DNA of 64,000 nucleotides from an uncultured Actinomycetes bacterium (GCA_963728735.1 CAVSLX010000009.1:11190-75189); one strand, 5' to 3'; numbered from the stretch's first letter, positions 1-64,000 are shown. Made by a program: numbers and translations. Notes: generated by a model from the sequence alone, not told the origin.

Positions 1-453
1 CTCGCGCTCGCACTCGCACGTGCGGAGCGCAGCGGCGCCTCGGTCGCCGTCCTGTTCATGGACCTCGACGGTTTCAAGGACGTGAACGATCAGCTCGGTC
101 ACGCCGCCGGCGACGACCTGCTCCGCATCGTGGCCCAACGGCTGATGGAGGCGACCCGCGCCACCGACCTGCTCGCACGACTCGGAGGCGACGAATTCCT
201 CGTGCTGCTCGCCGACCTCCCCGACGAGCGCGGCCCCTCGCCCACAGGTGTGTTGGAGGTGGTGTCGAACCGCATCACGTCGCGGGTCGCCGAACCGATC
301 CCGCTCCGGGGGCAGACGGTGATGACCTCGATCAGCATCGGGGCCGCGATGTGTCCGGACGAGGCGAGGACGGCCGACGACCTGATGCGGATCGCCGACG
401 CCGCGATGTACGCGCACAAGCGGCGCGGCGATGGCGCTCGCCTCGTCGGCTGA
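1..453 (+). CDS. Diguanylate cyclase (GGDEF domain), 5'-truncated by window edge
   Basis: Frame open from base 1; DLDGFKDVNDQLGHAAGD, RxxD (RATD) and GGDEF, ADAAMY motifs. Confidence 0.95.
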   Translation, partial: LALALARAERSGASVAVLFMDLDGFKDVNDQLGHAAGDDLLRIVAQRLMEATRATDLLARLGGDEFLVLLADLPDERGPSPTGVLEVVSNRITSRVAEPIPLRGQTVMTSISIGAAMCPDEARTADDLMRIADAAMYAHKRRGDGARLVG

Positions 454-492
454 ACCCTCCACCCTGGGCGCCGAAACCCACGCACCGATCGC

Positions 493-1164
493 TCAGGTAT
501 CGCCCGCGAGCGCCCGCGCCCGCGTCATCTGTTCCGCGAGCCGTTCCCGCAGGCGCGAGGTGAGATCCTCGATGTCGGCCGGGTCCTGGGGATCGCCGGC
601 CGGCAGGAGTGGAGTTCCGAAGGCCAGGCCGAGCCGCGGACGCCACGGCGGTCCGTACCGCAGGCCAGACCGCGGCCACCGTCGCTGCGTGCCCCAGATA
701 CCGACGGGAACGATCGGCGCGCCCGTCGGCAACGCGATCCTCGCGACACCGGTGCGGATCCGCTGGAGCGCGATCGCGTCGTCCGCGTTCACGTTCCCCT
801 CGGGCGAGAGCGCGGCGAGCGCCCCCCGTCGCACCGTCTCGATCGCCCGGTCGAGGGCGCCCTCGTCGCCTTCGCCCCTTCGGATCGGGATCTGATCGAC
901 GCGCCGCAAGATCCATCCGATCCAGGACCGGTCGAAGAATTCAGCCGCGACGAGGAACCGGCTTTCCCGGCGGATCCTGCGGGCGACCTCGATCGCGAGC
1001 ACCGGTCCATCGAGGGCGCTCACGTGATTGAAGGCGAGGATGGCGGGACCCGTCGCGGGCACGTGCTCGAGCCCCGAGACGTGCACCCGGAACAGCCCCC
1101 GGACGACGGGCGTCGCCACCAGCACCCCGCCCTGCCACCAGGGGTTCAACTCGCCGGCCCGCAC
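493..1164 (-). CDS. 1-acyl-sn-glycerol-3-phosphate acyltransferase (PlsC/LPLAT family)
   Basis: NHVSALD (HxxxxD), SPEG, PIVPVGIWGT motifs; TAGCAT -10 element 6 nt before GTG (leaderless). Confidence 0.9.
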   Translation of the reverse strand: MRAGELNPWWQGGVLVATPVVRGLFRVHVSGLEHVPATGPAILAFNHVSALDGPVLAIEVARRIRRESRFLVAAEFFDRSWIGWILRRVDQIPIRRGEGDEGALDRAIETVRRGALAALSPEGNVNADDAIALQRIRTGVARIALPTGAPIVPVGIWGTQRRWPRSGLRYGPPWRPRLGLAFGTPLLPAGDPQDPADIEDLTSRLRERLAEQMTRARALAGDT

Positions 1165-1217
1165 GAGCGGATGCTACTCCTCGTCCCCCGGGTCCGGGCC
1201 GTGCTAGCGTCCGGGCG

Positions 1218-2378
1218 ATGGACGTCCACGCGCTGCGAGATCTCGTTGCGCGCCGGGAGCCCGCGTTCCTCGCAGAGCTGCAGGCGATGGTCGACGTCGA
1301 CTGCGGCTCGTTTTCGCCCGAAGGCGTGAACGCGATCGCGGATCGGTGCGAGGCGCGGTTCCGCGCCGGGGGATGGGACGTCGAGCGCATCCGCCACGTG
1401 CCGGCCGAGGGTGCGCCACAGCTCGGCGACCTCGTGATCGGAAGTCTCGCCGGCGACGGCGGGCCGAACGTGCTCGTGATCGGGCACATGGACACCGTCT
1501 TCGACGACGGCACCGCGGCGGCGCGGCCGTTCCGGATCGACGGCGACCGGGCGTTCGGCCCCGGCGTCTCCGACATGAAGGGCGGCCTCCTTGCGGGCTT
1601 CGCGGCGGTCGAGTCCTTGCAGGAGGCCGGGTTCGGTGCGTTCGGGCAGCTCACCTTCGTGTGCAACCCGGACGAGGAGATCGGCTCGCCGTTCTCCAGC
1701 CCCTTCATCCGCGAGCGTGCGACGACGCACGACGTCGCCTTCGTCCTCGAGTGTGCGCGGGCCAACGGCGACATCGTCTCGGCGCGCAAGGGGGTGACCG
1801 ACTACCGGGTGGCGTTCCGCGGGCGCGCGGCCCACGCCGGGGTCGAGCCGGAGAAGGGCCGGCACGCGGTGCTCGCGGCCGCCCATGCCACGGTCGCCCT
1901 GCAGGCGCTGAACGGCCGCTGGCCGGGGGTCACCGTGAACGTCGGAACGGCCAAGGGAGGGACGCGGTCCAACGTGGTGCCCGCTCGCGCCGACCTCGAG
2001 ATCGACGTCCGCGCCGAGGCTCGGGACGCGCAGGAGGCGGCCGAGGCCGAGATCGAACGGATACTCGGCGAGCCGCTCGTCGACGGCGTCGAGGCGGAGG
2101 TCCGTTCCGATGGGTGGCACCGGCCGATGGAGAAGAGCGACGCCTCTGGGCGCCTCGTCGACCTGGCGGCCGGCATCGCGGCCGAGCTCGGCTTCGAGCT
2201 TCGCGATACCGGCACCGGCGGCGCTTCCGACGGCAACACGACGAGCGCGGCCGGCACGCCGACCCTCGATGGTCTCGGCCCCATCGGCGGCAACGCGCAC
2301 GCGACCGACGAATGGCTCGACCTGACGAGCGTCGTGCCCCGCGTGACGCTGCTCGCCGCCATGATCGCGAGGCTCTGA
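1218..2378 (+). CDS. M20 family metallopeptidase (glutamate carboxypeptidase-like)
   Basis: GHMDTV, GPGVSDMKGG, DEEIGS, GRAAHAG, GGASDGN, DGLGPIGGNAH motifs. Confidence 0.93.
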   Translation: MDVHALRDLVARREPAFLAELQAMVDVDCGSFSPEGVNAIADRCEARFRAGGWDVERIRHVPAEGAPQLGDLVIGSLAGDGGPNVLVIGHMDTVFDDGTAAARPFRIDGDRAFGPGVSDMKGGLLAGFAAVESLQEAGFGAFGQLTFVCNPDEEIGSPFSSPFIRERATTHDVAFVLECARANGDIVSARKGVTDYRVAFRGRAAHAGVEPEKGRHAVLAAAHATVALQALNGRWPGVTVNVGTAKGGTRSNVVPARADLEIDVRAEARDAQEAAEAEIERILGEPLVDGVEAEVRSDGWHRPMEKSDASGRLVDLAAGIAAELGFELRDTGTGGASDGNTTSAAGTPTLDGLGPIGGNAHATDEWLDLTSVVPRVTLLAAMIARL

Positions 2379-2379
2379 C

Positions 2380-3492
2380 GTGACCGAAACGTGGCGGGTC
2401 GACACGCTCCATCCCGACGCGTACCGGATGCTCGTCGAGGGTGTTCCCGCGGTCCTGTACATCGATCGGCCCGACGAGCCCTCGACGAACCTCTACACGA
2501 GTCCACAGGTCGTGGAGCTCCTCGGCTTCTCGGTCGAGGAGTGGCGGAGCGATCCCGACCTGTGGAAGCGCCAGCTCCACCCCGAGGACCGCGAGCGCAT
2601 CATGCAGGCCCACGAGACCTCGAACGAGCTGGGCGAGCGCTTCCTCGAGGAATACCGCTTCACGACGAGGGACGGTCGCGAGGTCTGGATCCGCGATGAG
2701 GCGGTGCCCGTCCGCAACGCGGACCGCACCCTCCTGTATTGGCGCGGCGTGATGCTCGACATCACCGACCGCAAGCAGGCCGAGGAGAAGCTCCGCTGGA
2801 GCCTCGAGGTGCTCCGACGCACGCTGCAGCAGCGCCGGGAGCTCGCGGCCCGGCTCGAGACCGCCCAGGAGGAGGAGCGCCGCCGGATCGCCGCCGACAT
2901 CCACGACGATCCGATCCAGGTGATGAGCGCCGTCGACATGCGGCTGCAGCTCCTCGCTCAGATGCCCGAGGCGGTGAGCGCCGAGGAGCTCACCGACATC
3001 GAGGGGGACGTCCGCGCGGCGATCGAGCGCCTGCGGAACATGCTCTTCGAGCTGCGCCCGATCGCGCTCGAGCGCGACGGGCTCGCCTCGGCCCTGCAGC
3101 TCTACCTCGACCACACGGGGCGCGAGACCGGGTGGAAGGGCACGGTGCGCAACGCCCTGCCCGAGGAACCGGCCCCGGAGGGCCGCGTGCTCCTGTACCG
3201 GATCGCGCAGGAGGCCGTCACGAACGCGAAGAAGCACGCAGCCGCGCGCTCGATCGAGATCGAGCTCGTGATGGCGGGCGAGGGCATCTCGATGCGTGTC
3301 GTCGACGATGGGGTCGGGTTCACGCCCGATGACGTCGCGACCCCGAAGCCCGGACACCTCGGTCTGTCCACGATCGTCGAGCGGGCCGAGCTCGCCGGCG
3401 GCTGGGCTCGCGTGTCGAGCGCGATGGGGAGCGGCACCACCATCGAATGCTGGCTGCCGGTCGACCTCCAGATGAATCACGCGACCGGTTGA
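2380..3492 (+). CDS. PAS/PAC sensor histidine kinase (HisKA_3 type)
   Basis: PAS_3 (LHPEDRE...DITDRK), ERRRIAADIHDD H-box, QEAVTNAKKH, DDGVGF, GLSTIVER. Confidence 0.93.
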   Translation: MTETWRVDTLHPDAYRMLVEGVPAVLYIDRPDEPSTNLYTSPQVVELLGFSVEEWRSDPDLWKRQLHPEDRERIMQAHETSNELGERFLEEYRFTTRDGREVWIRDEAVPVRNADRTLLYWRGVMLDITDRKQAEEKLRWSLEVLRRTLQQRRELAARLETAQEEERRRIAADIHDDPIQVMSAVDMRLQLLAQMPEAVSAEELTDIEGDVRAAIERLRNMLFELRPIALERDGLASALQLYLDHTGRETGWKGTVRNALPEEPAPEGRVLLYRIAQEAVTNAKKHAAARSIEIELVMAGEGISMRVVDDGVGFTPDDVATPKPGHLGLSTIVERAELAGGWARVSSAMGSGTTIECWLPVDLQMNHATG

Positions 3493-3518
3493 TGCCGAGC
3501 ACCTGCCCGGGCGGTCGG

Positions 3519-4370
3519 CTACTCGATCGGTGAGACCGGCGCGACCCCGCGGCTCAGCCTGATCCACGTGAGCAACGCTCGATACAGCGTCCGCACGTCG
3601 TCGGCCTCGAAGCGCACGCTTCGAGGACCGCACCGCTCGCTGCCGGGGGCGAGCGCGACGATGTCGGCGACGGCGGTGTTCACGGTGTCGACCTCCAAGG
3701 GGAACGGACCCTCGGGGATCCACACGTCGGCGGCGCCGTGCTCGGCGCCCTTCACGGCCTCCCGCACGAGGCCGCGGATGGCCGCCTGCGCCCGGTGCGG
3801 CGACTGTGACCGGCCGGTCCGGCTCGCCGATCCGTCCTTGACCGCGACGGTCCTGACCCAGGGCAGACGCTCCTTGGCCTGGTCGCAGCACGCGCGGTCG
3901 CCGGACACGAACACGACCGGCACGCCGAACGTCCCGGCGAGGGCGGCGTTCAGGTGGGTCTCGTTCCAGGGTTCGCCCTTCACGCGAACCTCGGTGAACG
4001 AGCCCGAGTACGTGTGGTCGAGGATCGCCTCGGGGGTTCCGGCCCCGGCGTGATAGCCGACGAACAGAGCCGCGTCCATCCCCTCCTCGATGCCGGCCAT
4101 CATGCTCCACGGGAGCTTCGGCGTGCCCTGGACGAGATCGGCGCGGGGGTCGAGCTCGTGGGGAAGGAGGTTCCCCATGTCGGCATGCGCGTCGCTGACG
4201 ACGATCCGCTGTGCGCCGCCGTCGGCCGCCCCGGCGACCGCGGCGCTGGCCTCCTGCGTCATCAGCAGCCGTCCCCACGCGTAGTCCTCGGTGCCGCGGG
4301 TGCATTGGCGGACCGTGGTGATGCCGGCGATCCCCTCCATGTCGACCGAGATGAACACGGACGTGGTCAC
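3519..4370 (-). CDS. M55 family D-aminopeptidase (DppA-like)
   Basis: ISVDMEG, DAH, FVGYHAGAG, LDHTY, VFVSGD motifs. Confidence 0.93.
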   Translation of the reverse strand: MTTSVFISVDMEGIAGITTVRQCTRGTEDYAWGRLLMTQEASAAVAGAADGGAQRIVVSDAHADMGNLLPHELDPRADLVQGTPKLPWSMMAGIEEGMDAALFVGYHAGAGTPEAILDHTYSGSFTEVRVKGEPWNETHLNAALAGTFGVPVVFVSGDRACCDQAKERLPWVRTVAVKDGSASRTGRSQSPHRAQAAIRGLVREAVKGAEHGAADVWIPEGPFPLEVDTVNTAVADIVALAPGSERCGPRSVRFEADDVRTLYRALLTWIRLSRGVAPVSPIE

Positions 4371-4422
4371 GATGCGCCTTCCCCCTCCGAGCGCTCGCCG
4401 CTGGCGAGGAGCCTAGTCGGCC

Positions 4423-5982
4423 TCAGGTCCCCGGAACAGAACTCGCGGCGCCCTCGGTGGCAACGACGATGAGCGGCCGGCCGAAGACCTCCGCGAACCG
4501 ATCGCCGACCGCGCGCGGACGCCACCCCCTCGGCACGGGGGCGACGAGCTCGAAGCCGTCGCGGAGCCAGTTGCACGAGATGGGCGCCGGCGCGTTCGGC
4601 GGGATCCGGCGGTTGAGCTCGTCGGCGAGCGAGAGGGCGGTCGCCGCGCGCAGGATTGCCTGGCGGTCGGCGTCATCGATCAGCCTCCCGTACGGCCCGA
4701 GGCGCGTGTCGTCGTCGGCCTGGCGCAGGATCGCGGTGAGCATGCCGAGCTTCGCGTGGCTGAACCCCGCGAGATCGGCCGCGGTCACGATCATCGCCGC
4801 GTGCTCGAAGCGCTGGTAGTAGTCGATCGCCCGACCGATGTCGAGGAGCGTCGCGGCATGTTCGAGCATCTCGCGGATCGACAGGCGCGCCGCCGGATCG
4901 AGAGCCTCGTGCAGCCGGATCGCGAGTCCGGCGCGTCGCTCGGCCGGGCCCGGTTCCCAGGTCGCGAACCGCGAGGCGAGCGTCGCGATCGAGATCGTTC
5001 GAACCCACGGCGGCGGCGGCACGTCGCCGCCGAAGGCGTCGAGGGCCAGTCCTTCGCGCAGGCCCCGGCTCGACACGACGAGCTGCCTGGCGCCGACGTG
5101 CTGCATCGCGCCGTGCACGACGAGCGCGCCGCCGACGATCGTGTCGGCTCGGTCGGGGTTCAGCCCGGCGACCTGGGCCCTTCGCTTCATCGGCCGTTCC
5201 GCGAGGTCCTCGATCATGCTCGCGAGTCGCCGTTCGGTGAGCTCGTAGCCGTGCAGGAGGGGGAGCGGATAGTCGGTCCGGCGCAGGTCGATCTTCGCGA
5301 GGTTCCGGAGGGTGCCGCCGATGCCCACGAGGTCCTCGTGCTTCGCGAGCTCGACCACGCCCGCCTCCTGGAGGGCGGATGCGACGTGTTTGCGGAGCTT
5401 GTGGAGCTCACGATCGGTGGGTGGATCGTTCTCCAGGTAGCGATCCGAAACGCGGAGCGAACCGAGCGGCAACGACCACGATCGCTCGAACCGGCGGTCG
5501 GTGAACCGCGTGATCTCGACGCTGCCGCCGCCGACGTCCATCGTGAACCCGCTCGTGACCGGCAGGTCGTGGACGGCGCCGAGGAAGCCGAGTCGCGCCT
5601 CGACCTCTCCGTCGATCGTCTGGATCGGGACGCCGAGCCGGTGAGCCCGGGCGACGAGTTGTTCACCGTCGGCGGCGTCGCGGACCGCCGACGTCGCGAC
5701 CGCGATGATGCGAGCCGCGCCCGCGCCGTCGGCGACCGCCCGGAAGTCGCGCAGTGCCTCGAGGGTCCGTTCGATCGCCTCGGGGCCGAGCTCGTTGTCC
5801 TCTCGGAGCTCCCGAGCCAGACGAAGGGGCGCACGCGCGTCCTCGATCACGTCGAGGTGCTCGCCGTCGCGGAGGCGGAACACGATCATGCGGCCCGAGT
5901 TCGAGCCGATGTCGACCACCGCGAACGGCCGGTCGTCGGGGCTGGGCGCGTCGGGACCGGATCGTGGAGGCTCGACGTTCAC
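4423..5982 (-). CDS. Ppx/GppA family exopolyphosphatase
   Basis: VVDIGSNSGR, ATSAVRDA, DVGGGSVE, GIGGT, GLREG; start set at GTG 5982 because the longer ORF runs through the tRNA. Confidence 0.9.
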   Translation of the reverse strand: MNVEPPRSGPDAPSPDDRPFAVVDIGSNSGRMIVFRLRDGEHLDVIEDARAPLRLARELREDNELGPEAIERTLEALRDFRAVADGAGAARIIAVATSAVRDAADGEQLVARAHRLGVPIQTIDGEVEARLGFLGAVHDLPVTSGFTMDVGGGSVEITRFTDRRFERSWSLPLGSLRVSDRYLENDPPTDRELHKLRKHVASALQEAGVVELAKHEDLVGIGGTLRNLAKIDLRRTDYPLPLLHGYELTERRLASMIEDLAERPMKRRAQVAGLNPDRADTIVGGALVVHGAMQHVGARQLVVSSRGLREGLALDAFGGDVPPPPWVRTISIATLASRFATWEPGPAERRAGLAIRLHEALDPAARLSIREMLEHAATLLDIGRAIDYYQRFEHAAMIVTAADLAGFSHAKLGMLTAILRQADDDTRLGPYGRLIDDADRQAILRAATALSLADELNRRIPPNAPAPISCNWLRDGFELVAPVPRGWRPRAVGDRFAEVFGRPLIVVATEGAASSVPGT

Positions 5983-6050
5983 GCGGCCATGGTCGCACAC
6001 GACGCCGACGGCGCGGTGAACCGTGTCGGCGATGGGCGAGCAGCTCGCAG

Positions 6051-6142
6051 CGGAGGCGGACGGGAATCGAACCCGCCTGGGAGCTTTCGCCCCCACGTCG
6101 GTTTTGAAGACCGCGGGGCCCACCAGGAACCCTGACGCCTCC
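6051..6142 (-). tRNA. selC: tRNA-Sec (anticodon UCA)
   Basis: Minus strand GGAGGCGT...GCGGTCTTCAAAACCG...long variable arm TGGGGGC-GAAA-GCTCCCA...GCGGGTTCGATTCCCGT-CCGCCTCCG; CCA not encoded; TAGCCT -10 element just upstream. Confidence 0.95.
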
Positions 6143-6226
6143 GCCGCACAGGCTATCGGGTCGTCCCGTTTCACCGACGCGCGGGTGGGGTAGCGAGGCT
6201 CCGAAATCCGACGGGAGGTGAGCGAC

Positions 6227-6574
6227 ATGCCGCAGCAGGCGTGGTCGAAGAAGCGCGAACGTCAATACGAGCACATCAAGTCCTCGCTCAAGGACCAGGG
6301 TCGTTCCGAGGACACGGCCGAGGAGATCGCTGCCCGGACCGTCAACAAGGAGCGAGCGCGCTCGGTCGAGGCGAAGGAGAGCTCGAAGCTGTCTCGGACC
6401 GACATCTCGAGCGGCCGGCGCGGCGGTCTGCGATCGCATCAAGGAGCCGGCGGTCGAACCCGCGACCAGCTCTACGAAGAGGCCAAGGACCTCGGGATCC
6501 GTGGCCGGTCCCGCATGAACAAAGCGGAACTCCGCCGCGCGGTCGACCGCCGCACCGGTCGGAAGGCCTCGTAG
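6227..6574 (+). CDS. Small basic actinobacterial protein (so-called plasmid stabilization protein; C-terminal Rho-N-like motif)
   Basis: WSKKRERQYEHIK...AARTVNKERAR and TRDQLYEEAKDLGIRGRSRMNKAEL; GGAGG RBS upstream (alternative GTG start at 6218). Confidence 0.8.
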   Translation: MPQQAWSKKRERQYEHIKSSLKDQGRSEDTAEEIAARTVNKERARSVEAKESSKLSRTDISSGRRGGLRSHQGAGGRTRDQLYEEAKDLGIRGRSRMNKAELRRAVDRRTGRKAS

Positions 6575-6722
6575 CGGCTCCTCGCTCGTGGCCGCCGCCT
6601 CGCCCGGATCGCAAGAGCCTGGATCGCAAGGCTTGGGCTGCCCTTAACGCACTTCTGGCCCGTTCCTCACCCGGCGGGTTGCAACCTGGTGTTGTCCACG
6701 GAACACGACAGAGGAGGAAGCC

Positions 6723-7118
6723 ATGCGCATCACCCGCTCGATCGCGCTCGTGGCCGGCCTGACGGCCGCGCTCACCTTCGCCGCCGCACCCGCCGCCTTC
6801 GCCGGCGACGACGACGTGACCCGGCGAGGCAGCTGCAGCGCCGCCAGCGACTGGGAGCTCAAGGTCGGCACCGATGACGGCCAGCTCGACGGCGAGTTCG
6901 AGGTCGATCAGAACGTGAGCGGCCAGACCTGGCGGGTCCGGATCGTCCGGAACAGTGTCGAGATCTTCCAGGGTCGCCGCACGACCGGAGGGTCGAGCGG
7001 CTCGTTCGAGGTCGACTTCCGAGCGGCGAACCTGGCCGGTGACGACACCGTGCGGGCTCGTGCCGTCGATGTGTCGAGCGGCGAGACCTGCGTCGGGCGG
7101 GTCGTGTTCCCCGGCTGA
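6723..7118 (+). CDS. Secreted hypothetical protein
   Basis: GGAGG RBS, Ala-rich signal peptide ending AFA, two Cys, followed by a terminator hairpin. Confidence 0.8.
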   Translation: MRITRSIALVAGLTAALTFAAAPAAFAGDDDVTRRGSCSAASDWELKVGTDDGQLDGEFEVDQNVSGQTWRVRIVRNSVEIFQGRRTTGGSSGSFEVDFRAANLAGDDTVRARAVDVSSGETCVGRVVFPG

Positions 7119-7138
7119 CGCTCCGGCGGAGAAGACCG

Positions 7139-7167
7139 GGAGCCCGGGTCCTTCGGACCCGGGCTCC
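7139..7167 (+). terminator. Intrinsic terminator-like hairpin
   Basis: GGAGCCCGGGTC-CTTCGG-ACCCGGGCTCC perfect stem with cUUCGg loop. Confidence 0.75.
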
Positions 7168-7217
7168 TTCGTGCGCCGACGTCTCGCATCGGGCAGGGAT
7201 CTCGCGCGTGGAACGGG

Positions 7218-7234
7218 TAGTCTGGTCCGGACTA
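7218..7234. promoter_or_regulatory. Palindromic operator upstream of PadR gene (probable autoregulation)
   Basis: TAGTCTG-GTC-CGGACTA, 6/7 inverted repeat about 25 nt before the start codon. Confidence 0.5.
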
Positions 7235-7257
7235 GAGCGCTCCGGAGGTTCGTGCGC

Positions 7258-7806
7258 ATGCCGGTACCGAGGGTCGAGGTCGTCGTGCTCGGGCTGTTGG
7301 CGGAATCCCCCGCCCACGGCTATGACCTGCTGGAGCGGTTCCGCGCTCGTTCGATGGGGTTCTGGGTCGAGATCGGCAGGGCGTCGGTGTACCAGGCCCT
7401 GGGCCGGCTCGAGCGGCGTGGCGAGATCGTGGGCCGGGACCAGGACGGCCGCGACGGACCGGATCGGCGCGTCTTCCGGATCACGCAGGCGGGCCGGGCC
7501 CGGCTCCGTACGGGCGTGCGCGAGCTCGCAGGCTCCCTCGAGCCGTTCGACACCGACGCGGGCCTCGCCCTCGGGTTCCTTCGCTCGGTGCCGTCGAGCG
7601 AAGCGAGGGCGGCGCTCGAAGCTCGTGCCCAGGCCCTCAGCGATCTCGTGGCCGCGATCGGCGACGAACGCGCGCGAACGGGCGAGGTGCGTGGCGGCGA
7701 TCGCACGGTGTCCGACGCGCTCCTCGACCGCCAGCAGGCGCTCGCGGACGCCGAGCTCGCGTGGCTCGCCACCGCCGGGATCGAGCTCACGCGCCCGCGG
7801 CGATGA
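7258..7806 (+). CDS. PadR family transcriptional regulator
   Basis: VLGLLAESPAHGYDL, SVYQALGRLE, RRVFRITQAGR; GGAGG RBS before ATG 7258. Confidence 0.9.
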   Translation: MPVPRVEVVVLGLLAESPAHGYDLLERFRARSMGFWVEIGRASVYQALGRLERRGEIVGRDQDGRDGPDRRVFRITQAGRARLRTGVRELAGSLEPFDTDAGLALGFLRSVPSSEARAALEARAQALSDLVAAIGDERARTGEVRGGDRTVSDALLDRQQALADAELAWLATAGIELTRPRR

Positions 7807-7863
7807 CCTGCTCGCGGCGCCTGTCCGGGCTCGCTCCCAGCCTCGCATACGATTGAGGTTCCG

Positions 7864-8727
7864 ATGGATGCGGCGTTCTTCGACCTTGACAAGACGATCG
7901 TCAGCCGGTCGTCGTCCCTCGCGCTGTCGCGACCGCTGTACCGAGCGGGCATGGTCTCGCGGAGCCAGCTCGTCCGCGGCGCGTACGCGCAGCTCGTGTA
8001 CCTGCTCGTCGGCGCCGACGAGCGGAAGATGGAGCGCCTCAAGGAAGGCATGCTCCAGCTCACGAAGGGCTGGGACCGCGGGCAGATCGAGCGGCTCGTC
8101 GAGGACGTGCTCCTCGAGGTGATCGATCCACACGTCTACGCCGAGGCGCTGGAGTTGATCGCACAGCATCGCGCCGATGGACGAGGGATCTACATCGTGT
8201 CGAGTTCCCCGGAGGAGATCGTGAAGCCGCTCGCGAGACACTTCGGCGTGAGCGGGGTGATCGCGACACGTGCACACGTGGGAGCCGACAACCGCTACAC
8301 GGGGTCTCTCGAGTTCTACGCGTACGGTGCGCAGAAGGCCGAGGCGATCCGCGAGATCGCACTCCGGCACCAGATCGACCTCGCCGGCTCCTACGCCTAC
8401 AGCGACTCGATCACCGATCTGCCGATGCTCGAGGCCGTCGGGCATCCGGTCGCGGTCAATCCCGATCGCGAGCTCCGGCGGATCGCGGATGAGCGCGACT
8501 GGGAGCGGCGGGATTTCCGCCGGCCGGTGCGGCTGCGCACGCGGATCGTGTCCGCCGTGCCGCGCACCCGACCGAGCGTGGCGGCGCTCGCGGGCGGCGT
8601 CGCCGTCGCGGGCATCCTCGTTTGGGTCACGCTCCGCTCGCGTCGTGGCCGGCGAACCGTCACGCCGCCGGCGCAAGGCGCCGCCCCCGCGGACCGCACG
8701 TTGCGCAGCGTCGGCGACCGGGTGTAG
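7864..8727 (+). CDS. HAD-IB family hydrolase (Rv3661-like)
   Basis: AAFFDLDKT, SYAYSDSITDLPMLEAVGHPVAVNPD, C-terminal TM helix. Confidence 0.92.
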   Translation: MDAAFFDLDKTIVSRSSSLALSRPLYRAGMVSRSQLVRGAYAQLVYLLVGADERKMERLKEGMLQLTKGWDRGQIERLVEDVLLEVIDPHVYAEALELIAQHRADGRGIYIVSSSPEEIVKPLARHFGVSGVIATRAHVGADNRYTGSLEFYAYGAQKAEAIREIALRHQIDLAGSYAYSDSITDLPMLEAVGHPVAVNPDRELRRIADERDWERRDFRRPVRLRTRIVSAVPRTRPSVAALAGGVAVAGILVWVTLRSRRGRRTVTPPAQGAAPADRTLRSVGDRV

Positions 8728-8735
8728 GTTCGAGA

Positions 8736-8885
8736 TGGATGCCGGGAGGTGTCCGCGAGGGGAGCAGAACCCACGCGCGAGTCATGCCGCGGGAGGCATG
8801 CCCGAGGACCCGGGGTTTCGACCTCGGCTCCCGGGCAACGTGCAGGCCAGCGCCTGATACCTGCTCCCCTCGTTCTTGTCGTTCT
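8736..8885 (+). ncRNA. Candidate compact Ms1/MTS2823-like RNA
   Basis: Lies immediately 3' of the Rv3661-like HAD gene; perfect 12-bp closing stem 8756-8767/8861-8872; ACCCACGCGCGAGTCATGCCGCG core; promoter-like TTGCGC-N18-TAGGTT at 8701-8730. Confidence 0.6.
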
Positions 8886-8943
8886 CACGCTCGATCCGGC
8901 TCGCGGCGGCCAGCACCGATGATCTCGTCGCCGCCGGCGCGCG

Positions 8944-10213
8944 TCAGCCTTCGTCCGGCGCGGGGCTCGCGGCGCCGCCGCGGGGCACGACCTCGAGGAA
9001 CTCGAAGAGCGCGCCGTCCGGATACGCGTCCTCGCCCGCCCATCGGAACCCCCACGCCGTCATCGTCTCTTTCACCCTCGCGTCGAGCAGGGGTGGGTTC
9101 CCCGGCTGGTTGAGCGCGATGTTCACGCGGATCGCCGCGCCCCACAGGGCCGCCGGGAGGGTCCCCTGCGGAAGATCGGGTGCCCAGGTGTCGTCGAAAC
9201 ACGGTCCGATGTCGCCGAGCGACGCCTCGAGCGTGAGGTCGGTCATGGCCTTCTTGAGCTGCTGCAGCATCTTGCGATGGCACTCGACGGCGCCCAGCCG
9301 CGGAAGCTCGCGCAGGTCGAGCTCGTCCTCGATCCAGCCCTGGTCGATGTTGAGCGTGTCACGCTCGATCGGGTCCGGATACGCCGTGAACTCGCCGAAC
9401 CGGTGTTTCAGGACGATCGGGGGTGCGGATCGGTCGTGCGCCCTGAGGAACTCGACGTCGCCGGGGCGCCGAACCTCCACCGCGGGATCACGCTCCTGCC
9501 GGCCGAAGAGATCGAGGAGGTTTTCGGTGAGTCTCGCGATGGGAGGATCGGCACCGGCGCGCAGCCGCAGGAGCGCGTAGCGAGGGAGGCCGGCGCCGAT
9601 CCGCTCGGCGGTCAGGCGGGGCACCAACACTTCGTAGGCGCCCATGAGCACGTCCGGAAGGGTGCCCGACGACCTCGAGGTCGAGCCCCGGGTCGACGGT
9701 GAGGGTCGCGCCCACGCCGAGACCGCGGAGCTTCGCCGACGATGTCGAAAGGATCGCCTGTCCCGGCTCGAGCCCCGCGAGCAGGTCGCGCCCCTCGCCG
9801 CTCGGCAGGAACGAGGCGAACGCCTGCGGATCCGTGCCCGTGACCTCGAGCGGCACCATGTACGGCGGGTCGGGGTCGTCGACGACGTCGCCGTCGGCAT
9901 CGGTCGAGCGGGTCAACCACGCGACGCCGGCCGTTGCCACCACCGCCCGTTTCACCGCCCCGATGGTCGTGAGCTCCTCGGCGAAGGTCTCTGGGAACCC
10001 GCCCGGAACCCAGACGAGGTAGGCCCGGGGCGTCTCGGCGACCGGGGCGAGGCCGTCACCTGGGCTCGCGCTCGGATCGGGGCTCGCCGACGCGCCGGCG
10101 CCGCCGTCGCCGCCGATCGAGCCGACGGCGAGGACGACCCCGCTCCCGAGGACGAACGTCAACAGGAACGCGGTGATCCCGCGTTCCAGTGCTCGGCGTA
10201 CGATCGGATCCAC
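8944..10213 (-). CDS. M15-like peptidase paralogue lacking catalytic residues (one apparent frameshift near 9667)
   Basis: ORF 9488-10213 (N-half) and ORF ending 8944 (C-half) align along the paralogue at 12054-13394. Confidence 0.8.
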
Positions 10214-10301
10214 GCGCTCCCTCCGGCCGCGCCGAGTCTATGACGCGCCTCGGTGGATGCCCCGGAAGGGATCGGCGGGCGCGGCCCGGGAGCGCCGGAG
10301 C

Positions 10302-10565
10302 TCAGCCGGAGGCGGCCGGGTGGGCCAGGAGTCCGATGAGCCTTTCGGCCCGGTCGGCGGCGTCGCGGGGAAGGCCGGCCGAGACGGCGCGGGCGATCGC
10401 GCGGAGCTCGCGCTCGACCGTGGGGTTGACGCGGTCGCCTCGTGAGCGGACGAGCGGATCGAGGGCCTCGACTGCCCGATCGAGCCTGCGGACCGCCACC
10501 TGGTGCGGGTCGGCGGGCGGCTCGCGCCGCTGCCGGAACTCCTCGAGCGAGACCACATCACCCAT
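10302..10565 (-). CDS. Hypothetical protein, 87 aa
   Basis: MGDVVSLEEFRQRR...; TACGGT -10 element 7 nt before ATG (leaderless); fills an intergenic gap. Confidence 0.7.
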   Translation of the reverse strand: MGDVVSLEEFRQRREPPADPHQVAVRRLDRAVEALDPLVRSRGDRVNPTVERELRAIARAVSAGLPRDAADRAERLIGLLAHPAASG

Positions 10566-10665
10566 TGACCGCACCGTACACCTGGGCGCCGACACGCCCG
10601 GGGAGGCCGCCCCGAGGACCCGCCACACGGTCGGCCATGCCTGCTCGTGCGGGCGTGACGACCGA

Positions 10666-11731
10666 TCAGGCGACGCGGACGCTCGTGACCGGGGCGAGCC
10701 GTTCGGCCGCCGTGAACCACGTCTTCCCGGCATCGCCCGAGCCGTAGACCGCGCCCGAGGTCGCGCCGAAGTAGAGCTGGAGCTCGTCCCCCGCCGGCGG
10801 CGCCGAAGGCCTGCCGGTAGATCGTGAGCCACGTATCGGATTGCGGGAGCCCCTTCGAGCGCGCGGTCCACGTCGACCCGGCGTCGCGGGTCTCGTAGAC
10901 GCGCAGCTTCCCCTCCGGCGTGACGCGGTCGAGATCGGCCACGAGCGGGATCACGAACGCGCTGTCGGGATCGTCCGGATCGATCGCGATCGGGAACCCG
11001 AAGCCGCTCGGCAGGCCCTCGGCGATGTCGTTCCACGTGGCGCCCTCGTCGTCGCTGCGATACACGCTTCCGTGGAACTGCAGGAACAGTCGTTCCGGCC
11101 GCCCCGGGGACCGATCCATGTTGTGCACGCAGAGGGCGTTCGTGCGCTCGCGTTGCTCCTCGGGCACGTAGAGGGGCACGAGGCCGGGATAGCCGGTGCG
11201 CCAGGTCTCGCCGCCGTCCTCGGTGAGCCACACACCCGCCGCCGACACGCCGACGGCGAGGCGTTGCGGATCCCCGGGCCATGGACAGATCGAGTGCAGC
11301 GCGAGCCCGCCCGCGCCCGGGTTCCACTCGCCGGCCTCGCGCTCCTTCCACAGGGACTCGTTCAGCGTCCAGGTCTCACCGCCGTCGGTCGAGACGAACA
11401 GCGACGCGGGAGCGACCCCCGCGTACAGCAGGCCGTCGGCCTCGCCGGGCTCGATCCGCCATATCCGCTCCACGGTCGTGTCGCCGCCTTCGGGGAACGC
11501 CGGACCGGTGGCCTGCTGCCAGTCGCCCAGGGGATCGCCGTCGGTGAACATCACCCGGGGTCCGTAGAAGCCGCTCGTGACGCTCGCGAACGTGCGTCCG
11601 GTCCGTGGGTCGCGTACGGCGTATTCGACGACGTCGCCGGGGAACGCCCGACCGGCGACGGTGAACGCCGTTCCGCGTTCGCCCCGCAGGACGAACAGCC
11701 CCTTCTTCGTGCCGACGAGCAGCTCGGTCAT
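10666..11731 (-). CDS. BNR/Asp-box beta-propeller protein (exo-alpha-sialidase-like); frameshift near 10790
   Basis: LLVGTKKG start, repeated SxDGGxTW/SDDEGATW Asp-boxes, PSGFGFP; C-terminus LYFGATSG...SGDAGKTW in a shifted frame. Confidence 0.88.
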
Positions 11732-11994
11732 GCCGATCCTCCCGCGATCGAGGGGAGCACGTGCATCCGGTCCTCCGGCGCGACCGCCGCGTCCTCGCGG
11801 ACGCGCTCCCCATTCACGAACACGTTGACGTGCTGCCGCACGCGCCCCTGGTCGTCGAGCACCCAGCCCACCGTCTTGGGCCACTCGCGCTCGAGCGCGC
11901 GGATCACCTCGCCGACCGTGCCGCCCTCGAGCGGCACGTCGGCGTTGCCACCGGCCAGGTCCTTGAGCGGCGCGCGGAGCGTCACGAGCGGCAT
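11728..11994 (-). CDS. MoaD/ThiS family ubiquitin-like sulfur carrier
   Basis: TVGEVIRAL, HVNVFVNGE, LPSIAGG-SA C-terminus; ATGA overlap with the downstream gene. Confidence 0.88.
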   Translation of the reverse strand: MPLVTLRAPLKDLAGGNADVPLEGGTVGEVIRALEREWPKTVGWVLDDQGRVRQHVNVFVNGERVREDAAVAPEDRMHVLPSIAGGSA

Positions 11995-12053
11995 CGCGAC
12001 GAGCCTACTCCGGCCGCCGGCCAGCGGCCCGGGCGATCCGCCGACGCGGCCGG

Positions 12054-13394
12054 CTACCCCGGCGGCCGGTCGCCGGGCTGGCCCCAGTATTCGAAATGGT
12101 GGCCATCGGGCGTGAGGAAGTCCCCGCCCCAGTTGAAGCCCTGGCGCTCGAACGCGTCGACCATCCGCAGGTCCATCGTGGGGGGCTGGCCGTAGGGGTT
12201 CGTCGGCGCGTTGATGTCGATCGCGGCGCCGTAGGAGTGGTAGGAGGGCGGCGCGGTGGGGCTCCGCGCGATCGTCCTGGCGACCCAGCAACCGGAGTAG
12301 ACCTCGACGAGCGATCCGAGGCCCTGCGCCTGGAGGTCCTCGAGCGCTGCGACGAGCGGCGGGAAGAGCTTGCGGTGACACGTGACGCGGCCGAGGAGCG
12401 GCACGGTCTTGGTCACGATGTTCTCCTCGACCCAGCGTGGATCGAGATCGAGGTACACCCCTCCGGGTTCCACGATCGCCGAGAATTCCCCGAAGACCTG
12501 CTTCATCACGATCACCGGCCTCACCCCGCTCGCCACGCGCACGTACGGAGTCGAACCTGGCGCGTCGACCCGGATGGGCGTGCCCGCCGGCACCATCGAG
12601 CCGATCCGCTTCGAGAACGCGGCCTCGGTGAGGGCGTCGTTGCCCGTGAGGGCGAGCATGTACCGGTCGTGGTTGATCCCGAGGCCGCGGCCGACCGTGC
12701 GGCTCACGAGCATCTCGCTCCACCCGACCGCGTCGTCCGGCACGACCGCGCCGACGACGAGCCGCTGCGCGCCGAACTCGAGGGCGCCGCCCACGCCGAG
12801 CCTTCGCAGCGCCGTGCTCGACTCGCCGAGCACCGCTTCGCCGCGCCGGAGCGCGTCGACGAGCTCGGTGCTCACGGGGTCCGAGACGAACGGGGCGTAG
12901 GCGCCTGGATCGACGGCGAACGCATCGATCGGGATCCGGTACGGAGGCGTCGGACGATCGACCACGCGACCGTCGGCGTCGCGGGAGGCGGTGAGCCAGA
13001 GCGTCTCTCCGGCGACGACGACCGTCTCCCGGAACCCCTGCATCTCCCGCGAGGCGGCGCGGAAGGACGGTGCGAACCCCCCCGATACCCACGTGAGCCA
13101 CGCCGGCGGCGCGACGTACGGCTCGGTGGCGACCGGGGGCGGATCGGGCTCGTCCGTCCGGTCGTCCCCGCCCGGCGGGTCGGCCGGGTCGCTCGATGCC
13201 GCCGCCGTCGGTTCGATGTCGACGGCTCGATCCCGGTCGCGCGGTCTCGCCGGGGCGTCGTCGACCCGGGGGAGCGCGACGGCCGCGATGCCGGCGAGCA
13301 TGAGCACGCCCACGAGGGCGACGACCTGCCGGCGGCGGGCGGCCCGCTGCCGTGGCGTTCGGGGGCGTCTCGTGCGTGGGGGAGTGGTCGTCAT
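12054..13394 (-). CDS. Membrane-anchored M15 family metallopeptidase
   Basis: N-terminal TM, Pro-rich linker, C-terminal R...SYHSYGAAIDIN...WGGDF...DGHHFE zinc motif. Confidence 0.9.
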   Translation of the reverse strand: MTTTPPRTRRPRTPRQRAARRRQVVALVGVLMLAGIAAVALPRVDDAPARPRDRDRAVDIEPTAAASSDPADPPGGDDRTDEPDPPPVATEPYVAPPAWLTWVSGGFAPSFRAASREMQGFRETVVVAGETLWLTASRDADGRVVDRPTPPYRIPIDAFAVDPGAYAPFVSDPVSTELVDALRRGEAVLGESSTALRRLGVGGALEFGAQRLVVGAVVPDDAVGWSEMLVSRTVGRGLGINHDRYMLALTGNDALTEAAFSKRIGSMVPAGTPIRVDAPGSTPYVRVASGVRPVIVMKQVFGEFSAIVEPGGVYLDLDPRWVEENIVTKTVPLLGRVTCHRKLFPPLVAALEDLQAQGLGSLVEVYSGCWVARTIARSPTAPPSYHSYGAAIDINAPTNPYGQPPTMDLRMVDAFERQGFNWGGDFLTPDGHHFEYWGQPGDRPPG

Positions 13395-13614
13395 GGCGAT
13401 CGCGGGAGGCGCCCGAGCGATCGGGCGAAACCCCACGATAGGACAGCCCGCGAGGTCCGTTCGTTCCGCGACGTGCCATCTGGTCCCGCCCGGTCGCGTG
13501 TCAAGCCCCAGCAGTGGTCAGAGGGAGCGAGGTCAAGGTTCGGAACGAACGACCGATGCTCCTACAAGGAACCCCTGGTCCCGCCCATGGATCGACCCGA
13601 AGGAAGCCGACCGC

Positions 13615-14463
13615 TTGGACCCTGTCTCGAACCCCCGTCGACCGGCGCCTTCGTTCCTGCGGCCCCTCCGCCGGTTCACGTCGCTGCTCGTCCTCGTCGC
13701 GTTGACGACGACGACCGGCGCCGCGGACGCACCGCCGGGCGTATCTCCGGGGATCTGGATCGCGACCCGCGCCAACGTCGAGACCCTCGAGTCGCTCGAC
13801 CCGGATCTCACCGCCCTGTTCTTCGACGAGTCCGATGCGCTCGTGCTCGACGGCTGGGGCGGCGCGACGACGGCGATGGGCTGGGCGAGCGTGGCGGAAT
13901 TCGAGAGCGACCTGGCGGCAGGCGCCATCCCCGGCTCGGTGCAGCTCGTGATGTACGACCCTGAGGCCTGGTCCCACACGCCGCTGTGGGAACAGCAGGA
14001 CCCGGCGACGTGGATGCGCCGCTTCGGGTTCCTCGCGCAGAGCGCCGGCTACCGCGTGATGATGACGCCGCACCCCAGCCTCGTGACCGTGCCCGGAGCC
14101 GTCTGTGCAAAGGGCGAGACCGAACGAGTGGTCGCGGCCTTCCTGCGCTGCCGGATCGCCGAGGTTGCCGGGGAGACCGCCGACGTGGTCGACCTGCAGC
14201 TGCAGGCTCTGCAGAAGGACCCGGTCGAGTACGGTCACGCGTTCGCGGCCGCGGCCGCACAGGTGCGAGCTGCGGACCCCGACGTCGAGGTGCTCGCCCA
14301 CCTCACGACGGCGCTCGCGCCGGACACGATGGTCCTGTTCTCCGCCTGGCAGGCGGTCAGCGACGTGGCCGACGGCGCCTACTTGGGCATGCCCGGTCGG
14401 AAACGGCCGAAGGTTGCGCTCGGCTTCTTGCGCATGGTCTCGATCACGTCCGGGCCCGCCTAG
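13615..14463 (+). CDS. Secreted hypothetical protein, possibly a glycoside-hydrolase-like barrel
   Basis: AAGGAAG then TTG; hydrophobic signal segment; VMYDPEAW motif; fold assignment is speculative. Confidence 0.6.
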   Translation: MDPVSNPRRPAPSFLRPLRRFTSLLVLVALTTTTGAADAPPGVSPGIWIATRANVETLESLDPDLTALFFDESDALVLDGWGGATTAMGWASVAEFESDLAAGAIPGSVQLVMYDPEAWSHTPLWEQQDPATWMRRFGFLAQSAGYRVMMTPHPSLVTVPGAVCAKGETERVVAAFLRCRIAEVAGETADVVDLQLQALQKDPVEYGHAFAAAAAQVRAADPDVEVLAHLTTALAPDTMVLFSAWQAVSDVADGAYLGMPGRKRPKVALGFLRMVSITSGPA

Positions 14464-14822
14464 GACGCGGCGCCGGGCGGATCTCGTTCCACGTTCTCCT
14501 GTTCCAGTTCCAAGGTGATGTGACCTGGTCCCTTGAGGTACGCCACCCGCACCCCCCAGCTCCGATCTGCCGGCTCCTCGATCACTTCGGCGCCGCGGCC
14601 GACGACCGTTCGGAAGTCGGCATCGCAGTCGGTGGTCGCGTAGCCGATCGTCGTGACGGTCTCTTCGTCCTCGTTCTGGTCGAGGACCAGGAGGATCGGT
14701 CCGAACGGAAGGACGGCCATGCGTTCTCCCCGATACGTGGGTTCGGCAGCCCACACCCGGGCGAACCAGGCCAACGCGCCGCCCAGGTCTTGGACGAACA
14801 CGTGGAAGTGGTTGCCCTCCAT
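14460..14822 (-). CDS. VOC/glyoxalase family protein
   Basis: HFHVFVQDL, EEPADRSWGVRVAYLKGPGHITLEL; AGAAGG upstream. Confidence 0.85.
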   Translation of the reverse strand: MEGNHFHVFVQDLGGALAWFARVWAAEPTYRGERMAVLPFGPILLVLDQNEDEETVTTIGYATTDCDADFRTVVGRGAEVIEEPADRSWGVRVAYLKGPGHITLELEQENVERDPPGAAS

Positions 14823-15023
14823 CCCACCTTCTCCTTGTGAAGAGGATCCTGGACACGCGCACGCTTCCCGTCAATCGTGCGCCGACCTGCCTCGCCCAGT
14901 CGATCTGAGGAGCTGCCGGTTCGTCAGGGACGATCGAGCGTCCATGATCGTCACGATGTTCGCGTTCGGCGGCATGATGAGGTCGTGGGATGTCCCCAGA
15001 TCGTTTCCCGGCATCTCAGGGCC

Positions 15024-15491
15024 ATGAAGATGCTTCGCGCCGTCGCGAGCCTGATGGTGCTCGTTTCATCGTGTACCGGGACGAAGGAACCAGCTCCTCC
15101 TCCAACCGGTCCGGCCGGTACTAGCTCGCTCGAGTCACTCCAACCGGTCACCGACGTCGCGTCGTTCGTCGCGGCTCTCGAAGCGGCCGGGCACACCGTC
15201 CGCGCGGGGAGGATCAAGGAGTGATCCGGATTCGAGGGCTTCGGCGTCCCCGGCCGGCGCGTCTCCCTCGACGGCGTTCGGGTCTGGGCGTTCGAGTACC
15301 CGTCGATCGCGGCCTTCGACAGGTTGCGTTCGTCGATCAGCAAATCCGGTCATACGGTCGGGAACGTCATGATCGACTGGGCTCCCCACATCTACGGCGC
15401 CGGCCGGCTGATCGTCGTGCACGCCGGGAATCGGCGAGGCACGATCCGGACTCTCGATCAGCTGCTTGGCCCACCGTTCGCCGGCGCGTAG
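15024..15491 (+). pseudogene. Lipoprotein gene interrupted by one in-frame TGA (15222-15224)
   Basis: MKMLRAVASLMVLVSSC lipobox; the frame continues sensibly after the TGA (SGFEGFGVPG...VWAFEY...PHIYGAGRLIVV...LLGPPFAGA) to TAG 15489-15491. Confidence 0.65.
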
Positions 15492-15521
15492 TCGATCCGT
15501 GGTCGTCGGTGGTGGGTTCGG

Positions 15522-15827
15522 CTACGAGGTGAAGTCGACGATGCCGGCGCCTCGGCAAAGCAGCGCTTGGACCGGGAAGTATGCGCCCGTGGCGTCGGCG
15601 CTGAAGTCAACGTACGCGAGCGGGGTTCCCCTTGCGTCCGTGACGAGAACGATGTCTTCGAGGCTTCCGGTCACAGGAACGAAGCGCAATGTCATTTCCG
15701 GACCGAGGCCGCGGGCGTTCCGACGGACCCACGCGACCGGGTCCCCGACGTAGCCGCGCGGATCCGGCCCGTAGTCCCATGCAGCTTCCTCGGGACCATG
15801 ACCGTTCGGGCAGAAGGACGTATCCAC
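15522..15827 (-). CDS. Hypothetical protein or gene remnant
   Basis: Plausible amino-acid composition, no clear RBS. Confidence 0.4.
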   Translation of the reverse strand: MDTSFCPNGHGPEEAAWDYGPDPRGYVGDPVAWVRRNARGLGPEMTLRFVPVTGSLEDIVLVTDARGTPLAYVDFSADATGAYFPVQALLCRGAGIVDFTS

Positions 15828-15955
15828 GCGATAGCACCGTTGTCGGCCCCGCGTGTAAGGTGACGAAGGCCGTGCGGCGCGATCTCCTTCGGGTTCTGAC
15901 GGCTGAGTCCGGCGTCCGTGCAGACGTCGTACGACAGTTCCACGAGCGCGGCGAT

Positions 15956-16717
15956 ATGGACTACGACACCGAACTGCGGTTGCTCAACGAGGCGTTGCGG
16001 CGTGCCTACGACATCGACCGCCACGATCACGTCCTCGACGTCGGCTGCGGAGCCGGACAGACGACCCGAGAGGCCGCGCGCCTGGCCGCCGAAGGCGACG
16101 CTCTCGGGGTCGACGTGTCCGCGGATGCGATCGCTCGCGCCCGCGACCTCGCTGAGGCAGAAGGGATCCGCAACGTGACGTTCGAGCATGCCGACGCGCA
16201 AGTTCATCCCTTCCCCGCAGTGCGTTTCGACCTCGCCATCAGCAGGTTCGGGGTGATGTTCTTCGGCGACCCCGTTGCCGCGTTCGCCAATATCGGGCGG
16301 GCGCTGCGGCCCGCCGGCCGGCTGGTGATGATGGTCTTTCAGGGGCACGAACGGAACGAATGGTCGCTGGCCATCGAGGAGACGCTGAGAGGCTTCAGCG
16401 ACGCGCCGGCCTGGGAGACACTCGATCCGTTCTCTCTGGCCGATCCGGCGACGGTTGAGAGCATCCTCGATGCGGCGGGCTTCACGGACGCAACCTTCAC
16501 CGACGTCCACCGACCCATGCACTTCGGTCCGGACGTCGCTGCCGCGCTCGAGTGGGTCGGCGGCTTCTCGTACACGAGAGAGGTGCTTGCGCGTTTGGAC
16601 GGCGCATCGGCCGAGCGGGCGCTCGGGCGTCTCCGAGAGACGATCGAAGCGCACGCGAGCACGGACGGTGTCTGGTTCGACTCGCGAGCCTGGATCGTGA
16701 ACGCGCGTCGTCGCTGA
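15956..16717 (+). CDS. Class I SAM-dependent methyltransferase
   Basis: VLDVGCGAG, FDLAISRFGVMFFGDP, LRPAGRL. Confidence 0.9.
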   Translation: MDYDTELRLLNEALRRAYDIDRHDHVLDVGCGAGQTTREAARLAAEGDALGVDVSADAIARARDLAEAEGIRNVTFEHADAQVHPFPAVRFDLAISRFGVMFFGDPVAAFANIGRALRPAGRLVMMVFQGHERNEWSLAIEETLRGFSDAPAWETLDPFSLADPATVESILDAAGFTDATFTDVHRPMHFGPDVAAALEWVGGFSYTREVLARLDGASAERALGRLRETIEAHASTDGVWFDSRAWIVNARRR

Positions 16718-16929
16718 GCGGGATGACGCACAGGTCACTTCTCGAACGCTCACAGTACGCACCACACATCGGGATCGCGATCCTCGACGAGTAGCCGGCC
16801 AGGTCCGGCCGCCGACTACACGAGCGAGCCAGCGGAGCCCGTTCCCGCGCGCGAAGGAGGCGCTCACCGGCTAGCGGTGTCGGTGCGCCTCGGCTAGCGT
16901 GGGTGCCTCACTGCGACGAGGAGGGCGCC

Positions 16930-17658
16930 ATGAATCCACCGGTCGATGAACGCGAGGCACGGATCGAGTTGGCGGCGGCGTTCCGCATCGCGGTGCAGTT
17001 CGATTTCCACGAGGGCATCTCGAACCACTTCTCGATGCTCGTGCCGGGACGCGAGGACAGGTTCCTGATCAATCCGTTCGGACTGCACTTCTCCGAGATC
17101 ACGGCCTCGTCCCTGGCCGTCGTCGACGTCGACGGGACGCCGATCAGCGGCATCGCACCGGACACCGGGATCGGCATCCACGCTCCGATCCATCGCCTGT
17201 GCCCCCAGGCGACGGTCGTCCTGCACACGCATCAGCCGTGGACGACCGCGCTCGCGATGCAGGACGAGCTGCACCTCGCGCCGATCAGCCAAACGTCCCT
17301 GCAGTTCACCGGCCGTGTCACGTACGACGAGCGGTACGAGGGTCTGGCCGACCTCGACGAGGGAGAGCGGCTCGCGAAGGTGCTCGGCGAGCACGACGTC
17401 ATGTTCCTGCGTCACCACGGGATCCTGGTCGCGGGGCGGGAGCTCGGCGCGGCGATGGACGACCTCTACATGCTCGAGAAGGCCGCGCAGCTCCAGGTGC
17501 TGGCGTCGGGGCTCGGTGCCCCCACGCCGATCCGCGCCGAGACGATCGAGCGAACCCGCAGCCAGTTCACCGGCAACGGGATGCTCGAGTGGGGCCGCTT
17601 GCACTGGGCTGCGCTGCTGCGCATGGTCGAGAAGACGGAGCCGGACTTCAAAGAGTGA
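16930..17658 (+). CDS. Class II aldolase/adducin family protein
   Basis: EGISNHFS, FLINPFGLHFSEITAS, IHAPIH, VLHTH, LRHHG. Confidence 0.92.
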   Translation: MNPPVDEREARIELAAAFRIAVQFDFHEGISNHFSMLVPGREDRFLINPFGLHFSEITASSLAVVDVDGTPISGIAPDTGIGIHAPIHRLCPQATVVLHTHQPWTTALAMQDELHLAPISQTSLQFTGRVTYDERYEGLADLDEGERLAKVLGEHDVMFLRHHGILVAGRELGAAMDDLYMLEKAAQLQVLASGLGAPTPIRAETIERTRSQFTGNGMLEWGRLHWAALLRMVEKTEPDFKE

Positions 17659-17774
17659 CCGGACCACCCGGATGACCCTCTCCCGATCCGTCCGAGCTGA
17701 AGGTAGTCATCGATCCCACGGCGCGTGGGGCCCCCAGAATGCACATCAGTTCGCATCTGCGGTCTTCCGCTCGG

Positions 17775-18282
17775 TCATGGCGAACCCGTCGACGGGACCG
17801 CCTCGATCGTCGCAAGGACGTTCTCTGAACGCACTCGGTGTGCTTGGATGCCCGAGGTTCCCTGAAGCATCAGCTCGAGGCGGTACGTCGTGCCAGCCGC
17901 AAGACCATTCGCCCGCCAACGGATGGTCACAGCGGATGGATCTGTCAGGTCCGGGAGCGCCTGGGCACCCGGTTGAAGTCGTCGGGGGGTTTCGCTTCCG
18001 GTCGAGAGCAGGGCCTGGATGCTCGCGCTCTCATCCTTGCTCGTTCGGTAACTGAGCGTGACCGTCACGATCACGTTGTATTCGGGTCCGACGTCGTTGA
18101 ACGCGAACTCGTGACCCAACGGGCTCACGTTGCAGAAATCGAGGCCGCAGACTTCGCCAGGGCCGATATCAGTAACGAAGGTGGTACGTGCATACGGTGA
18201 GCTCGTCTGGGCGATCGAGATCCGCAGCCACGAAGAGACCACAAGCACGCAAAGCACGACAAACCGCCAGCGCTCGCTTCAC
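17775..18282 (-). CDS. Secreted hypothetical protein (possible 5' frameshift)
   Basis: AAGGAGG then GTG 18282; main ORF 17775-18257 with a hydrophobic N-terminus; lower GC. Confidence 0.5.
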
Positions 18283-18456
18283 TTCCGCCTCCTTGCTCGT
18301 GAGATCGGCTTTGGGAACCTCACCCTAGGCGTCGTTCCCATCAAGGGTGTTTCGGTCCCCCGCGTCTTGTCGACCCGGTCGGCCGGGCCGTTCCAGGAAA
18401 TCGGCCGGCCTGGGGATGGTTCCGATCGAGGAGGACCGGTAGCGTTCTCGGTGCCG

Positions 18457-18524
18457 GAAGCGACGCAGTTTCCCCCTCCGCCCGGCGATCCCCTCTCCCT
18501 CAGGTTTCCCCGCTGCGCGGCTTC
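18457..18524 (+). promoter_or_regulatory. Structured C-rich 5' leader of the Tad operon
   Basis: TAGCGT -10 element at 18440; GAAGCGACGCAG/CTGCGCGGCTTC stem enclosing three C-rich tracts; SD GGAGGA at 18540. Confidence 0.45.
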
Positions 18525-18549
18525 TTCGCGGATACGGACGGAGGAACGG

Positions 18550-19647
18550 ATGGAGCAGGTTGCGCGCGTCGTGCTGGCGCTCGAAGCGGCGGAGGTTGCC
18601 GAGGAGGTCATGCACTTCCTCGACCGCTCGGGCCGCGCTCGCGTCGTCGGTACCGCGGCGGACCGGCGGCAGCTCGCCGAGGCCGTTCGACAGCTCGAGC
18701 CCGACGCGATCGTGGCCGAGCCGGTGCTCGCCTTCGGCGCGGTCGACCACGGAACCCTCCTCGCGCTCGCGACGCGCGAATCGGTCGCGTCGCTCCGCGC
18801 AGCGGTTCGCGCCGGCGCGCGCGGGTTCTACGTGTGGCCGGGAGAACGCGAGGGCCTGCTCGACGGCGTGGCCGCCACGCTCGACGTGCGTCCGCGCACC
18901 GAGCGGTCCGCGGTCGTGGTGGCGGTGCACGGCGCGCGTGGCGGGGTCGGCACGACGTTCGTCGCGTCGCACCTCGCCGCGGCGCTCGCTCGGCGAGGCC
19001 TCGCCGGGGTGCTCGTTGACGGCGATCCGGCGTACGGGGACCTGTCGGCGGCCCTCGGTGCACCCGACGACGCCCGCACGATCGCCGAGCTCGCACCGGT
19101 CGGCGCGGAGATGACGTGGGCCCACGTCTCCGAGGTGGCCTGGCGGCACGAGGCCGGCGGCTTCTCGATCGTGCTCGCACCACGCGCAGACGCCGCCGAG
19201 GAGGTGCCGGCCGATCTTGTGCCGCGGGTCGTCGATGCGGCCGCGACCGGATGCGACGTCGTGATCGTGCAGCTTCCGCGGGCGCTCGATGCCCCGACAC
19301 GGACGTGCCTGGCGTCGGCCGACCGCGTGCTCGAAGTGCTCTCGCTCGACGTGTTGTCGTTCCGCGCGGCGACCCGCGCCCGTGAGGCGTTCTCGCCGCT
19401 CGCCCTCGAGGGCCGTGTGGGGTTCGTCGTGAACCGCGCCGCGCGGAACGAGATCACGCCGGGGGACGTCCGCAGGGTGTTCGGGGTCGATCCGCTCGCG
19501 GTGCTGCCACGTGACGGCGCCGTGCCGCGCGCGCAGGACCACGGGCGGCTCCTGCCGGCGCGCGGACGCATGGCTCGGCTGTTCGACCGGCTCGCGGAAC
19601 GGGTGGTCACGCCGGACGAGATCGCGGACGAGGAGCGCGCCTCGTGA
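18550..19647 (+). CDS. CpaE/TadZ (Ssd-like) MinD-type protein with receiver-like N-terminus
   Basis: GARGGVGTT deviant P-loop, LVDGDPAYGD, VVNR; first gene of the Tad operon. Confidence 0.85.
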   Translation: MEQVARVVLALEAAEVAEEVMHFLDRSGRARVVGTAADRRQLAEAVRQLEPDAIVAEPVLAFGAVDHGTLLALATRESVASLRAAVRAGARGFYVWPGEREGLLDGVAATLDVRPRTERSAVVVAVHGARGGVGTTFVASHLAAALARRGLAGVLVDGDPAYGDLSAALGAPDDARTIAELAPVGAEMTWAHVSEVAWRHEAGGFSIVLAPRADAAEEVPADLVPRVVDAAATGCDVVIVQLPRALDAPTRTCLASADRVLEVLSLDVLSFRAATRAREAFSPLALEGRVGFVVNRAARNEITPGDVRRVFGVDPLAVLPRDGAVPRAQDHGRLLPARGRMARLFDRLAERVVTPDEIADEERAS

Positions 19648-20911
19648 ACGCTGAGGCGCTGACGCTGGTTCGTCGCGAGCTGCGGGAGCAGCTCCGCCAG
19701 CGGGTGGACGCCCGCGGGCTGGCGACGGCTCCGCGGACCGAACGGCGGCTCCGTGTTCGCGAGGAGGCGATGGCGGTGCTCCGCGAGCGTGGCGCGATCC
19801 TGCCGCAACGCGAGCTCGCGCGCGTGGTGGATGAAGTCTCCGACGAGGTCGTCGGGTTCGGACCGATCGAGTTCCTGCTTCAGGAGCCCGAGGTGACCGA
19901 AGTGATGGTGAACGGACCCGACGACGTGTTCGTGGAGCGAGAGGGGCGGATCGAAAGGGTGCAGCGTCGGCTATTCGAGGGGGAGGAGTCGGTGCTGCAC
20001 CTGATCGAACGCATCGTGGGACCTTTGGGCCTGCGGGTCGATGGATCGTCACCTTGGGTGGACGCTCGACTGCCGTCAGGTTCGCGGGTCCACGCGATCG
20101 TTCCGCCTCTCTCGCTCCGCGGTCCCGTGCTCACGATCCGCAAGTTCTCGCCGGTGCCGATCACGGCGGCCGACCTCCTGTCGACCGGGTGCATCGGACC
20201 GCGCATGTTGGCGTTCCTCGCCGCGTGCGTGCGAGGACGCGTGAACCTCGTGGTCTCGGGCGGCGCCGGCTCCGGCAAGACGACCCTGCTGGGCGTCGCT
20301 GGCGTCGTTCATCGCCGATGAGGAACGGCTGGTGACGATCGAGGACGCGGCCGAGCTCCGGCTCGGCAAGCAGCACGTCGTCTGCGCTCGAAGCCCGGCC
20401 TGCGAACGTCGAGGGTCGGGGCGAGGTCACCGTGCGAGATCTCGTTCGCAACGCCCTGCGGATGCGGCCCGATCGGATCATCGTCGGCGAGGTCCGTGGC
20501 GGCGAGGCGCTCGACATGCTCCAGGCGATGAACACGGGCCACGAAGGCTCGTTGTCGACGGCACACGCCAACAGTCCCAGGCACATGCTCTGGCGACTCG
20601 AAACGATGGCGATGATGTCCGATGTCGACCTACCGGCGGCGCACGTGCGTTCGCAGGTCGCCGCCGCGATCGACGTGATCGTGCAGCTCGCTCGACTCCG
20701 CGATGGGCGCCGGGTCGTGTGGGAGGTCGCGTGCGTCGAAGGCACCCGTCGCGGGGAACCGATCGTCGAGACGCTGTACCGGTTCCGCCAGCGCGACGGC
20801 GCCGAGGGCCGGTTCGTCGCGACCGGTGCGGTGCCGGCGGTCGCGAACGTCCTCCTCGACCGTGGGCAGTGGTTGGGTGACGGGCAATTCGCGGCGGGTG
20901 ACGACGAATGA
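19644..20911 (+). CDS. cpaF: CpaF/TadA secretion ATPase (apparent frameshifts near 20300 and 20385)
   Basis: [53 protein letters not shown] spread over three frames. Confidence 0.92.
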
Positions 20912-21723
20912 GCGGCCTCGTCGCGGCGCTGGCCGGCCTCGCGGTCCTGTTCGCGGAACGCGCCTCCCGGTCGGCGGCCCGATCCCGGATCCGGGAACGC
21001 GCGGGGGCGATCCGGCGTCCGCCCTCGCGCGCCCGGGCCGGGTCGACGGTACGGACGCTTGCGCTGCCACTCGCCGCCGCCGGGGTGGCCGTCGCGCTCG
21101 CCGGCCCGGTCATGGGTCTGCTCGTGGGGGCCGGCGTCGTCGCAGGCCGCCGGATGCGGGCTCGCCGCTTGCATCGTTCGCTTGCCGATCCGTCGTGACG
21201 AGCAGCTCGCCGACGCGATCGGCGCGATCGTGTCCGCGTTGCGCGCAGGCATGTCGCTCTCTCAGGCGCTCGACTACGCGGCGAGCGAGGTCGAGCCCCC
21301 ACTCGCCGACGAGCTGGCCGCGGCGGTCCACGACGTCGAGATGGGCGTGCCCCTCGCCGACGCCATCGAGACGTGGGCCGCGACGCGTCGGCAACGACGA
21401 CTCGCGACTCGTCGCCGCGACGATGGATCTGCACCGTCGCGTCGGCGGCGACCTGCCGGTCGTGCTCGATCAAGTGGCGGCGACGGTCCGCGAAAGGGTC
21501 GCGGTCGCGCGCGAGGTTCGCGCCCTCACGGCACAGGCGCGCCTGTCCGGCGGCATCCTCGGCGCGCTTCCGGTGGGGTTCTTCGCGTTCCTCTGGCTCA
21601 CCTCGCGCACCGAGATGCAGACGGCGCTCTCGACGCCGGCCGGGCTCGCGACCGTCGTGCTCGGGCTGACCGCTCGACGGCCTCGCGTTCCTGTGGATCC
21701 GCAAGCTCCTGGAGGTCGCGTGA
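20908..21723 (+). CDS. tadB: TadB (T2SS F family) protein, frameshifted
   Basis: [25 protein letters not shown]...[20 protein letters not shown] fragments. Confidence 0.8.
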
Positions 21724-22397
21724 CGACCCTGGCGCCGCTCGTCGCCTCCATGCTCGCCGCGCTCGGCGCCCTCGCCGCCGTGGCGGCGATCCGCGCGGCC
21801 TTCGACGCCTCGCCGGTCGTGACGCTCGCCCCGCGACGCGGACCGATGGTGACGGTCTTTCCCCGGGAGAACCACTCCCTGTCGGCCCGCGCGATACCAA
21901 CGTGGGTGCCGCTGGTCCGATCGCGTCGAGCGGCGAGGCGCCGCGCGGCGATCGACGCCGAGGTGCCGCAGCTCCTCGACCTGCTCGCGGCCGGATCGTC
22001 GGCGGGACTGTCGGCGCCGCTCGCGCTGCGGCGCGCGGCCGAAGCCTTGCAAGGCCCGCTCGGAGTGGAGCTCGCGGGTGCGTTCGCGGCGGTGGATCTC
22101 GGGACCAGGTGGCGCGACGAGCTCGCGTCGACGTGGCGGAGCGGCTCGCGTCGGCCGACCTTCGCCGGACGGTCGCGGTGCTCGACCCGGACCGAGGTGC
22201 TGGGGCTCGTCGCTCGTCGACCGCGACCCGCGACCTCGCGATCGACGTGCGCCGCGCCCGCCGCGCCGCACTCACCGAACGCGCCCGAGCGGCGCCGGTG
22301 AAGATGTTGTTCCCGCTCGTGTTCCTCGTCCTCCCCGCCTTCCTCCTCCTCACGGTGGTGCCGGTGCTTGCTCACCACCTTGCGTTCCATCGGCTGA
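21720..22397 (+). CDS. tadC: TadC (T2SS F family) protein, frameshifted
   Basis: EVPQLLDLLAAGSSAGLS, ERARAAPVKMLFPLVFLVLPAF. Confidence 0.82.
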
Positions 22398-22409
22398 GAG
22401 GAGGTGACC

Positions 22410-22660
22410 ATGTTCGCGATGCAGACCTTGTGTTTCGTGCGTGGCTCGATGCGCTCGCGTCGATCCACGCTTGCCGGCGGTCGTTCTCCGCCGTGAAGCC
22501 GACGGGAAGAAGGACAGACGACAGCGGAATACGCCCTCGTGATCCTCGCCGCGGCGGCGGTGGCGATCGTGCTGATCGCGTGGGCGAAGTCGTCGGGAAG
22601 CTCCCCGCGTTCTTCGACCAGGTGATCGATTCGGTGATCGGCGATGCCGACGCCGCGTAG
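22410..22660 (+). CDS. Flp pilin (DUF4244-like), frameshifted
   Basis: GGAGG RBS; EG|QTTAEYALVILAAAAVA Flp motif near 22508; ends FFDQVIDSVIGDADAA. Confidence 0.75.
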
Positions 22661-23057
22661 TCGCCGCGACGTTCGCACCGATCGGCGGAGCGGGGTTCCG
22701 CGGCGGTCGAGTTCGCGCTCGTGCTGCCGCTCGTCCTGATCTGGTGCTCTGGCGCTGGTGCAGGTCGGGCTGTTCGCGAGGGACCGGTTGTTGGTGGAGG
22801 CGGCGGCGCGCGCGGGGGCGCGCGCCGCCGCCGTCGCCGACGATCCCGCGGCCGCCAGGGCAGCTGCCCTGGCCGCCGCTCCCGCCCTCGTCGACGCCAA
22901 CCTCGCGTTCGAGATCTCCCGCACGGGCTCGCGTGGCGACCCGTGACGGTCCACGTCACCTACGTCGATCCCGTGCGGGTTCCCTTCGTCGCCTGGCTCG
23001 TCGGTGACGGCGTCTCGATGACGACGACGGCGACCGCAGCGGCAGGAGTTCGGGTGA
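22644..23057 (+). CDS. TadE family pseudopilin, frameshifted
   Basis: ERGSAAVEFALVLPLVL, AARAGARAAA. Confidence 0.75.
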
Positions 23058-23430
23058 GGCGAGGCCCGGCGGGGAGCGCGGCTCGGTCTCGGTGGTCGTC
23101 GCGGCGAGCGCCGCCGTCGGTGCTCGTCCTCACGATGGGCGTGGCCGACGTCGGACGGGCCCTCACCGCGCGCTCCCGCGCTCGGACGGCGGCGGATGCA
23201 GCCGCGCTCGCGGCGGCCCAGGAGCTGGCGTTGCCCTCGGGCGTCTCTGCCGAGCGAGATCGCGGCCGGATACGCGGCCGCCAACGAAGCGGAACTCCTC
23301 ATCCTGCGCCTGCGAGGCGGGGACGTTCGAGGTTCGCGTCGAGGTCCGCACCGATGTCGGCGCCTTGTTCCTTCTGCCGGGCGAGCGTTTCGTGGTGGCC
23401 CGCGCCCGCGCCGTCGTAGACCTCGGGTAG
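23054..23430 (+). CDS. TadG/Rv3654c-like pseudopilin, frameshifted
   Basis: ERGSVS..., RARTAADAAALAAA, ends ARARAVVDLG. Confidence 0.7.
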
Positions 23431-23457
23431 CGCCTTCCTGCGTATCATCGCGGCTTG

Positions 23458-23946
23458 ATGCACAAGAACGACGTCGACATCCTGATCGACTACATGTACT
23501 GGGCCAACCACCGGCTTCTCGACCACGCGGGCCGACTTCCGAGCGAAGCGTTCCTCCAGGACACAGCGGTCACGACACGGAGCTTGCGCTCCACGCTCGT
23601 CCATGAGCTCGACGTCGAGTGGAGTTGGCGACAGAACCTGCGGGGTCGCATCGGTGATGATGACGCGGAACTCGACCCGAACGACTATCCGGACGTGCCA
23701 ACTCTCCATGACCGCTGGCTCCGGGACGAAGCTGAGATGCGCTCGTGGCTCGACTCGTTGAGCGACGCCGAACTCGCCGAGAACGTCTACTCGACGTTCA
23801 CCGACGAGCGACGGCCTCTATGGATCTTCCTGTTGCACATCGTGACGCATGCGGCACAGCAGCAAGCCGATGCGGCCACGCTCCTGAGCCTGGCAGGGGA
23901 GTCACCGGGAGAGCTGACCTTTCTCGAATACCTTTCCTCACGCTGA
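23458..23946 (+). CDS. DinB family protein
   Basis: YMYWANHRLL, SLRSTLVHELDVEWSW, LLHIVTHAAQQ; TATCAT -10 element upstream. Confidence 0.88.
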   Translation: MHKNDVDILIDYMYWANHRLLDHAGRLPSEAFLQDTAVTTRSLRSTLVHELDVEWSWRQNLRGRIGDDDAELDPNDYPDVPTLHDRWLRDEAEMRSWLDSLSDAELAENVYSTFTDERRPLWIFLLHIVTHAAQQQADAATLLSLAGESPGELTFLEYLSSR

Positions 23947-23962
23947 TCCGCGCCCGGGCGGT

Positions 23963-24718
23963 TCAACGATCCGCGTGCTCCCAGACGGATACGTGGGTCC
24001 AGCTTCGCGACGGATACGGTTGCCGCTCCCAATCGGCCCAGCGTTCCCGGAGCCGGAGACCCGCCAGGCGGGCCATCAGATCCAGCTCGGACACGTAGGC
24101 GTAGCGGATCCGCACCGGGTATATGCGGACGCCCGAATCGCGGATCTTCACGTGGAAGCTGTCGGTCCGCTGGTTGAACGGGTCGTGGGTCGAGGTTTCC
24201 AGCGTGACCTCATCGACACCCACCGACTCGGTGGACACTCGCTGGTTGTGGGCGTCGAACCGAGTGACGTCCGGCACGAACGCCTGCATCGCGAAGACGC
24301 CGTCTGGCGTGAGGTGGCGAGCCACCGCTGCGAAGCAGGAGACCTGCTCGTCTTGGCTCAGGAGGCTGAAGAACGTATTGAAGACGACGTAGACGAGCGG
24401 GAACCGCGACCCGAGCGAGAAGTCAGCGAAGCTCCCGACCGTCACTGGGATACGGTCGCCTCCGGGCTTGGCTTTCAGCTTGGCGAGCATCGCCTCCGAG
24501 GCGTCGATCCCGTGCACCTCGACGCCGGCTTGTGCGAGCGGGAGCGCGATGCGGCCGGTTCCGATCCCGAGTTCGAGCGCGGGACCGTCTCCGGCCAGCT
24601 CCTTCAGGAACGACACGGCACCGGCCGTGTCCTCGGTGAACGGCCCCAAGTACTGGTCGTCATAGATCTCGGCGATCCTGTCGCCGTAGGTCGCATCCGA
24701 ATAGTCGTCGTCGGCCAT
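23963..24718 (-). CDS. Class I SAM-dependent methyltransferase
   Basis: ALELGIGTGRIALPL, LVYVVFNTFF, ELDLMARLAGL. Confidence 0.9.
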   Translation of the reverse strand: MADDDYSDATYGDRIAEIYDDQYLGPFTEDTAGAVSFLKELAGDGPALELGIGTGRIALPLAQAGVEVHGIDASEAMLAKLKAKPGGDRIPVTVGSFADFSLGSRFPLVYVVFNTFFSLLSQDEQVSCFAAVARHLTPDGVFAMQAFVPDVTRFDAHNQRVSTESVGVDEVTLETSTHDPFNQRTDSFHVKIRDSGVRIYPVRIRYAYVSELDLMARLAGLRLRERWADWERQPYPSRSWTHVSVWEHADR

Positions 24719-24832
24719 TCCAGCGAGGGAAGCACTCGGGGCGATGCGAGTCAACCGCGGTCGAGACGATCGGTCCACGTCCATCACGGCTCCGGGGGAA
24801 CGATGCATCCGTGGCCGGCGTCTCCTCTGTGG

Positions 24833-25804
24833 ATGGTGCGCGTCCTTCGAGTCTTTGCTGTCGTGGCGTTCCTGGTTGGTTCATGCACGACGTCGGCCCG
24901 CACGAGCGACCCTGCGACGTCGAGTGCGTCGCCTGCGGCGGGTCGGCTGACATGGCCCGAGGATGCGATCGTGTTTTCGACGGCGACCGGTGACGACTTG
25001 GAAGCGCGGACGAGCTTGATGGCGGTCTCGGCGGAGGGAGGCCCGCCCGTTCCGATCGACGTGTCCATCGCTCCCTCGACCTACATCGGTCAGGCCGCGT
25101 GGTCCCGCGACGGTTCTCGGATCGCTCTCGTGATCGGCAACGCTCGCCACGTCCACGCCTACGCCGGAGACGGCGATCTCTACGTCATGAACGCCGACGG
25201 CTCCCAGCTTCGGCAGCTCACTTCGGGATCCGATGCCTCATCTCCGACCTGGTCGCCGGACGGGACGCACGTCGCCTTCGTCCGGGATCAAGGGCAGGAA
25301 CTGGTCGTGATGAGCGACGAGGGGACGGACGCTCGGGTGATCGCGCGCCGCCGTGGCTACTACCAGTTGCCCGCGTGGTCACCTGACGGCCGGTGGATCG
25401 CGTTCCAGAGCATGCCGGGCGGTTCCAGCGACGAGACGATCACGCCGGCGATCTTTGTGATCCGTCCCGATGGGACCGATCTTCGGCAACTGACCGGCGC
25501 GACCACGTCGGAGGGCTTTCCGGCATGGTCCCCGGACTCCTCCATGCTCGCGTACTCCGCCGGCGAGCGTCTTTGGGTGATGAATGCCGATGGATCGAAA
25601 CCGGCCAAGGTCACGGATTGCCACCTGCCGTGCGTCGCCGACTTCGCTCCGACGTGGGCGCCCGACGGTCGAGGCATCGCGTTTCTCCGACAAGAGGAGG
25701 GCGGTGCGGCCATCCGCCTCTACGTCCTCGACGTCGGCACCGGGCACGTCACCCCAGTGACACCCGGTCAGCGCTGGATCTCCTACCCACGCTGGCGGCC
25801 GTGA
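24833..25804 (+). CDS. TolB-like PD40/WD40 beta-propeller lipoprotein
   Basis: LVGSC lipobox; repeated PxWSPDG and MNADGS motifs. Confidence 0.85.
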   Translation: MVRVLRVFAVVAFLVGSCTTSARTSDPATSSASPAAGRLTWPEDAIVFSTATGDDLEARTSLMAVSAEGGPPVPIDVSIAPSTYIGQAAWSRDGSRIALVIGNARHVHAYAGDGDLYVMNADGSQLRQLTSGSDASSPTWSPDGTHVAFVRDQGQELVVMSDEGTDARVIARRRGYYQLPAWSPDGRWIAFQSMPGGSSDETITPAIFVIRPDGTDLRQLTGATTSEGFPAWSPDSSMLAYSAGERLWVMNADGSKPAKVTDCHLPCVADFAPTWAPDGRGIAFLRQEEGGAAIRLYVLDVGTGHVTPVTPGQRWISYPRWRP

Positions 25805-25907
25805 ACCTCCTCCCGCGGGAATCAGGCGAGTCGCACTCGTGATCGACAGGGCGCGTAGGCGCTCTGTCCAGATCGCGAGAAGTTGGCGCCCGATCCGCGG
25901 TCTGGGG

Positions 25908-26183
25908 TCAGGCGTCGAACTGGCCGCCGAGCTCCGCAGCCTGGGGCTTGCCTTTGTGCCCGGCTTCTTGAAGGATCGCCGGGACCTCGGGATCGGAGAC
26001 GAAGTTCTGAAAGCCCTCAGCGTCCCAGTCGAAGAGCACCCAGACCCGGTCCTCCTCATTTGGGTCGCGAAAGACCGTCGAGCCCTTGGACCCGTGCTGC
26101 TTTCGCTTCTCAGCGCTCGTGGTAGAGAAGATCTTCAACCAGCGGTCGAAGTCTTCGACCCTCGCCGTTGTCAGCATCAACAA
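25908..26183 (-). CDS. Small hypothetical protein (ABM/cyclase-like alpha-beta barrel)
   Basis: VEDFDRWLKIF...VFRDPNEEDRVWVLFDW; AAGGG upstream. Confidence 0.7.
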   Translation of the reverse strand: MLMLTTARVEDFDRWLKIFSTTSAEKRKQHGSKGSTVFRDPNEEDRVWVLFDWDAEGFQNFVSDPEVPAILQEAGHKGKPQAAELGGQFDA

Positions 26184-26321
26184 CCCTTGCCCCCTTTGCG
26201 AGAAATGTCGTCGCGCATCTGCGACATGGCGCGCGCATCATCGCCCCCGGCAGGTCAAGGGCGCAACCCCCCCTGTCAGGCAGAGCGCGATCACCGCCTC
26301 GTGGCAGTTCGGCGGTTACGC

Positions 26322-26876
26322 CTACGACTGGCGAACGAATGGCGCGCTCGCGTAGAGCGCGATCGTGTAGAGGCGGTGCGTTTCAAGGTTCTCAGCGGTT
26401 CCCGTTTCGTTCTGGCCGACGAGCTCGAGATGCAGCGTGTCATCGGAAAGTGTCGCGTCGAATACGTATGCATCTCCCAGGTCTGGGAGCGACAGACGCA
26501 GCTGCCCTTCGGCGAAGACGTAGGTGCCGGACTCATCGACCGCAAGCGGGAAATGAGCATCGACCCTCGAATGGCTGAATTCGGGCGAGTCGAACCGAAG
26601 CTCGAACGTGAACGTCGGCGGCGACCGTTGGTCGTCGAGCCATCCCTCGACCGCCTCATCGTCGAGCCCGGCGGCCAACATCGCGGCGCGGACGTCGTCG
26701 AGCGGGACCGGCCCCGTGGACCAGACGCCGTCGAGAGGATCTGCGGCGATCGAGGTCGAGCCGCTCGCGCTCTGCGAGTGGGAGGTAGGTCCTTCCGTCC
26801 GATCCGGAGAGTCGCATGACGCAGAACCGGCTACCACGAGGACGACAAGGATCGTGCGGCGGATGGGGAAGCGCAT
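26322..26876 (-). CDS. Hypothetical lipoprotein
   Basis: MRFPIRRTILVVLVVAGSASC lipobox; DPLDGVW. Confidence 0.7.
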   Translation of the reverse strand: MRFPIRRTILVVLVVAGSASCDSPDRTEGPTSHSQSASGSTSIAADPLDGVWSTGPVPLDDVRAAMLAAGLDDEAVEGWLDDQRSPPTFTFELRFDSPEFSHSRVDAHFPLAVDESGTYVFAEGQLRLSLPDLGDAYVFDATLSDDTLHLELVGQNETGTAENLETHRLYTIALYASAPFVRQS

Positions 26877-27117
26877 GTGTCCGTACGTCATCAGGAGGTT
26901 CGACATCATGCACCCTGCTCGAGGGGTTCTGCTAGCGAGGCTGGAGCAGCCGCTGTCCCCCTTTCCGGACGATCCTGCCGATGGGGAACGGCGGAACGTG
27001 CGCGGTCGCGAGCGTCAGCCCCTCCGACTCTGCTCGGTCGAGCCACGCGGCCCGTGGCATGTTGTCCGGAGGTGGAGCCTATAGTCGTGACAAGTTCGGA
27101 CCAGTGGGAGGCAAGCG

Positions 27118-27545
27118 ATGACACCGGACTTCGATCAGGTCGTGGAGCATGGCCACGCGGCTGTCGACGAGTTCGTGCGGGGCAACAGCAAGCCGCTCGA
27201 GAGCTCTACTCGCGGCGCGACGACGTGACCCTTGGCAACCCCTTCGGCCCGTTCGTTCGGGGTTTCGACGACGTTGCCAAGACGATGGAGCGTGCCGCCA
27301 CGTACTACCGAGACGGGAAGGCGGTCGGCTTCGACGTCGTTGCCAAGGAGGTCACGCAGGATCTCGCCTTCGTGGTCGAGGTGGAGCGGTTCAGCTCCAA
27401 GATCGGCGGCAGCGAAGAGGAGACTCCGTTCTCACTCCGGGTGACGAGCATCTTCCGCAACGAGGACGGTGAGTGGAAGCTGCTCCACCGTCACGCCGAC
27501 CCGATCACCTCAGCCCGCCCGGCCAAGTCCGTGGTCCAGACCTGA
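27118..27545 (+). CDS. NTF2/SnoaL-like protein (frameshift near 27200)
   Basis: GGAGG RBS, MTPDFDQVV..., then SRRDDVTLGNPFG...LRVTSIFRNEDGEWKLLHRHADP. Confidence 0.82.
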
Positions 27546-27611
27546 CCAGATGAGGTAACCGGGGAGCCCGTGCGTTCGCCCACACTCAAGGAAAAGATCT
27601 CTGGGCGGTGT

Positions 27612-28268
27612 CTACGAAGTGAGGACGTCGTCTACGAGTGAACGCAGGTCGACGCTTGCATCAGCCCTTACCCACGCCCTGTCGTCTTCGTAGTTGAAGC
27701 CGAAATGCGCCTCCGGAGGGAGCCTCTTCGGCAGCTCGGTGATCACTCGCTGAACTTCCTCCCGCTCGATCCAGATCCTCTCGCCCATCTCGACCTCGAC
27801 CTGAGGCGGGATCGACGTGCGCGGGACGGCCACGCCTCGCGAGCGGAGCCCGTCGATGATGTCTGTCCTGCTGACGCCCAGCTGCGAAAGGAGCTGTGAC
27901 GACAGGCTGGTTGGATCCCAGATGAGTGCCATGAGGACATGCTCCGGACTGATGGGGCCGTCCCCAAGTGAAGCGGCGAATGCTTCTGCCCTCCCGGCCA
28001 TCGAGTTGTACGCGGGCGGGAACATCAGACCCCTCGATTCTGCGGACATCGGCAGCGCACGCGAAGAGATTTCGGTCGCCAGACGCCCAGCGCCTATCCC
28101 CGCGGACTCGAGCACATCCCGAGCAGGCGTGCCCTCCGCGAGCTCGGCAACGGCGAGGAGGAAGAGGTCGTCACTCGCGACGGGATAACCCATGCGCCGC
28201 GCATGCTCTGACACACCTCGAAAGATCTCCCTAGGTATGTGTTCTCCGCGGCCGGTCGGGGACCCCAT
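27612..28268 (-). CDS. Clp protease N-terminal domain-containing protein
   Basis: Two Clp-N repeats (ASDDLFLLAV; ISPEHVLMAL...LLSQLGVS), no ATPase domain. Confidence 0.75.
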   Translation of the reverse strand: MGSPTGRGEHIPREIFRGVSEHARRMGYPVASDDLFLLAVAELAEGTPARDVLESAGIGAGRLATEISSRALPMSAESRGLMFPPAYNSMAGRAEAFAASLGDGPISPEHVLMALIWDPTSLSSQLLSQLGVSRTDIIDGLRSRGVAVPRTSIPPQVEVEMGERIWIEREEVQRVITELPKRLPPEAHFGFNYEDDRAWVRADASVDLRSLVDDVLTS

Positions 28269-28477
28269 GACGCCATCCTATCTCCAGGTCTCGAGAGCCA
28301 TTGAGTACAGCGGCTACCCGAGCTGGAGCGTGTGGTCACGTTCGAGCATGGGAGGCAACGCGGCCTCGGCCCCTGGTATCCGGACGAGTGAAGCGACTCT
28401 GGGATGCGCACGTGTTCGGACATACTGAAGGTCATGACCATGCGGCTCGAGGCGTTCGGTGGCTCGCCACCGGCGAC

Positions 28478-29323
28478 GTGAACCGCGCACGGCTGCGCGA
28501 ACTGGGCTTCGAGCTCGGCGCTCGCGCCGAGGCCGGCGTGTCCGACGAGGGTGCGTGGTTCGCGACGGCGCCGGACGGCGCGCCGGTGGTGCTCAAGTGG
28601 TTCCCGGACGAGACCGTCGCCGAGCGCTACGCGGTCCTGCTCCCCGGCCTCGACGAGCTCCGATCACGCGGCGTCCCGGTGCCGGAGTACCCGCACGTCC
28701 TCGCCGTCGACGGCTGGACGCTGTCGGCGCAGCAGGTCCTGCCGGGTGCGTCGGTGCGCAACCCGTCACCGGCGATGGTGGAGCAGGTGGTCGAGTGCGT
28801 CGCCGCCATGGCCGGTGTCGCCTGTCCGCTGCCGGCGCCGGACCTGCGCCCCTGGGGTGCGTCCGTCGTGCACACGCTCACCGTCGGCGTGGACGGGTGG
28901 GCGATGCACGAGCCGCTGCGCACCGGGGGTCGACGCAGCGCGGCGGTGCTCGACCGCGTGGAGGCCGTCGGCGCCGACGCCGACCCGGCGTGGTTCCCGA
29001 CCGACGGGCTCGTGCACCTGGACCTGCACACCGACAACATCCTCGCCGGCGACGACGGCACCCTCACCGGGATCATCGACTGGGAGGGCGCGTGCGCCGG
29101 CGATCCCCGCTTCGATCTCGTCAGGTTCGCGTACGACCTCGACGGGCACGATCAACCGGTCTGGGACGTCGTCGAGGCCACCGGCATCGAGCCGCACGTG
29201 CTTCGGGCGTACGTCGCCCACCACGCGCTGCGGTGCACGTCCTGGCAGATCCACCACCACACCGATGACGTGCCCCGCCAGCTCGACCGCGCCGAGCGCG
29301 TCCTCGATCGGTACGAGGCCTAG
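28478..29323 (+). CDS. Aminoglycoside phosphotransferase (APH) family kinase
   Basis: VVLKW, LVHLDLHTDNIL, IIDWE, GDPRFDL; start uncertain. Confidence 0.85.
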   Translation: MNRARLRELGFELGARAEAGVSDEGAWFATAPDGAPVVLKWFPDETVAERYAVLLPGLDELRSRGVPVPEYPHVLAVDGWTLSAQQVLPGASVRNPSPAMVEQVVECVAAMAGVACPLPAPDLRPWGASVVHTLTVGVDGWAMHEPLRTGGRRSAAVLDRVEAVGADADPAWFPTDGLVHLDLHTDNILAGDDGTLTGIIDWEGACAGDPRFDLVRFAYDLDGHDQPVWDVVEATGIEPHVLRAYVAHHALRCTSWQIHHHTDDVPRQLDRAERVLDRYEA

Positions 29324-29384
29324 GAGACGGCGGCCGTGGCCGGACGCGCCGGGGCGCGTGACCCATGAGGACATCTGAAAGCCT

Positions 29385-29951
29385 TCAAGCCATGGCTCGA
29401 CCGGGCTGGTAACGCAGGGCCACCGCCCCCGACCGGAATTCCTGACGGCCCACGAGCCTCAGCTCGAGCCGTTCGCTCAAGCCGGCGAACAACGTCGGTC
29501 CGTGGCCCGCCAGGATGGGCTGCACGACGAACTCGTACTCATCGATCAATCCCAGATCCGCCAAGGCCAGCGGGAGGGTCACGCCTCCCACGAACAGGCC
29601 TTTGCCTGGCTCCTGCTTGAGCTGCTGAACGGCTGTCCCGAGGTCTCCCTTGACGAGCTCCGCGTTCCAGTCGACCCGGTCAAGGGTGCCCGACACGACA
29701 TACTTCTTTGCCGCGTCGATCTTCCGGGCGAAGGGGACCATCCAATCAGCCATCCAGTCAGGCCACGTTCCAGTCGCTGGTTGCCGCCACGCGGCCTCCA
29801 TCATCTCGTAGGTCACCCGGCCAAAGAGCAGGGCATCGGCTCGTTCCAGCTCGGCGGCCCAATAGCGATGCGACTCCTCGTCCGCGATCCCCACGTGGTG
29901 ATCGCAGCAGCCGTCGAGGGTGACGTTGATCGCGTATCGGAGCGGTCTCAT
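29385..29951 (-). CDS. Dihydrofolate reductase/RibD C-terminal family protein
   Basis: INVTLDG, LLFGRVTYEMM, LIDEYEFVVQPILAGHG. Confidence 0.9.
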   Translation of the reverse strand: MRPLRYAINVTLDGCCDHHVGIADEESHRYWAAELERADALLFGRVTYEMMEAAWRQPATGTWPDWMADWMVPFARKIDAAKKYVVSGTLDRVDWNAELVKGDLGTAVQQLKQEPGKGLFVGGVTLPLALADLGLIDEYEFVVQPILAGHGPTLFAGLSERLELRLVGRQEFRSGAVALRYQPGRAMA

Positions 29952-30043
29952 AGGCGTGTGCTCCCCCTTGCTTCTCAAGTATCACGTGGCTGAACCCGGC
30001 AGTCAGGCCGCTGCCGTCCGCGACCTCGCCCAGCAGGACCAGC

Positions 30044-32025
30044 TCACATTCTCGATACCGGCCGGTCAGGACGGAGGAAGCGGTCGAACCAGGCCTGCGT
30101 GCGGCGGATCGCGTCGAGGGCGTGGGCTCGCTCCATCGGCACGTGGCCCTCGCGCGGGTAGATCACGAGCTCCGTCTCGACGCCGGCCTCGACGAACGCC
30201 GCGAAGAGCTCCTCGGCCTGCCCGACCGGCGTGCATCGGTCCATCGCGCCTTGGATGATCAAGGTGGGCGTGGTGCAGTTCCGCGCGTGCATGACGGGCG
30301 ACCACCGCGGGTACGCGCCGTTCACATCGGTCCACGCTCCGCCGATCGCGAACTCGTCGTACGCGGCGATGTCCGACGTGAGGTGGAACGACGTCCAGTC
30401 CGAGATCACCGAATACGCGACGGCCGCGGCGAAGCGGTTCGTCTGCGTGACGGCCCATGCGGTCATGTACCCGCCGTAGGACAGGCCCGATATCCCGAGC
30501 CGGTCGGGATCGGCGATCCCCTCCGCGACGCACAGATCGATGCCGGCCAAGATGTCCTCGAGGTCCTTGCCGCCCGGATCGTCGATCACCGCTTGCGAGA
30601 ACGCGTGCCCTCTGCCGTTGCTGCCGCGCGGGTTCGGCAGGAGGCACGCGTACCCGCGCTGGCGAGCAGCACCGAGCTGGGCTCCGAATCGGAGAAGTAC
30701 CCGCCCCAGCACCACGACGGCCCACCGTGGACGAGCGTGAGCATCGGCAGCGGGCCCTTGGCGCCTCGGGGCGTGAGGAGCAGGCCTTCGATCTCGAGGC
30801 CGTCCGGCGCGGTCCACGAGAGCGTCCGCACATCGGGGAAGACGACGCCCTCCACGATCGCGTCGTTGAAGCCGGTTAGACGGATCCAGTCGCCGGTGTC
30901 GGCATCGAAGCGCGCGAGCTCGGGCGGCAGGCCGTGGGCCTGATGCGTGGTGAACACGGCGCCGCCACCGGCGAGCGTGCACGACGGCTTCGTGACCTCG
31001 TCGCCGATGAACGGCGCGCCGGCCCACACCTCTTCGCGAGCGCCGTCGAGGTCGATGCGGCCGCAGGCCGTGCCGGAGCCGTCGGAACGTCCGTACCAGA
31101 GCTTCCCCTCGTCGATCCACTCGACGAGACCGACCGTCTCCAGGTCGGGCCACGGGTCGAGCCCGCCGCCTCCGTTGACGTCGACGATCTTCACGCTGCC
31201 GCTCAGGAGACCGTGATCGCTGGAGTAGCCCTCGATCACGGCCGCGCGCCGTCCGTCGGGCGAGAGCGCGAGCCCCTCGAGCTGCCATCTCGGCGCATAG
31301 AGGGTCTCCTGGGTCCGCGCATCGAGGTCCAGTCGCACGACGGTGGATCGGTACCAGCCCGAGCCCGAGGGAACCTCCGAGACGAGGGCGACCGCGACGC
31401 CTCCGCCATCCCAGTCGACCTCCCACACGCAGCGGCCGGGCGGGCCGACCTCCGTGGCTTCGTGAGACGCGAGGTCGACGAGGAACAAGCGACGCCAGGC
31501 ATCGTGCGGTCGCCGCACGATCGGGTCCGGGTCGGGTTCTGAGGCGGTGACGGCGACCGCAGACCAGTCGATCCCGTATGACCACGGATCGGCGGCCAAG
31601 ACCAACAGGCGGCGACCATCGCTCGACCACAGGACCTGCTCGGCGTCGCCCCGGAGCGTCGCGGCGAGCGACGCCTCGCCGCCGGGCGCCATGACGTAGG
31701 GAAGGTGGTGCCCTGGCTTCTCGCGGTCCGACACGAAGGCGAGGCGCTCCCCGTCAGGAGACCACACGGGCGACCGATCGCTCCGGTCGGCGTCCGTCAG
31801 CCGAACCGGCGCGTCGTCACCCTCGAGCAGCCAGAGATCGCTCGGGACCGTGACGCCGTGCTCCGAAACCGTGGCCGTGAGCGCGAAGGCGATCCTCTTG
31901 CCGTCGGGAGCCACGGCGAGGCTCACCGGGGTCCGAACCTCCACGAGCCGCTCGGCGGTCGGGCCGCGCGAACCGCCCCCGGCGCGATCCTCGATCTCGC
32001 CTGCTCGGGTCCCCACGAGGTCCAC
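30044..32025 (-). CDS. S9 family (acylaminoacyl/prolyl oligo)peptidase, frameshift near 30655
   Basis: PD40 repeats, VHGGP, PNPRGSNG, GLSYGGY nucleophile, D...YPREGH; AAGGAG RBS. Confidence 0.92.
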
Positions 32026-32103
32026 GTGCGTCGCTCCTTCCCTCGGCAGGGGGCCGACTGTAGGGTCGCGGCGACCGCGCGGCAACGCCCGGATGCTTCG
32101 TGT

Positions 32104-32490
32104 TCACTCGAGCTCGCGCGACCGTGGGTCGCGACGCACCGGCGTCCGGTAGTCCGGGTCGCCGCGGGCCACGAGGAACTCGACCGCCGCCCAGAGCCCC
32201 TTCGACCGCGGATAGAACCACAGCGGCACCACGACCAGGACGACGATCGACGCTGCGATCAGCGGCGGCACGGGCACGTCGGGGACCGTGTACGCGAGCA
32301 CCACGCCGAGCATCACGCCCCAGACGGCGAGGGCGATCGTGTAGTTGACCGTCATCGCGCCGAGGAAGCCTCCGAGTTCCGCCTCGAACCGCAGATCGCA
32401 TCGTGGACATCGCGCCTTCATCGTGAACCAGCCGTCCCAGATCCGTCGCTCGGCGCAGCGGGGACAGCGCTTGCGGAGGCCTCGCGTCAC
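32104..32490 (-). CDS. DUF983-like zinc-ribbon membrane protein
   Basis: RCPRC...RCPRCDL, two TM helices, RSKGLW; the true start may lie further upstream. Confidence 0.8.
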   Translation of the reverse strand: MTRGLRKRCPRCAERRIWDGWFTMKARCPRCDLRFEAELGGFLGAMTVNYTIALAVWGVMLGVVLAYTVPDVPVPPLIAASIVVLVVVPLWFYPRSKGLWAAVEFLVARGDPDYRTPVRRDPRSRELE

Positions 32491-32769
32491 GACCGTCGGC
32501 CAGCCGGCCTCGGTGAGCAGCGGTGTCGGCGCTGCCCCGGCACCTGGCGCGCCGGGCTCGAGTGAGCCGTAGGGGTCCGAGGTTCCGGCCGTCGCGACCC
32601 TCCTCAGTCGTCGTCGATCGCGGAGCGCTTCACCGTTGATGGTCGAGGATCGAGGCTACCTCCGACGGGCCGTTCGTGGGGCGGCCGGCGCTGCCCCGCA
32701 GGGGGTCCGCAGGGGAAGCCATTCGGCGGATGCGCCCTTATCCGAGACCGGGTGTACCATCGCCGGACC

Positions 32770-33196
32770 ATGCCGACGCGTCGAGCGACGAAGAAGACCG
32801 CACCCCCCTCGGCGGCGCGAACCGGCGCCGCCTGGGGGTCGTGGACTACACGCTCGCGAAGCGGGCCTTGCTCCGCGATACCAGCGTCGGCCTGCTCTCG
32901 AGCACCGACATCTGCGACGCGCATCCCGAGCTGATGCGCGCAGCGCAAGCCACGTCGGCGAGGAGACGCGCAACGACTGCCCGGTCTGCTGCGCGCGAGA
33001 AGCTCGTGTTGCTCGCCTACGTCTACGGCGACACGTTGAAGCGGAGAGCGGTCGCGTGTGGTCGATCGCGACCGCGCTGCGGATGGCGGCGGCGCATCCC
33101 GGCTCGTGCCTGCTACGTCGTCGAGGTCTGCGGAGCTGCTCCTGGAACCACCTCCGCGAGGCGTACTCGGCGCGACGGCCGCCGCCGACCGGCTGA
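32770..33196 (+). CDS. DUF5318 family protein (Rv0049-like), frameshifted
   Basis: VVDYTLAKRALL, DICDAHPELMRAA, CYVVEVC, CSWNHL; precedes ponA. Confidence 0.8.
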
Positions 33197-33274
33197 CCGG
33201 CGCGAGCCTGCCGGGCCGAAGAACCAGGGCCGAGCCGAGGCTGGAGAACGGCCCCTGTTAGCATCGGATCCACC

Positions 33275-35660
33275 GTGGCCAGCGGAACGCGAACCCTTCG
33301 AAGCCCAGGGACGACTACGTCCCGAAGCATGCGCCGTCGCGGGCACGGCGCCGCGCGACCGTCCAGAAGCCGACCAAGAAGCAGACCCAGAAGCCGACGT
33401 CCGAAACAGATCAAGAAGCCGACCGGAAGAAGACGATCGACAAGAAGGGGGATCGGGCGCGCGGCCGACGAAGCGGTCGTTCCTCCGCCGCCGTTGGTGG
33501 CTCATCGCTCCTGCTTGCGCCCCGGTTTCGGCCTCGCGGTCGTCGGCGCGAGCGCTCTTCTGATCGCCTACGCGCGGACCGAGCTCCCCGAGCGGCTGCC
33601 GCCGATCCAGACCACGTTCGTCGTAGGACCGCGACAGTAAGGAGCTCGCGAAGCTGCACGGCGCGGTCGACCGCACGATCGTGCTCGCTCGAGCGAGATG
33701 TCGCCCAACCTGCATCGACGCGGTCCTCGCGACGGAGGACCACGACTTCTACGAGCACTCGGGTGTCGACCCGATCGGCATCCTGCGGGCCGCGTGGACG
33801 AACCTGCGCGGGACCGACAACGAGGTCCAGGGCGCCTCGACGATCACGCAGCAGCTCGTGAAGAACGTGTACGCCGGCGACTACGTCACCGACCCGGAGA
33901 CGGGCCTGCAGGAATACATCCAGCCCCAGCGGTCGGTGTCGCAGAAGGCCGCGAGATCATGCTCGCGATCAAGCTCGAGCGCGAGTCGGCAAGGACGCGG
34001 ATCCTCGCGCAGTACCTGAACACGGTCTACTTCGGCCAGGGCGCGTACGGGATCGAGGCGGCGGCCCAGACGTACTTCGGGAACCCCGCTGCGCGGCTCG
34101 TCGGTGCTGCAAGTCGGCCACACTCGCCGGGGTCCTGCACGCGCCCGAGCTCTACGACCCGATCGACCGGCCCGAGGACAACATCTTCCGGCGCGACTAC
34201 GCGCTCGACCAGATGGTCCGCTACGGGTACCTCGACGCCGGCCGACGCCGAGCGGCTGAAGGACCGGCGGTGCTGCCGAGACCGTGAGGGGGAACGACGG
34301 CGACCGCCTCGAGCGCGCCCGGCGAATCGGAGTATTTCGTCGACTACGTCCGCCAGGAGCTGCTCGGGCGTCCGCGAACTACGGCAGCGCGCGGGTGTAC
34401 GGCGGCGGCCTGCGCGTCACCACCACGCTCGATCATGGAGCTGCAGCGCGCCGCCGAGACGGCCATCGCGGACGGCACCTGCCCGACGCGCAGAGCGACC
34501 CCGACGCCGTCGCTGGTCGTCGATCGACGTCGGAGACCGGCGAGATCCTCGCGATGGTGGGGGGCCGGAACTGGGCCGAGTCCAAGTTCAACCTCGCGAC
34601 GTTCAAGGGCGGCACGGGTCGGCGAGGCCGGGTCGGCGTTCAAGGCGTTCACGCTCGCGGCCGCGATGGAGAACGGCTACGACCTCCGGAAGGTCTGGGA
34701 GCGGTCCGGAGACGCTCGGCGATCCCCGACTGCCCGGACCCCACCTCATCCGACGGCATCTGGCATCCCGTGAACGCCGAGGGCTCCGGCACCGGCACCC
34801 TCGAGAGCGCGACGGCGCACTCGGTGAACACCGTCTTCGCGCAGGTGATCGCGCAGCTCGGCCCCGAGAAGGTCGTCGACATCGCGCAGCGCCTGGGCAT
34901 CGAGTCGTCGCTCCCCGCCGCCTGCTCGATCACCCTCGGAAGCGTCGGCGTGAACCCGCTCGAGATGACGCAGGCTTCGCGACGCTCGCCAACGGCGGCG
35001 TGCGTCACGACGCCACGCCGTACCTGAGGTGAAGTCGCCGACCGGTCGCGATCGATCGCAAGCTGGGACCGGACGAGGAGGGCGTCGAGGCGATCGACGC
35101 CGAACGACGCTCGGCTCGTGACGTACGCGCTCCAGGGCGTGATCGAACGGGGGGACCGGCAGCAGCGCGTCGATCGCGCCGTACCCGGCGGCGGGCAAGA
35201 CCGGCACCGCGAACGAGAACGTCGACGTCTGGTTCTGCGGCTACACGGTCAGATCGCGACGTGCGTGTGGGTCGGCTACAAGGAGGAGCGAGATCCCGCT
35301 CGTGGACATCCAACGGATTCGCCCAGCTGTTCGGCGGCACGATCCCCGCGGCGATCTGGCAGGACTTCATGACGTTCGCGATGGACCACCTCGGGCTCGA
35401 GTCCGATCCGTTCGCCGCCGCCGAGCTTCGAGGGGTACACGATCGGGCCCGAGGTACCGGTGGTGGTTCACGCCGGTCGCATGTCGCCGACGGCTCGGCT
35501 CCCCGAGCCCGGAGCCCGAGCCGAGGACCGAGCCGCAGCCCGACCGACGGACCGTCCCCGAGCCCGACCGAGGAGCCCGGAGCCGACCGACCGAGCCGAC
35601 GAACCGTCCCCCCGCAGGCGACAGCAGCGGGCACCCCGAGGGCGGCCAGGCGACGGCTGA
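33275..35660 (+). CDS. ponA: Class A penicillin-binding protein (transglycosylase/transpeptidase), many apparent frameshifts; ends approximate
   Basis: ATEDHDFYEHSGVD, GASTITQQLVK, YLNTVYFG, GSAFK (SxxK), SVN, GKTGT and a Pro-Ser tail in alternating frames. Confidence 0.85.
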
Positions 35661-35672
35661 CGGGAGGCCGGG

Positions 35673-37789
35673 TCAAGGACGAGGATCGCCGCGAGCGAGG
35701 AGTCGAGCGGAAGACCGCCGTGATCGTCGTTCCGCGTCCGGGCGAGGATCGCACCGTGAGGGTTCCGCTCGCGAGCTCGACCCGCTCGCGCATCGAGGCG
35801 AGCCCGACCCGCCCCTGTCGGAGGAACTCGCGCGCCTTCGCGCTGTCGAACCCGTCGCCGTCGTCGTCGACCTCGACCCGCAAGAGCTCTCCGTCGGTCT
35901 CGACGTGGACGTGTGATCGTCGAGGCGGCCTCGCGTGCTTGCGCGGCGTTCGTGAGCGCCTCCTGCACGATGCGGAACGCGAGCGTCTCGAGGTCGTCGG
36001 GGATCTGCTCGTCCACGGATCCGCTGAACGACGCCGCGACGCCGTGCTCGGTGCCGAACCGCGCGAGGGTGTCGCGGAGCGCCGGGATCAGCCCGCGCTC
36101 CTCCAGCACCGGCGGGCGGAGACCCGACATCAGGCGCCGGAGCGCCGTCGGCCTCGCCGGCGAGCTCCTCCCGGATCTTCGTCAGCACGTCGAGGCCCCT
36201 CTCGACGTCGCCGGCCTTGATCATCAGCAAGCGCCGCCTCGAGCGACAGGGAGGCGGCCGACACGCCCTGGACCGGACCGTCGTGGAGGTCGCGTGCGAT
36301 GCGGTTGCGTTCGGACTCGATCGCGGCGTTCGTCCGGCGGAGCAGCCGCGTCCGGTCCTCGTCGCGGTCCTGCAGGAACTGGAACAGCGAACGGATCGTC
36401 TGGTCGGCGACCTTGGCGGCGGTCACGTCGCGCACGAGCAGCAGCAGGCGGGGGGGCGTCGTCGGAACCGTCGAGACGCGGCTCTCGAGGTAGAGCGGCT
36501 GTCCGTCGGTCCGCTGGATCTGGGTCGTGCCGGCCTCCGGGAAGCGACGCGAACACGCGTCGGCGCCTCGACGGCCGCGGCGAGCGCGGTCCACGGCTGG
36601 CCCTCGATCGCCTGCAGGTCGAGGCTCACCATGCGCGCGAACGCCTCGTTCGCGCGGATCACCACACCGCGGTCGTCGAGCTCCACGAAGCCGTCGACCG
36701 CCGCGTCGAACACGAGCCGGAGGTGCTCCTCGGACGCGCGGAGCGTCTCGTTCGCCTCGCGGACGCGGTCGAGCGCAGCGTCGGCCTCCTCGAGGGCGAG
36801 CTCGCGTCGTGCGAGCGCGTCGCGGACCTCGTCGTGCGCCTGCGCGCTCGAGAACTGGTTCGCGAGGATCCGTGCGGCGACGCGACACCCCGAGGACCCG
36901 ATGATCAGCGACGACTGGAAGCCCTGCAGCCCGCGCGCCTCGTCGACGATCGCGACGAGGCCGAGCGTCCCGCACGCGGCGACCACCGCGGCGCTCGTGA
37001 GGACCGGACGGGCGATGTCGCGCTCGGCGCGGCGGCCGGTCGGGGTCCGTGGCGGCCGCCGCCGACACGGTCGCCAGGAGCAGCGGCGCCAGCAGGAACA
37101 TCGACGTTCATCCACTGGGCTCCGCCCGTCGTAGGCCCGTGCGTCCAGTCGTAGCCGAACTGGATCGTCGCGACCACGTAGCGGCGAACGCGAGGAACAG
37201 CCCGAGGTGCGAGACCGTCGGCACCCACAGGGTGAGGGCCGCGAAGGCGATCAGCTGCGAGGCGGCGAGGAGGCGAAGGTCGGCGGCCGACAGCGAGGTC
37301 GCCGTATCGCGCGTCGGTCGGACGGATCACGAGGTAGAACAGCGCCGCGACGGACGCGCGAGGAGCCAGACGTCGATCGCGATCTCGCGGCGGTCCGAGC
37401 GCGTCGAAGTGGGCGCGGAACTCCTGCCGCATGCGCCCAGGTGAGCGGCACGAGGAGGCCGAGGAACAGCAGGTCGGCGATCCGTGGGTGGTACATCGTC
37501 TCGTCGAGTGCGCCCGCGATCGCGAACAGCAGCGAGCCGAAGCCCGCGAGCCCGATGCCGACCGCCAGGCCTCTCGCGCCCGGCCATCCGTTGGCGGGCC
37601 CGCGTGCGTGGATGATCGCCGCGGCGACGAAAGCGGTGACCCCGCGGTCACTGCGGCGACGATCGCCTGCTCACGGCTCCCTCCTTCGATCAGCAGGGAG
37701 ATCCCGAGGCCCACGATCGCCAGCGCCGCGACCACGGCGAGCAGGGCGATCGGCTCGGTGGGCCGCCGGGGGGCGTCGGCGTCGATCAT
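35673..37789 (-). CDS. Membrane PAS sensor histidine kinase (HisKA_3), frameshifted; ends approximate
   Basis: TM segments, PAS (VFDAAVDG), ERNRIARDLHDGPVQ, QEALTN, DDGDGF, GLASMRER. Confidence 0.82.
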
Positions 37790-37918
37790 CGTCGCACCAT
37801 GATGCAGGTGAAGGGCGTCCGGCTCCATCACCCGAGGAGGGGAACCCGATGGACCGAAGACCTAGTCCGAAGGTGGTCCCGACGGCCGACGGCCGCCTAT
37901 CCCGGCGCTCTTTCGAGG

Positions 37919-38557
37919 CTATTCGATGAGGCGCCGGCGCAGGGCTTCGGCCACCGCCGCGGTGCGGTCCGACGCGCCGAGCTTCTCGAAGATGTGCTCG
38001 AGGTGCGTCTTGACCGTGTCCGGCGAGATGTACAGGCGCTCGGCGATGTCGCGATTCGTGTGCCCGAACGCGAGCAGCTGCAGGACCTCGATCTCGCGCG
38101 CGGTGAGCGTCTCGGCCCGCCGGTCGCGCTCCTTGGCGGTCGAGAGTTCCTCGGCCAGGGCGACGACGAGCTGAGGGTCGATCACCATGTTGCCGCCGGC
38201 GACGAGTCGCACGGTCTGGATCAGGTGCTCGGCGTCGCGGGCCTTCAAGACGTAGCCGCGCGCGCCGCTCCGCACGGCCTCGACGACGAACTGGCGGTCG
38301 TCGTACGCGGTGAGCATGATGACGCCGATCGCCGGGTTGCGGTCGCGGATCTCGCGGGCCGCTTCGAGGCCGTCCATCTCGGGCATCCGGATATCGATCA
38401 GGCAGATATCGGGCGTCGCGGCCTCGATGAGGTCGAGGAGCTCCTTCCCGTTCGAGGCCTCGCCGACGACCTCGATGCCGTCGGCCATGTCGAGGTAGCG
38501 CCGGAGCCCTTGGCGCACGAGCGAGTGATCGTCCGCGATCGCAACCTTGATCGTCAC
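37919..38557 (-). CDS. NarL/LuxR family response regulator
   Basis: IADDH, DIRMP, LTAY, GYVLK, LTAREIEVL...TVKTH. Confidence 0.95.
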   Translation of the reverse strand: MTIKVAIADDHSLVRQGLRRYLDMADGIEVVGEASNGKELLDLIEAATPDICLIDIRMPEMDGLEAAREIRDRNPAIGVIMLTAYDDRQFVVEAVRSGARGYVLKARDAEHLIQTVRLVAGGNMVIDPQLVVALAEELSTAKERDRRAETLTAREIEVLQLLAFGHTNRDIAERLYISPDTVKTHLEHIFEKLGASDRTAAVAEALRRRLIE

Positions 38558-38631
38558 GGTTCCTCCGGTCCCCCCATGTCCCGCATCATCCTAAACGGTT
38601 CCCTCCCCGGAAAGGGGCCGAAAGGGAGCGG

Positions 38632-38686
38632 ACGCACACGTCGGCTCCGGCGAGCGCACGCACACGTCGGCTCCGGCGAGCGCACG
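38632..38686. repeat. Perfect 26-bp tandem duplication
   Basis: ACGCACACGTCGGCTCCGGCGAGCGC x2 (+ACG). Confidence 0.9.
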
Positions 38687-38703
38687 TTCCCTCGGTCTCT
38701 CCC

Positions 38704-39882
38704 TCAAAAGACGTACTGCCAGGCCACGAACAGCACCGCCATCAACCCGTACCCGGCCGCGAAGACCGCCGTGACCAGGGCGTCGGGGAGCCGGCCGCGT
38801 TCGACGGCGAGCGCGTAGCCCCAGGCCAGGGGGAACGCCACGATCACGAACCGAGGCATCGACAGGAGCGGGCGGTCGCCGAAGGGGGCGAGCAAGGGCA
38901 GCAGGAGGCTCGCCGCCGCGTACCCCGTGTAGCCGGGTCGGATCCGCCGAGCGGCGAGCGCAACCCCGGTCGCCGCCAGCCCGACCACCGCCGCGTCGAG
39001 CAGCCAGTATCCCCGGTACCGCCAGGCGTACCGGAGGGCGTCCCAGGCGGCCTCGAAGGGCCACGTCGTCGTGCGGCCCCAGTTGCGCTGAGCGTCGAGA
39101 GGGGCCCAGAGGTCGTCGAACCGCAATTTCCACCACAGCAGGTACAGCAGCGGTCCCGCCGCGACGGCCCCGGCGGCGAGCAACCGGGGGAGCAGCGGCC
39201 GGCCTTCGCGGCGTCGCTGCGACATGGCCTCGATCGCGAGCCCGACGATCAACAGGACACCGACGCTCCGCGTGAGCGCGGCGAGCGCGCCGGCCGCTGC
39301 CGCCCAGCCCCAGCGATCACGCCGGGCGCACCAGAACGCGAGCAGCGACAGCAGCAGGAAGAGCGATTCAGTGTACGGCGCGAGGAAGAAGAACGCCGTC
39401 GGGAAGATCGCGAGGTAGCGGATCGCGCGCCGGGCCGTTATCCGATCGTCGCCGAGCTCGAGGCGGGTGAGCCCGTGGAGGACCACGAGCGATCCGAGGA
39501 GCGCCCCGTTCGACACGAGCAATCCGGCACCGAGCGGCCCGATGCCCGGGAGCCACGCGACGATCCGCACGAGCGCGGGGTACAGCGGGAAGAAGGCGGC
39601 GCTCGGGTCGCCCGGTGCGTATCCCTCGGTCGCCAGGCGCATGTACCACAACGCGTCCTGTCGCTGGGTGGCGGTGAACAGCACGTGCCAGCCGGCCTCG
39701 AGCGAGGGCGCCGCGAACCCCGAATCGGTCGCGGGCTGGCCCGGCGGGATCGGGAACATGCCGGTGGCGCCGATCGCCGAGAGGACGAACAGGCCGATCC
39801 GAACGGCGAGGAACACCATCAGCGCGTCTCGGAACCCGTCGCGGAGCCTCGGTGCCGCCTCGGACAGGTCTGGTGCGCTCAC
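38704..39882 (-). CDS. GT-C mannosyltransferase (PIG-V-like)
   Basis: QDALWY...GY, AFFPLYP, FPTAFF...YTESLF, SMPRF. Confidence 0.88.
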   Translation of the reverse strand: MSAPDLSEAAPRLRDGFRDALMVFLAVRIGLFVLSAIGATGMFPIPPGQPATDSGFAAPSLEAGWHVLFTATQRQDALWYMRLATEGYAPGDPSAAFFPLYPALVRIVAWLPGIGPLGAGLLVSNGALLGSLVVLHGLTRLELGDDRITARRAIRYLAIFPTAFFFLAPYTESLFLLLSLLAFWCARRDRWGWAAAAGALAALTRSVGVLLIVGLAIEAMSQRRREGRPLLPRLLAAGAVAAGPLLYLLWWKLRFDDLWAPLDAQRNWGRTTTWPFEAAWDALRYAWRYRGYWLLDAAVVGLAATGVALAARRIRPGYTGYAAASLLLPLLAPFGDRPLLSMPRFVIVAFPLAWGYALAVERGRLPDALVTAVFAAGYGLMAVLFVAWQYVF

Positions 39883-41123
39883 GCGAGGCGGGCTCCGGTC
39901 GGGGCGGCCGCGGTCGGACGCGTCGCCCATCCTCGGGTGCCGAGCGCCAGGGGTGCCGGGTCGCGGGCGAGCCATCCCGCGACGCACCACAGGAGCACGC
40001 CCGCACGCAGGATCACCGCGGCTTCGAACAGCCACTGCGGTGCCCCGTCGATGTCCGACAGCGTGCCGAAGAACGAGAAGCGGGTCACGAAGACCGCGAC
40101 GTCGGCGATCTCGAACGCCACGAAGCGCTTGAGGTCCGGCAGGACGAGCACGAGCCAGGGCAGCAGCCAGAGCCCGTACTGCGGCGAGTAGACCTTGTTC
40201 GTGAGCAGGAAGCACACGAGCAACGGGAACCCGAGCGTCCATCGAGGGAACGAGGGGGAGCGCGCCGCCTTCCACGACCACAGGCCGATGAACGCCGCGG
40301 CGAAGAGCAGGGCCGAGGAGACGTTGATCGATCCGATGGACAGGCACGCCGGGTCCCACGCCCGGCACGCGATGAACCACGCGCTGTCCCAATCGGCCGG
40401 CCGCGCCCCGTTGAAGCGGAAGAACTCCCACCAGGACCCGGGTGCGGCGATCACGAACGGGAGGTTCACGACGAGCCACGTCGCAGCCGTCGCCCACACG
40501 ACTCGGATCCCCCGATCGGGCTCGCGGTCCTGCAGCCGTTGCATCAGCAACGGAAGAGCGAGCAGGGCCGGGTAGAACTTCGCGGCGGCGCCCAGGCCGA
40601 GCAGGACACCCGCGAGCCCGTCGCGCCGGTCGGCGAACGCGACGAGCGCGCCGGCGGCGAAGGCGACCGCGATCAGATCCCAGTTCACGGTCCCGTAGAC
40701 GAGCAGCGTCGGCGCGAGCGCGAACCAGAGCGCGCGGCGGCCGGCGAGGAGCCACAGGCACACGCCGATCAGCCCGGCGGCCGCCGTCAACACGATCGCG
40801 TTCGCGTAGAAGAACGGGGCGTGGCCGTTGTCACCCGAGAGCCACGCGGCGGCCCGCATCACGTACATCGTGAGCACGGGGTACTCGTCGCAGTTCTGCC
40901 CTTCGACTCGCGTGCAGGGGTCGAGGAACGGCAGGCGGCCGCCTCCCAGCTGCTCGGTCCCGAGCAGCGGAACGATGTCGGTGTAGCAGAGCAGCCGGTA
41001 CTGGCGGAGGTCGCCCCAATCCCCGGTCGCGCACGGCGTCTTCTGCGCGACCCCGAGGGCCATCGTGCCGAGCACGCACCCCAGCACGACCCCGAGGCCG
41101 ATCGTGCGTCGCGCCTGCTTCAT
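39879..41123 (-). CDS. Glycosyltransferase family 87 (Rv0051-like)
   Basis: CYTDI, EYPVLT, NWDL, AAKFYP, NKVYSPQY. Confidence 0.9.
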   Translation of the reverse strand: MKQARRTIGLGVVLGCVLGTMALGVAQKTPCATGDWGDLRQYRLLCYTDIVPLLGTEQLGGGRLPFLDPCTRVEGQNCDEYPVLTMYVMRAAAWLSGDNGHAPFFYANAIVLTAAAGLIGVCLWLLAGRRALWFALAPTLLVYGTVNWDLIAVAFAAGALVAFADRRDGLAGVLLGLGAAAKFYPALLALPLLMQRLQDREPDRGIRVVWATAATWLVVNLPFVIAAPGSWWEFFRFNGARPADWDSAWFIACRAWDPACLSIGSINVSSALLFAAAFIGLWSWKAARSPSFPRWTLGFPLLVCFLLTNKVYSPQYGLWLLPWLVLVLPDLKRFVAFEIADVAVFVTRFSFFGTLSDIDGAPQWLFEAAVILRAGVLLWCVAGWLARDPAPLALGTRGWATRPTAAAPTGARLA

Positions 41124-41212
41124 GCCGGCGCATGGTAGCCGGGCGGCCGCCTCAGGTGTGCTGCGAGCGGGCGCGTGGACCGTTCGAGCGCGCACTCGTA
41201 GAGTGTCTGGTC

Positions 41213-41947
41213 GTGAGGTATCGAGTGGAGCAGCTCGCTTCCGAGTGCGGCGTGTCGGTCGACACGGTCCGGTACTACCAGTCGCGCGGGTTGCTGCCGC
41301 AGCCAGGTCGCGAGGGGCGGGTCGCGTGGTACGGCCCGGAACACGCCACCGGTATCCGGAGGATCCGCGACCTCCAGCGTAAGGGGCTCACCCTCGCGGC
41401 GATCGGCAGGGTCGTCCGCGGCGAGCTCGGCGAGGCCGACACCGACCTCGCGGCGGCCGTCGCCGAGGAGCTGGGGGACCAGCGTGACGAGCCGCTCGAT
41501 CTCGAGGGGTTCGCCGAGCGGTCCGGCGTGCCGGCGTCATTGATCCAGGCCGTCGAGCGCGAGGGCATCCGGATCGGCCGCGAGGTCGACGGCGAGCGAC
41601 GCTACACCGCGTCGGACATCGAGCTCGTACGCACGGCGCTCCAGCTGCTCGAGTTCGGGCTTCCGCTGGCGGACCTGCTGGCGCTGGCGCGCGATTCCGA
41701 TGCGGCGATGCGCGGGCTGGCCGAGCGGGCCGTGGATCTGTTCGACGATCACGTACGCAAGCCGATCCGTGACACGGCCGGCGACGACCGGCGCGCGGCC
41801 GAGCAGATGGTCGAGGCGTTCCGCGAGCTGCTGCCGGCCGTGCAGACGCTCGTGTCGCACCATTTCCGGCGGGTGCTGCTCGAGATCGCCGAAGATCGCT
41901 TCGAGGTGGGCTCCGTGGGTGTCGCCTCCGAGGGCGATCGAGCGTGA
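41213..41947 (+). CDS. MerR family transcriptional regulator
   Basis: GVSVDTVRYYQSRGLLPQP, second HTH-like repeat; CACTC-GTA-GAGTG palindrome overlapping the TAGAGT -10 element. Confidence 0.88.
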   Translation: MRYRVEQLASECGVSVDTVRYYQSRGLLPQPGREGRVAWYGPEHATGIRRIRDLQRKGLTLAAIGRVVRGELGEADTDLAAAVAEELGDQRDEPLDLEGFAERSGVPASLIQAVEREGIRIGREVDGERRYTASDIELVRTALQLLEFGLPLADLLALARDSDAAMRGLAERAVDLFDDHVRKPIRDTAGDDRRAAEQMVEAFRELLPAVQTLVSHHFRRVLLEIAEDRFEVGSVGVASEGDRA

Positions 41948-42636
41948 GCGGCGATCCCTCCCTCCCGCAGGGCGAGGAGAAGGAACGCGCGGTCCGAGGG
42001 ATGTTCGACGCGATCGCGGGGCGTTACGACCTCGTGAACCGGGTGATGACGTTCGGCCTCGACGTGGGCTGGCGCCGGCGGACGGTTCGAGAGCTCCACC
42101 TGCCGCGCGGTTCCATCGTGTTCGACCTCGCCTGCGGTACCGGCGATCTGTGCCGAGAGCTCCGGAGAAGCGGTCACCGCGCGGTCGGGTTCGACTTCTC
42201 CTTCGGGATGCTCGCGGCGGCGCGGACGGACGCGCCGCTCGTCCAGGCCGACGCGCTTCGGCTGCCGGTCACCGACGCGAGCGCCGACGGCGTCACGTGT
42301 GGGTTCGCCCTTCGGAACGTCGTCTCGCTGCCCGCCCTCTTCGCGGAGGTCGGCCGGGTCGTGCGACCCGGCGGCGCGATCGCGTTGCTCGACGCGAGCG
42401 AACCCGAGGGCGGCGTGCTGAAGGCGGGCCACCACCTGTATTTCCACAAGATCGTGCCGTTGGTCGGTGGCGTCTTGTCGGACCGCGAGGCCTATGCGTA
42501 CCTCCCACGGTCGCTCGCGTACCTCCCACCCACCGCCGGGATGCTCGCGATGCTCGCCGAGGCCGGGTTCCCGTCGGCGCGACGCGTCCAGCTCACGGGC
42601 GGCGCGGCGCAGCTCTTCGTCGGGGTCCGCGCGTGA
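41944..42636 (+). CDS. menG: Demethylmenaquinone methyltransferase
   Basis: MFDAIAGRYDLVNRVMTFG, DLACGTGD, FALRNV, AYAYLPRS; men cluster context. Confidence 0.92.
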   Translation: MSGDPSLPQGEEKERAVRGMFDAIAGRYDLVNRVMTFGLDVGWRRRTVRELHLPRGSIVFDLACGTGDLCRELRRSGHRAVGFDFSFGMLAAARTDAPLVQADALRLPVTDASADGVTCGFALRNVVSLPALFAEVGRVVRPGGAIALLDASEPEGGVLKAGHHLYFHKIVPLVGGVLSDREAYAYLPRSLAYLPPTAGMLAMLAEAGFPSARRVQLTGGAAQLFVGVRA

Positions 42637-43835
42637 GGTCGGCGCTCGTGGCACGGGCCGAGCGGTTGGGTCCGTCGTTCGACCTGCTCGCCGCCTACGA
42701 CGGTGCACGCGGTCATCTGTTCGAGCACCAGGGCATCGGCGTGGGCGGCGGGCCGCCCGCGGCGACGATCGACGCGGCGTCGCCCGCCGAGATCGTCGCG
42801 ACGCTCCGGGCGGCTGCCGGCGACGTGTCGCCGATCGCCGTCGGCGCGCTGCCGTTCGAGACGGCATCGCCGGCCACGCTCGCGGTCGCTGCGCGCGCGG
42901 TGGTGCGCACCGATGAGGACATCCCGTGGCGCGTCGACGTCGGGCACGAGGGCGACACCGCCGACTTCGAGCGGATCGCTCTCGCCTCGCCGCACGATGC
43001 CTTCGCGCAGCCCCAGCTCACCGAGGTGCCACCGCCGGGGGAGTACGCGGACGCGGTGCGCACCGCGATCGCGCGGATCCGGGCCGGCGACCTCCGCAAG
43101 GTCGTGCTCGCTCGCACCATCGAGGTGGCGCCCGGCCGCCGGCTCGATCCGCGGCAACTCGTCCTGCGTCTGCGCGCGGTCGATCCCGACGCCTACGCGT
43201 TCGCGGTGCCGTCCGATCGCGGCGTTCTCGTGGGTGCGTCGCCCGAGTTGCTCCTGTCCCGTCGAGGACGCGAGATCCGCTCGAACCCGCTCGCCGGATC
43301 GGCGTCCCGTTCGGGGGATCCGGAGGAGGACCGTGTGCTCGCGCGCCGGCTCGAGGGGTCGACCAAGGACCGCGAGGAGCACGCGATCGTCGTCGAAGCC
43401 GTCGCGGAGGCGCTCCGGTCGTACTGCGAGGAGCTCCGCTGGGACCCGGAACCGGTCCTGCTCGAGACCGCGAACGTGTGGCACCTGTCGACGCGGTTCC
43501 ACGGCGTGCTCCGCGATCCGGCGCCGTCGGTGCTCGAGCTCGTCGCCGCGTTGCATCCGACGCCGGCGGTCGGCGGCGCTCCGCGCGATGCAGCGCTCGC
43601 CGCGATCGGCGAGCTTGAGCCGTTCGACCGAGGACGCTACGCGGGGCCGGTCGGCTGGGTCGACGCGAACGGCGACGGCGACTGGGCGATCGCCCTGCGA
43701 TGCGCGGAACTCCGCCCCGACGGCGCGACGTTATATGCGGGTGCGGGGATCGTCGCCGACAGCGATCCCGCCGCAGAGGTCGACGAGACCGACCGCAAGT
43801 TCCGCGCTTTCCTCGACGCCCTCCGGTGGGGATAG
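42633..43835 (+). CDS. menF: Isochorismate synthase
   Basis: KVVLAR, GASPELL, LAGS, KDREEH, LHPTPAV, RGRYAGPVGW, AGAGIV. Confidence 0.92.
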   Translation: MRSALVARAERLGPSFDLLAAYDGARGHLFEHQGIGVGGGPPAATIDAASPAEIVATLRAAAGDVSPIAVGALPFETASPATLAVAARAVVRTDEDIPWRVDVGHEGDTADFERIALASPHDAFAQPQLTEVPPPGEYADAVRTAIARIRAGDLRKVVLARTIEVAPGRRLDPRQLVLRLRAVDPDAYAFAVPSDRGVLVGASPELLLSRRGREIRSNPLAGSASRSGDPEEDRVLARRLEGSTKDREEHAIVVEAVAEALRSYCEELRWDPEPVLLETANVWHLSTRFHGVLRDPAPSVLELVAALHPTPAVGGAPRDAALAAIGELEPFDRGRYAGPVGWVDANGDGDWAIALRCAELRPDGATLYAGAGIVADSDPAAEVDETDRKFRAFLDALRWG

Positions 43836-43997
43836 AAGATTCGGGGCCGAGGCATCTTCACGTTTCCGGGTGGGTCGGTTCAGACGATCGTTTCCTCATC
43901 GATGAAGCAAGCTATCGAGACAGAGAGATGTACCGGTATCGAGTTCGACGTGGTTGCAATCTCGTGGTTGGCGGCCTCGACACCTGAGGATGGACTG

Positions 43998-44442
43998 ATG
44001 AAGCCTCCTGAGTGGAGCATCTGGATCGCCGTCTTGGTCGTCGCTCTGCTCCTATTCAGGGAATGGGCACGTTGGCGGGATCTCGTCGTGCTCTGGCTCG
44101 CTGCGTTCATCTTTGGCATGCTGCTGATCCTCCCCAACGCCCCTCCCTTGAGGATCGCGACGATACTCGCGATGGCACTCTTCGCCGGCCTCGCCCAGAG
44201 GACGATCGGACGCACTGAAATGCATGTCCCCGAGCCGATCAAGACCGTCCCTCCCCCTCATGGCCGCCTTCTCCAGGCAGGGCAGCTTGTGACGTGCATC
44301 GCGGGTGGCGTCTTCCTGATCATGGACGAGGCATGGCGACCGCCAGGGGCATTACTCGTCCGGGATCGCCTACCTCCTCGTCGGACTCGAAGCGTTGCTT
44401 CGCTATCGTCAACTCGTGCGCCTTCGAAGATCAGTGCCCTGA
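43998..44442 (+). CDS. Hypothetical membrane protein (likely frameshift near 44362)
   Basis: Several hydrophobic helices; lower-GC insert between convergent menF and menD. Confidence 0.55.
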
Positions 44443-46224
44443 CGTCGATTCAGTCAATGTCGGTAGTTGCCTGCGGCGCACGCGATCCCGCTCGGCGTCG
44501 ACCATGACGTCCACCACCCGGATCCCGGGCCGGTTCCGTGAGGACCGGATCGTGGGAACGAGGTCGCTGGCCGTCTCCACCCGGTGGTACGGGGCGCCGA
44601 CGGCCGCGCAGATCGCCTCGAGATCGAGCTCGCGCGGCGTGAGGAACAGCTCCCGGTGTTCGGGGAGCACCCGCTGGGGGAGGAGTGAGAAGACCTGGCC
44701 GCCGCCGTTGTTCGCGACGACGATCGTGAGATCGAGATCCGTCCATCGCGCGTTCCACGTGAGTGCGCCGATGTCGTAGGCGACCGACAGGTCGCCGAGC
44801 AGCGCAACCGTCGGGCCGCGCCGCGCTGCCGCGAGCCCGATGGCGGTGGAGATCAGGCCGTCGATACCGCTGGCTCCGCGGTTCGCGAACGCGTGGACCC
44901 GCTCGCGCGGCTTCATCGCAAGGTCGAGATCGCGGATCGGCGAGGAGTTCCCCACGAAGAGCGTTCCGCCGTCGGGGATCGATGCGGCGACGTCTCGCGC
45001 GATCCGCGGCTCGAAGGGCTCCTCCCACCCATCGAGCGCTGCGTCGAGCGCCGCCCGCGCCGCGACGTCGGCTGCGCGCCACGCTTCGTTCCACCCAACA
45101 GGCGCCGGCTCGAGCGCTCGCGCCAGCCGCCGCTCGATCCCGTCATCCGAGTTCGGGCGGTTCGAGGGCCACGTGACGGCGATGCCGGAGTCACCGCTCT
45201 TCAATCGTTGCTTCACTTCGCGACCGCCGATCGCGGCCGTCACCTCGGGGAGGTCCGCACGGAGTCGCCACGTCGCTCGGTGCTCGGGGTCCGGGTCGGG
45301 GTGGACGCGATCGGCGACGATCAGCCGTTCGGCGCTCGCGACGAAGCCCTGGGTCGCGCGAGTGGTCGGGGTGGCGCCGAGCTGGAGGACGACCTCGGGC
45401 CGGTGTTCGGCCGCCCACGTCTCGTCAGCGATCAGGGACTGACCGGCCGCGAGCGCACCTGGTCGGCGCAAGCCCGAGATCGGCTCGGCGAGGATGGGCC
45501 ATCCGAGCATCACGAAGATCTCGAGGTTCACCGACATCTCGTCGTAGGGCCAGGTCGGGCCCGCGACCACGACGACGCGTTTGCCCGAGATCTCCGAGGC
45601 CAGCCGTTCCTCATCGTCGGGAGAAAGGCTCAGCTCCTCGCGTTCGGGCCACGTCGCTGGCTCCTTGCTCGGCTCCAACGCGACGTCGGGCGAAGGGGTC
45701 AGCGGTTCGTCGAACGCGCAGTTCACCTGGACGGGCTGGAGCGTTCGGCGGATCCCGAGCAGCGCGTCGTGACCCGCGGCGCGCCAGGCATCCGCATCTT
45801 CGGACGCAAGGGGCACCGGCGGCTCTAGATATTCGGCGTGCGAGCCGTAGAGGTCGACCTGGTCGATCGTCTGGTTCGCGCCGGTGCCGCGCAGGCGCGG
45901 TGGGCGGTCGGCCGTCAGCAGCACGAGCGGCACCCGCGAGCGCGACGCCTCGATGACGGCGGGCAGGAACTCGGCAGCCGCGGTGCCGCTCGTGCACGCG
46001 ACGATCACCGGGCGGCGCGTCGCGCGAGCCAGACCCAGCGCCACGAACGCACTCGAGCGCTCATCCAGATGGACCTGCAGCTCGATCGAGGGGTGGCGTG
46101 AGAGTGCGAGCGCGAGTGGGGTCGACCGGGAGCCCGGCGACAGGCACGCGTGGCGCACGCCGCCGCGAACGAGCTCGTCGACGAGGGCCCAGGCGCACGT
46201 GAGGGACACGTCGCCGAGGTTCAC
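44431..46224 (-). CDS. menD: SEPHCHC synthase
   Basis: SPGSRSTPL, DERSSAF, CTSGTA, TADRP, NRGASGIDG, GDLS...NNGGG. Confidence 0.96.
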   Translation of the reverse strand: MNLGDVSLTCAWALVDELVRGGVRHACLSPGSRSTPLALALSRHPSIELQVHLDERSSAFVALGLARATRRPVIVACTSGTAAAEFLPAVIEASRSRVPLVLLTADRPPRLRGTGANQTIDQVDLYGSHAEYLEPPVPLASEDADAWRAAGHDALLGIRRTLQPVQVNCAFDEPLTPSPDVALEPSKEPATWPEREELSLSPDDEERLASEISGKRVVVVAGPTWPYDEMSVNLEIFVMLGWPILAEPISGLRRPGALAAGQSLIADETWAAEHRPEVVLQLGATPTTRATQGFVASAERLIVADRVHPDPDPEHRATWRLRADLPEVTAAIGGREVKQRLKSGDSGIAVTWPSNRPNSDDGIERRLARALEPAPVGWNEAWRAADVAARAALDAALDGWEEPFEPRIARDVAASIPDGGTLFVGNSSPIRDLDLAMKPRERVHAFANRGASGIDGLISTAIGLAAARRGPTVALLGDLSVAYDIGALTWNARWTDLDLTIVVANNGGGQVFSLLPQRVLPEHRELFLTPRELDLEAICAAVGAPYHRVETASDLVPTIRSSRNRPGIRVVDVMVDAERDRVRRRQLPTLTESTSGH

Positions 46225-46225
46225 G

Positions 46226-47152
46226 TCAGCCCACCGGCGTGCCGGTCTCGAAACGGACGTGTGCGAGCCACAGGCCGAGGGCGAGCAGGAGCCCGGTCGC
46301 CGCGTGCACCGCCGCGGTTCCGGTGAGCACCGGGATCAGCTCGCGGCCGGTTGCGGTCCGGATGAGCTCGAGGGGGCGGATCGAGAGCGGCCATGCCGCG
46401 AGCCCGAACAATCCCCATTGCGGCAGGCCAACCCGCTCGTCGATCAGGAACGCGACCACGCCCGCGATGATCGTGAGGAACGCGCCGATCACGCACGTGC
46501 CGTACAGGGCGCGGGCGTGTCGATCGCCGATCCGCACCGCGAGCGTGCGCTTGCCGGCGGCCGCATCGGTCGGGATGTCGCGCAGGTTGTTCGCGACGAG
46601 GATCGCCACGGCGAGCAGGCCGATCACGACGCCGGACCACCACGACGCCGCCGTGACGGTCTCGACCATCACGTAGGTCGTTCCGCACGTCGCCATCAGC
46701 CCGAAGAACAGGAACACCATCAGCTCGCCGAGGCCGAGTGAGGCGAAGGGCTTCGGGCCGCCGCTGTATGCGAGCGCGGCAAGGAGCGCGAGGGCGCCGA
46801 CGAGCAGGATCAGCACCGGCGTCGTCGCGAGGGCGAGCGCCAGCCCGGCGATCGCGGCGACGGCGATCGCGAGGAGCGCCGCGACGAGCACCGACGTTGC
46901 CGACGCGGCGCCGCTCGCGACCAGCCTCGGCGGTCCGACGCGCTCGTGGGTGTCGACGCCGCGCACGCCGTCGAAATAGTCGTTCGCGTAGTTCACGCCG
47001 ATCTGCAGCCCGGCGCCGACGACGAGGGCGGCGGCGAGCCGCCACCAGATCACCTCGCCCGCGGCCGCGCTGCCGACGAGGACGGGCACGAGCCCCGCGC
47101 CGAGCGTCCGGGGACGAGCGCCCTGCCACCAGACGCGGGCCGGGGCGGTCAC
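46226..47152 (-). CDS. menA: 1,4-dihydroxy-2-naphthoate polyprenyltransferase
   Basis: [31 protein letters not shown]...GKRTLAV. Confidence 0.95.
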
Positions 47153-48005
47153 GGTCGCTTCGGGAACCTCGAGAAGTCGGGGTCGCGCTTCTCCTTGAAG
47201 GCGTCGCGACCCTCCTGCGCCTCCTCGCTCATGTAATAGAGGAGCGTCGCGTCGCCGGCGAGGTGCTGCACCCCCGCGAGGCCGTCGACGCCGGCGTGGT
47301 AGCCGGATTTCAGCAGGCGGAGCGCGAGCGGCGAGTAGCGCGAGCATCTCCCTGCACCAGGCGACCGTCGTCTCCTCGAGCTCCTCGAGCGGCACGACCG
47401 CGTTGACGAGCCCCCAGTCGAGCGCCGTGCGCCGCGTCGTACTGGCGGCACAGGAACCAGACCTCCTTCGCGCGCTTCTCGCCGATCTGTCGGGCGAGCA
47501 AACCGATCCCGTAGCCGCCGTCGAACGAGCCGACGCGCGGGCCGGTCTGGCCGAACCGGGCATTCTCAGCCGCGATGGTGAGGTCGCAGCACAGATGGAG
47601 GACGTGGCCGCCGCCGATCGCGTAGCCGGCGACCATGGCGACGACCGGCTTCGGAAGCCGTCGGATCTGGATCTGGAGGTCGAGGACGTTCAGCCTTCCG
47701 ATGCCCTGTTCGTCGACGTACCCGTCGTCCCCGCGGATCTTCTGGTCCCCGCCGCTCGAGAAGGCCTCGGAACCTTCGCCCGTGAGGATCACCACGCCGA
47801 TCGACGGATCGTCGCGCGCGACATCGAACGCGTGGATCAGCTCACGGGTGGTTCGCGGCCTGAAGGCGTTGCGCACCTCGGGCCGCGCGATCGTGATCTT
47901 CGCGATGCCGTCGGCGGTCTCGTACCGCACGTCCTCCGCTGAGGCACTTCCGGATGCGCCCGGGCGATTGGCCTTCCAGTCGAGCGCGGGACGGATCTCC
48001 ACCAT
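47149..48005 (-). CDS. menB: 1,4-dihydroxy-2-naphthoyl-CoA synthase (apparent frameshifts near 47430 and 47340)
   Basis: [44 protein letters not shown]. Confidence 0.93.
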
Positions 48006-48059
48006 GTGACCACTGACTCCTAGAGCGCGGACTCGAACGGTTCCGCTAGCCTACCCGAC

Positions 48060-49227
48060 GTGACGATCAGCGCGGCCCCCGGAGAGCTCGTCGCGGTCGA
48101 GCTGCCGCCGGGCCCACGCTGGTTGGAGGTCGTCGACGAGCTCTGGGGGCGAGGGGTCGCGTTCCTTCCGCTCGATGTGCGGCTCACCGAGACCGAACGG
48201 CGCGCGGTCGTCGAGCGCGCCGCGCCCTCTCTCCTCGTGACCGAGGGCGAGGAGATCTGGTTCGCGAACGGCGCCCCGGTCGACGAGCGGATCGGGGCCG
48301 TCGTCGCGACCAGCGGAACGAGCGGCACCCCCAGGCTCGCCGACCTGTCTCGCCCGGCGCTCCGTGCTGCGCTCGACGCGTCGGCCGCCGCGCTCGACCT
48401 CGGGCCCCACCACGTCTGGGTCGCCTGCCTGACCCCGGCCCACGTGGGCGGGCTGCTCGTGCTCCTTCGCGGGGTCGACGCGCAACAGCCGATCGAGGTG
48501 CATCCGCGCTTCGATCCCGACCGGGTGCTGGAGTCGGCGCCGTGCTGGGTGAGCGTCGTGCCGACGATGGTTCGCCGGCTCGTCGTCGACGTCGGCGACC
48601 TGAGCGGCCTGTCCCTGCTCGTCGGCGGCGGCGCCCTCGATCCGATCCTCCGGGCCGAGGCCGAGTCCCGCGGCGCGCCGGATCGTGACCACCTACGGGC
48701 TCACCGAGACGTGCGGGGGGATCGCCTATGACGGTGTCCCGTTCGAAAGGACCCGCGCGCGCAAGGACGCCGACGGAAGGCTCGAGCTCCGCGGCCCGAC
48801 GCTGATGGACGGCTATCGCCACGATCCGCAGGCGACCGCCGACGCCTTCACCGTCGACGGCTGGCTCCGCACCGGAGACCTCGGCGAGGTCGACGACGGG
48901 ATGGTCGTCGTGCAGGGGCGCGCGGACGACGCGATCCGCTCGGGGGGTGAACGCGTGTGGCCCGACGAGGTCGAGGCGGTGCTTCGCGACCACCCCAAGG
49001 TGGCCGACACCGCCGTCGCGGGGCGTCCCGACGCCGAGTGGGGCGAACACGTCGCCGCGTGGGTGGTGCCCCGCCTCCTGGACGACCCTCCGACGCTTGA
49101 GGAGCTCCGCGATCACTGCCGAGACCGGCTGGCGGCGTTCAAGGCGCCGCGTGAGCTCTTCTTCGTGGCCGACATCCCGAGAACGTCCTCCGGGAAGATC
49201 CGCCGCAGCGCCCTCCTCGATCGCTAG
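48060..49227 (+). CDS. menE: o-succinylbenzoate-CoA ligase (frameshift near 48685)
   Basis: TSGTSGTP, HVGGL, TYGLTET, TGDLG, SGGE, PRTSSGK; leaderless TAGCCT-N7-GTG. Confidence 0.88.
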
Positions 49228-49254
49228 AAGAACTCGCGAGAAGGGAAGCACTCG

Positions 49255-49350
49255 TTGGAACCAGAACTGGTGAACCAGGGACCGTTTGGAACCAAGGAGC
49301 TGTTGAAACCGGGGGCCTGTCGGAACCAGGGGCTGTTGGGACTCAGGGCT
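49255..49350. repeat. Degenerate 17-nt-period tandem array of mini-hairpins
   Basis: Units start at 49275, 49292, 49309, 49326 (partial at 49343; shorter unit at 49261); consensus CCAGGGGC(C)TGTTGGAA. Confidence 0.75.
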
Positions 49351-49374
49351 CAAGCAGCGAAGCGATAGCCCTCA

Positions 49375-49470
49375 TAAAAGGAGAAGGCCCGAGTCAGGGA
49401 GGGGTTGACTCGGGCCTTCCGAACCCGCCGGTCACCGAGGGGGTGGTGACCGGCGTGAGAGGGTTCCGTG
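49375..49470 (-). ncRNA. Candidate 6C-like sRNA with two C-rich loops and intrinsic terminator
   Basis: 11-bp stem (49426-49455) with loop ACCCCCUC and 14-bp stem (49383-49419) with loop ACCCCUCCC, followed by UCCUUUUA on the minus strand; 5' end approximate. Confidence 0.65.
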
Positions 49471-49512
49471 GTGTCGCACCCTGGACTTCGTCGGGACCTC
49501 CGAGATGCTGCA

Positions 49513-49528
49513 TACCCGGAACCGGGTA
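49513..49528. promoter_or_regulatory. NarL-type 7-2-7 inverted repeat
   Basis: TACCCGG-AA-CCGGGTA, perfect inverted repeat 60 bp downstream of a NarL-family regulator gene. Confidence 0.65.
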
Positions 49529-49588
49529 AGTATTGGGGTGCGGCGAACGGATTTTGAGCGCACCGGACGGAGGCGCCGAGGTGGAGGG

Positions 49589-50268
49589 TCAGCCGACCTG
49601 GATCGCGCCGTGACTTCACGGCGAACGCGACCGCCTCGAGCTTCGAATGCACGCGCAGCTTGCCCAGGATGTTGCGGACGTGGGTCTGCACGGTCTGCGG
49701 GCTGATGTAGAGCTTCGAGGCGATCTCGTCGTTCCGCATGCCCTCGGCGAGCAGGGCCGAGGATCTCGCGTTCGCGATCGGTGAGGTCGTTCAGGAGCGC
49801 CATCGCGTCGCGCGTCTCCTCGCGTTCGCGGGCGACCTGGGCGAGCAGCCGCGTGAGCGTCGCGGGATCGATCAGCACCTCGCCGTCGGCGGCCGACTTC
49901 ACCGCGGCGAGGACCTCCTCGGCGGCCTCGTCCTTCGACAGGAACCCCGAGGCGCCGGCTTCGACGGCCTCGACGAGCAGCCGGTCGTCGTCGTGGGCGG
50001 TCATGATCACGACCTTCGTTGACGGCGAGGCCTCCTTGATCTTGCGCGTGGCCTCGATGCCGCTCAGCCCGCCGCCCTTGAACACGATGTCCATGAGGAC
50101 CACGTCGGGCAGATGCTCCTGCGCGATCGAGATCGCCTCGTCGGCGGTGTGGATCGGCGGCGTGACCATCGTGAGGCCGTCGTCGAGGCCCACCACCGTC
50201 GCGAGCGCGTCGGTCAAGATCTTGTGGTCGTCGCAGATGAGCAGCGACACCGGATCCTTGCTTGCCAC
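49589..50268 (-). CDS. NarL/LuxR family response regulator (apparent frameshifts near 49755 and 49612)
   Basis: ICDDH, VLMD, MTAH, GFLSK, LTDREREIL then MRNDEIASKLYISPQTVQTHVRNILGKL. Confidence 0.9.
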
Positions 50269-50270
50269 CT

Positions 50271-51725
50271 CTAGCCCTTCGCCGGCGGCCGTAGCCGCAA
50301 CCGAAGCATCGTACCCCCCTCGGCCGCTTCGTCGAGCGAGGCCTCACCTCCATGTTCGGCCAGGATGCCCCTGGAGATGAAGAGCCCGAGGCCACTTCCG
50401 GAACGGTCTTCGTAGCCCGGCGGGCGCCAACGGGCGAAGCGGCCGAAGACCTCCTCTCGACGTGCCGGCGGAACCCCGGGTCCCCGATCCGTTACCTCGA
50501 TCACGGCGAGCGGCCCGTCCTCGCGCAGCCGGACGATGATCGGCGCCTCCTCGGGTGAGAATCGAGCCGCGTTGTCGACCCCTTGACGGATCGCCTCGGC
50601 GAGCCACCGACGGTCCACCGAAGCGAGGATCGCTCCGGGCGCGTCGATCTCGATCGGATGCGAGCCGAGGCTGGCCGTCGCCACGGCCTCCCGGACGATC
50701 GGCACGAGGTCGTGCGTGCGGCGCTCGATCCCGAGCGTCCCGGCGTCGATCTTGAGGGCGAGCGACGTCTGATCGACCACGCCGAGCAGGCGGGCGGCCT
50801 CCTGCTCGATGAGACCGACGAACTCTCGCCGCTCGTCGTCACTCAGGCGGTCGTAGCTGCCGGACGTGGTCGCGGCGAGCCCTCTGATCGTCGCGACGGG
50901 ACCTCGCACTTCGTGCGCGACCATCGAGGCGATCTCGGCCCTTCCGCCCATGACCTCCTCGGCGCGATCCGTGGCCCGGCGCATGCTCGACCGTTCGAAG
51001 TGGATCGTCTGCAGCATGCCCACGAGGACGAAGCCGCCGATGCACAGCGCCATCGCGCCCCGGACCGAGACGCCGAGCGACGCGAAGATGGGCTCGGTCC
51101 CGATGAAGCTGAAGCCTGCGAGCGTGTACACGGCCGCTGCGAACGCCGCGGCCGCGAACCACGTGGTCGCGGCGGTTCGTGCCCGGATCGCCAGCCGGAG
51201 GCCCGCCGCCGCCAGGAGGATCGACACGACGATCAACCCGGGACGAACGCCGCCGAACGAGGCATCCTCGGGCCCGGCGACGAGCAAGAACAGGTCCGCG
51301 ACGAGGAGGCCGCCGATCGCGATGCCCGCGACGCGGACCGGTCGGGGCGGCGGCTTGCCGCGGCGGTCGCGCCACGGCACGACGAGCAGGAGCCCGGCCG
51401 CGAAGCCGGCGCGGGTGATCAGCGAACCGTAGGTGGCGAGGGCGCCGACCGAAAGGTCCTGGTCGAGCGCCGCGGTCGAGAGCACGGCCAGCACCAGCAG
51501 CTCGTGCGTCGCGAGGAGCGCGGCGCCCGTGCCGACGTACAGGAGCGCGGGGTCGCGCGTCCCCCGATACGCGACGACCGCGATCCCGACGCTCGCCACC
51601 AGCAGCCCGGTGGCGACCCACTCGAGCCCGCCGGGGAGTCCGAAGGACCGCAAGATGAGTGGCGAGACGGCGAGAACCACCACCAGGATCGCGAAACCGA
51701 GCCAGCGGGTACCCGCGCCCTCCAC
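50271..51725 (-). CDS. Multi-TM sensor histidine kinase (HisKA)
   Basis: About 8 TM helices, MVAHEVRGP, DNAARFS, DRGPG, GSGLGL. Confidence 0.92.
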   Translation of the reverse strand: MEGAGTRWLGFAILVVVLAVSPLILRSFGLPGGLEWVATGLLVASVGIAVVAYRGTRDPALLYVGTGAALLATHELLVLAVLSTAALDQDLSVGALATYGSLITRAGFAAGLLLVVPWRDRRGKPPPRPVRVAGIAIGGLLVADLFLLVAGPEDASFGGVRPGLIVVSILLAAAGLRLAIRARTAATTWFAAAAFAAAVYTLAGFSFIGTEPIFASLGVSVRGAMALCIGGFVLVGMLQTIHFERSSMRRATDRAEEVMGGRAEIASMVAHEVRGPVATIRGLAATTSGSYDRLSDDERREFVGLIEQEAARLLGVVDQTSLALKIDAGTLGIERRTHDLVPIVREAVATASLGSHPIEIDAPGAILASVDRRWLAEAIRQGVDNAARFSPEEAPIIVRLREDGPLAVIEVTDRGPGVPPARREEVFGRFARWRPPGYEDRSGSGLGLFISRGILAEHGGEASLDEAAEGGTMLRLRLRPPAKG

Positions 51726-51734
51726 GGCGCGAGT

Positions 51735-52520
51735 CTAGGAGTAGGAGTGGCCCTCGTCGGGGAACGTGCCGCTCTGGACGTCGCGCACGTAGGCCTCGAC
51801 CGCCTCGGTCATCACGCCGCGGACGTCGGCGTACTTCTTCGCGAGCTTCGGCACGGTCTCGGTGATGCCAAGCAGGTCGTGTACGACGAGCACCTGGCCG
51901 TCGGTGCCGTTGCCGGCGCCGATCCCGATCGTCGGGATCTGGAGCTCCCGCGTGATCTCGGCGCCGAGCTCGGCCGGCATCGCCTCGAGCACGATCGAGA
52001 ACGCGCCCGCCTTCTCGAGCCGGTGCGCGTGCTCGAGGACGTGCTGGGCGGCCTCGCCGCGCCCCTGCACCTTGTACCCGCCGAGCCCCAGGACGGCTTG
52101 CGGCGTCAGGCCGATGTGCGCCATCGCCGGGATCCCGATGTCGGCCAGCCGATGCACGAGCTCCTCGTGGGGGCCCTCGAGCTTCACCGCGTGAGCGCCG
52201 CCCTCCTTGATGAGCCGTCCGGCGTTCCGTACCCCGTCCTCGACGCTCGCCTGGTAGGACATGAACGGGAGATCGCCCACCACCATCGCTCGCTCGGCGC
52301 CACGGGCGACCGCTTTCGTGTGGTGGAGCATGTCCTCCATCGTGACCGGAAGCTCGTTCGGGTACCCGAGGACGTTGCGGCCGACCGAGTCGCCCACCAA
52401 CAACAATGGAACGCCGGCTCGGTCGAGGATCTGCGCGGTCGGGAAGTCGTAGGCCGTGAGCATCGCGAACCGCGTGCCTTCGGTCTTCCACGTCTGCAGG
52501 TCGTGGATGGTGATCGTCAT
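51735..52520 (-). CDS. panB: 3-methyl-2-oxobutanoate hydroxymethyltransferase
   Basis: MLTAYD, LVGDS, DLPFMSY, KLEG, HIGLTPQ, IGIGAG...DGQVLV. Confidence 0.96.
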   Translation of the reverse strand: MTITIHDLQTWKTEGTRFAMLTAYDFPTAQILDRAGVPLLLVGDSVGRNVLGYPNELPVTMEDMLHHTKAVARGAERAMVVGDLPFMSYQASVEDGVRNAGRLIKEGGAHAVKLEGPHEELVHRLADIGIPAMAHIGLTPQAVLGLGGYKVQGRGEAAQHVLEHAHRLEKAGAFSIVLEAMPAELGAEITRELQIPTIGIGAGNGTDGQVLVVHDLLGITETVPKLAKKYADVRGVMTEAVEAYVRDVQSGTFPDEGHSYS

Positions 52521-52650
52521 CGCTCGCGCCTCCTTTGGCGAAGTGCACGGCTCGTCTGGAGCAGTGTACGTCGGCGGTGCCACGAACCGATGCGGCCCTC
52601 GGGTCCGTGTCAGTCGCCGGGTGCTACCGTCGCTGCAGTTCAGGTACCCT

Positions 52651-52712
52651 TCTGGACGTCCCTCAAGGACCCCTGCTCCCCTTCCGCGGGGGGCCGTCCA
52701 GACCAGAGGAGG
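52651..52712 (+). promoter_or_regulatory. S6:S18 ribosomal protein leader
   Basis: TCTGGACG/CGTCCAGA stem with internal ACCCC tract and inner hairpin, ending at the rpsF SD GGAGG; TACCCT -10 element upstream. Confidence 0.65.
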
Positions 52713-52718
52713 TGAAGC

Positions 52719-53186
52719 TTGAGGGAGTACGAGTGCATGCTCATCCTGCCGGCCGAGGCCGATGAGGCCCTGGTGAGCACCGCGGTCGACCGCATCGCGA
52801 AGGTGATCGAGCCCGCAGGTGGTACGACCGGAGCCCTCGACCGCTGGGGCCGGCGGCGTTTCGCATTCGAGATCGACCACGAGCACGAGGGCTATTACGT
52901 GGTGCTGCGGTTCACGGCCGATCCGTCCGTGCAGCCAGAGCTCGACCGGGTGCTGAACATCGCCGACGAGGTGATCCGGCACAAGATCGTGCAGGCGCCG
53001 CCTCCCCCCACCGCGCGCCGAGAGAAGACCCCCGTTGCGAGGGCAGGCAGACCCGAGACCCGAGCCGACGCGCCACCGGCGTCGGCCGCAGAGCCCGAGG
53101 CGGCCGCGGCAGCGCCCGAGCCGCCCGCCGAACCCGCGGCGGCAGCGTCCGCCGACGACACGACCGCTTCCCCCGCCCCCGCATGA
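52719..53186 (+). CDS. rpsF: 30S ribosomal protein S6 (Ala/Pro-rich C-terminal extension)
   Basis: REYECMLIL, WGRRRFAFEI, EGYY, ELDRVLNIADEVIRH; TTG start. Confidence 0.95.
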   Translation: MREYECMLILPAEADEALVSTAVDRIAKVIEPAGGTTGALDRWGRRRFAFEIDHEHEGYYVVLRFTADPSVQPELDRVLNIADEVIRHKIVQAPPPPTARREKTPVARAGRPETRADAPPASAAEPEAAAAAPEPPAEPAAAASADDTTASPAPA

Positions 53187-53218
53187 GGGCGTGACCCCCG
53201 AAGGGAAGGAAGCCAGAT

Positions 53219-53692
53219 ATGGCGAGCGACAACCAGATCACGATCGTAGGGAACCTCACCGACGACCCCGAGCTCCGCTACACGGCCAACGGCGCCGCGG
53301 TGGCGAACTTCCGGGTCGCCTACTCCACGCGCATCCGCGACGCGGCCGGCAACTGGACCGACGGCGAGACCTCGTTCTTCACCGTCAACTGCTGGCGCGC
53401 GCTCGCCGAGAACGCGGCGGAGTCCCTGACCCGCGGGACCCGAGTCGTCTTGACCGGTCGCCTGAAGCAGCGTTCGTGGGAGAACCAAGAAGGCGAGAAG
53501 CGCACCGTGGTCGAGATCGAGGCCGACGACCTCGGTCCGAGTTTGAAATGGGCCACCGCCCGCGTCGAGAAGACCAACCGTTCGTCCTCGTCCTCGTCGT
53601 CCTCTTCGGGCGGCGGCGACTGGGGCGCGGCGGTTGCGGCACCGGTCGGCGGTGGCGTGAGCCAAGAGGAGACACCGCTGGATGCCCCCTAG
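53219..53692 (+). CDS. ssb: Single-stranded DNA-binding protein
   Basis: [34 protein letters not shown]. Confidence 0.96.
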
Positions 53693-53954
53693 GAAAGAAG
53701 GACCCAAGCGTCGTCGCGACAAGGACGAGAAGGCCTGGCAGAAGAAGGGCAAGCGCAAGGTCTGCATCTTCTGCAAGGACCACATCAACCATGTCGACTA
53801 CAAAGACGTCATCACGCTCCGGAAGTTCGTGTCCGAGCGCGGCAAGATCCGTGCGCGGCGCGTGACGGGCAATTGCGTGCAGCACCAGCGCGACGTCGCC
53901 TCCGCCGTCAAGAACGCTCGCCAGATGGCCCTGCTCCCGTATTCGGCGCGATGA
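53682..53954 (+). CDS. rpsR: 30S ribosomal protein S18 (Zn-binding CxxC form)
   Basis: [34 protein letters not shown]. Confidence 0.96.
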
Positions 53955-54403
53955 AGATCGTCCTGCAGAAGACGGTAGACAAGCTCGGCGACCCGGGCGA
54001 CGTGGCCGAGGTGGCCGACGGGTACGCGCGGAACTACCTGATCCCGCGGGGCCTTGCGATCAAGGCGCACAAGGGCGCGGCCAAGCAGGCCGACAACCTC
54101 AAGCGTGCGCACACCACGCGACTGTCGCAGCGCAAGGGCGAGTTCGCGGCGATCGCGTCGAAGATGATCGCCGACGGGCCGCTCACGATCGCGGCGCGGG
54201 CCGGCGACGAAGGCAAGCTGTTCGGCTCCGTCACCGCCGCCGAGATCGCCGAGGCGGTCGGCGCCCGCTCGGGTGTCACGGTCGACAAGCGAGAGGTGCA
54301 CCTCGACGAGCCGATCCGTTCGGTCGGCACCCACGAGGTCCGCATCAAGCTCTTCCAGGATGTCGAGCCGGTCATCACGGTCGAGGTGGTCCCGCAGGAC
54401 TGA
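53951..54403 (+). CDS. rplI: 50S ribosomal protein L9
   Basis: [30 protein letters not shown]. Confidence 0.96.
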
Positions 54404-54439
54404 GGCTCGGGGTCGCATGCGACCGACGACGAGCGCATC

Positions 54440-54465
54440 GAGGCCGGGGCGTCAGCCCCGGCCTC
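54440..54465. terminator. Hairpin between convergent rplI and metalloprotease genes
   Basis: GAGGCCGGGGC-GTCA-GCCCCGGCCTC 11-bp stem. Confidence 0.65.
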
Positions 54466-55345
54466 ACCCGTCGGTGCAGCCGTCCGCGCCGAGCTGCCGC
54501 AGCCCTTCGCGATCTCCCTCGCCCCAGTCTTCGAGGGTCAGGTCGGGGCGATTCCCGTCGTACATCAATTGACCGCGGTCGCGAACGTGTCCGAGGCCCA
54601 TCACGTGGCCCAGCTCGTGTTGGAGGGTCAAACCATGGGACCACCACCCCTCGAAGCCTCGTGTGCGCGCGGCCCATCGATCGATCAGCACGTAGGCACC
54701 CGCGTAGTGCCGCGCGCCGAACGACGACACCCCGCCGAAGAACGTCGCGGCGTAGGCGATCGCACGCCCGTCGATGTAGCGCTTCCGGAGCTCCGTGAAC
54801 CGATCGTGGTTCGCCCACACGAGCACCACGTCGGCTCCGTCCGGACGGCGCTCACGTTCCATCTCGTGAACGGTCGACGACGGCGTGCCCTCGGTCGTCG
54901 TTCCTTCGGAGACGAACGAGAAGCCGGTCGCCTCCGAGAGCCGGCGGAACGCCTCGGCCGTGTCACGCTCTGCCCAGGCCGGCGCCTCGTCGACCTGCAA
55001 CAGGTAGGTGATCGAGCGACACGGATCCCAGCGGTACGGTGTGCCGCCGAGCGACGTGTACCAGTAGCGGAAGGCCGGCCGCGACGTGCCGAGGGCATCC
55101 GCGGAGAGCGTCGCCGGCGCCGAGGCCGTGCCGCGTCGGCCCGGATCGTTTCCGGAGCCACCGGGGGAGGAAAGAGCCGCCGCGACGAGCGCGAGCGCCG
55201 CACCGACGGCGATCACCACCACCCCCGCTCGTCGATGCCGGGCGCCGGCGGGGATGCCGAGATCGGGCCGCGGCGGCAACGGCAGGACGGGAGGTGGAGG
55301 AAGGTCCACGCCCGCGACCGTAACGGTCCACTCGCCCGAGCGCAT
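54464..55345 (-). CDS. Membrane-anchored matrixin-like (M10) zinc metalloprotease
   Basis: TM helix, RWDPC, HELGHVMGLGH, Met-turn QLMY, GDREGL. Confidence 0.85.
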   Translation of the reverse strand: MRSGEWTVTVAGVDLPPPPVLPLPPRPDLGIPAGARHRRAGVVVIAVGAALALVAAALSSPGGSGNDPGRRGTASAPATLSADALGTSRPAFRYWYTSLGGTPYRWDPCRSITYLLQVDEAPAWAERDTAEAFRRLSEATGFSFVSEGTTTEGTPSSTVHEMERERRPDGADVVLVWANHDRFTELRKRYIDGRAIAYAATFFGGVSSFGARHYAGAYVLIDRWAARTRGFEGWWSHGLTLQHELGHVMGLGHVRDRGQLMYDGNRPDLTLEDWGEGDREGLRQLGADGCTDG

Positions 55346-55416
55346 CCGCCGGTCGGCCTGGTCCTGCGCCGAGCGCCGAGATCGGCCGGGGACCCGCACG
55401 CAGGGTGTCAGACCGA

Positions 55417-55531
55417 CTGTGCACACTTGTCCACATGCTTGTCCACAGGCACGATCCCCAGCTCAGCGGCGGAGTGACAGGCTTTCTCGGCAGCCCACCT
55501 GCGCCCGCGGAATCCACACCGGTTATCCAAT
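55417..55531 (+). promoter_or_regulatory. DnaA-box cluster upstream of dnaB
   Basis: CTGTGCACA 55417, TTGTCCACA 55427 and 55439, GAATCCACA 55510, TTATCCAAT 55523. Confidence 0.7.
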
Positions 55532-55603
55532 GCCCTCTCGATGCACCGGCGCGTAGCGTCTCGCCTCGGGCTCGATCGGTCGACGGGAGCGGGGGGGTGG
55601 ACG

Positions 55604-56970
55604 GTGGCGCGCGCTGCGGATGAGGTCGTCCGTCTTCCAGGGGGCGACCACCGTCTCCCTCCGCAGAACCTCGATGCCGAGCAGTCGGTCCTCGGCGCGA
55701 TGCTCCTGTCGGCCGACGCCGTCGCCGACGTCGTCGAGGCGCTCGAGCCCGACGACTTCTACCGCTCCGTCCACGGTCGGATCTACCGCTCGCTCCGATC
55801 GTTGTTCGCGCGAGGTGAGCCGGTCGACGTCATCACGGCCGTCGACGCCCTCAAGCGCGAAGGCGACCTCGACGAGGTCGGAGGACCGCTCTACCTGCGC
55901 GACCTCGTCGACCAGACGCCGACGCCGGCAGGAGCGGCGCACTATGCGCGGATCGTCGCCGACGCCGCGCTTCGGCGCCGGCTCATCTCGGCCGCCGCCG
56001 ACATCATGGATCTCGCCTATCGCGCCGGTGACGAGGCCGACACGATCGCCGACCATGCCGAGCAGCGGATCTACGACGTCGCTCGGCGCGAGGACAAAGA
56101 CGACACGGCGATCCTCCGCGACCTCCTCGACCAGGCGATGCAGGAGCTCGAGTCGATCCAGACGCGCGAGTCGGCCTACACGGGCATCGCGACGGGGTTC
56201 CGCGATCTCGACGACCTGACCTCGGGCTTGCAGCCGGGCAACCTCGTGGTGATCGCGGCGCGTCCCGGCGTCGGCAAGTCGTCGCTGGCGATCAACATGG
56301 CGCGCAACGTCGTCGGTGGGTGGGAATCCCGTGGCCGTGTTCTCCCTGGAGATGTCGCGCTTCGAGATCGGCATGCGCATGCTGTGCGCCGAGGCACGAG
56401 TGCCCTGGGACCGCATCCGGAACAAGCGCGTCGGGCCGAACGACTGGACGGGCGTCGTCGCAGGCCGCCGAGATCCTGCATGACGCGCCGCTGCACATCG
56501 TCGACGCCGGCAACGTGAACATCGTCGACATCCGCGCCAAGGCTCGGCGCATGCGATCGGGTCGCCAGGGCCTCGACATGATCATCGTCGACTACCTCCA
56601 GTTGATGACGAGCCCGAACGCACGGCGTCCCGACAACCGGCAGCAAGAGGTCGCCGAGATCAGCCGTCAGCTCAAGCTGCTCGCGAAGGAGCTCCACATC
56701 CCGGTCGTGGCGCTGTCGCAGTTGAACCGCAACCCCGAAGCCCGCGCCGACAAGCGTCCCCAACTGTCGGACCTGAGAGAATCGGGCGCCATAGAACAAG
56801 ACTCAGACGTCGTCATGTTCATCCATCGAGACGACGTCGATCCCGAGAAGAAGCGCGAGGCCGAGCTGATCGTCGCGAAGCATCGGAACGGCCCGACCGG
56901 ATCGATCCGCCTCAACTTCGAGCCGTCGCTCACGCAGTTCCGCAACGCCGCACGCACGAGCGAAAGCTGA
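55604..56970 (+). CDS. dnaB: Replicative DNA helicase (apparent frameshifts near 56320 and 56460)
   Basis: PPQNLDAEQSVLGAML, AARPGVGKS, FSLEM, IVDYLQLM, LSQLNR, DLRESGAIEQD, KHRNGPTG. Confidence 0.95.
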
Positions 56971-57689
56971 TGGCCCGGCGCCCGCGGCGCCCGAACACTC
57001 CCGCCGGCGCGCCTGCCGACGCACCGAACGCGGATCGCCGCCGCGTCAGGACGATCCTTCGCCGCCTGCAGGCTCGCTTCGGTGAGCTCGCACCCCCGCG
57101 GTCTGTCGATCCGCTCGACGAGCTCGTGCTCACGGTGCTCAGCCAGCACACGAGCGACCTGAACGCCGAAAGGGCGTTCGAGGCATTGCGCGCTGCCTAC
57201 CCGTCGTGGGACCAGGTCGTCGCGGCCCCGGCGGAAGCCGTCGCCGACACGATCCGGAGTGGCGGCCTCGCGAACACGAAGGCGCCGCGGATCCAAGCGA
57301 TCCTTCGGGCGATCCTCGAGCGAGAGGGCGCGTATGACCTTTCGATCCTTCGTCGCATGCCCGACGCCGAGGCCCGCTCCTACCTGACGTCGCTTCCCGG
57401 CGTCGGTCCGAAGACGGCCGCGGTCGTGCTCAGCTTCGCGCTGGGGCGTGACGCGATCCCCGTCGACACCCACGTGCACCGCGCCGCTCGACGGCTCGGT
57501 CTCGTGCCGGTGACGGCCAGCGCCGAACGCGCCGACCGACTGCTCCACGCGCTCGTCCCGGACGGGCTGCGAACGTCGTTGCACGTCGCGTTGATCCGGC
57601 TGGGTCGCGAGATCTGCAAGGCGCCGATCCCGCGATGTCGCGCGTGCCCCCTGCGCGATCTCTGCCCGACCGCGCCGCGCTACTTGTGA
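56970..57689 (+). CDS. nth: Endonuclease III-like HhH-GPD glycosylase
   Basis: VLSQHTSD, LPGVGPKTA, VDTHV, C-x6-C-x2-C-x5-C 4Fe-4S motif. Confidence 0.88.
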   Translation: MARRPRRPNTPAGAPADAPNADRRRVRTILRRLQARFGELAPPRSVDPLDELVLTVLSQHTSDLNAERAFEALRAAYPSWDQVVAAPAEAVADTIRSGGLANTKAPRIQAILRAILEREGAYDLSILRRMPDAEARSYLTSLPGVGPKTAAVVLSFALGRDAIPVDTHVHRAARRLGLVPVTASAERADRLLHALVPDGLRTSLHVALIRLGREICKAPIPRCRACPLRDLCPTAPRYL

Positions 57690-57759
57690 GCGGGTGAGGG
57701 GAATCGAACCCCCGTTTCGAGCTTGGGAAGCTCGCGTTCTGCCATTGAACCACACCCGC
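57689..57759 (-). tRNA. tRNA-Gly (CCC)
   Basis: GCGGGTGTGGTTCAATGGCAGAAC-GCGAGC-TTCCCAA-GCTCG...GGGGGTTCGATTCCCCT-CACCCGCT; CCA not encoded. Confidence 0.96.
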
Positions 57760-57895
57760 GTAACCCCTCCGCCGGAGCGGCGGAGTCGCAAGTCTATCGA
57801 CCGTCGGACGTTCCGCGCACCTCGCGGGATCGGATGCGGTGCGGCATCGTCCGGACGCGTGTGAGCCCCCACCACCTGCTACGTTGCCTAGCCGC

Positions 57896-58933
57896 ATGAC
57901 GGAACCGGATCCCGACTTCTGGCCACACGTCCTGACGCGCCTCGCCGCGCGCGAAGCCCTCGAGTCCGACGAAGCTGCCGAAGCGATGCACAGGATCATG
58001 GCCGGTGAGGCGACGCCGGGGCAGATCGGCGGGTTCCTCATGGCGCTCCGCACGAAAGGCGAGACCGTCGACGAGATCGAGGGGCTCGCGCGAACGATGC
58101 TCGGCTTCGCGAGCGCCGTGCGGCCCTCGGGTCCCGTCATCGACACGTGCGGCACCGGCGGGGATCGGAGCCATACCTTCAACATCTCGACCGTGGCCGC
58201 GATCGTCGTCGCAGGCGCCGGCGTGCAGGTGGCGAAACACGGGAACCGCGCCGCGTCGAGCCATTGCGGGTCGGCGGATCTGCTCGAGGCGCTCGGCGTG
58301 AAGATCGATCTCGACCCGCGGGCGGTCGAGCGCTCCCTCGACGATGCCGGCATCGCCTTCATGTTCGCGCCCCAGTTCCATCCCTCGATGGGGCACGCGG
58401 CGACCGTTCGTCGCGAGCTGCGGGTTCCCACGGTGTTCAATTTCCTCGGACCGCTCACGAACCCCGCCCGCCCATACGCGCAGGTCGTCGGCGTCTCCGA
58501 CGAGCGGATGCTGCCGTTGATGGCCGAAGTGCTCGCCCGCCGCGGCGTCAGGGCGAAGCTCTTCCGGGGCGAGGACGGCCTGGACGAGCTCACGACCACC
58601 GGCATCTCGACCGTGTACGACGTGAAGGACGGGGCCGTGCGCGAGACCCACCTCGACCCGTCGAAGCTCGGCCTGTCCCGCGCGCGTCCGGACGATCTTC
58701 GCGGCGGCGATGCGGCCGCCTCGGCCGACATCGCGCGCCGGGTGCTCGACGGCGAACCGGGGCCGCGTCGCGACGTCGTGCTGCTGAACGCCGGCGCGGC
58801 GCTCGAGGTGGCGGGCTTCGCCGGCTCGCTCGAGGAGGGGATGGCGACGGCTGGCCGTTCGATCGACGACGGCGACGCCGCGCGCACGCTCACCACGTGG
58901 ATCGACGTCTCCAACGCGGTGGTCCGTGGATAA
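57896..58933 (+). CDS. trpD: Anthranilate phosphoribosyltransferase
   Basis: DTCGTGGD, FNIST, KHGNRAASS..GSAD, FNFLGPLTNP, GLDE. Confidence 0.96.
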   Translation: MTEPDPDFWPHVLTRLAAREALESDEAAEAMHRIMAGEATPGQIGGFLMALRTKGETVDEIEGLARTMLGFASAVRPSGPVIDTCGTGGDRSHTFNISTVAAIVVAGAGVQVAKHGNRAASSHCGSADLLEALGVKIDLDPRAVERSLDDAGIAFMFAPQFHPSMGHAATVRRELRVPTVFNFLGPLTNPARPYAQVVGVSDERMLPLMAEVLARRGVRAKLFRGEDGLDELTTTGISTVYDVKDGAVRETHLDPSKLGLSRARPDDLRGGDAAASADIARRVLDGEPGPRRDVVLLNAGAALEVAGFAGSLEEGMATAGRSIDDGDAARTLTTWIDVSNAVVRG

Positions 58934-58948
58934 GATCGGGCCGCAGCC

Positions 58949-59515
58949 ATGATCCTGTCGGACCGTGACATCCGCCTCGCGATCGAGGCCGGCCGGATCG
59001 TGATCGATCCGTTCGAGCCCGGTTGCGTCCAGCCTTCGAGCGTCGATCTCCATGTCGACGCGCAGTTCCGAGTGTTCGCGAACTCCCGCTATCCGTACAT
59101 CGACGTGAAGCAGGACATGCCGGATCTCACCGAGCTCGTCGAGGTGAAGGGAGACGAGCCGTTCATCCTGCACCCGGGAGAGTTCGTGCTGGGGTCGACG
59201 CTCGAGCGGGTGGCCATCCCCGATGACCTCGTCGCGCGCCTCGAGGGCAAGTCCTCGCTCGGCCGGCTCGGGCTGCTGATCCACTCGACGGCGGGCTACG
59301 TGGACCCGGGGTGGGACGGCTACCTCACGCTCGAGCTCTCGAACGTGGCCAACCTGCCGATCACGCTCTACGCGGGGATGAAGATAGGCCAGATCTCGTT
59401 CTTCCGACTGAGCTCGCCGGCCGAGACCCCCTACGGAGGGGCGGGGAACAAATACCAGGGCCAGCGCGGACCGACGCCGAGCCGGTTCTTCCGAGACTTC
59501 AGCGACCCCGACTGA
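58949..59515 (+). CDS. dcd: dCTP deaminase
   Basis: [41 protein letters not shown]. Confidence 0.96.
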
Positions 59516-59684
59516 CCGGCGCGTCGGCGACATCGACGACGTCGGCCTCGTCGGCTTCGCGAGCCTCGTCGGCCTCGGCCGCGGCGGCCTGTTCGAGCGC
59601 CCTCGTTCGCATCACCCAGTACCAATGCTCTTCATAGGCGCGATCGCTCGCACCGTGACGCGGCGTGTTCTCGTTCTCGGTCAT
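59499..59684 (-). CDS. Small hypothetical protein, 61 aa
   Basis: GGAGGGG RBS, ATG; [16 protein letters not shown] core plus acidic tail; directly after the response regulator. Confidence 0.55.
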
Positions 59685-59740
59685 GTCCCCTCCCAGGGTT
59701 CGTCGATCCGGTCCGCGGACCGGCGGTGATGGCGCCTGCG

Positions 59741-60421
59741 TCAGTCCCCGTTGGCGACCAGTGCACCCGGCACCGGCCCGACCCCCATCTGCACAGCCAT
59801 CATCGCGGCCTGTGTCCGGTTCGTGACGCCGAGCTTGCGGAAGATCGCCGCGAGGTGCGCCTTCACGGTCTTCTCCGACAAGAAGAGCTGCTGTGCGATG
59901 TCGCGGTTGGCTCGCCCTTCGGAGAGAAGCGCGAGGATGTCGTGTTCGCGTTGGGTCAGGCTGTATTCGTTCCGACGGCCTGGTCCGCTGCCCGGTCCAC
60001 CCTGCTCCTGGTCTTCGAACAGGTTCTGGATCACGCGGGGTGACAGGACGTTCCCGCTCCCGGACATGGCCACGTTGATCGCCTGTGCGAGATCCTCGGG
60101 CGTCGCGTCCTTGAGCAGGTACCCGGCCGCGCCGTCGGCGAGCGCGCGCCGCACGTATGGCGCGTTCTCGTAGGTCGACAGCATGATCACGGGCATCTCC
60201 GGCCACTCGACCTTGATCGCCCGCAACAGCTCGAGCCCATCGAGGTCGGGCATCCGAACGTCCACGAGCGCGAGGTCCGGTTTCGCGCCCTTCTTCAACA
60301 GCTCGAGCGCCGTGGTGGCGGACTCGGCCTCGACGACCTCAGCGTCCGGGAAGCCTTCCTTCACCACGTATTGCATGCCACGACGCACCAGCGCGTGGTC
60401 GTCAACGATCAGGATCTTCAT
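59741..60421 (-). CDS. NarL/LuxR family response regulator
   Basis: IVDDH, DVRMP, LSTY, GYLLK, LTQREHDIL...TVKAH. Confidence 0.95.
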   Translation of the reverse strand: MKILIVDDHALVRRGMQYVVKEGFPDAEVVEAESATTALELLKKGAKPDLALVDVRMPDLDGLELLRAIKVEWPEMPVIMLSTYENAPYVRRALADGAAGYLLKDATPEDLAQAINVAMSGSGNVLSPRVIQNLFEDQEQGGPGSGPGRRNEYSLTQREHDILALLSEGRANRDIAQQLFLSEKTVKAHLAAIFRKLGVTNRTQAAMMAVQMGVGPVPGALVANGD

Positions 60422-61108
60422 CCTTCTTCACCTCGCCCTCCGACGGGGAGCACGGCGTGCACCGTGGTGCCGTGCCCGGGGGTCGATTCCACGGTCAAGG
60501 ACCCGCCGACGGATGCGGCGCGGGCCTGCATGATGCGAAGTCCGAAATGCGGGTCGTCGTCGGGGACCACGGAGATGCCGCGGCCACGGTCGATCGACGT
60601 CGAGCACGAGCTCGCCCTCCCCGGCATGCACTCGAACGGAGGCCTCGGTGGCCCCCGAGTGCTTGGCGGCGTTGGCGAGCGATTCCGCGACGATCGCATG
60701 GAGCGCTTCGAGAACGACGTCCGGCATCCCGCCGAGCTCGCCCTCGACCTCGACCCGAGTGGGGAGCTGCCAGCGGTCGGCGAGGCTCCGTACGAGACCG
60801 GCGAACGCGGGTTCGGAGTCGGGCTCCTCGGCCATCATGTCGAAGAGCAGCCGACGGATCAGGTGGAGGTCCTCGCGGATCTGGTCTTCGACTTCTTTCA
60901 GGGCGGCGATCGCGGCCCGCGGGTCGCTCTCGATCCGGTGACGCATCGTCTGCAGCTCCAAGATCGCGGAGGTCACGGCTTGCGTGAGCCCGTCATGGAC
61001 CTGCATCGCCCACCGCGTTCGCTCCTCGAGCAGCCGACGCTCGACCGCATGGGCCACGGTCGGATGCACTCCGGTCTGGGCGCGCTCGCGCGTGCTGGGT
61101 GCCACCAC
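60418..61108 (-). CDS. Soluble HisKA_3-type histidine kinase without sensor domain (frameshift near 60590)
   Basis: ERTRWAMQVHDGLTQ, ESLANAAKHS, DRGRG, HFGLRIMQARA, PGHGTTV; ATGA overlap with the regulator. Confidence 0.85.
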
Positions 61109-61435
61109 TGCCGTCCGTCCTTCCAGTTCGAGCCGATGGTTCTAGTTCGTTGTCGGACGGAAGGCGGTGGACCTTGACCCATCGGGCCGAGGTCCTGCGG
61201 ACCGCAAGCTCGGCGTCGGGCGGTGGCCCGACGGGCGATCGCGCCATCGGAGGGGCCCGCTCGGTACCGCCGTCGAGCGCCCCGGCAAAGGCCGAGGGCC
61301 CGACCGTCGGACCGGGCCCTCGGATACCGCGTCCCGCGGGGGGAGCGGCTCCCGCGATGTTCCGATGAGGAGCGGCCCCGGCGCATCCGCCGAAGGGCGG
61401 AGCTTCGGACGGGCCGCTCCAGGCTCGAGGGATCG

Positions 61436-61469
61436 GGAATATGTCAATGACGTACTCAGGTTCTATGCT
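61436..61469 (+). promoter_or_regulatory. Putative overlapping dnaK promoters (SigR/SigH-type and SigA-type)
   Basis: GGAAT-N19-GTT (61436-61462) and ATGTCA-N17-TATGCT (61441-61469). Confidence 0.5.
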
Positions 61470-61540
61470 GCACCTACACGAAAGAAAGTCGGAGGAGGGC
61501 ACGCCGAACCGGGCGGCCCGCCGAAGGAGGAAACGACGAC

Positions 61541-63412
61541 ATGGCAAGAGCCGTTGGCATCGACCTCGGCACCACGAACTCGGTGGTCGCGGTCCTCGAG
61601 GCAGGCGAGCCCGTGGTGGTTCCGAACGCCGAAGGTTCCCGTACCACCCCCTCGGTGGTCGGGGTCTCGAAGAACGGCGAGATCCTGGTCGGCGAGGTCG
61701 CGAAGCGCCAGGCCATCACGAACCCCGACCGCACGGTCCGCTCGGTGAAGCGCCATATGGGCGACAAGTCCTGGGTGCTCGACATCGACGGCAAGGGCTG
61801 GACGCCGCAGGAGATCTCGGCCCAGATCCTCATGAAGCTCAAGCGGGACGCCGAGGCGTACCTCGGCGACGGCGTCAGCCAAGCCGTGATCACCGTTCCG
61901 GCCTACTTCGACGACGCGCAGCGCCAGGCAACGAAGGAGGCGGGTCAGGTCGCCGGCCTCGAGGTGCTGCGCATCATCAACGAGCCGACCGCCGCGGCCC
62001 TCGCCTACGGGCTCGACAAGGGCGACACCGATCAGACGGTGCTCGTCTTCGACCTCGGCGGCGGCACCTTCGACGTCTCCCTCCTCGAGATCGGTGAGGG
62101 CGTGTTCGAGGTGAAGGCGACCCACGGCGACACGCAGCTCGGCGGCGACGACTGGGACCAGCGGATCGTCGACCTGCTCGTGAAGGCCTTCAAGGATGGC
62201 CACGGCGTCGACCTCTCGAAGGACCGCATGGCCCTGCAGCGTCTCCAGGAGGCGGCGGAGAAGGCGAAGATCGAGCTCTCGCAGGTCGCCGAGACGACGA
62301 TCAACCTGCCCTTCATCACCGCGACGAACGAGGGGCCGTTGCATCTCGAGCACAAGCTGGCCAGGGCCGAGTTCGAGCGGTTGACCGAGGACCTCGTCGA
62401 GCGATGCCGCGTGCCGTTCGAGCAGGCGATCGCCGATTGGGGCAAGGACGCGAGCGCGATCGATCACGTGATCATGGTCGGCGGGTCGACCCGCATGCCG
62501 ATGATCCAAGAGCTGGTGAAGCGGCTCACCGGGGGGAAAGAGCCGCACAAGGGCGTGAACCCCGACGAGGTCGTGGCGGTCGGCGCAGCGGTCCAGGCGG
62601 GCGTCCTCAAGGGCGACGTCAAGGACATCCTCCTGCTCGACGTCACGCCGCTGTCACTCGGCGTCGAGACGCTCGGCGGCATCGTGCAGCGCATGATCGA
62701 GCGGAACACGACGATCCCGACACGCAAGGCCGAGATCTTCACGACGGCGGCCGACTCGCAGACGCAGGTCGAGATCAACGTGCTCCAGGGTGAGGGCGAG
62801 ACCGTCGCCTCGCCCGGCGTGAAGTCGCTCGGCCGGTTCAACCTCGTGGGCATCCCGCCCGCGCCGCGGGGCGTGCCGCAGGTCGAGGTGTCGTTCGACA
62901 TCGACGCCAACGGCATCGTGAACGTGAGCGCCAAGGACCTCGCCACCAGCAAGGAACAGGCGATGACGATCACCGGCGGAACGGCGCTGTCGAAGGACGA
63001 GATCGACCGCATGGTCAAGGAAGCCGAGAGCTTCGCCGCCGAGGATCACGCGCGGCGCGAGGCAGCCGAGGCTCGCAATCAGGCAGACCAGGTCGTCTAC
63101 CAGGTCGAGAAGTTCGTCTCGGAGAACGGCGACAAGGTGCCCGAGGGCGACAAAGACGAGCTGACGAAGGCGGCCGAGGACCTGAAGGATAAGCTGAAGG
63201 ACGCCGACGCCGATGCGGAGACGCTTCGGAGCGCGAGCGACGCCGTGATGGCCATCTTCCAGCGGGTGGGCCAGGCGATGTACGAGCAGCGCGACGCGGC
63301 GCAGGCCGCGTCGGGCGATGACGACCCGACCTCGACATCCTCTGGGGCCTCCTCGGACGGCGAAGACGAGGTCGTCGAAGGGGAGATCGTCGAAGAGGGG
63401 GGCGCGTCGTGA
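61541..63412 (+). CDS. dnaK: Chaperone DnaK
   Basis: [41 protein letters not shown]. Confidence 0.98.
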
Positions 63413-63449
63413 CGCGCGCCACGTCGGATCCGAGCGAGGTCGGGGCCTC

Positions 63450-64000
63450 GTGAGCGACGGCGAGCACCTCACCGGCGATGAGGCCGAGGGTTCCGCGACC
63501 GAGCCCTCGGCCACCGGCATCGAGGAACCCGAAGCGGACGCGTCGACGTCTCCCTCTCCCTCTCCCGCTCCTTCTCCCTCGGGCGAGGTGGACGACCTCG
63601 CCGTCGCCCGCGTGCAGGCCGAGGAGTACCGCGAGCACCTGCAGCGCCTCCAGGCCGAGTTCGACAACTTCCGCAAGCGGACCATGAAGGAGCAGAGCCG
63701 GATGTTCGAGCTTGCCTCGGAGCCGGTCGTGCGGCGGCTGCTCGAGGTCCTCGACGACTTCGAGCTCGCCCTCATGCATGCGGAACAGCGATCGGCAGAC
63801 GAGCCCGACGGCGGGTTCATGAAAGGCGTCGAGCTCGTGTTCGCGAAGCTCGTCGACGCGCTCCGCGCCGAAGGCCTCGAGCGGATCGAGGCCGAGGGCA
63901 GGCCCTTCGATCCGGAGCTCCACGAGGCGTTGATGCAGACCGGCGACGGTGCCGGCGACCCCGTCGTGGCAGAGGTGTTCCGCCCCGGCTACACGCTGAA
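63450..64000 (+). CDS. grpE: Nucleotide exchange factor GrpE (3'-truncated by window edge)
   Basis: LQRLQAEFDNFRKR, LLEVLDDFELAL, FDPELHEA, RPGY. Confidence 0.95.
   Translation, partial: MSDGEHLTGDEAEGSATEPSATGIEEPEADASTSPSPSPAPSPSGEVDDLAVARVQAEEYREHLQRLQAEFDNFRKRTMKEQSRMFELASEPVVRRLLEVLDDFELALMHAEQRSADEPDGGFMKGVELVFAKLVDALRAEGLERIEAEGRPFDPELHEALMQTGDGAGDPVVAEVFRPGYTL

Follow-up and report, generated by a model that had tools for sequence, protein, structure and literature searches.

A predicted 6C-like small RNA with fixed C-rich loops, linked to a NarL-family two-component system in a family of uncultured soil Actinomycetota

Two adjacent hairpins with C-rich loops lie between convergent genes in a 64,000-nucleotide stretch of DNA from an uncultured actinobacterium (hereafter the window), and the question raised by this locus is whether they merely end transcripts or form the body of a small RNA (sRNA). 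The preliminary description, made from the sequence alone, had favoured an sRNA resembling the actinobacterial 6C RNA and had joined it to the adjacent two-component system and a G-rich array in a single circuit. The source assembly (G000) is a MAG of 36 contigs and 2.6 Mb with a completeness of 68%. The features of the locus are listed in Table 1.

Table 1. Features of the sRNA locus and its immediate neighbours (window coordinates).
Feature	Position	Strand	Basis and remarks
AMP-binding enzyme gene, menE-like, convergent	48060..49227	+	Pfam AMP-binding, AMP-binding_C; frameshifted in this assembly
Predicted sRNA transcript, ~85-105 nt	49377..49481	-	match of covariance model R1 and BLAST-conserved span; 5' end approximate
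Stem-loop 3 (hairpin 2 of the preliminary description)	49382..49420	-	14 bp, 15 bp with the closing G-U pair; loop ACCCCUCCC; compensatory changes in 7/14 pairs
Stem-loop 2 (hairpin 1 of the preliminary description)	49426..49455	-	11 bp; loop ACCCCCUC; compensatory changes in 9/10 pairs
Stem-loop 1, small 5' hairpin GGUG-CGA-CACC	49470..49480	-	RNAfold structure
Short conserved motif CGACGAAG, consensus G-N-CGA-A/C-G/A	49486..49493	-	alignments; between palindrome and stem-loop 1
Perfect palindrome TACCCGG-TT-CCGGGTA (core TACCCG-N4-CGGGTA), candidate operator	49513..49528	.	sequence
Response regulator, NarL/FixJ family (REC + GerE)	49589..50268	-	in three frames; domains from intact ortholog (L041:4437-5102)
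Membrane histidine kinase (HisKA + HATPase_c)	50271..51725	-	Pfam; immediately upstream of the regulator

Both hairpins were read in the sequence as originally described, with stems of 11 and 14 bp and C-rich loops on the minus strand. Using RNAfold, a folding energy of -66.1 kcal/mol was obtained for 49360-49480, as compared with -40.9 +/- 3.9 kcal/mol for 200 dinucleotide shuffles (z = -6.5), none of which was as stable. The predicted structure also contains stem-loop 1, whose sequence differs between genera; a hairpin was predicted at the equivalent place in homologs from other genera, and according to this model stem-loop 1 would form the 5' part of the transcript. The loops of the sRNA contain CCUCC/CCCUC, a type of sequence also present at the anti-Shine-Dalgarno end of the 16S rRNA. 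When the 2.6-Mb source assembly was scanned for C-rich loops closed by stems of 8 bp or more, 106 single hairpins were retrieved and the sRNA locus was the sole tandem pair; no second tandem C-loop hairpin pair was found in this 68% complete genome.

A structured RNA is kept at this place across many genera of a single Actinomycetota family, which consists of uncultured soil bacteria represented by MAGs only. Comparison of 49240-49620 with 201 genomes of the same GTDB family by BLAST gave matches in 127, a tally that takes in unpublished genomes and matches to a dispersed repeat; the block common to other genera spans 49377-49531, from the palindrome through the end of hairpin 2. From the BLAST matches, 39 loci were fetched, and 23 loci were collected separately by anchoring on similarity of the kinase protein alone, of which 18 were from Actinomycetota MAGs with soil-type records and 5 from other phyla. 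A first MAFFT alignment misplaced hairpin 1, with RNAalifold returning hairpin 2 only, and the alignment was re-anchored on loop 1. The alignment used here (A2) contains 41 distinct sequences and omits exact duplicates, two loci whose loop 1 lacks the anchor (L055 and L057) and the loci missed by the strict regular expression (L051-L054). In A2, 93.2% of the cells in helices are paired, as opposed to 79.9% after shuffling, and the observed covariation score was reached by none of 500 shuffles. Compensatory changes were found in 16 of the 24 base pairs, a count that overstates the number of independent events because the homologs stem from related genomes of one family. As a control, the pairing partner was slid by 1-3 columns, whereupon pairing fell to 21-51% (maximum 50.7%).

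Loop ACCCCUCCC is invariant in the 41 aligned homologs, a set ascertained in part with a pattern that required this sequence, and was likewise present in all 18 kinase-anchored Actinomycetota loci, which had been chosen independently of the RNA. Loop 1 reads (A/U/G)CCCCCUC in most homologs and is near-invariant as (A/U)CCCCCUC, with UCCCCUC, UACCCCUUUC, AUCCACUC, CCCCCCA and AUCCUCUC as minor variants. The preliminary description had named unconserved loops as one outcome that would reduce the hairpins to a bidirectional terminator; downstream of orthologous regulators, the stems were instead found to covary around fixed C-rich loops.

A covariance model built from A2 (R1) matched the source assembly at 49378-49458 with 90 bits (E = 6e-13) and identified a single copy in the genome, at which the reverse strand gave a weak echo as well. 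All 18 kinase-anchored Actinomycetota loci were matched as well (56-95 bits), on the strand of the kinase and downstream of it, and none of the 5 kinase-anchored loci from other phyla. In an order-level search with strict filters and 30 candidates scored per genome, 52 of 79 family genomes were positive, each with exactly one match, and none of 71 genomes from the seven other families of the order gave a match. Whole genera were either positive, including g10 (11/11), g19 (13/13), g21 (13/13) and g24 (5/5), or negative under these search settings, including g15 (0/7) and g20 (0/6); three of the positives (G032, G053 and G146) are unpublished genomes. Outside the family, 3 of 145 genomes from across the phylum gave weak R1 matches, none of which coincides with a 6C match, and the best of them (40.1 bits) sits within a coding region.

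The number of hairpins evolves modularly, with one to three C-rich hairpins in different genera. At the g15 loci, the sequence downstream of the regulator ortholog forms a hairpin-1-like stem-loop with loop UCCCCCUC, and hairpin 2 is missing. At two loci of genus g19 (L037 and L038, from G018 and G060), the sRNA has three hairpins with C-rich loops, among which ACCCCCUC occurs twice and ACCCCUCCC once, and the sRNA of genus g21 carries an additional small hairpin between hairpins 1 and 2.

The relationship of this RNA to described families was assessed with Rfam. At gathering thresholds, only tRNA-Sec and a tRNA were found in the whole window. With reporting by E-value on 49100-49800, the 6C model (RF01066) gave an alignment that covers all 75 of its positions and scores 45.7 bits (E about 1e-4), 1.3 bits below its gathering cut-off of 47 bits. 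The comparison with 6C and cuckoo-type families that had been recommended therefore gave alignments in both cases and a score above the cut-off in neither: with ar14 (RF02344; cut-off 58.8), the window scored 44.1 bits and relatives 32.7-42.6 bits. Scr3202 (RF02833) reached 36.5 bits in the window, with 36.4 and 30.7 bits in two relatives (cut-off 52). At E <= 0.01, the 6C model listed none of 19 relatives' loci, and at E <= 10 it listed one of seven (30.8 bits); its gathering score was reached by neither the window copy nor any relative searched. A genome search with RF01066, covering G000 and 5 near-complete relatives, returned nothing over the cut-off, and the relatives gave sub-threshold matches only; this search scored 150 of 1499 candidates in G000, also missed the known 45.7-bit site there, and matched the control C. 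glutamicum no higher than below the cut-off. A sub-threshold match in one of the 5 relatives (L096) was read and found to be unrelated.

As defined in the original account, 6C RNA comprises two hairpins with covarying stems whose loops each hold a run of at least six C (Weinberg et al. 2007, PMC1950547), and it usually lies 200-300 nt from chromosome-partition or pilus-assembly genes, which is a tendency rather than a strict criterion (PMC1950547). For M. tuberculosis 6C, three stem-loops are described, of which only L2 and L3 are conserved and C-rich, together with a chaperone-independent mechanism based on pairing of the C-rich loops with G-rich ribosome-binding sites (PMC6486639). Like 6C (RF01066; M. 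tuberculosis B11/6C, C. glutamicum cgb_03605), the RNA studied here occurs in Actinomycetota, is ~80-100 nt long and is present once per genome; its stems covary, and its two adjacent, stable hairpins with C-rich loops come after a 5' hairpin that varies. Its loops would also suit the loop-mRNA pairing known for 6C (PMC6486639). Unlike the runs of at least six C given for 6C (PMC1950547), the loops here are of the form C5-U-C and C4-U-C3, with a run of five C in ACCCCCUC and runs of four and three in ACCCCUCCC, and a run of at least six C is wanting in the aligned homologs as well. In further contrast to 6C, the scores stay under the gathering cut-off, with 30.8 bits or no report at all in relatives, and the neighbours are a NarL-type two-component system together with men/pan genes; partition or pilus genes were found nowhere within about 10 kb of the sRNA. 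The upstream palindrome also differs from the LexA operator reported for the 6C RNA of C. glutamicum (PMC5014011).

Fixed C-rich loops on variable stems and a link to a two-component system are features held in common with the alpha-r14 or 'cuckoo' sRNAs (NfeR1). These are portrayed as several hairpins with variable stems that each bear an identical ultraconserved anti-Shine-Dalgarno loop motif, and a mixed feedback loop ties NfeR1 to NtrBC, a two-component system (PMC10746234). The two g19 genomes with three C-rich loops resemble the three-hairpin layout of alpha-r14. However, the alpha-r14 sRNAs belong to a different phylum (they are alphaproteobacterial) and have three hairpins each with CCUCCUCCC, whereas the loop motif here is CCCCUCCC/CCCCCUC, and all ar14 scores obtained here lie below the gathering score of 58.8. 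Moreover, NfeR1 is not reported in that paper as encoded beside ntrBC (PMC10746234), whereas the present sRNA adjoins its two-component system. The resemblance is most likely convergent.

Because the 6C score lies below the cut-off, the relatives are barely seen by the model and no run of at least six C is present, the RNA is taken as 6C-like, probably a diverged relative or sister family of 6C and not a certified member. The original likening to 6C thus stands with regard to the full-length alignment and the covarying stems, but not with regard to the cut-off, the loop composition or the gene neighbourhood. The locus had also been put forward as the best candidate for a new system in the window. 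The results point instead to a lineage-specific, sponge-free version of a type of translational repressor that is already known, and not to a new kind of system or regulatory principle.

A NarL-family two-component system is located just upstream of the sRNA gene, and the two are inherited together. The same strand carries, from upstream to downstream, panB (Pantoate_transf), the histidine kinase, the response regulator and the sRNA; the neighbours of the sRNA comprise menD, menA, menB, menE, the regulator, the kinase, panB, rpsF and ssb, and the gene order around it is repeated in a same-genus MAG (L041). In the intact regulator ortholog of that MAG, Pfam searches identified Response_reg (75 bits) and GerE (73 bits), and in the window kinase HisKA (32.6 bits) and HATPase_c (70 bits), so that the receiver and GerE/LuxR helix-turn-helix domains of the regulator and the HisKA and HATPase_c domains of the kinase, as expected of a NarL/FixJ-type system, are all in place. 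The best NCBIfam match of the ortholog was NarL, at 143 bits and thus below the equivalog cut-off of 250, with UvrY/SirA/GacA also listed. As noted in the preliminary description, the sRNA lies directly downstream of the two-component system; this arrangement was found at all 18 kinase-anchored Actinomycetota loci, and the regulator is directly upstream at 49 of 54 loci (some of which represent the same genome fetched by two routes), with its stop codon 111-213 nt before stem-loop 3. At 14 kinase-anchored, pattern-matched loci, stem-loop 3 begins 111-151 nt past the aligned end of the regulator. At the remaining 5 of the 54 loci, all from genus g24, a distance of 3.8-4.6 kb separates the sRNA from the regulator ortholog, which is again upstream and on the same strand, and palindrome and sRNA are still found together, adjoining the menE-like gene; at the g24 locus that was read (L021), unrelated genes separate the regulator from the sRNA. 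Since g24 keeps palindrome and sRNA together with the regulator about 4 kb off, a self-contained sRNA unit is favoured. The regulators are 73-100% identical across genera, and the ortholog is also present in g15 genomes, at 73-74% identity. The sensor domain of the kinase was of no use as a marker of co-occurrence, as it diverges too fast and gave matches in only 28 of 201 family genomes. On the other side, the 3' end of the menE-like gene abuts stem-loop 3 in most relatives, in which its reverse-complemented C-terminal coding sequence starts ~15-40 nt from the hairpin. Because it sits between convergent genes, the sRNA cannot be a 5' leader.

The '7-2-7 box' noted earlier upstream of the sRNA was found at the expected place (Table 1), and its outer TACC...GGTA is kept in five genera (g1, g10, g11, g19 and g24). 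The inner positions vary between genera without compensation, a pattern more in keeping with a protein site than with an RNA hairpin. G000 contains four perfect TACCCG-N4-CGGGTA sites, all of them intergenic and one of them in front of the sRNA; on account of the three further copies, the palindrome looks like a protein operator. For 120 palindromes of the same half-site composition, a mean of 0.66 sites was counted in G000, with at least four sites in 7 of the 120. One copy of the box is situated between pilC and a type IV prepilin gene (N_methyl motif), one before a 147-aa gene without a Pfam family, whose paralog has a copy with one mismatch, and one before a probable secreted-protein gene. 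These copies suggest, at the sequence level, a small regulon of one regulator; in other family genomes, 0-2 perfect sites were counted. The box-copy sites are G000:C26:80595, C29:5929, C35:24725 and C22:20564 (loci L064-L067), and the products of the paralogous 147-aa genes begin with MRQWELIGITD, each gene being located beside hemL.

NarL/GerE-family regulators typically bind short inverted repeats, and GacA/UvrY, which are of the NarL/FixJ family, drive the sRNA genes RsmY/Z and CsrB/C through an upstream palindrome. The present locus likewise combines a regulator of this family with an sRNA gene that follows a conserved inverted repeat. It differs from these systems in that RsmY/Z and CsrB/C, whose genes do not adjoin that of the regulator, titrate a protein via GGA motifs, and in that binding of the box by the candidate regulator is here partly contradicted by the sequences. 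The recognition helix is practically invariant in 16 of 16 loci compared, yet the palindrome before the sRNA is CCTGCCCGGCAGG in g21 and CCGTTCG-TC-CGAACGG in g15; g21 genomes hold perfect TACCCG-N4-CGGGTA sites elsewhere, and a g15 genome (G014) has the regulator ortholog and no perfect box. That the neighbouring regulator binds the box is therefore possible but, on balance, doubtful.

A scan for sigma-70-type promoters found none at the sRNA, and inspection of the upstream region by eye for TANNNT, ECF-like and GGGTAT-type elements and for a -10 element gave no consistent solution. The motif CGACGAAG may be a promoter element. At the 3' end, a G+C-rich stem is present, and the U-tract reported in the preliminary description exists in the window as four U after hairpin 2 (49375-49378); it is, however, short, with ~0-4 U in relatives, and a consensus terminator scan detected no terminator-like site at the hairpins. 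Many actinobacterial terminators lack U-tracts, and stem-loop 3 probably doubles as the 3' end or terminator of the sRNA. In a metatranscriptome run (X7) that shares a few words with the stretch, contigs fall on the dispersed repeat from 49346 onward and, with <95% likeness, on portions of the regulator gene; there are none over 49403-49603, and the run speaks neither for nor against expression.

The G-rich array downstream of the sRNA had been proposed to act as a sponge for the C-rich loops. The array is present (49254-49348; 5.8 copies of the 17-nt unit GTTGGAACCAGGGACCT) and is placed between the stop codon of the menE-like gene and a 26-nt element (GGGCTCAAGCAGCGAAGCGATAGCCC, + strand, 49346-49371) that forms a 5-bp stem with a 16-nt loop. 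The element is dispersed in G000. At C12:213075-213100 it belongs to an array of related units, each 33-36 nt long, immediately before a dapA-like start, and at C7:69351-69418 the 5' end of a leuA-like gene carries two copies spaced 42 nt apart, which are in frame if translation begins at the upstream ATG; the dapA-like and leuA-like names rest on reading of the translations and not on a family search. Copies with 96-100% identity were found in many family genomes, often in tandem with periods of 33-45 nt. No Rfam family matched the element, which may be a REP/MITE-like element or a regulatory RNA motif. Array and element follow the sRNA at only one of 47 distinct loci, the window itself; at the other loci, the corresponding position shows at least 9/26 mismatches and no array. 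The G-rich array is thus an insertion of a dispersed repeat that stands outside the sRNA system, and its role as a sponge was rejected.

Taken together, these observations make it fairly probable in our view that the locus is a single-copy gene for a trans-acting sRNA of the 6C type, the loops of which would pair with G-rich ribosome-binding regions. In the proposed mechanism, a variable 5' hairpin would be followed by two stable hairpins exposing ACCCCCUC and ACCCCUCCC, with the loops held constant as the stems drift. The loops would pair with the G-rich ribosome-binding regions of several mRNAs, and pairing would lower the translation or stability of these targets without a chaperone, by analogy with what was shown for mycobacterial 6C. 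Synthesis of the sRNA, for which we infer a start close to stem-loop 1, would probably be under the control of a signal, because an operator-like palindrome precedes the gene. The targets with GGGAGGGG-type Shine-Dalgarno sequences that had been predicted, for example near 59690, could not be told from chance: the motif occurs 3 times in the window, as compared with 4.6 expected, and the 61-aa ORF that follows the site at 59687-59694 is itself dubious. Genome-wide, 6 long ORFs have GGGAGGGG and 36 have CGAGGGGG near their start, and neither number is discriminating.

In a wider reading, kinase, regulator, palindrome and sRNA would form one hard-wired signalling cassette in which the regulator binds the box and activates an anti-Shine-Dalgarno-mimic sRNA that damps G-rich leaders, that of the regulator's own ribosome-binding site included. 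We consider this quite unlikely. The ribosome-binding site of the regulator is GGAGG(G/C) in many genera and serves as a lead for feedback only, since GGAGG(G/C) is an ordinary Shine-Dalgarno sequence; the G-rich leader of the box-linked gene on contig C29 of G000 is likewise no more than a lead for a feedback or feed-forward loop. If the cassette did exist, its operator would also precede a type IV pilin gene and two paralogs without an assigned function, and the sRNA would also damp the G-rich leader of one box-controlled gene. The result would be a mixed feedback/feed-forward loop like that of NtrBC and NfeR1, yet cis-encoded and confined to one family of uncultured soil actinobacteria.

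Other explanations have to be weighed against that of a trans-acting sRNA. If the hairpins were mere terminators for the regulator operon and the convergent menE-like gene, without function as a free RNA, their site between convergent genes would be accounted for, as would the location of stem-loop 3, in most relatives directly at the 3' end of the AMP-binding gene, where a bidirectional terminator is expected; the short U-rich stretches after the hairpin in some genera and the lack of X7 RNA contigs over 49403-49603 fit this explanation, too. A terminator, however, has no need of invariant loops, which are fixed here while 16 of 24 pairs change compensatorily, and the locus has two, or in two g19 genomes three, tandem hairpins with related C-rich loops. 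In addition, ~130 nt including the conserved palindrome lie between the regulator stop codon and hairpin 1, the unit survives the insertion of 4 kb of genes behind the regulator in g24, and the terminator scan was blank at the hairpins, which leaves this explanation improbable. The RNA could instead be functional and be cut from the 3' UTR of the kinase-regulator mRNA, with no promoter of its own and a level that follows the operon. Sharing of the strand, the short distance from the regulator stop codon at 49 of 54 loci and the blank promoter scan are in line with such an origin, and 3'-UTR-derived sRNAs are an established class. It is nevertheless unlikely, given that a conserved operator-like palindrome separates the stop codon from the RNA, that the same palindrome recurs in divergent promoter regions elsewhere in the genome, and that the five g24 loci retain palindrome and sRNA at a distance from the regulator.

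Far less credible is the circuit as initially drawn, with the adjacent regulator driving the sRNA via the 7-2-7 box and the array acting as a sponge. It draws on the NarL/GerE type of the regulator, whose family typically binds short inverted repeats, on the tight linkage of regulator and sRNA and on the conservation of the box in five genera; its sponge consists of copies of a dispersed repeat and, with the 26-nt element, occurs at 1 of 47 loci, and its operator would have to be recognised by a helix that is near-invariant in 16 loci even though the palindromes of g21 and g15 differ, g21 keeps the perfect box elsewhere and G014 has the regulator without one. Equally hard to credit is a CsrB/RsmZ-like role, in which the RNA would sequester a protein recognising the C-rich loops and would not pair with mRNAs. 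Repeated invariant loop motifs on variable stems are a hallmark of protein-titrating RNAs, and a number of C-rich hairpins that varies from 1 to 3 between genera is in keeping with such a role, but the conserved neighbourhood encodes no candidate binding protein. In addition, 6C, the closest characterised relative, works by loop-mRNA pairing without a chaperone (PMC6486639).

With the locus read as a trans-acting 6C-type sRNA gene, a recognisable relative of 6C would be present in a soil lineage represented by MAGs only, with U-interrupted loops that look even more like the anti-Shine-Dalgarno sequence. To our knowledge, 6C is among the very few sRNAs of high-G+C Gram-positive bacteria with a known mechanism. 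The near-constant link to a very conserved two-component system suggests a means of sRNA control, and the control of 6C itself is still unclear. Because the Rfam model misses this sRNA at its own threshold, routine annotation will not report it; the covariance model R1 could be the starting point of a new Rfam family or be used to widen that of 6C.

Several observations concern the assembly and the wider window. Two 1-nt indels, one close to 49613 and the other close to 49756-49761, split the regulator gene. In three other DNA runs, the contigs have one base fewer at each of these places and hence lack the extra bases, for which reason the frameshifts are attributed to indels of the assembly or the strain; once the base at 49613 is taken out, the gene ends at 49589. 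At least four frameshifts fall within ~3 kb (about 47310-50268), in the menB-like gene, in the menE-like gene and twice in the regulator. As the assembly seems indel-prone, other apparent pseudogenes in G000 are to be distrusted. The 64-kb window contains two more REC + GerE regulators, at 37922-38557 (-) and 59744-60421 (-). Both panB and an rpsF-ssb cluster are found at distances of up to 4 kb from the sRNA; mycobacterial 6C targets include panD and dnaB, and the match with the panB/ssb neighbours may be a coincidence. Finally, the tRNA-Sec gene of the window (6052-6142, minus strand; 74.6 bits) implies the use of selenocysteine by this actinobacterium.
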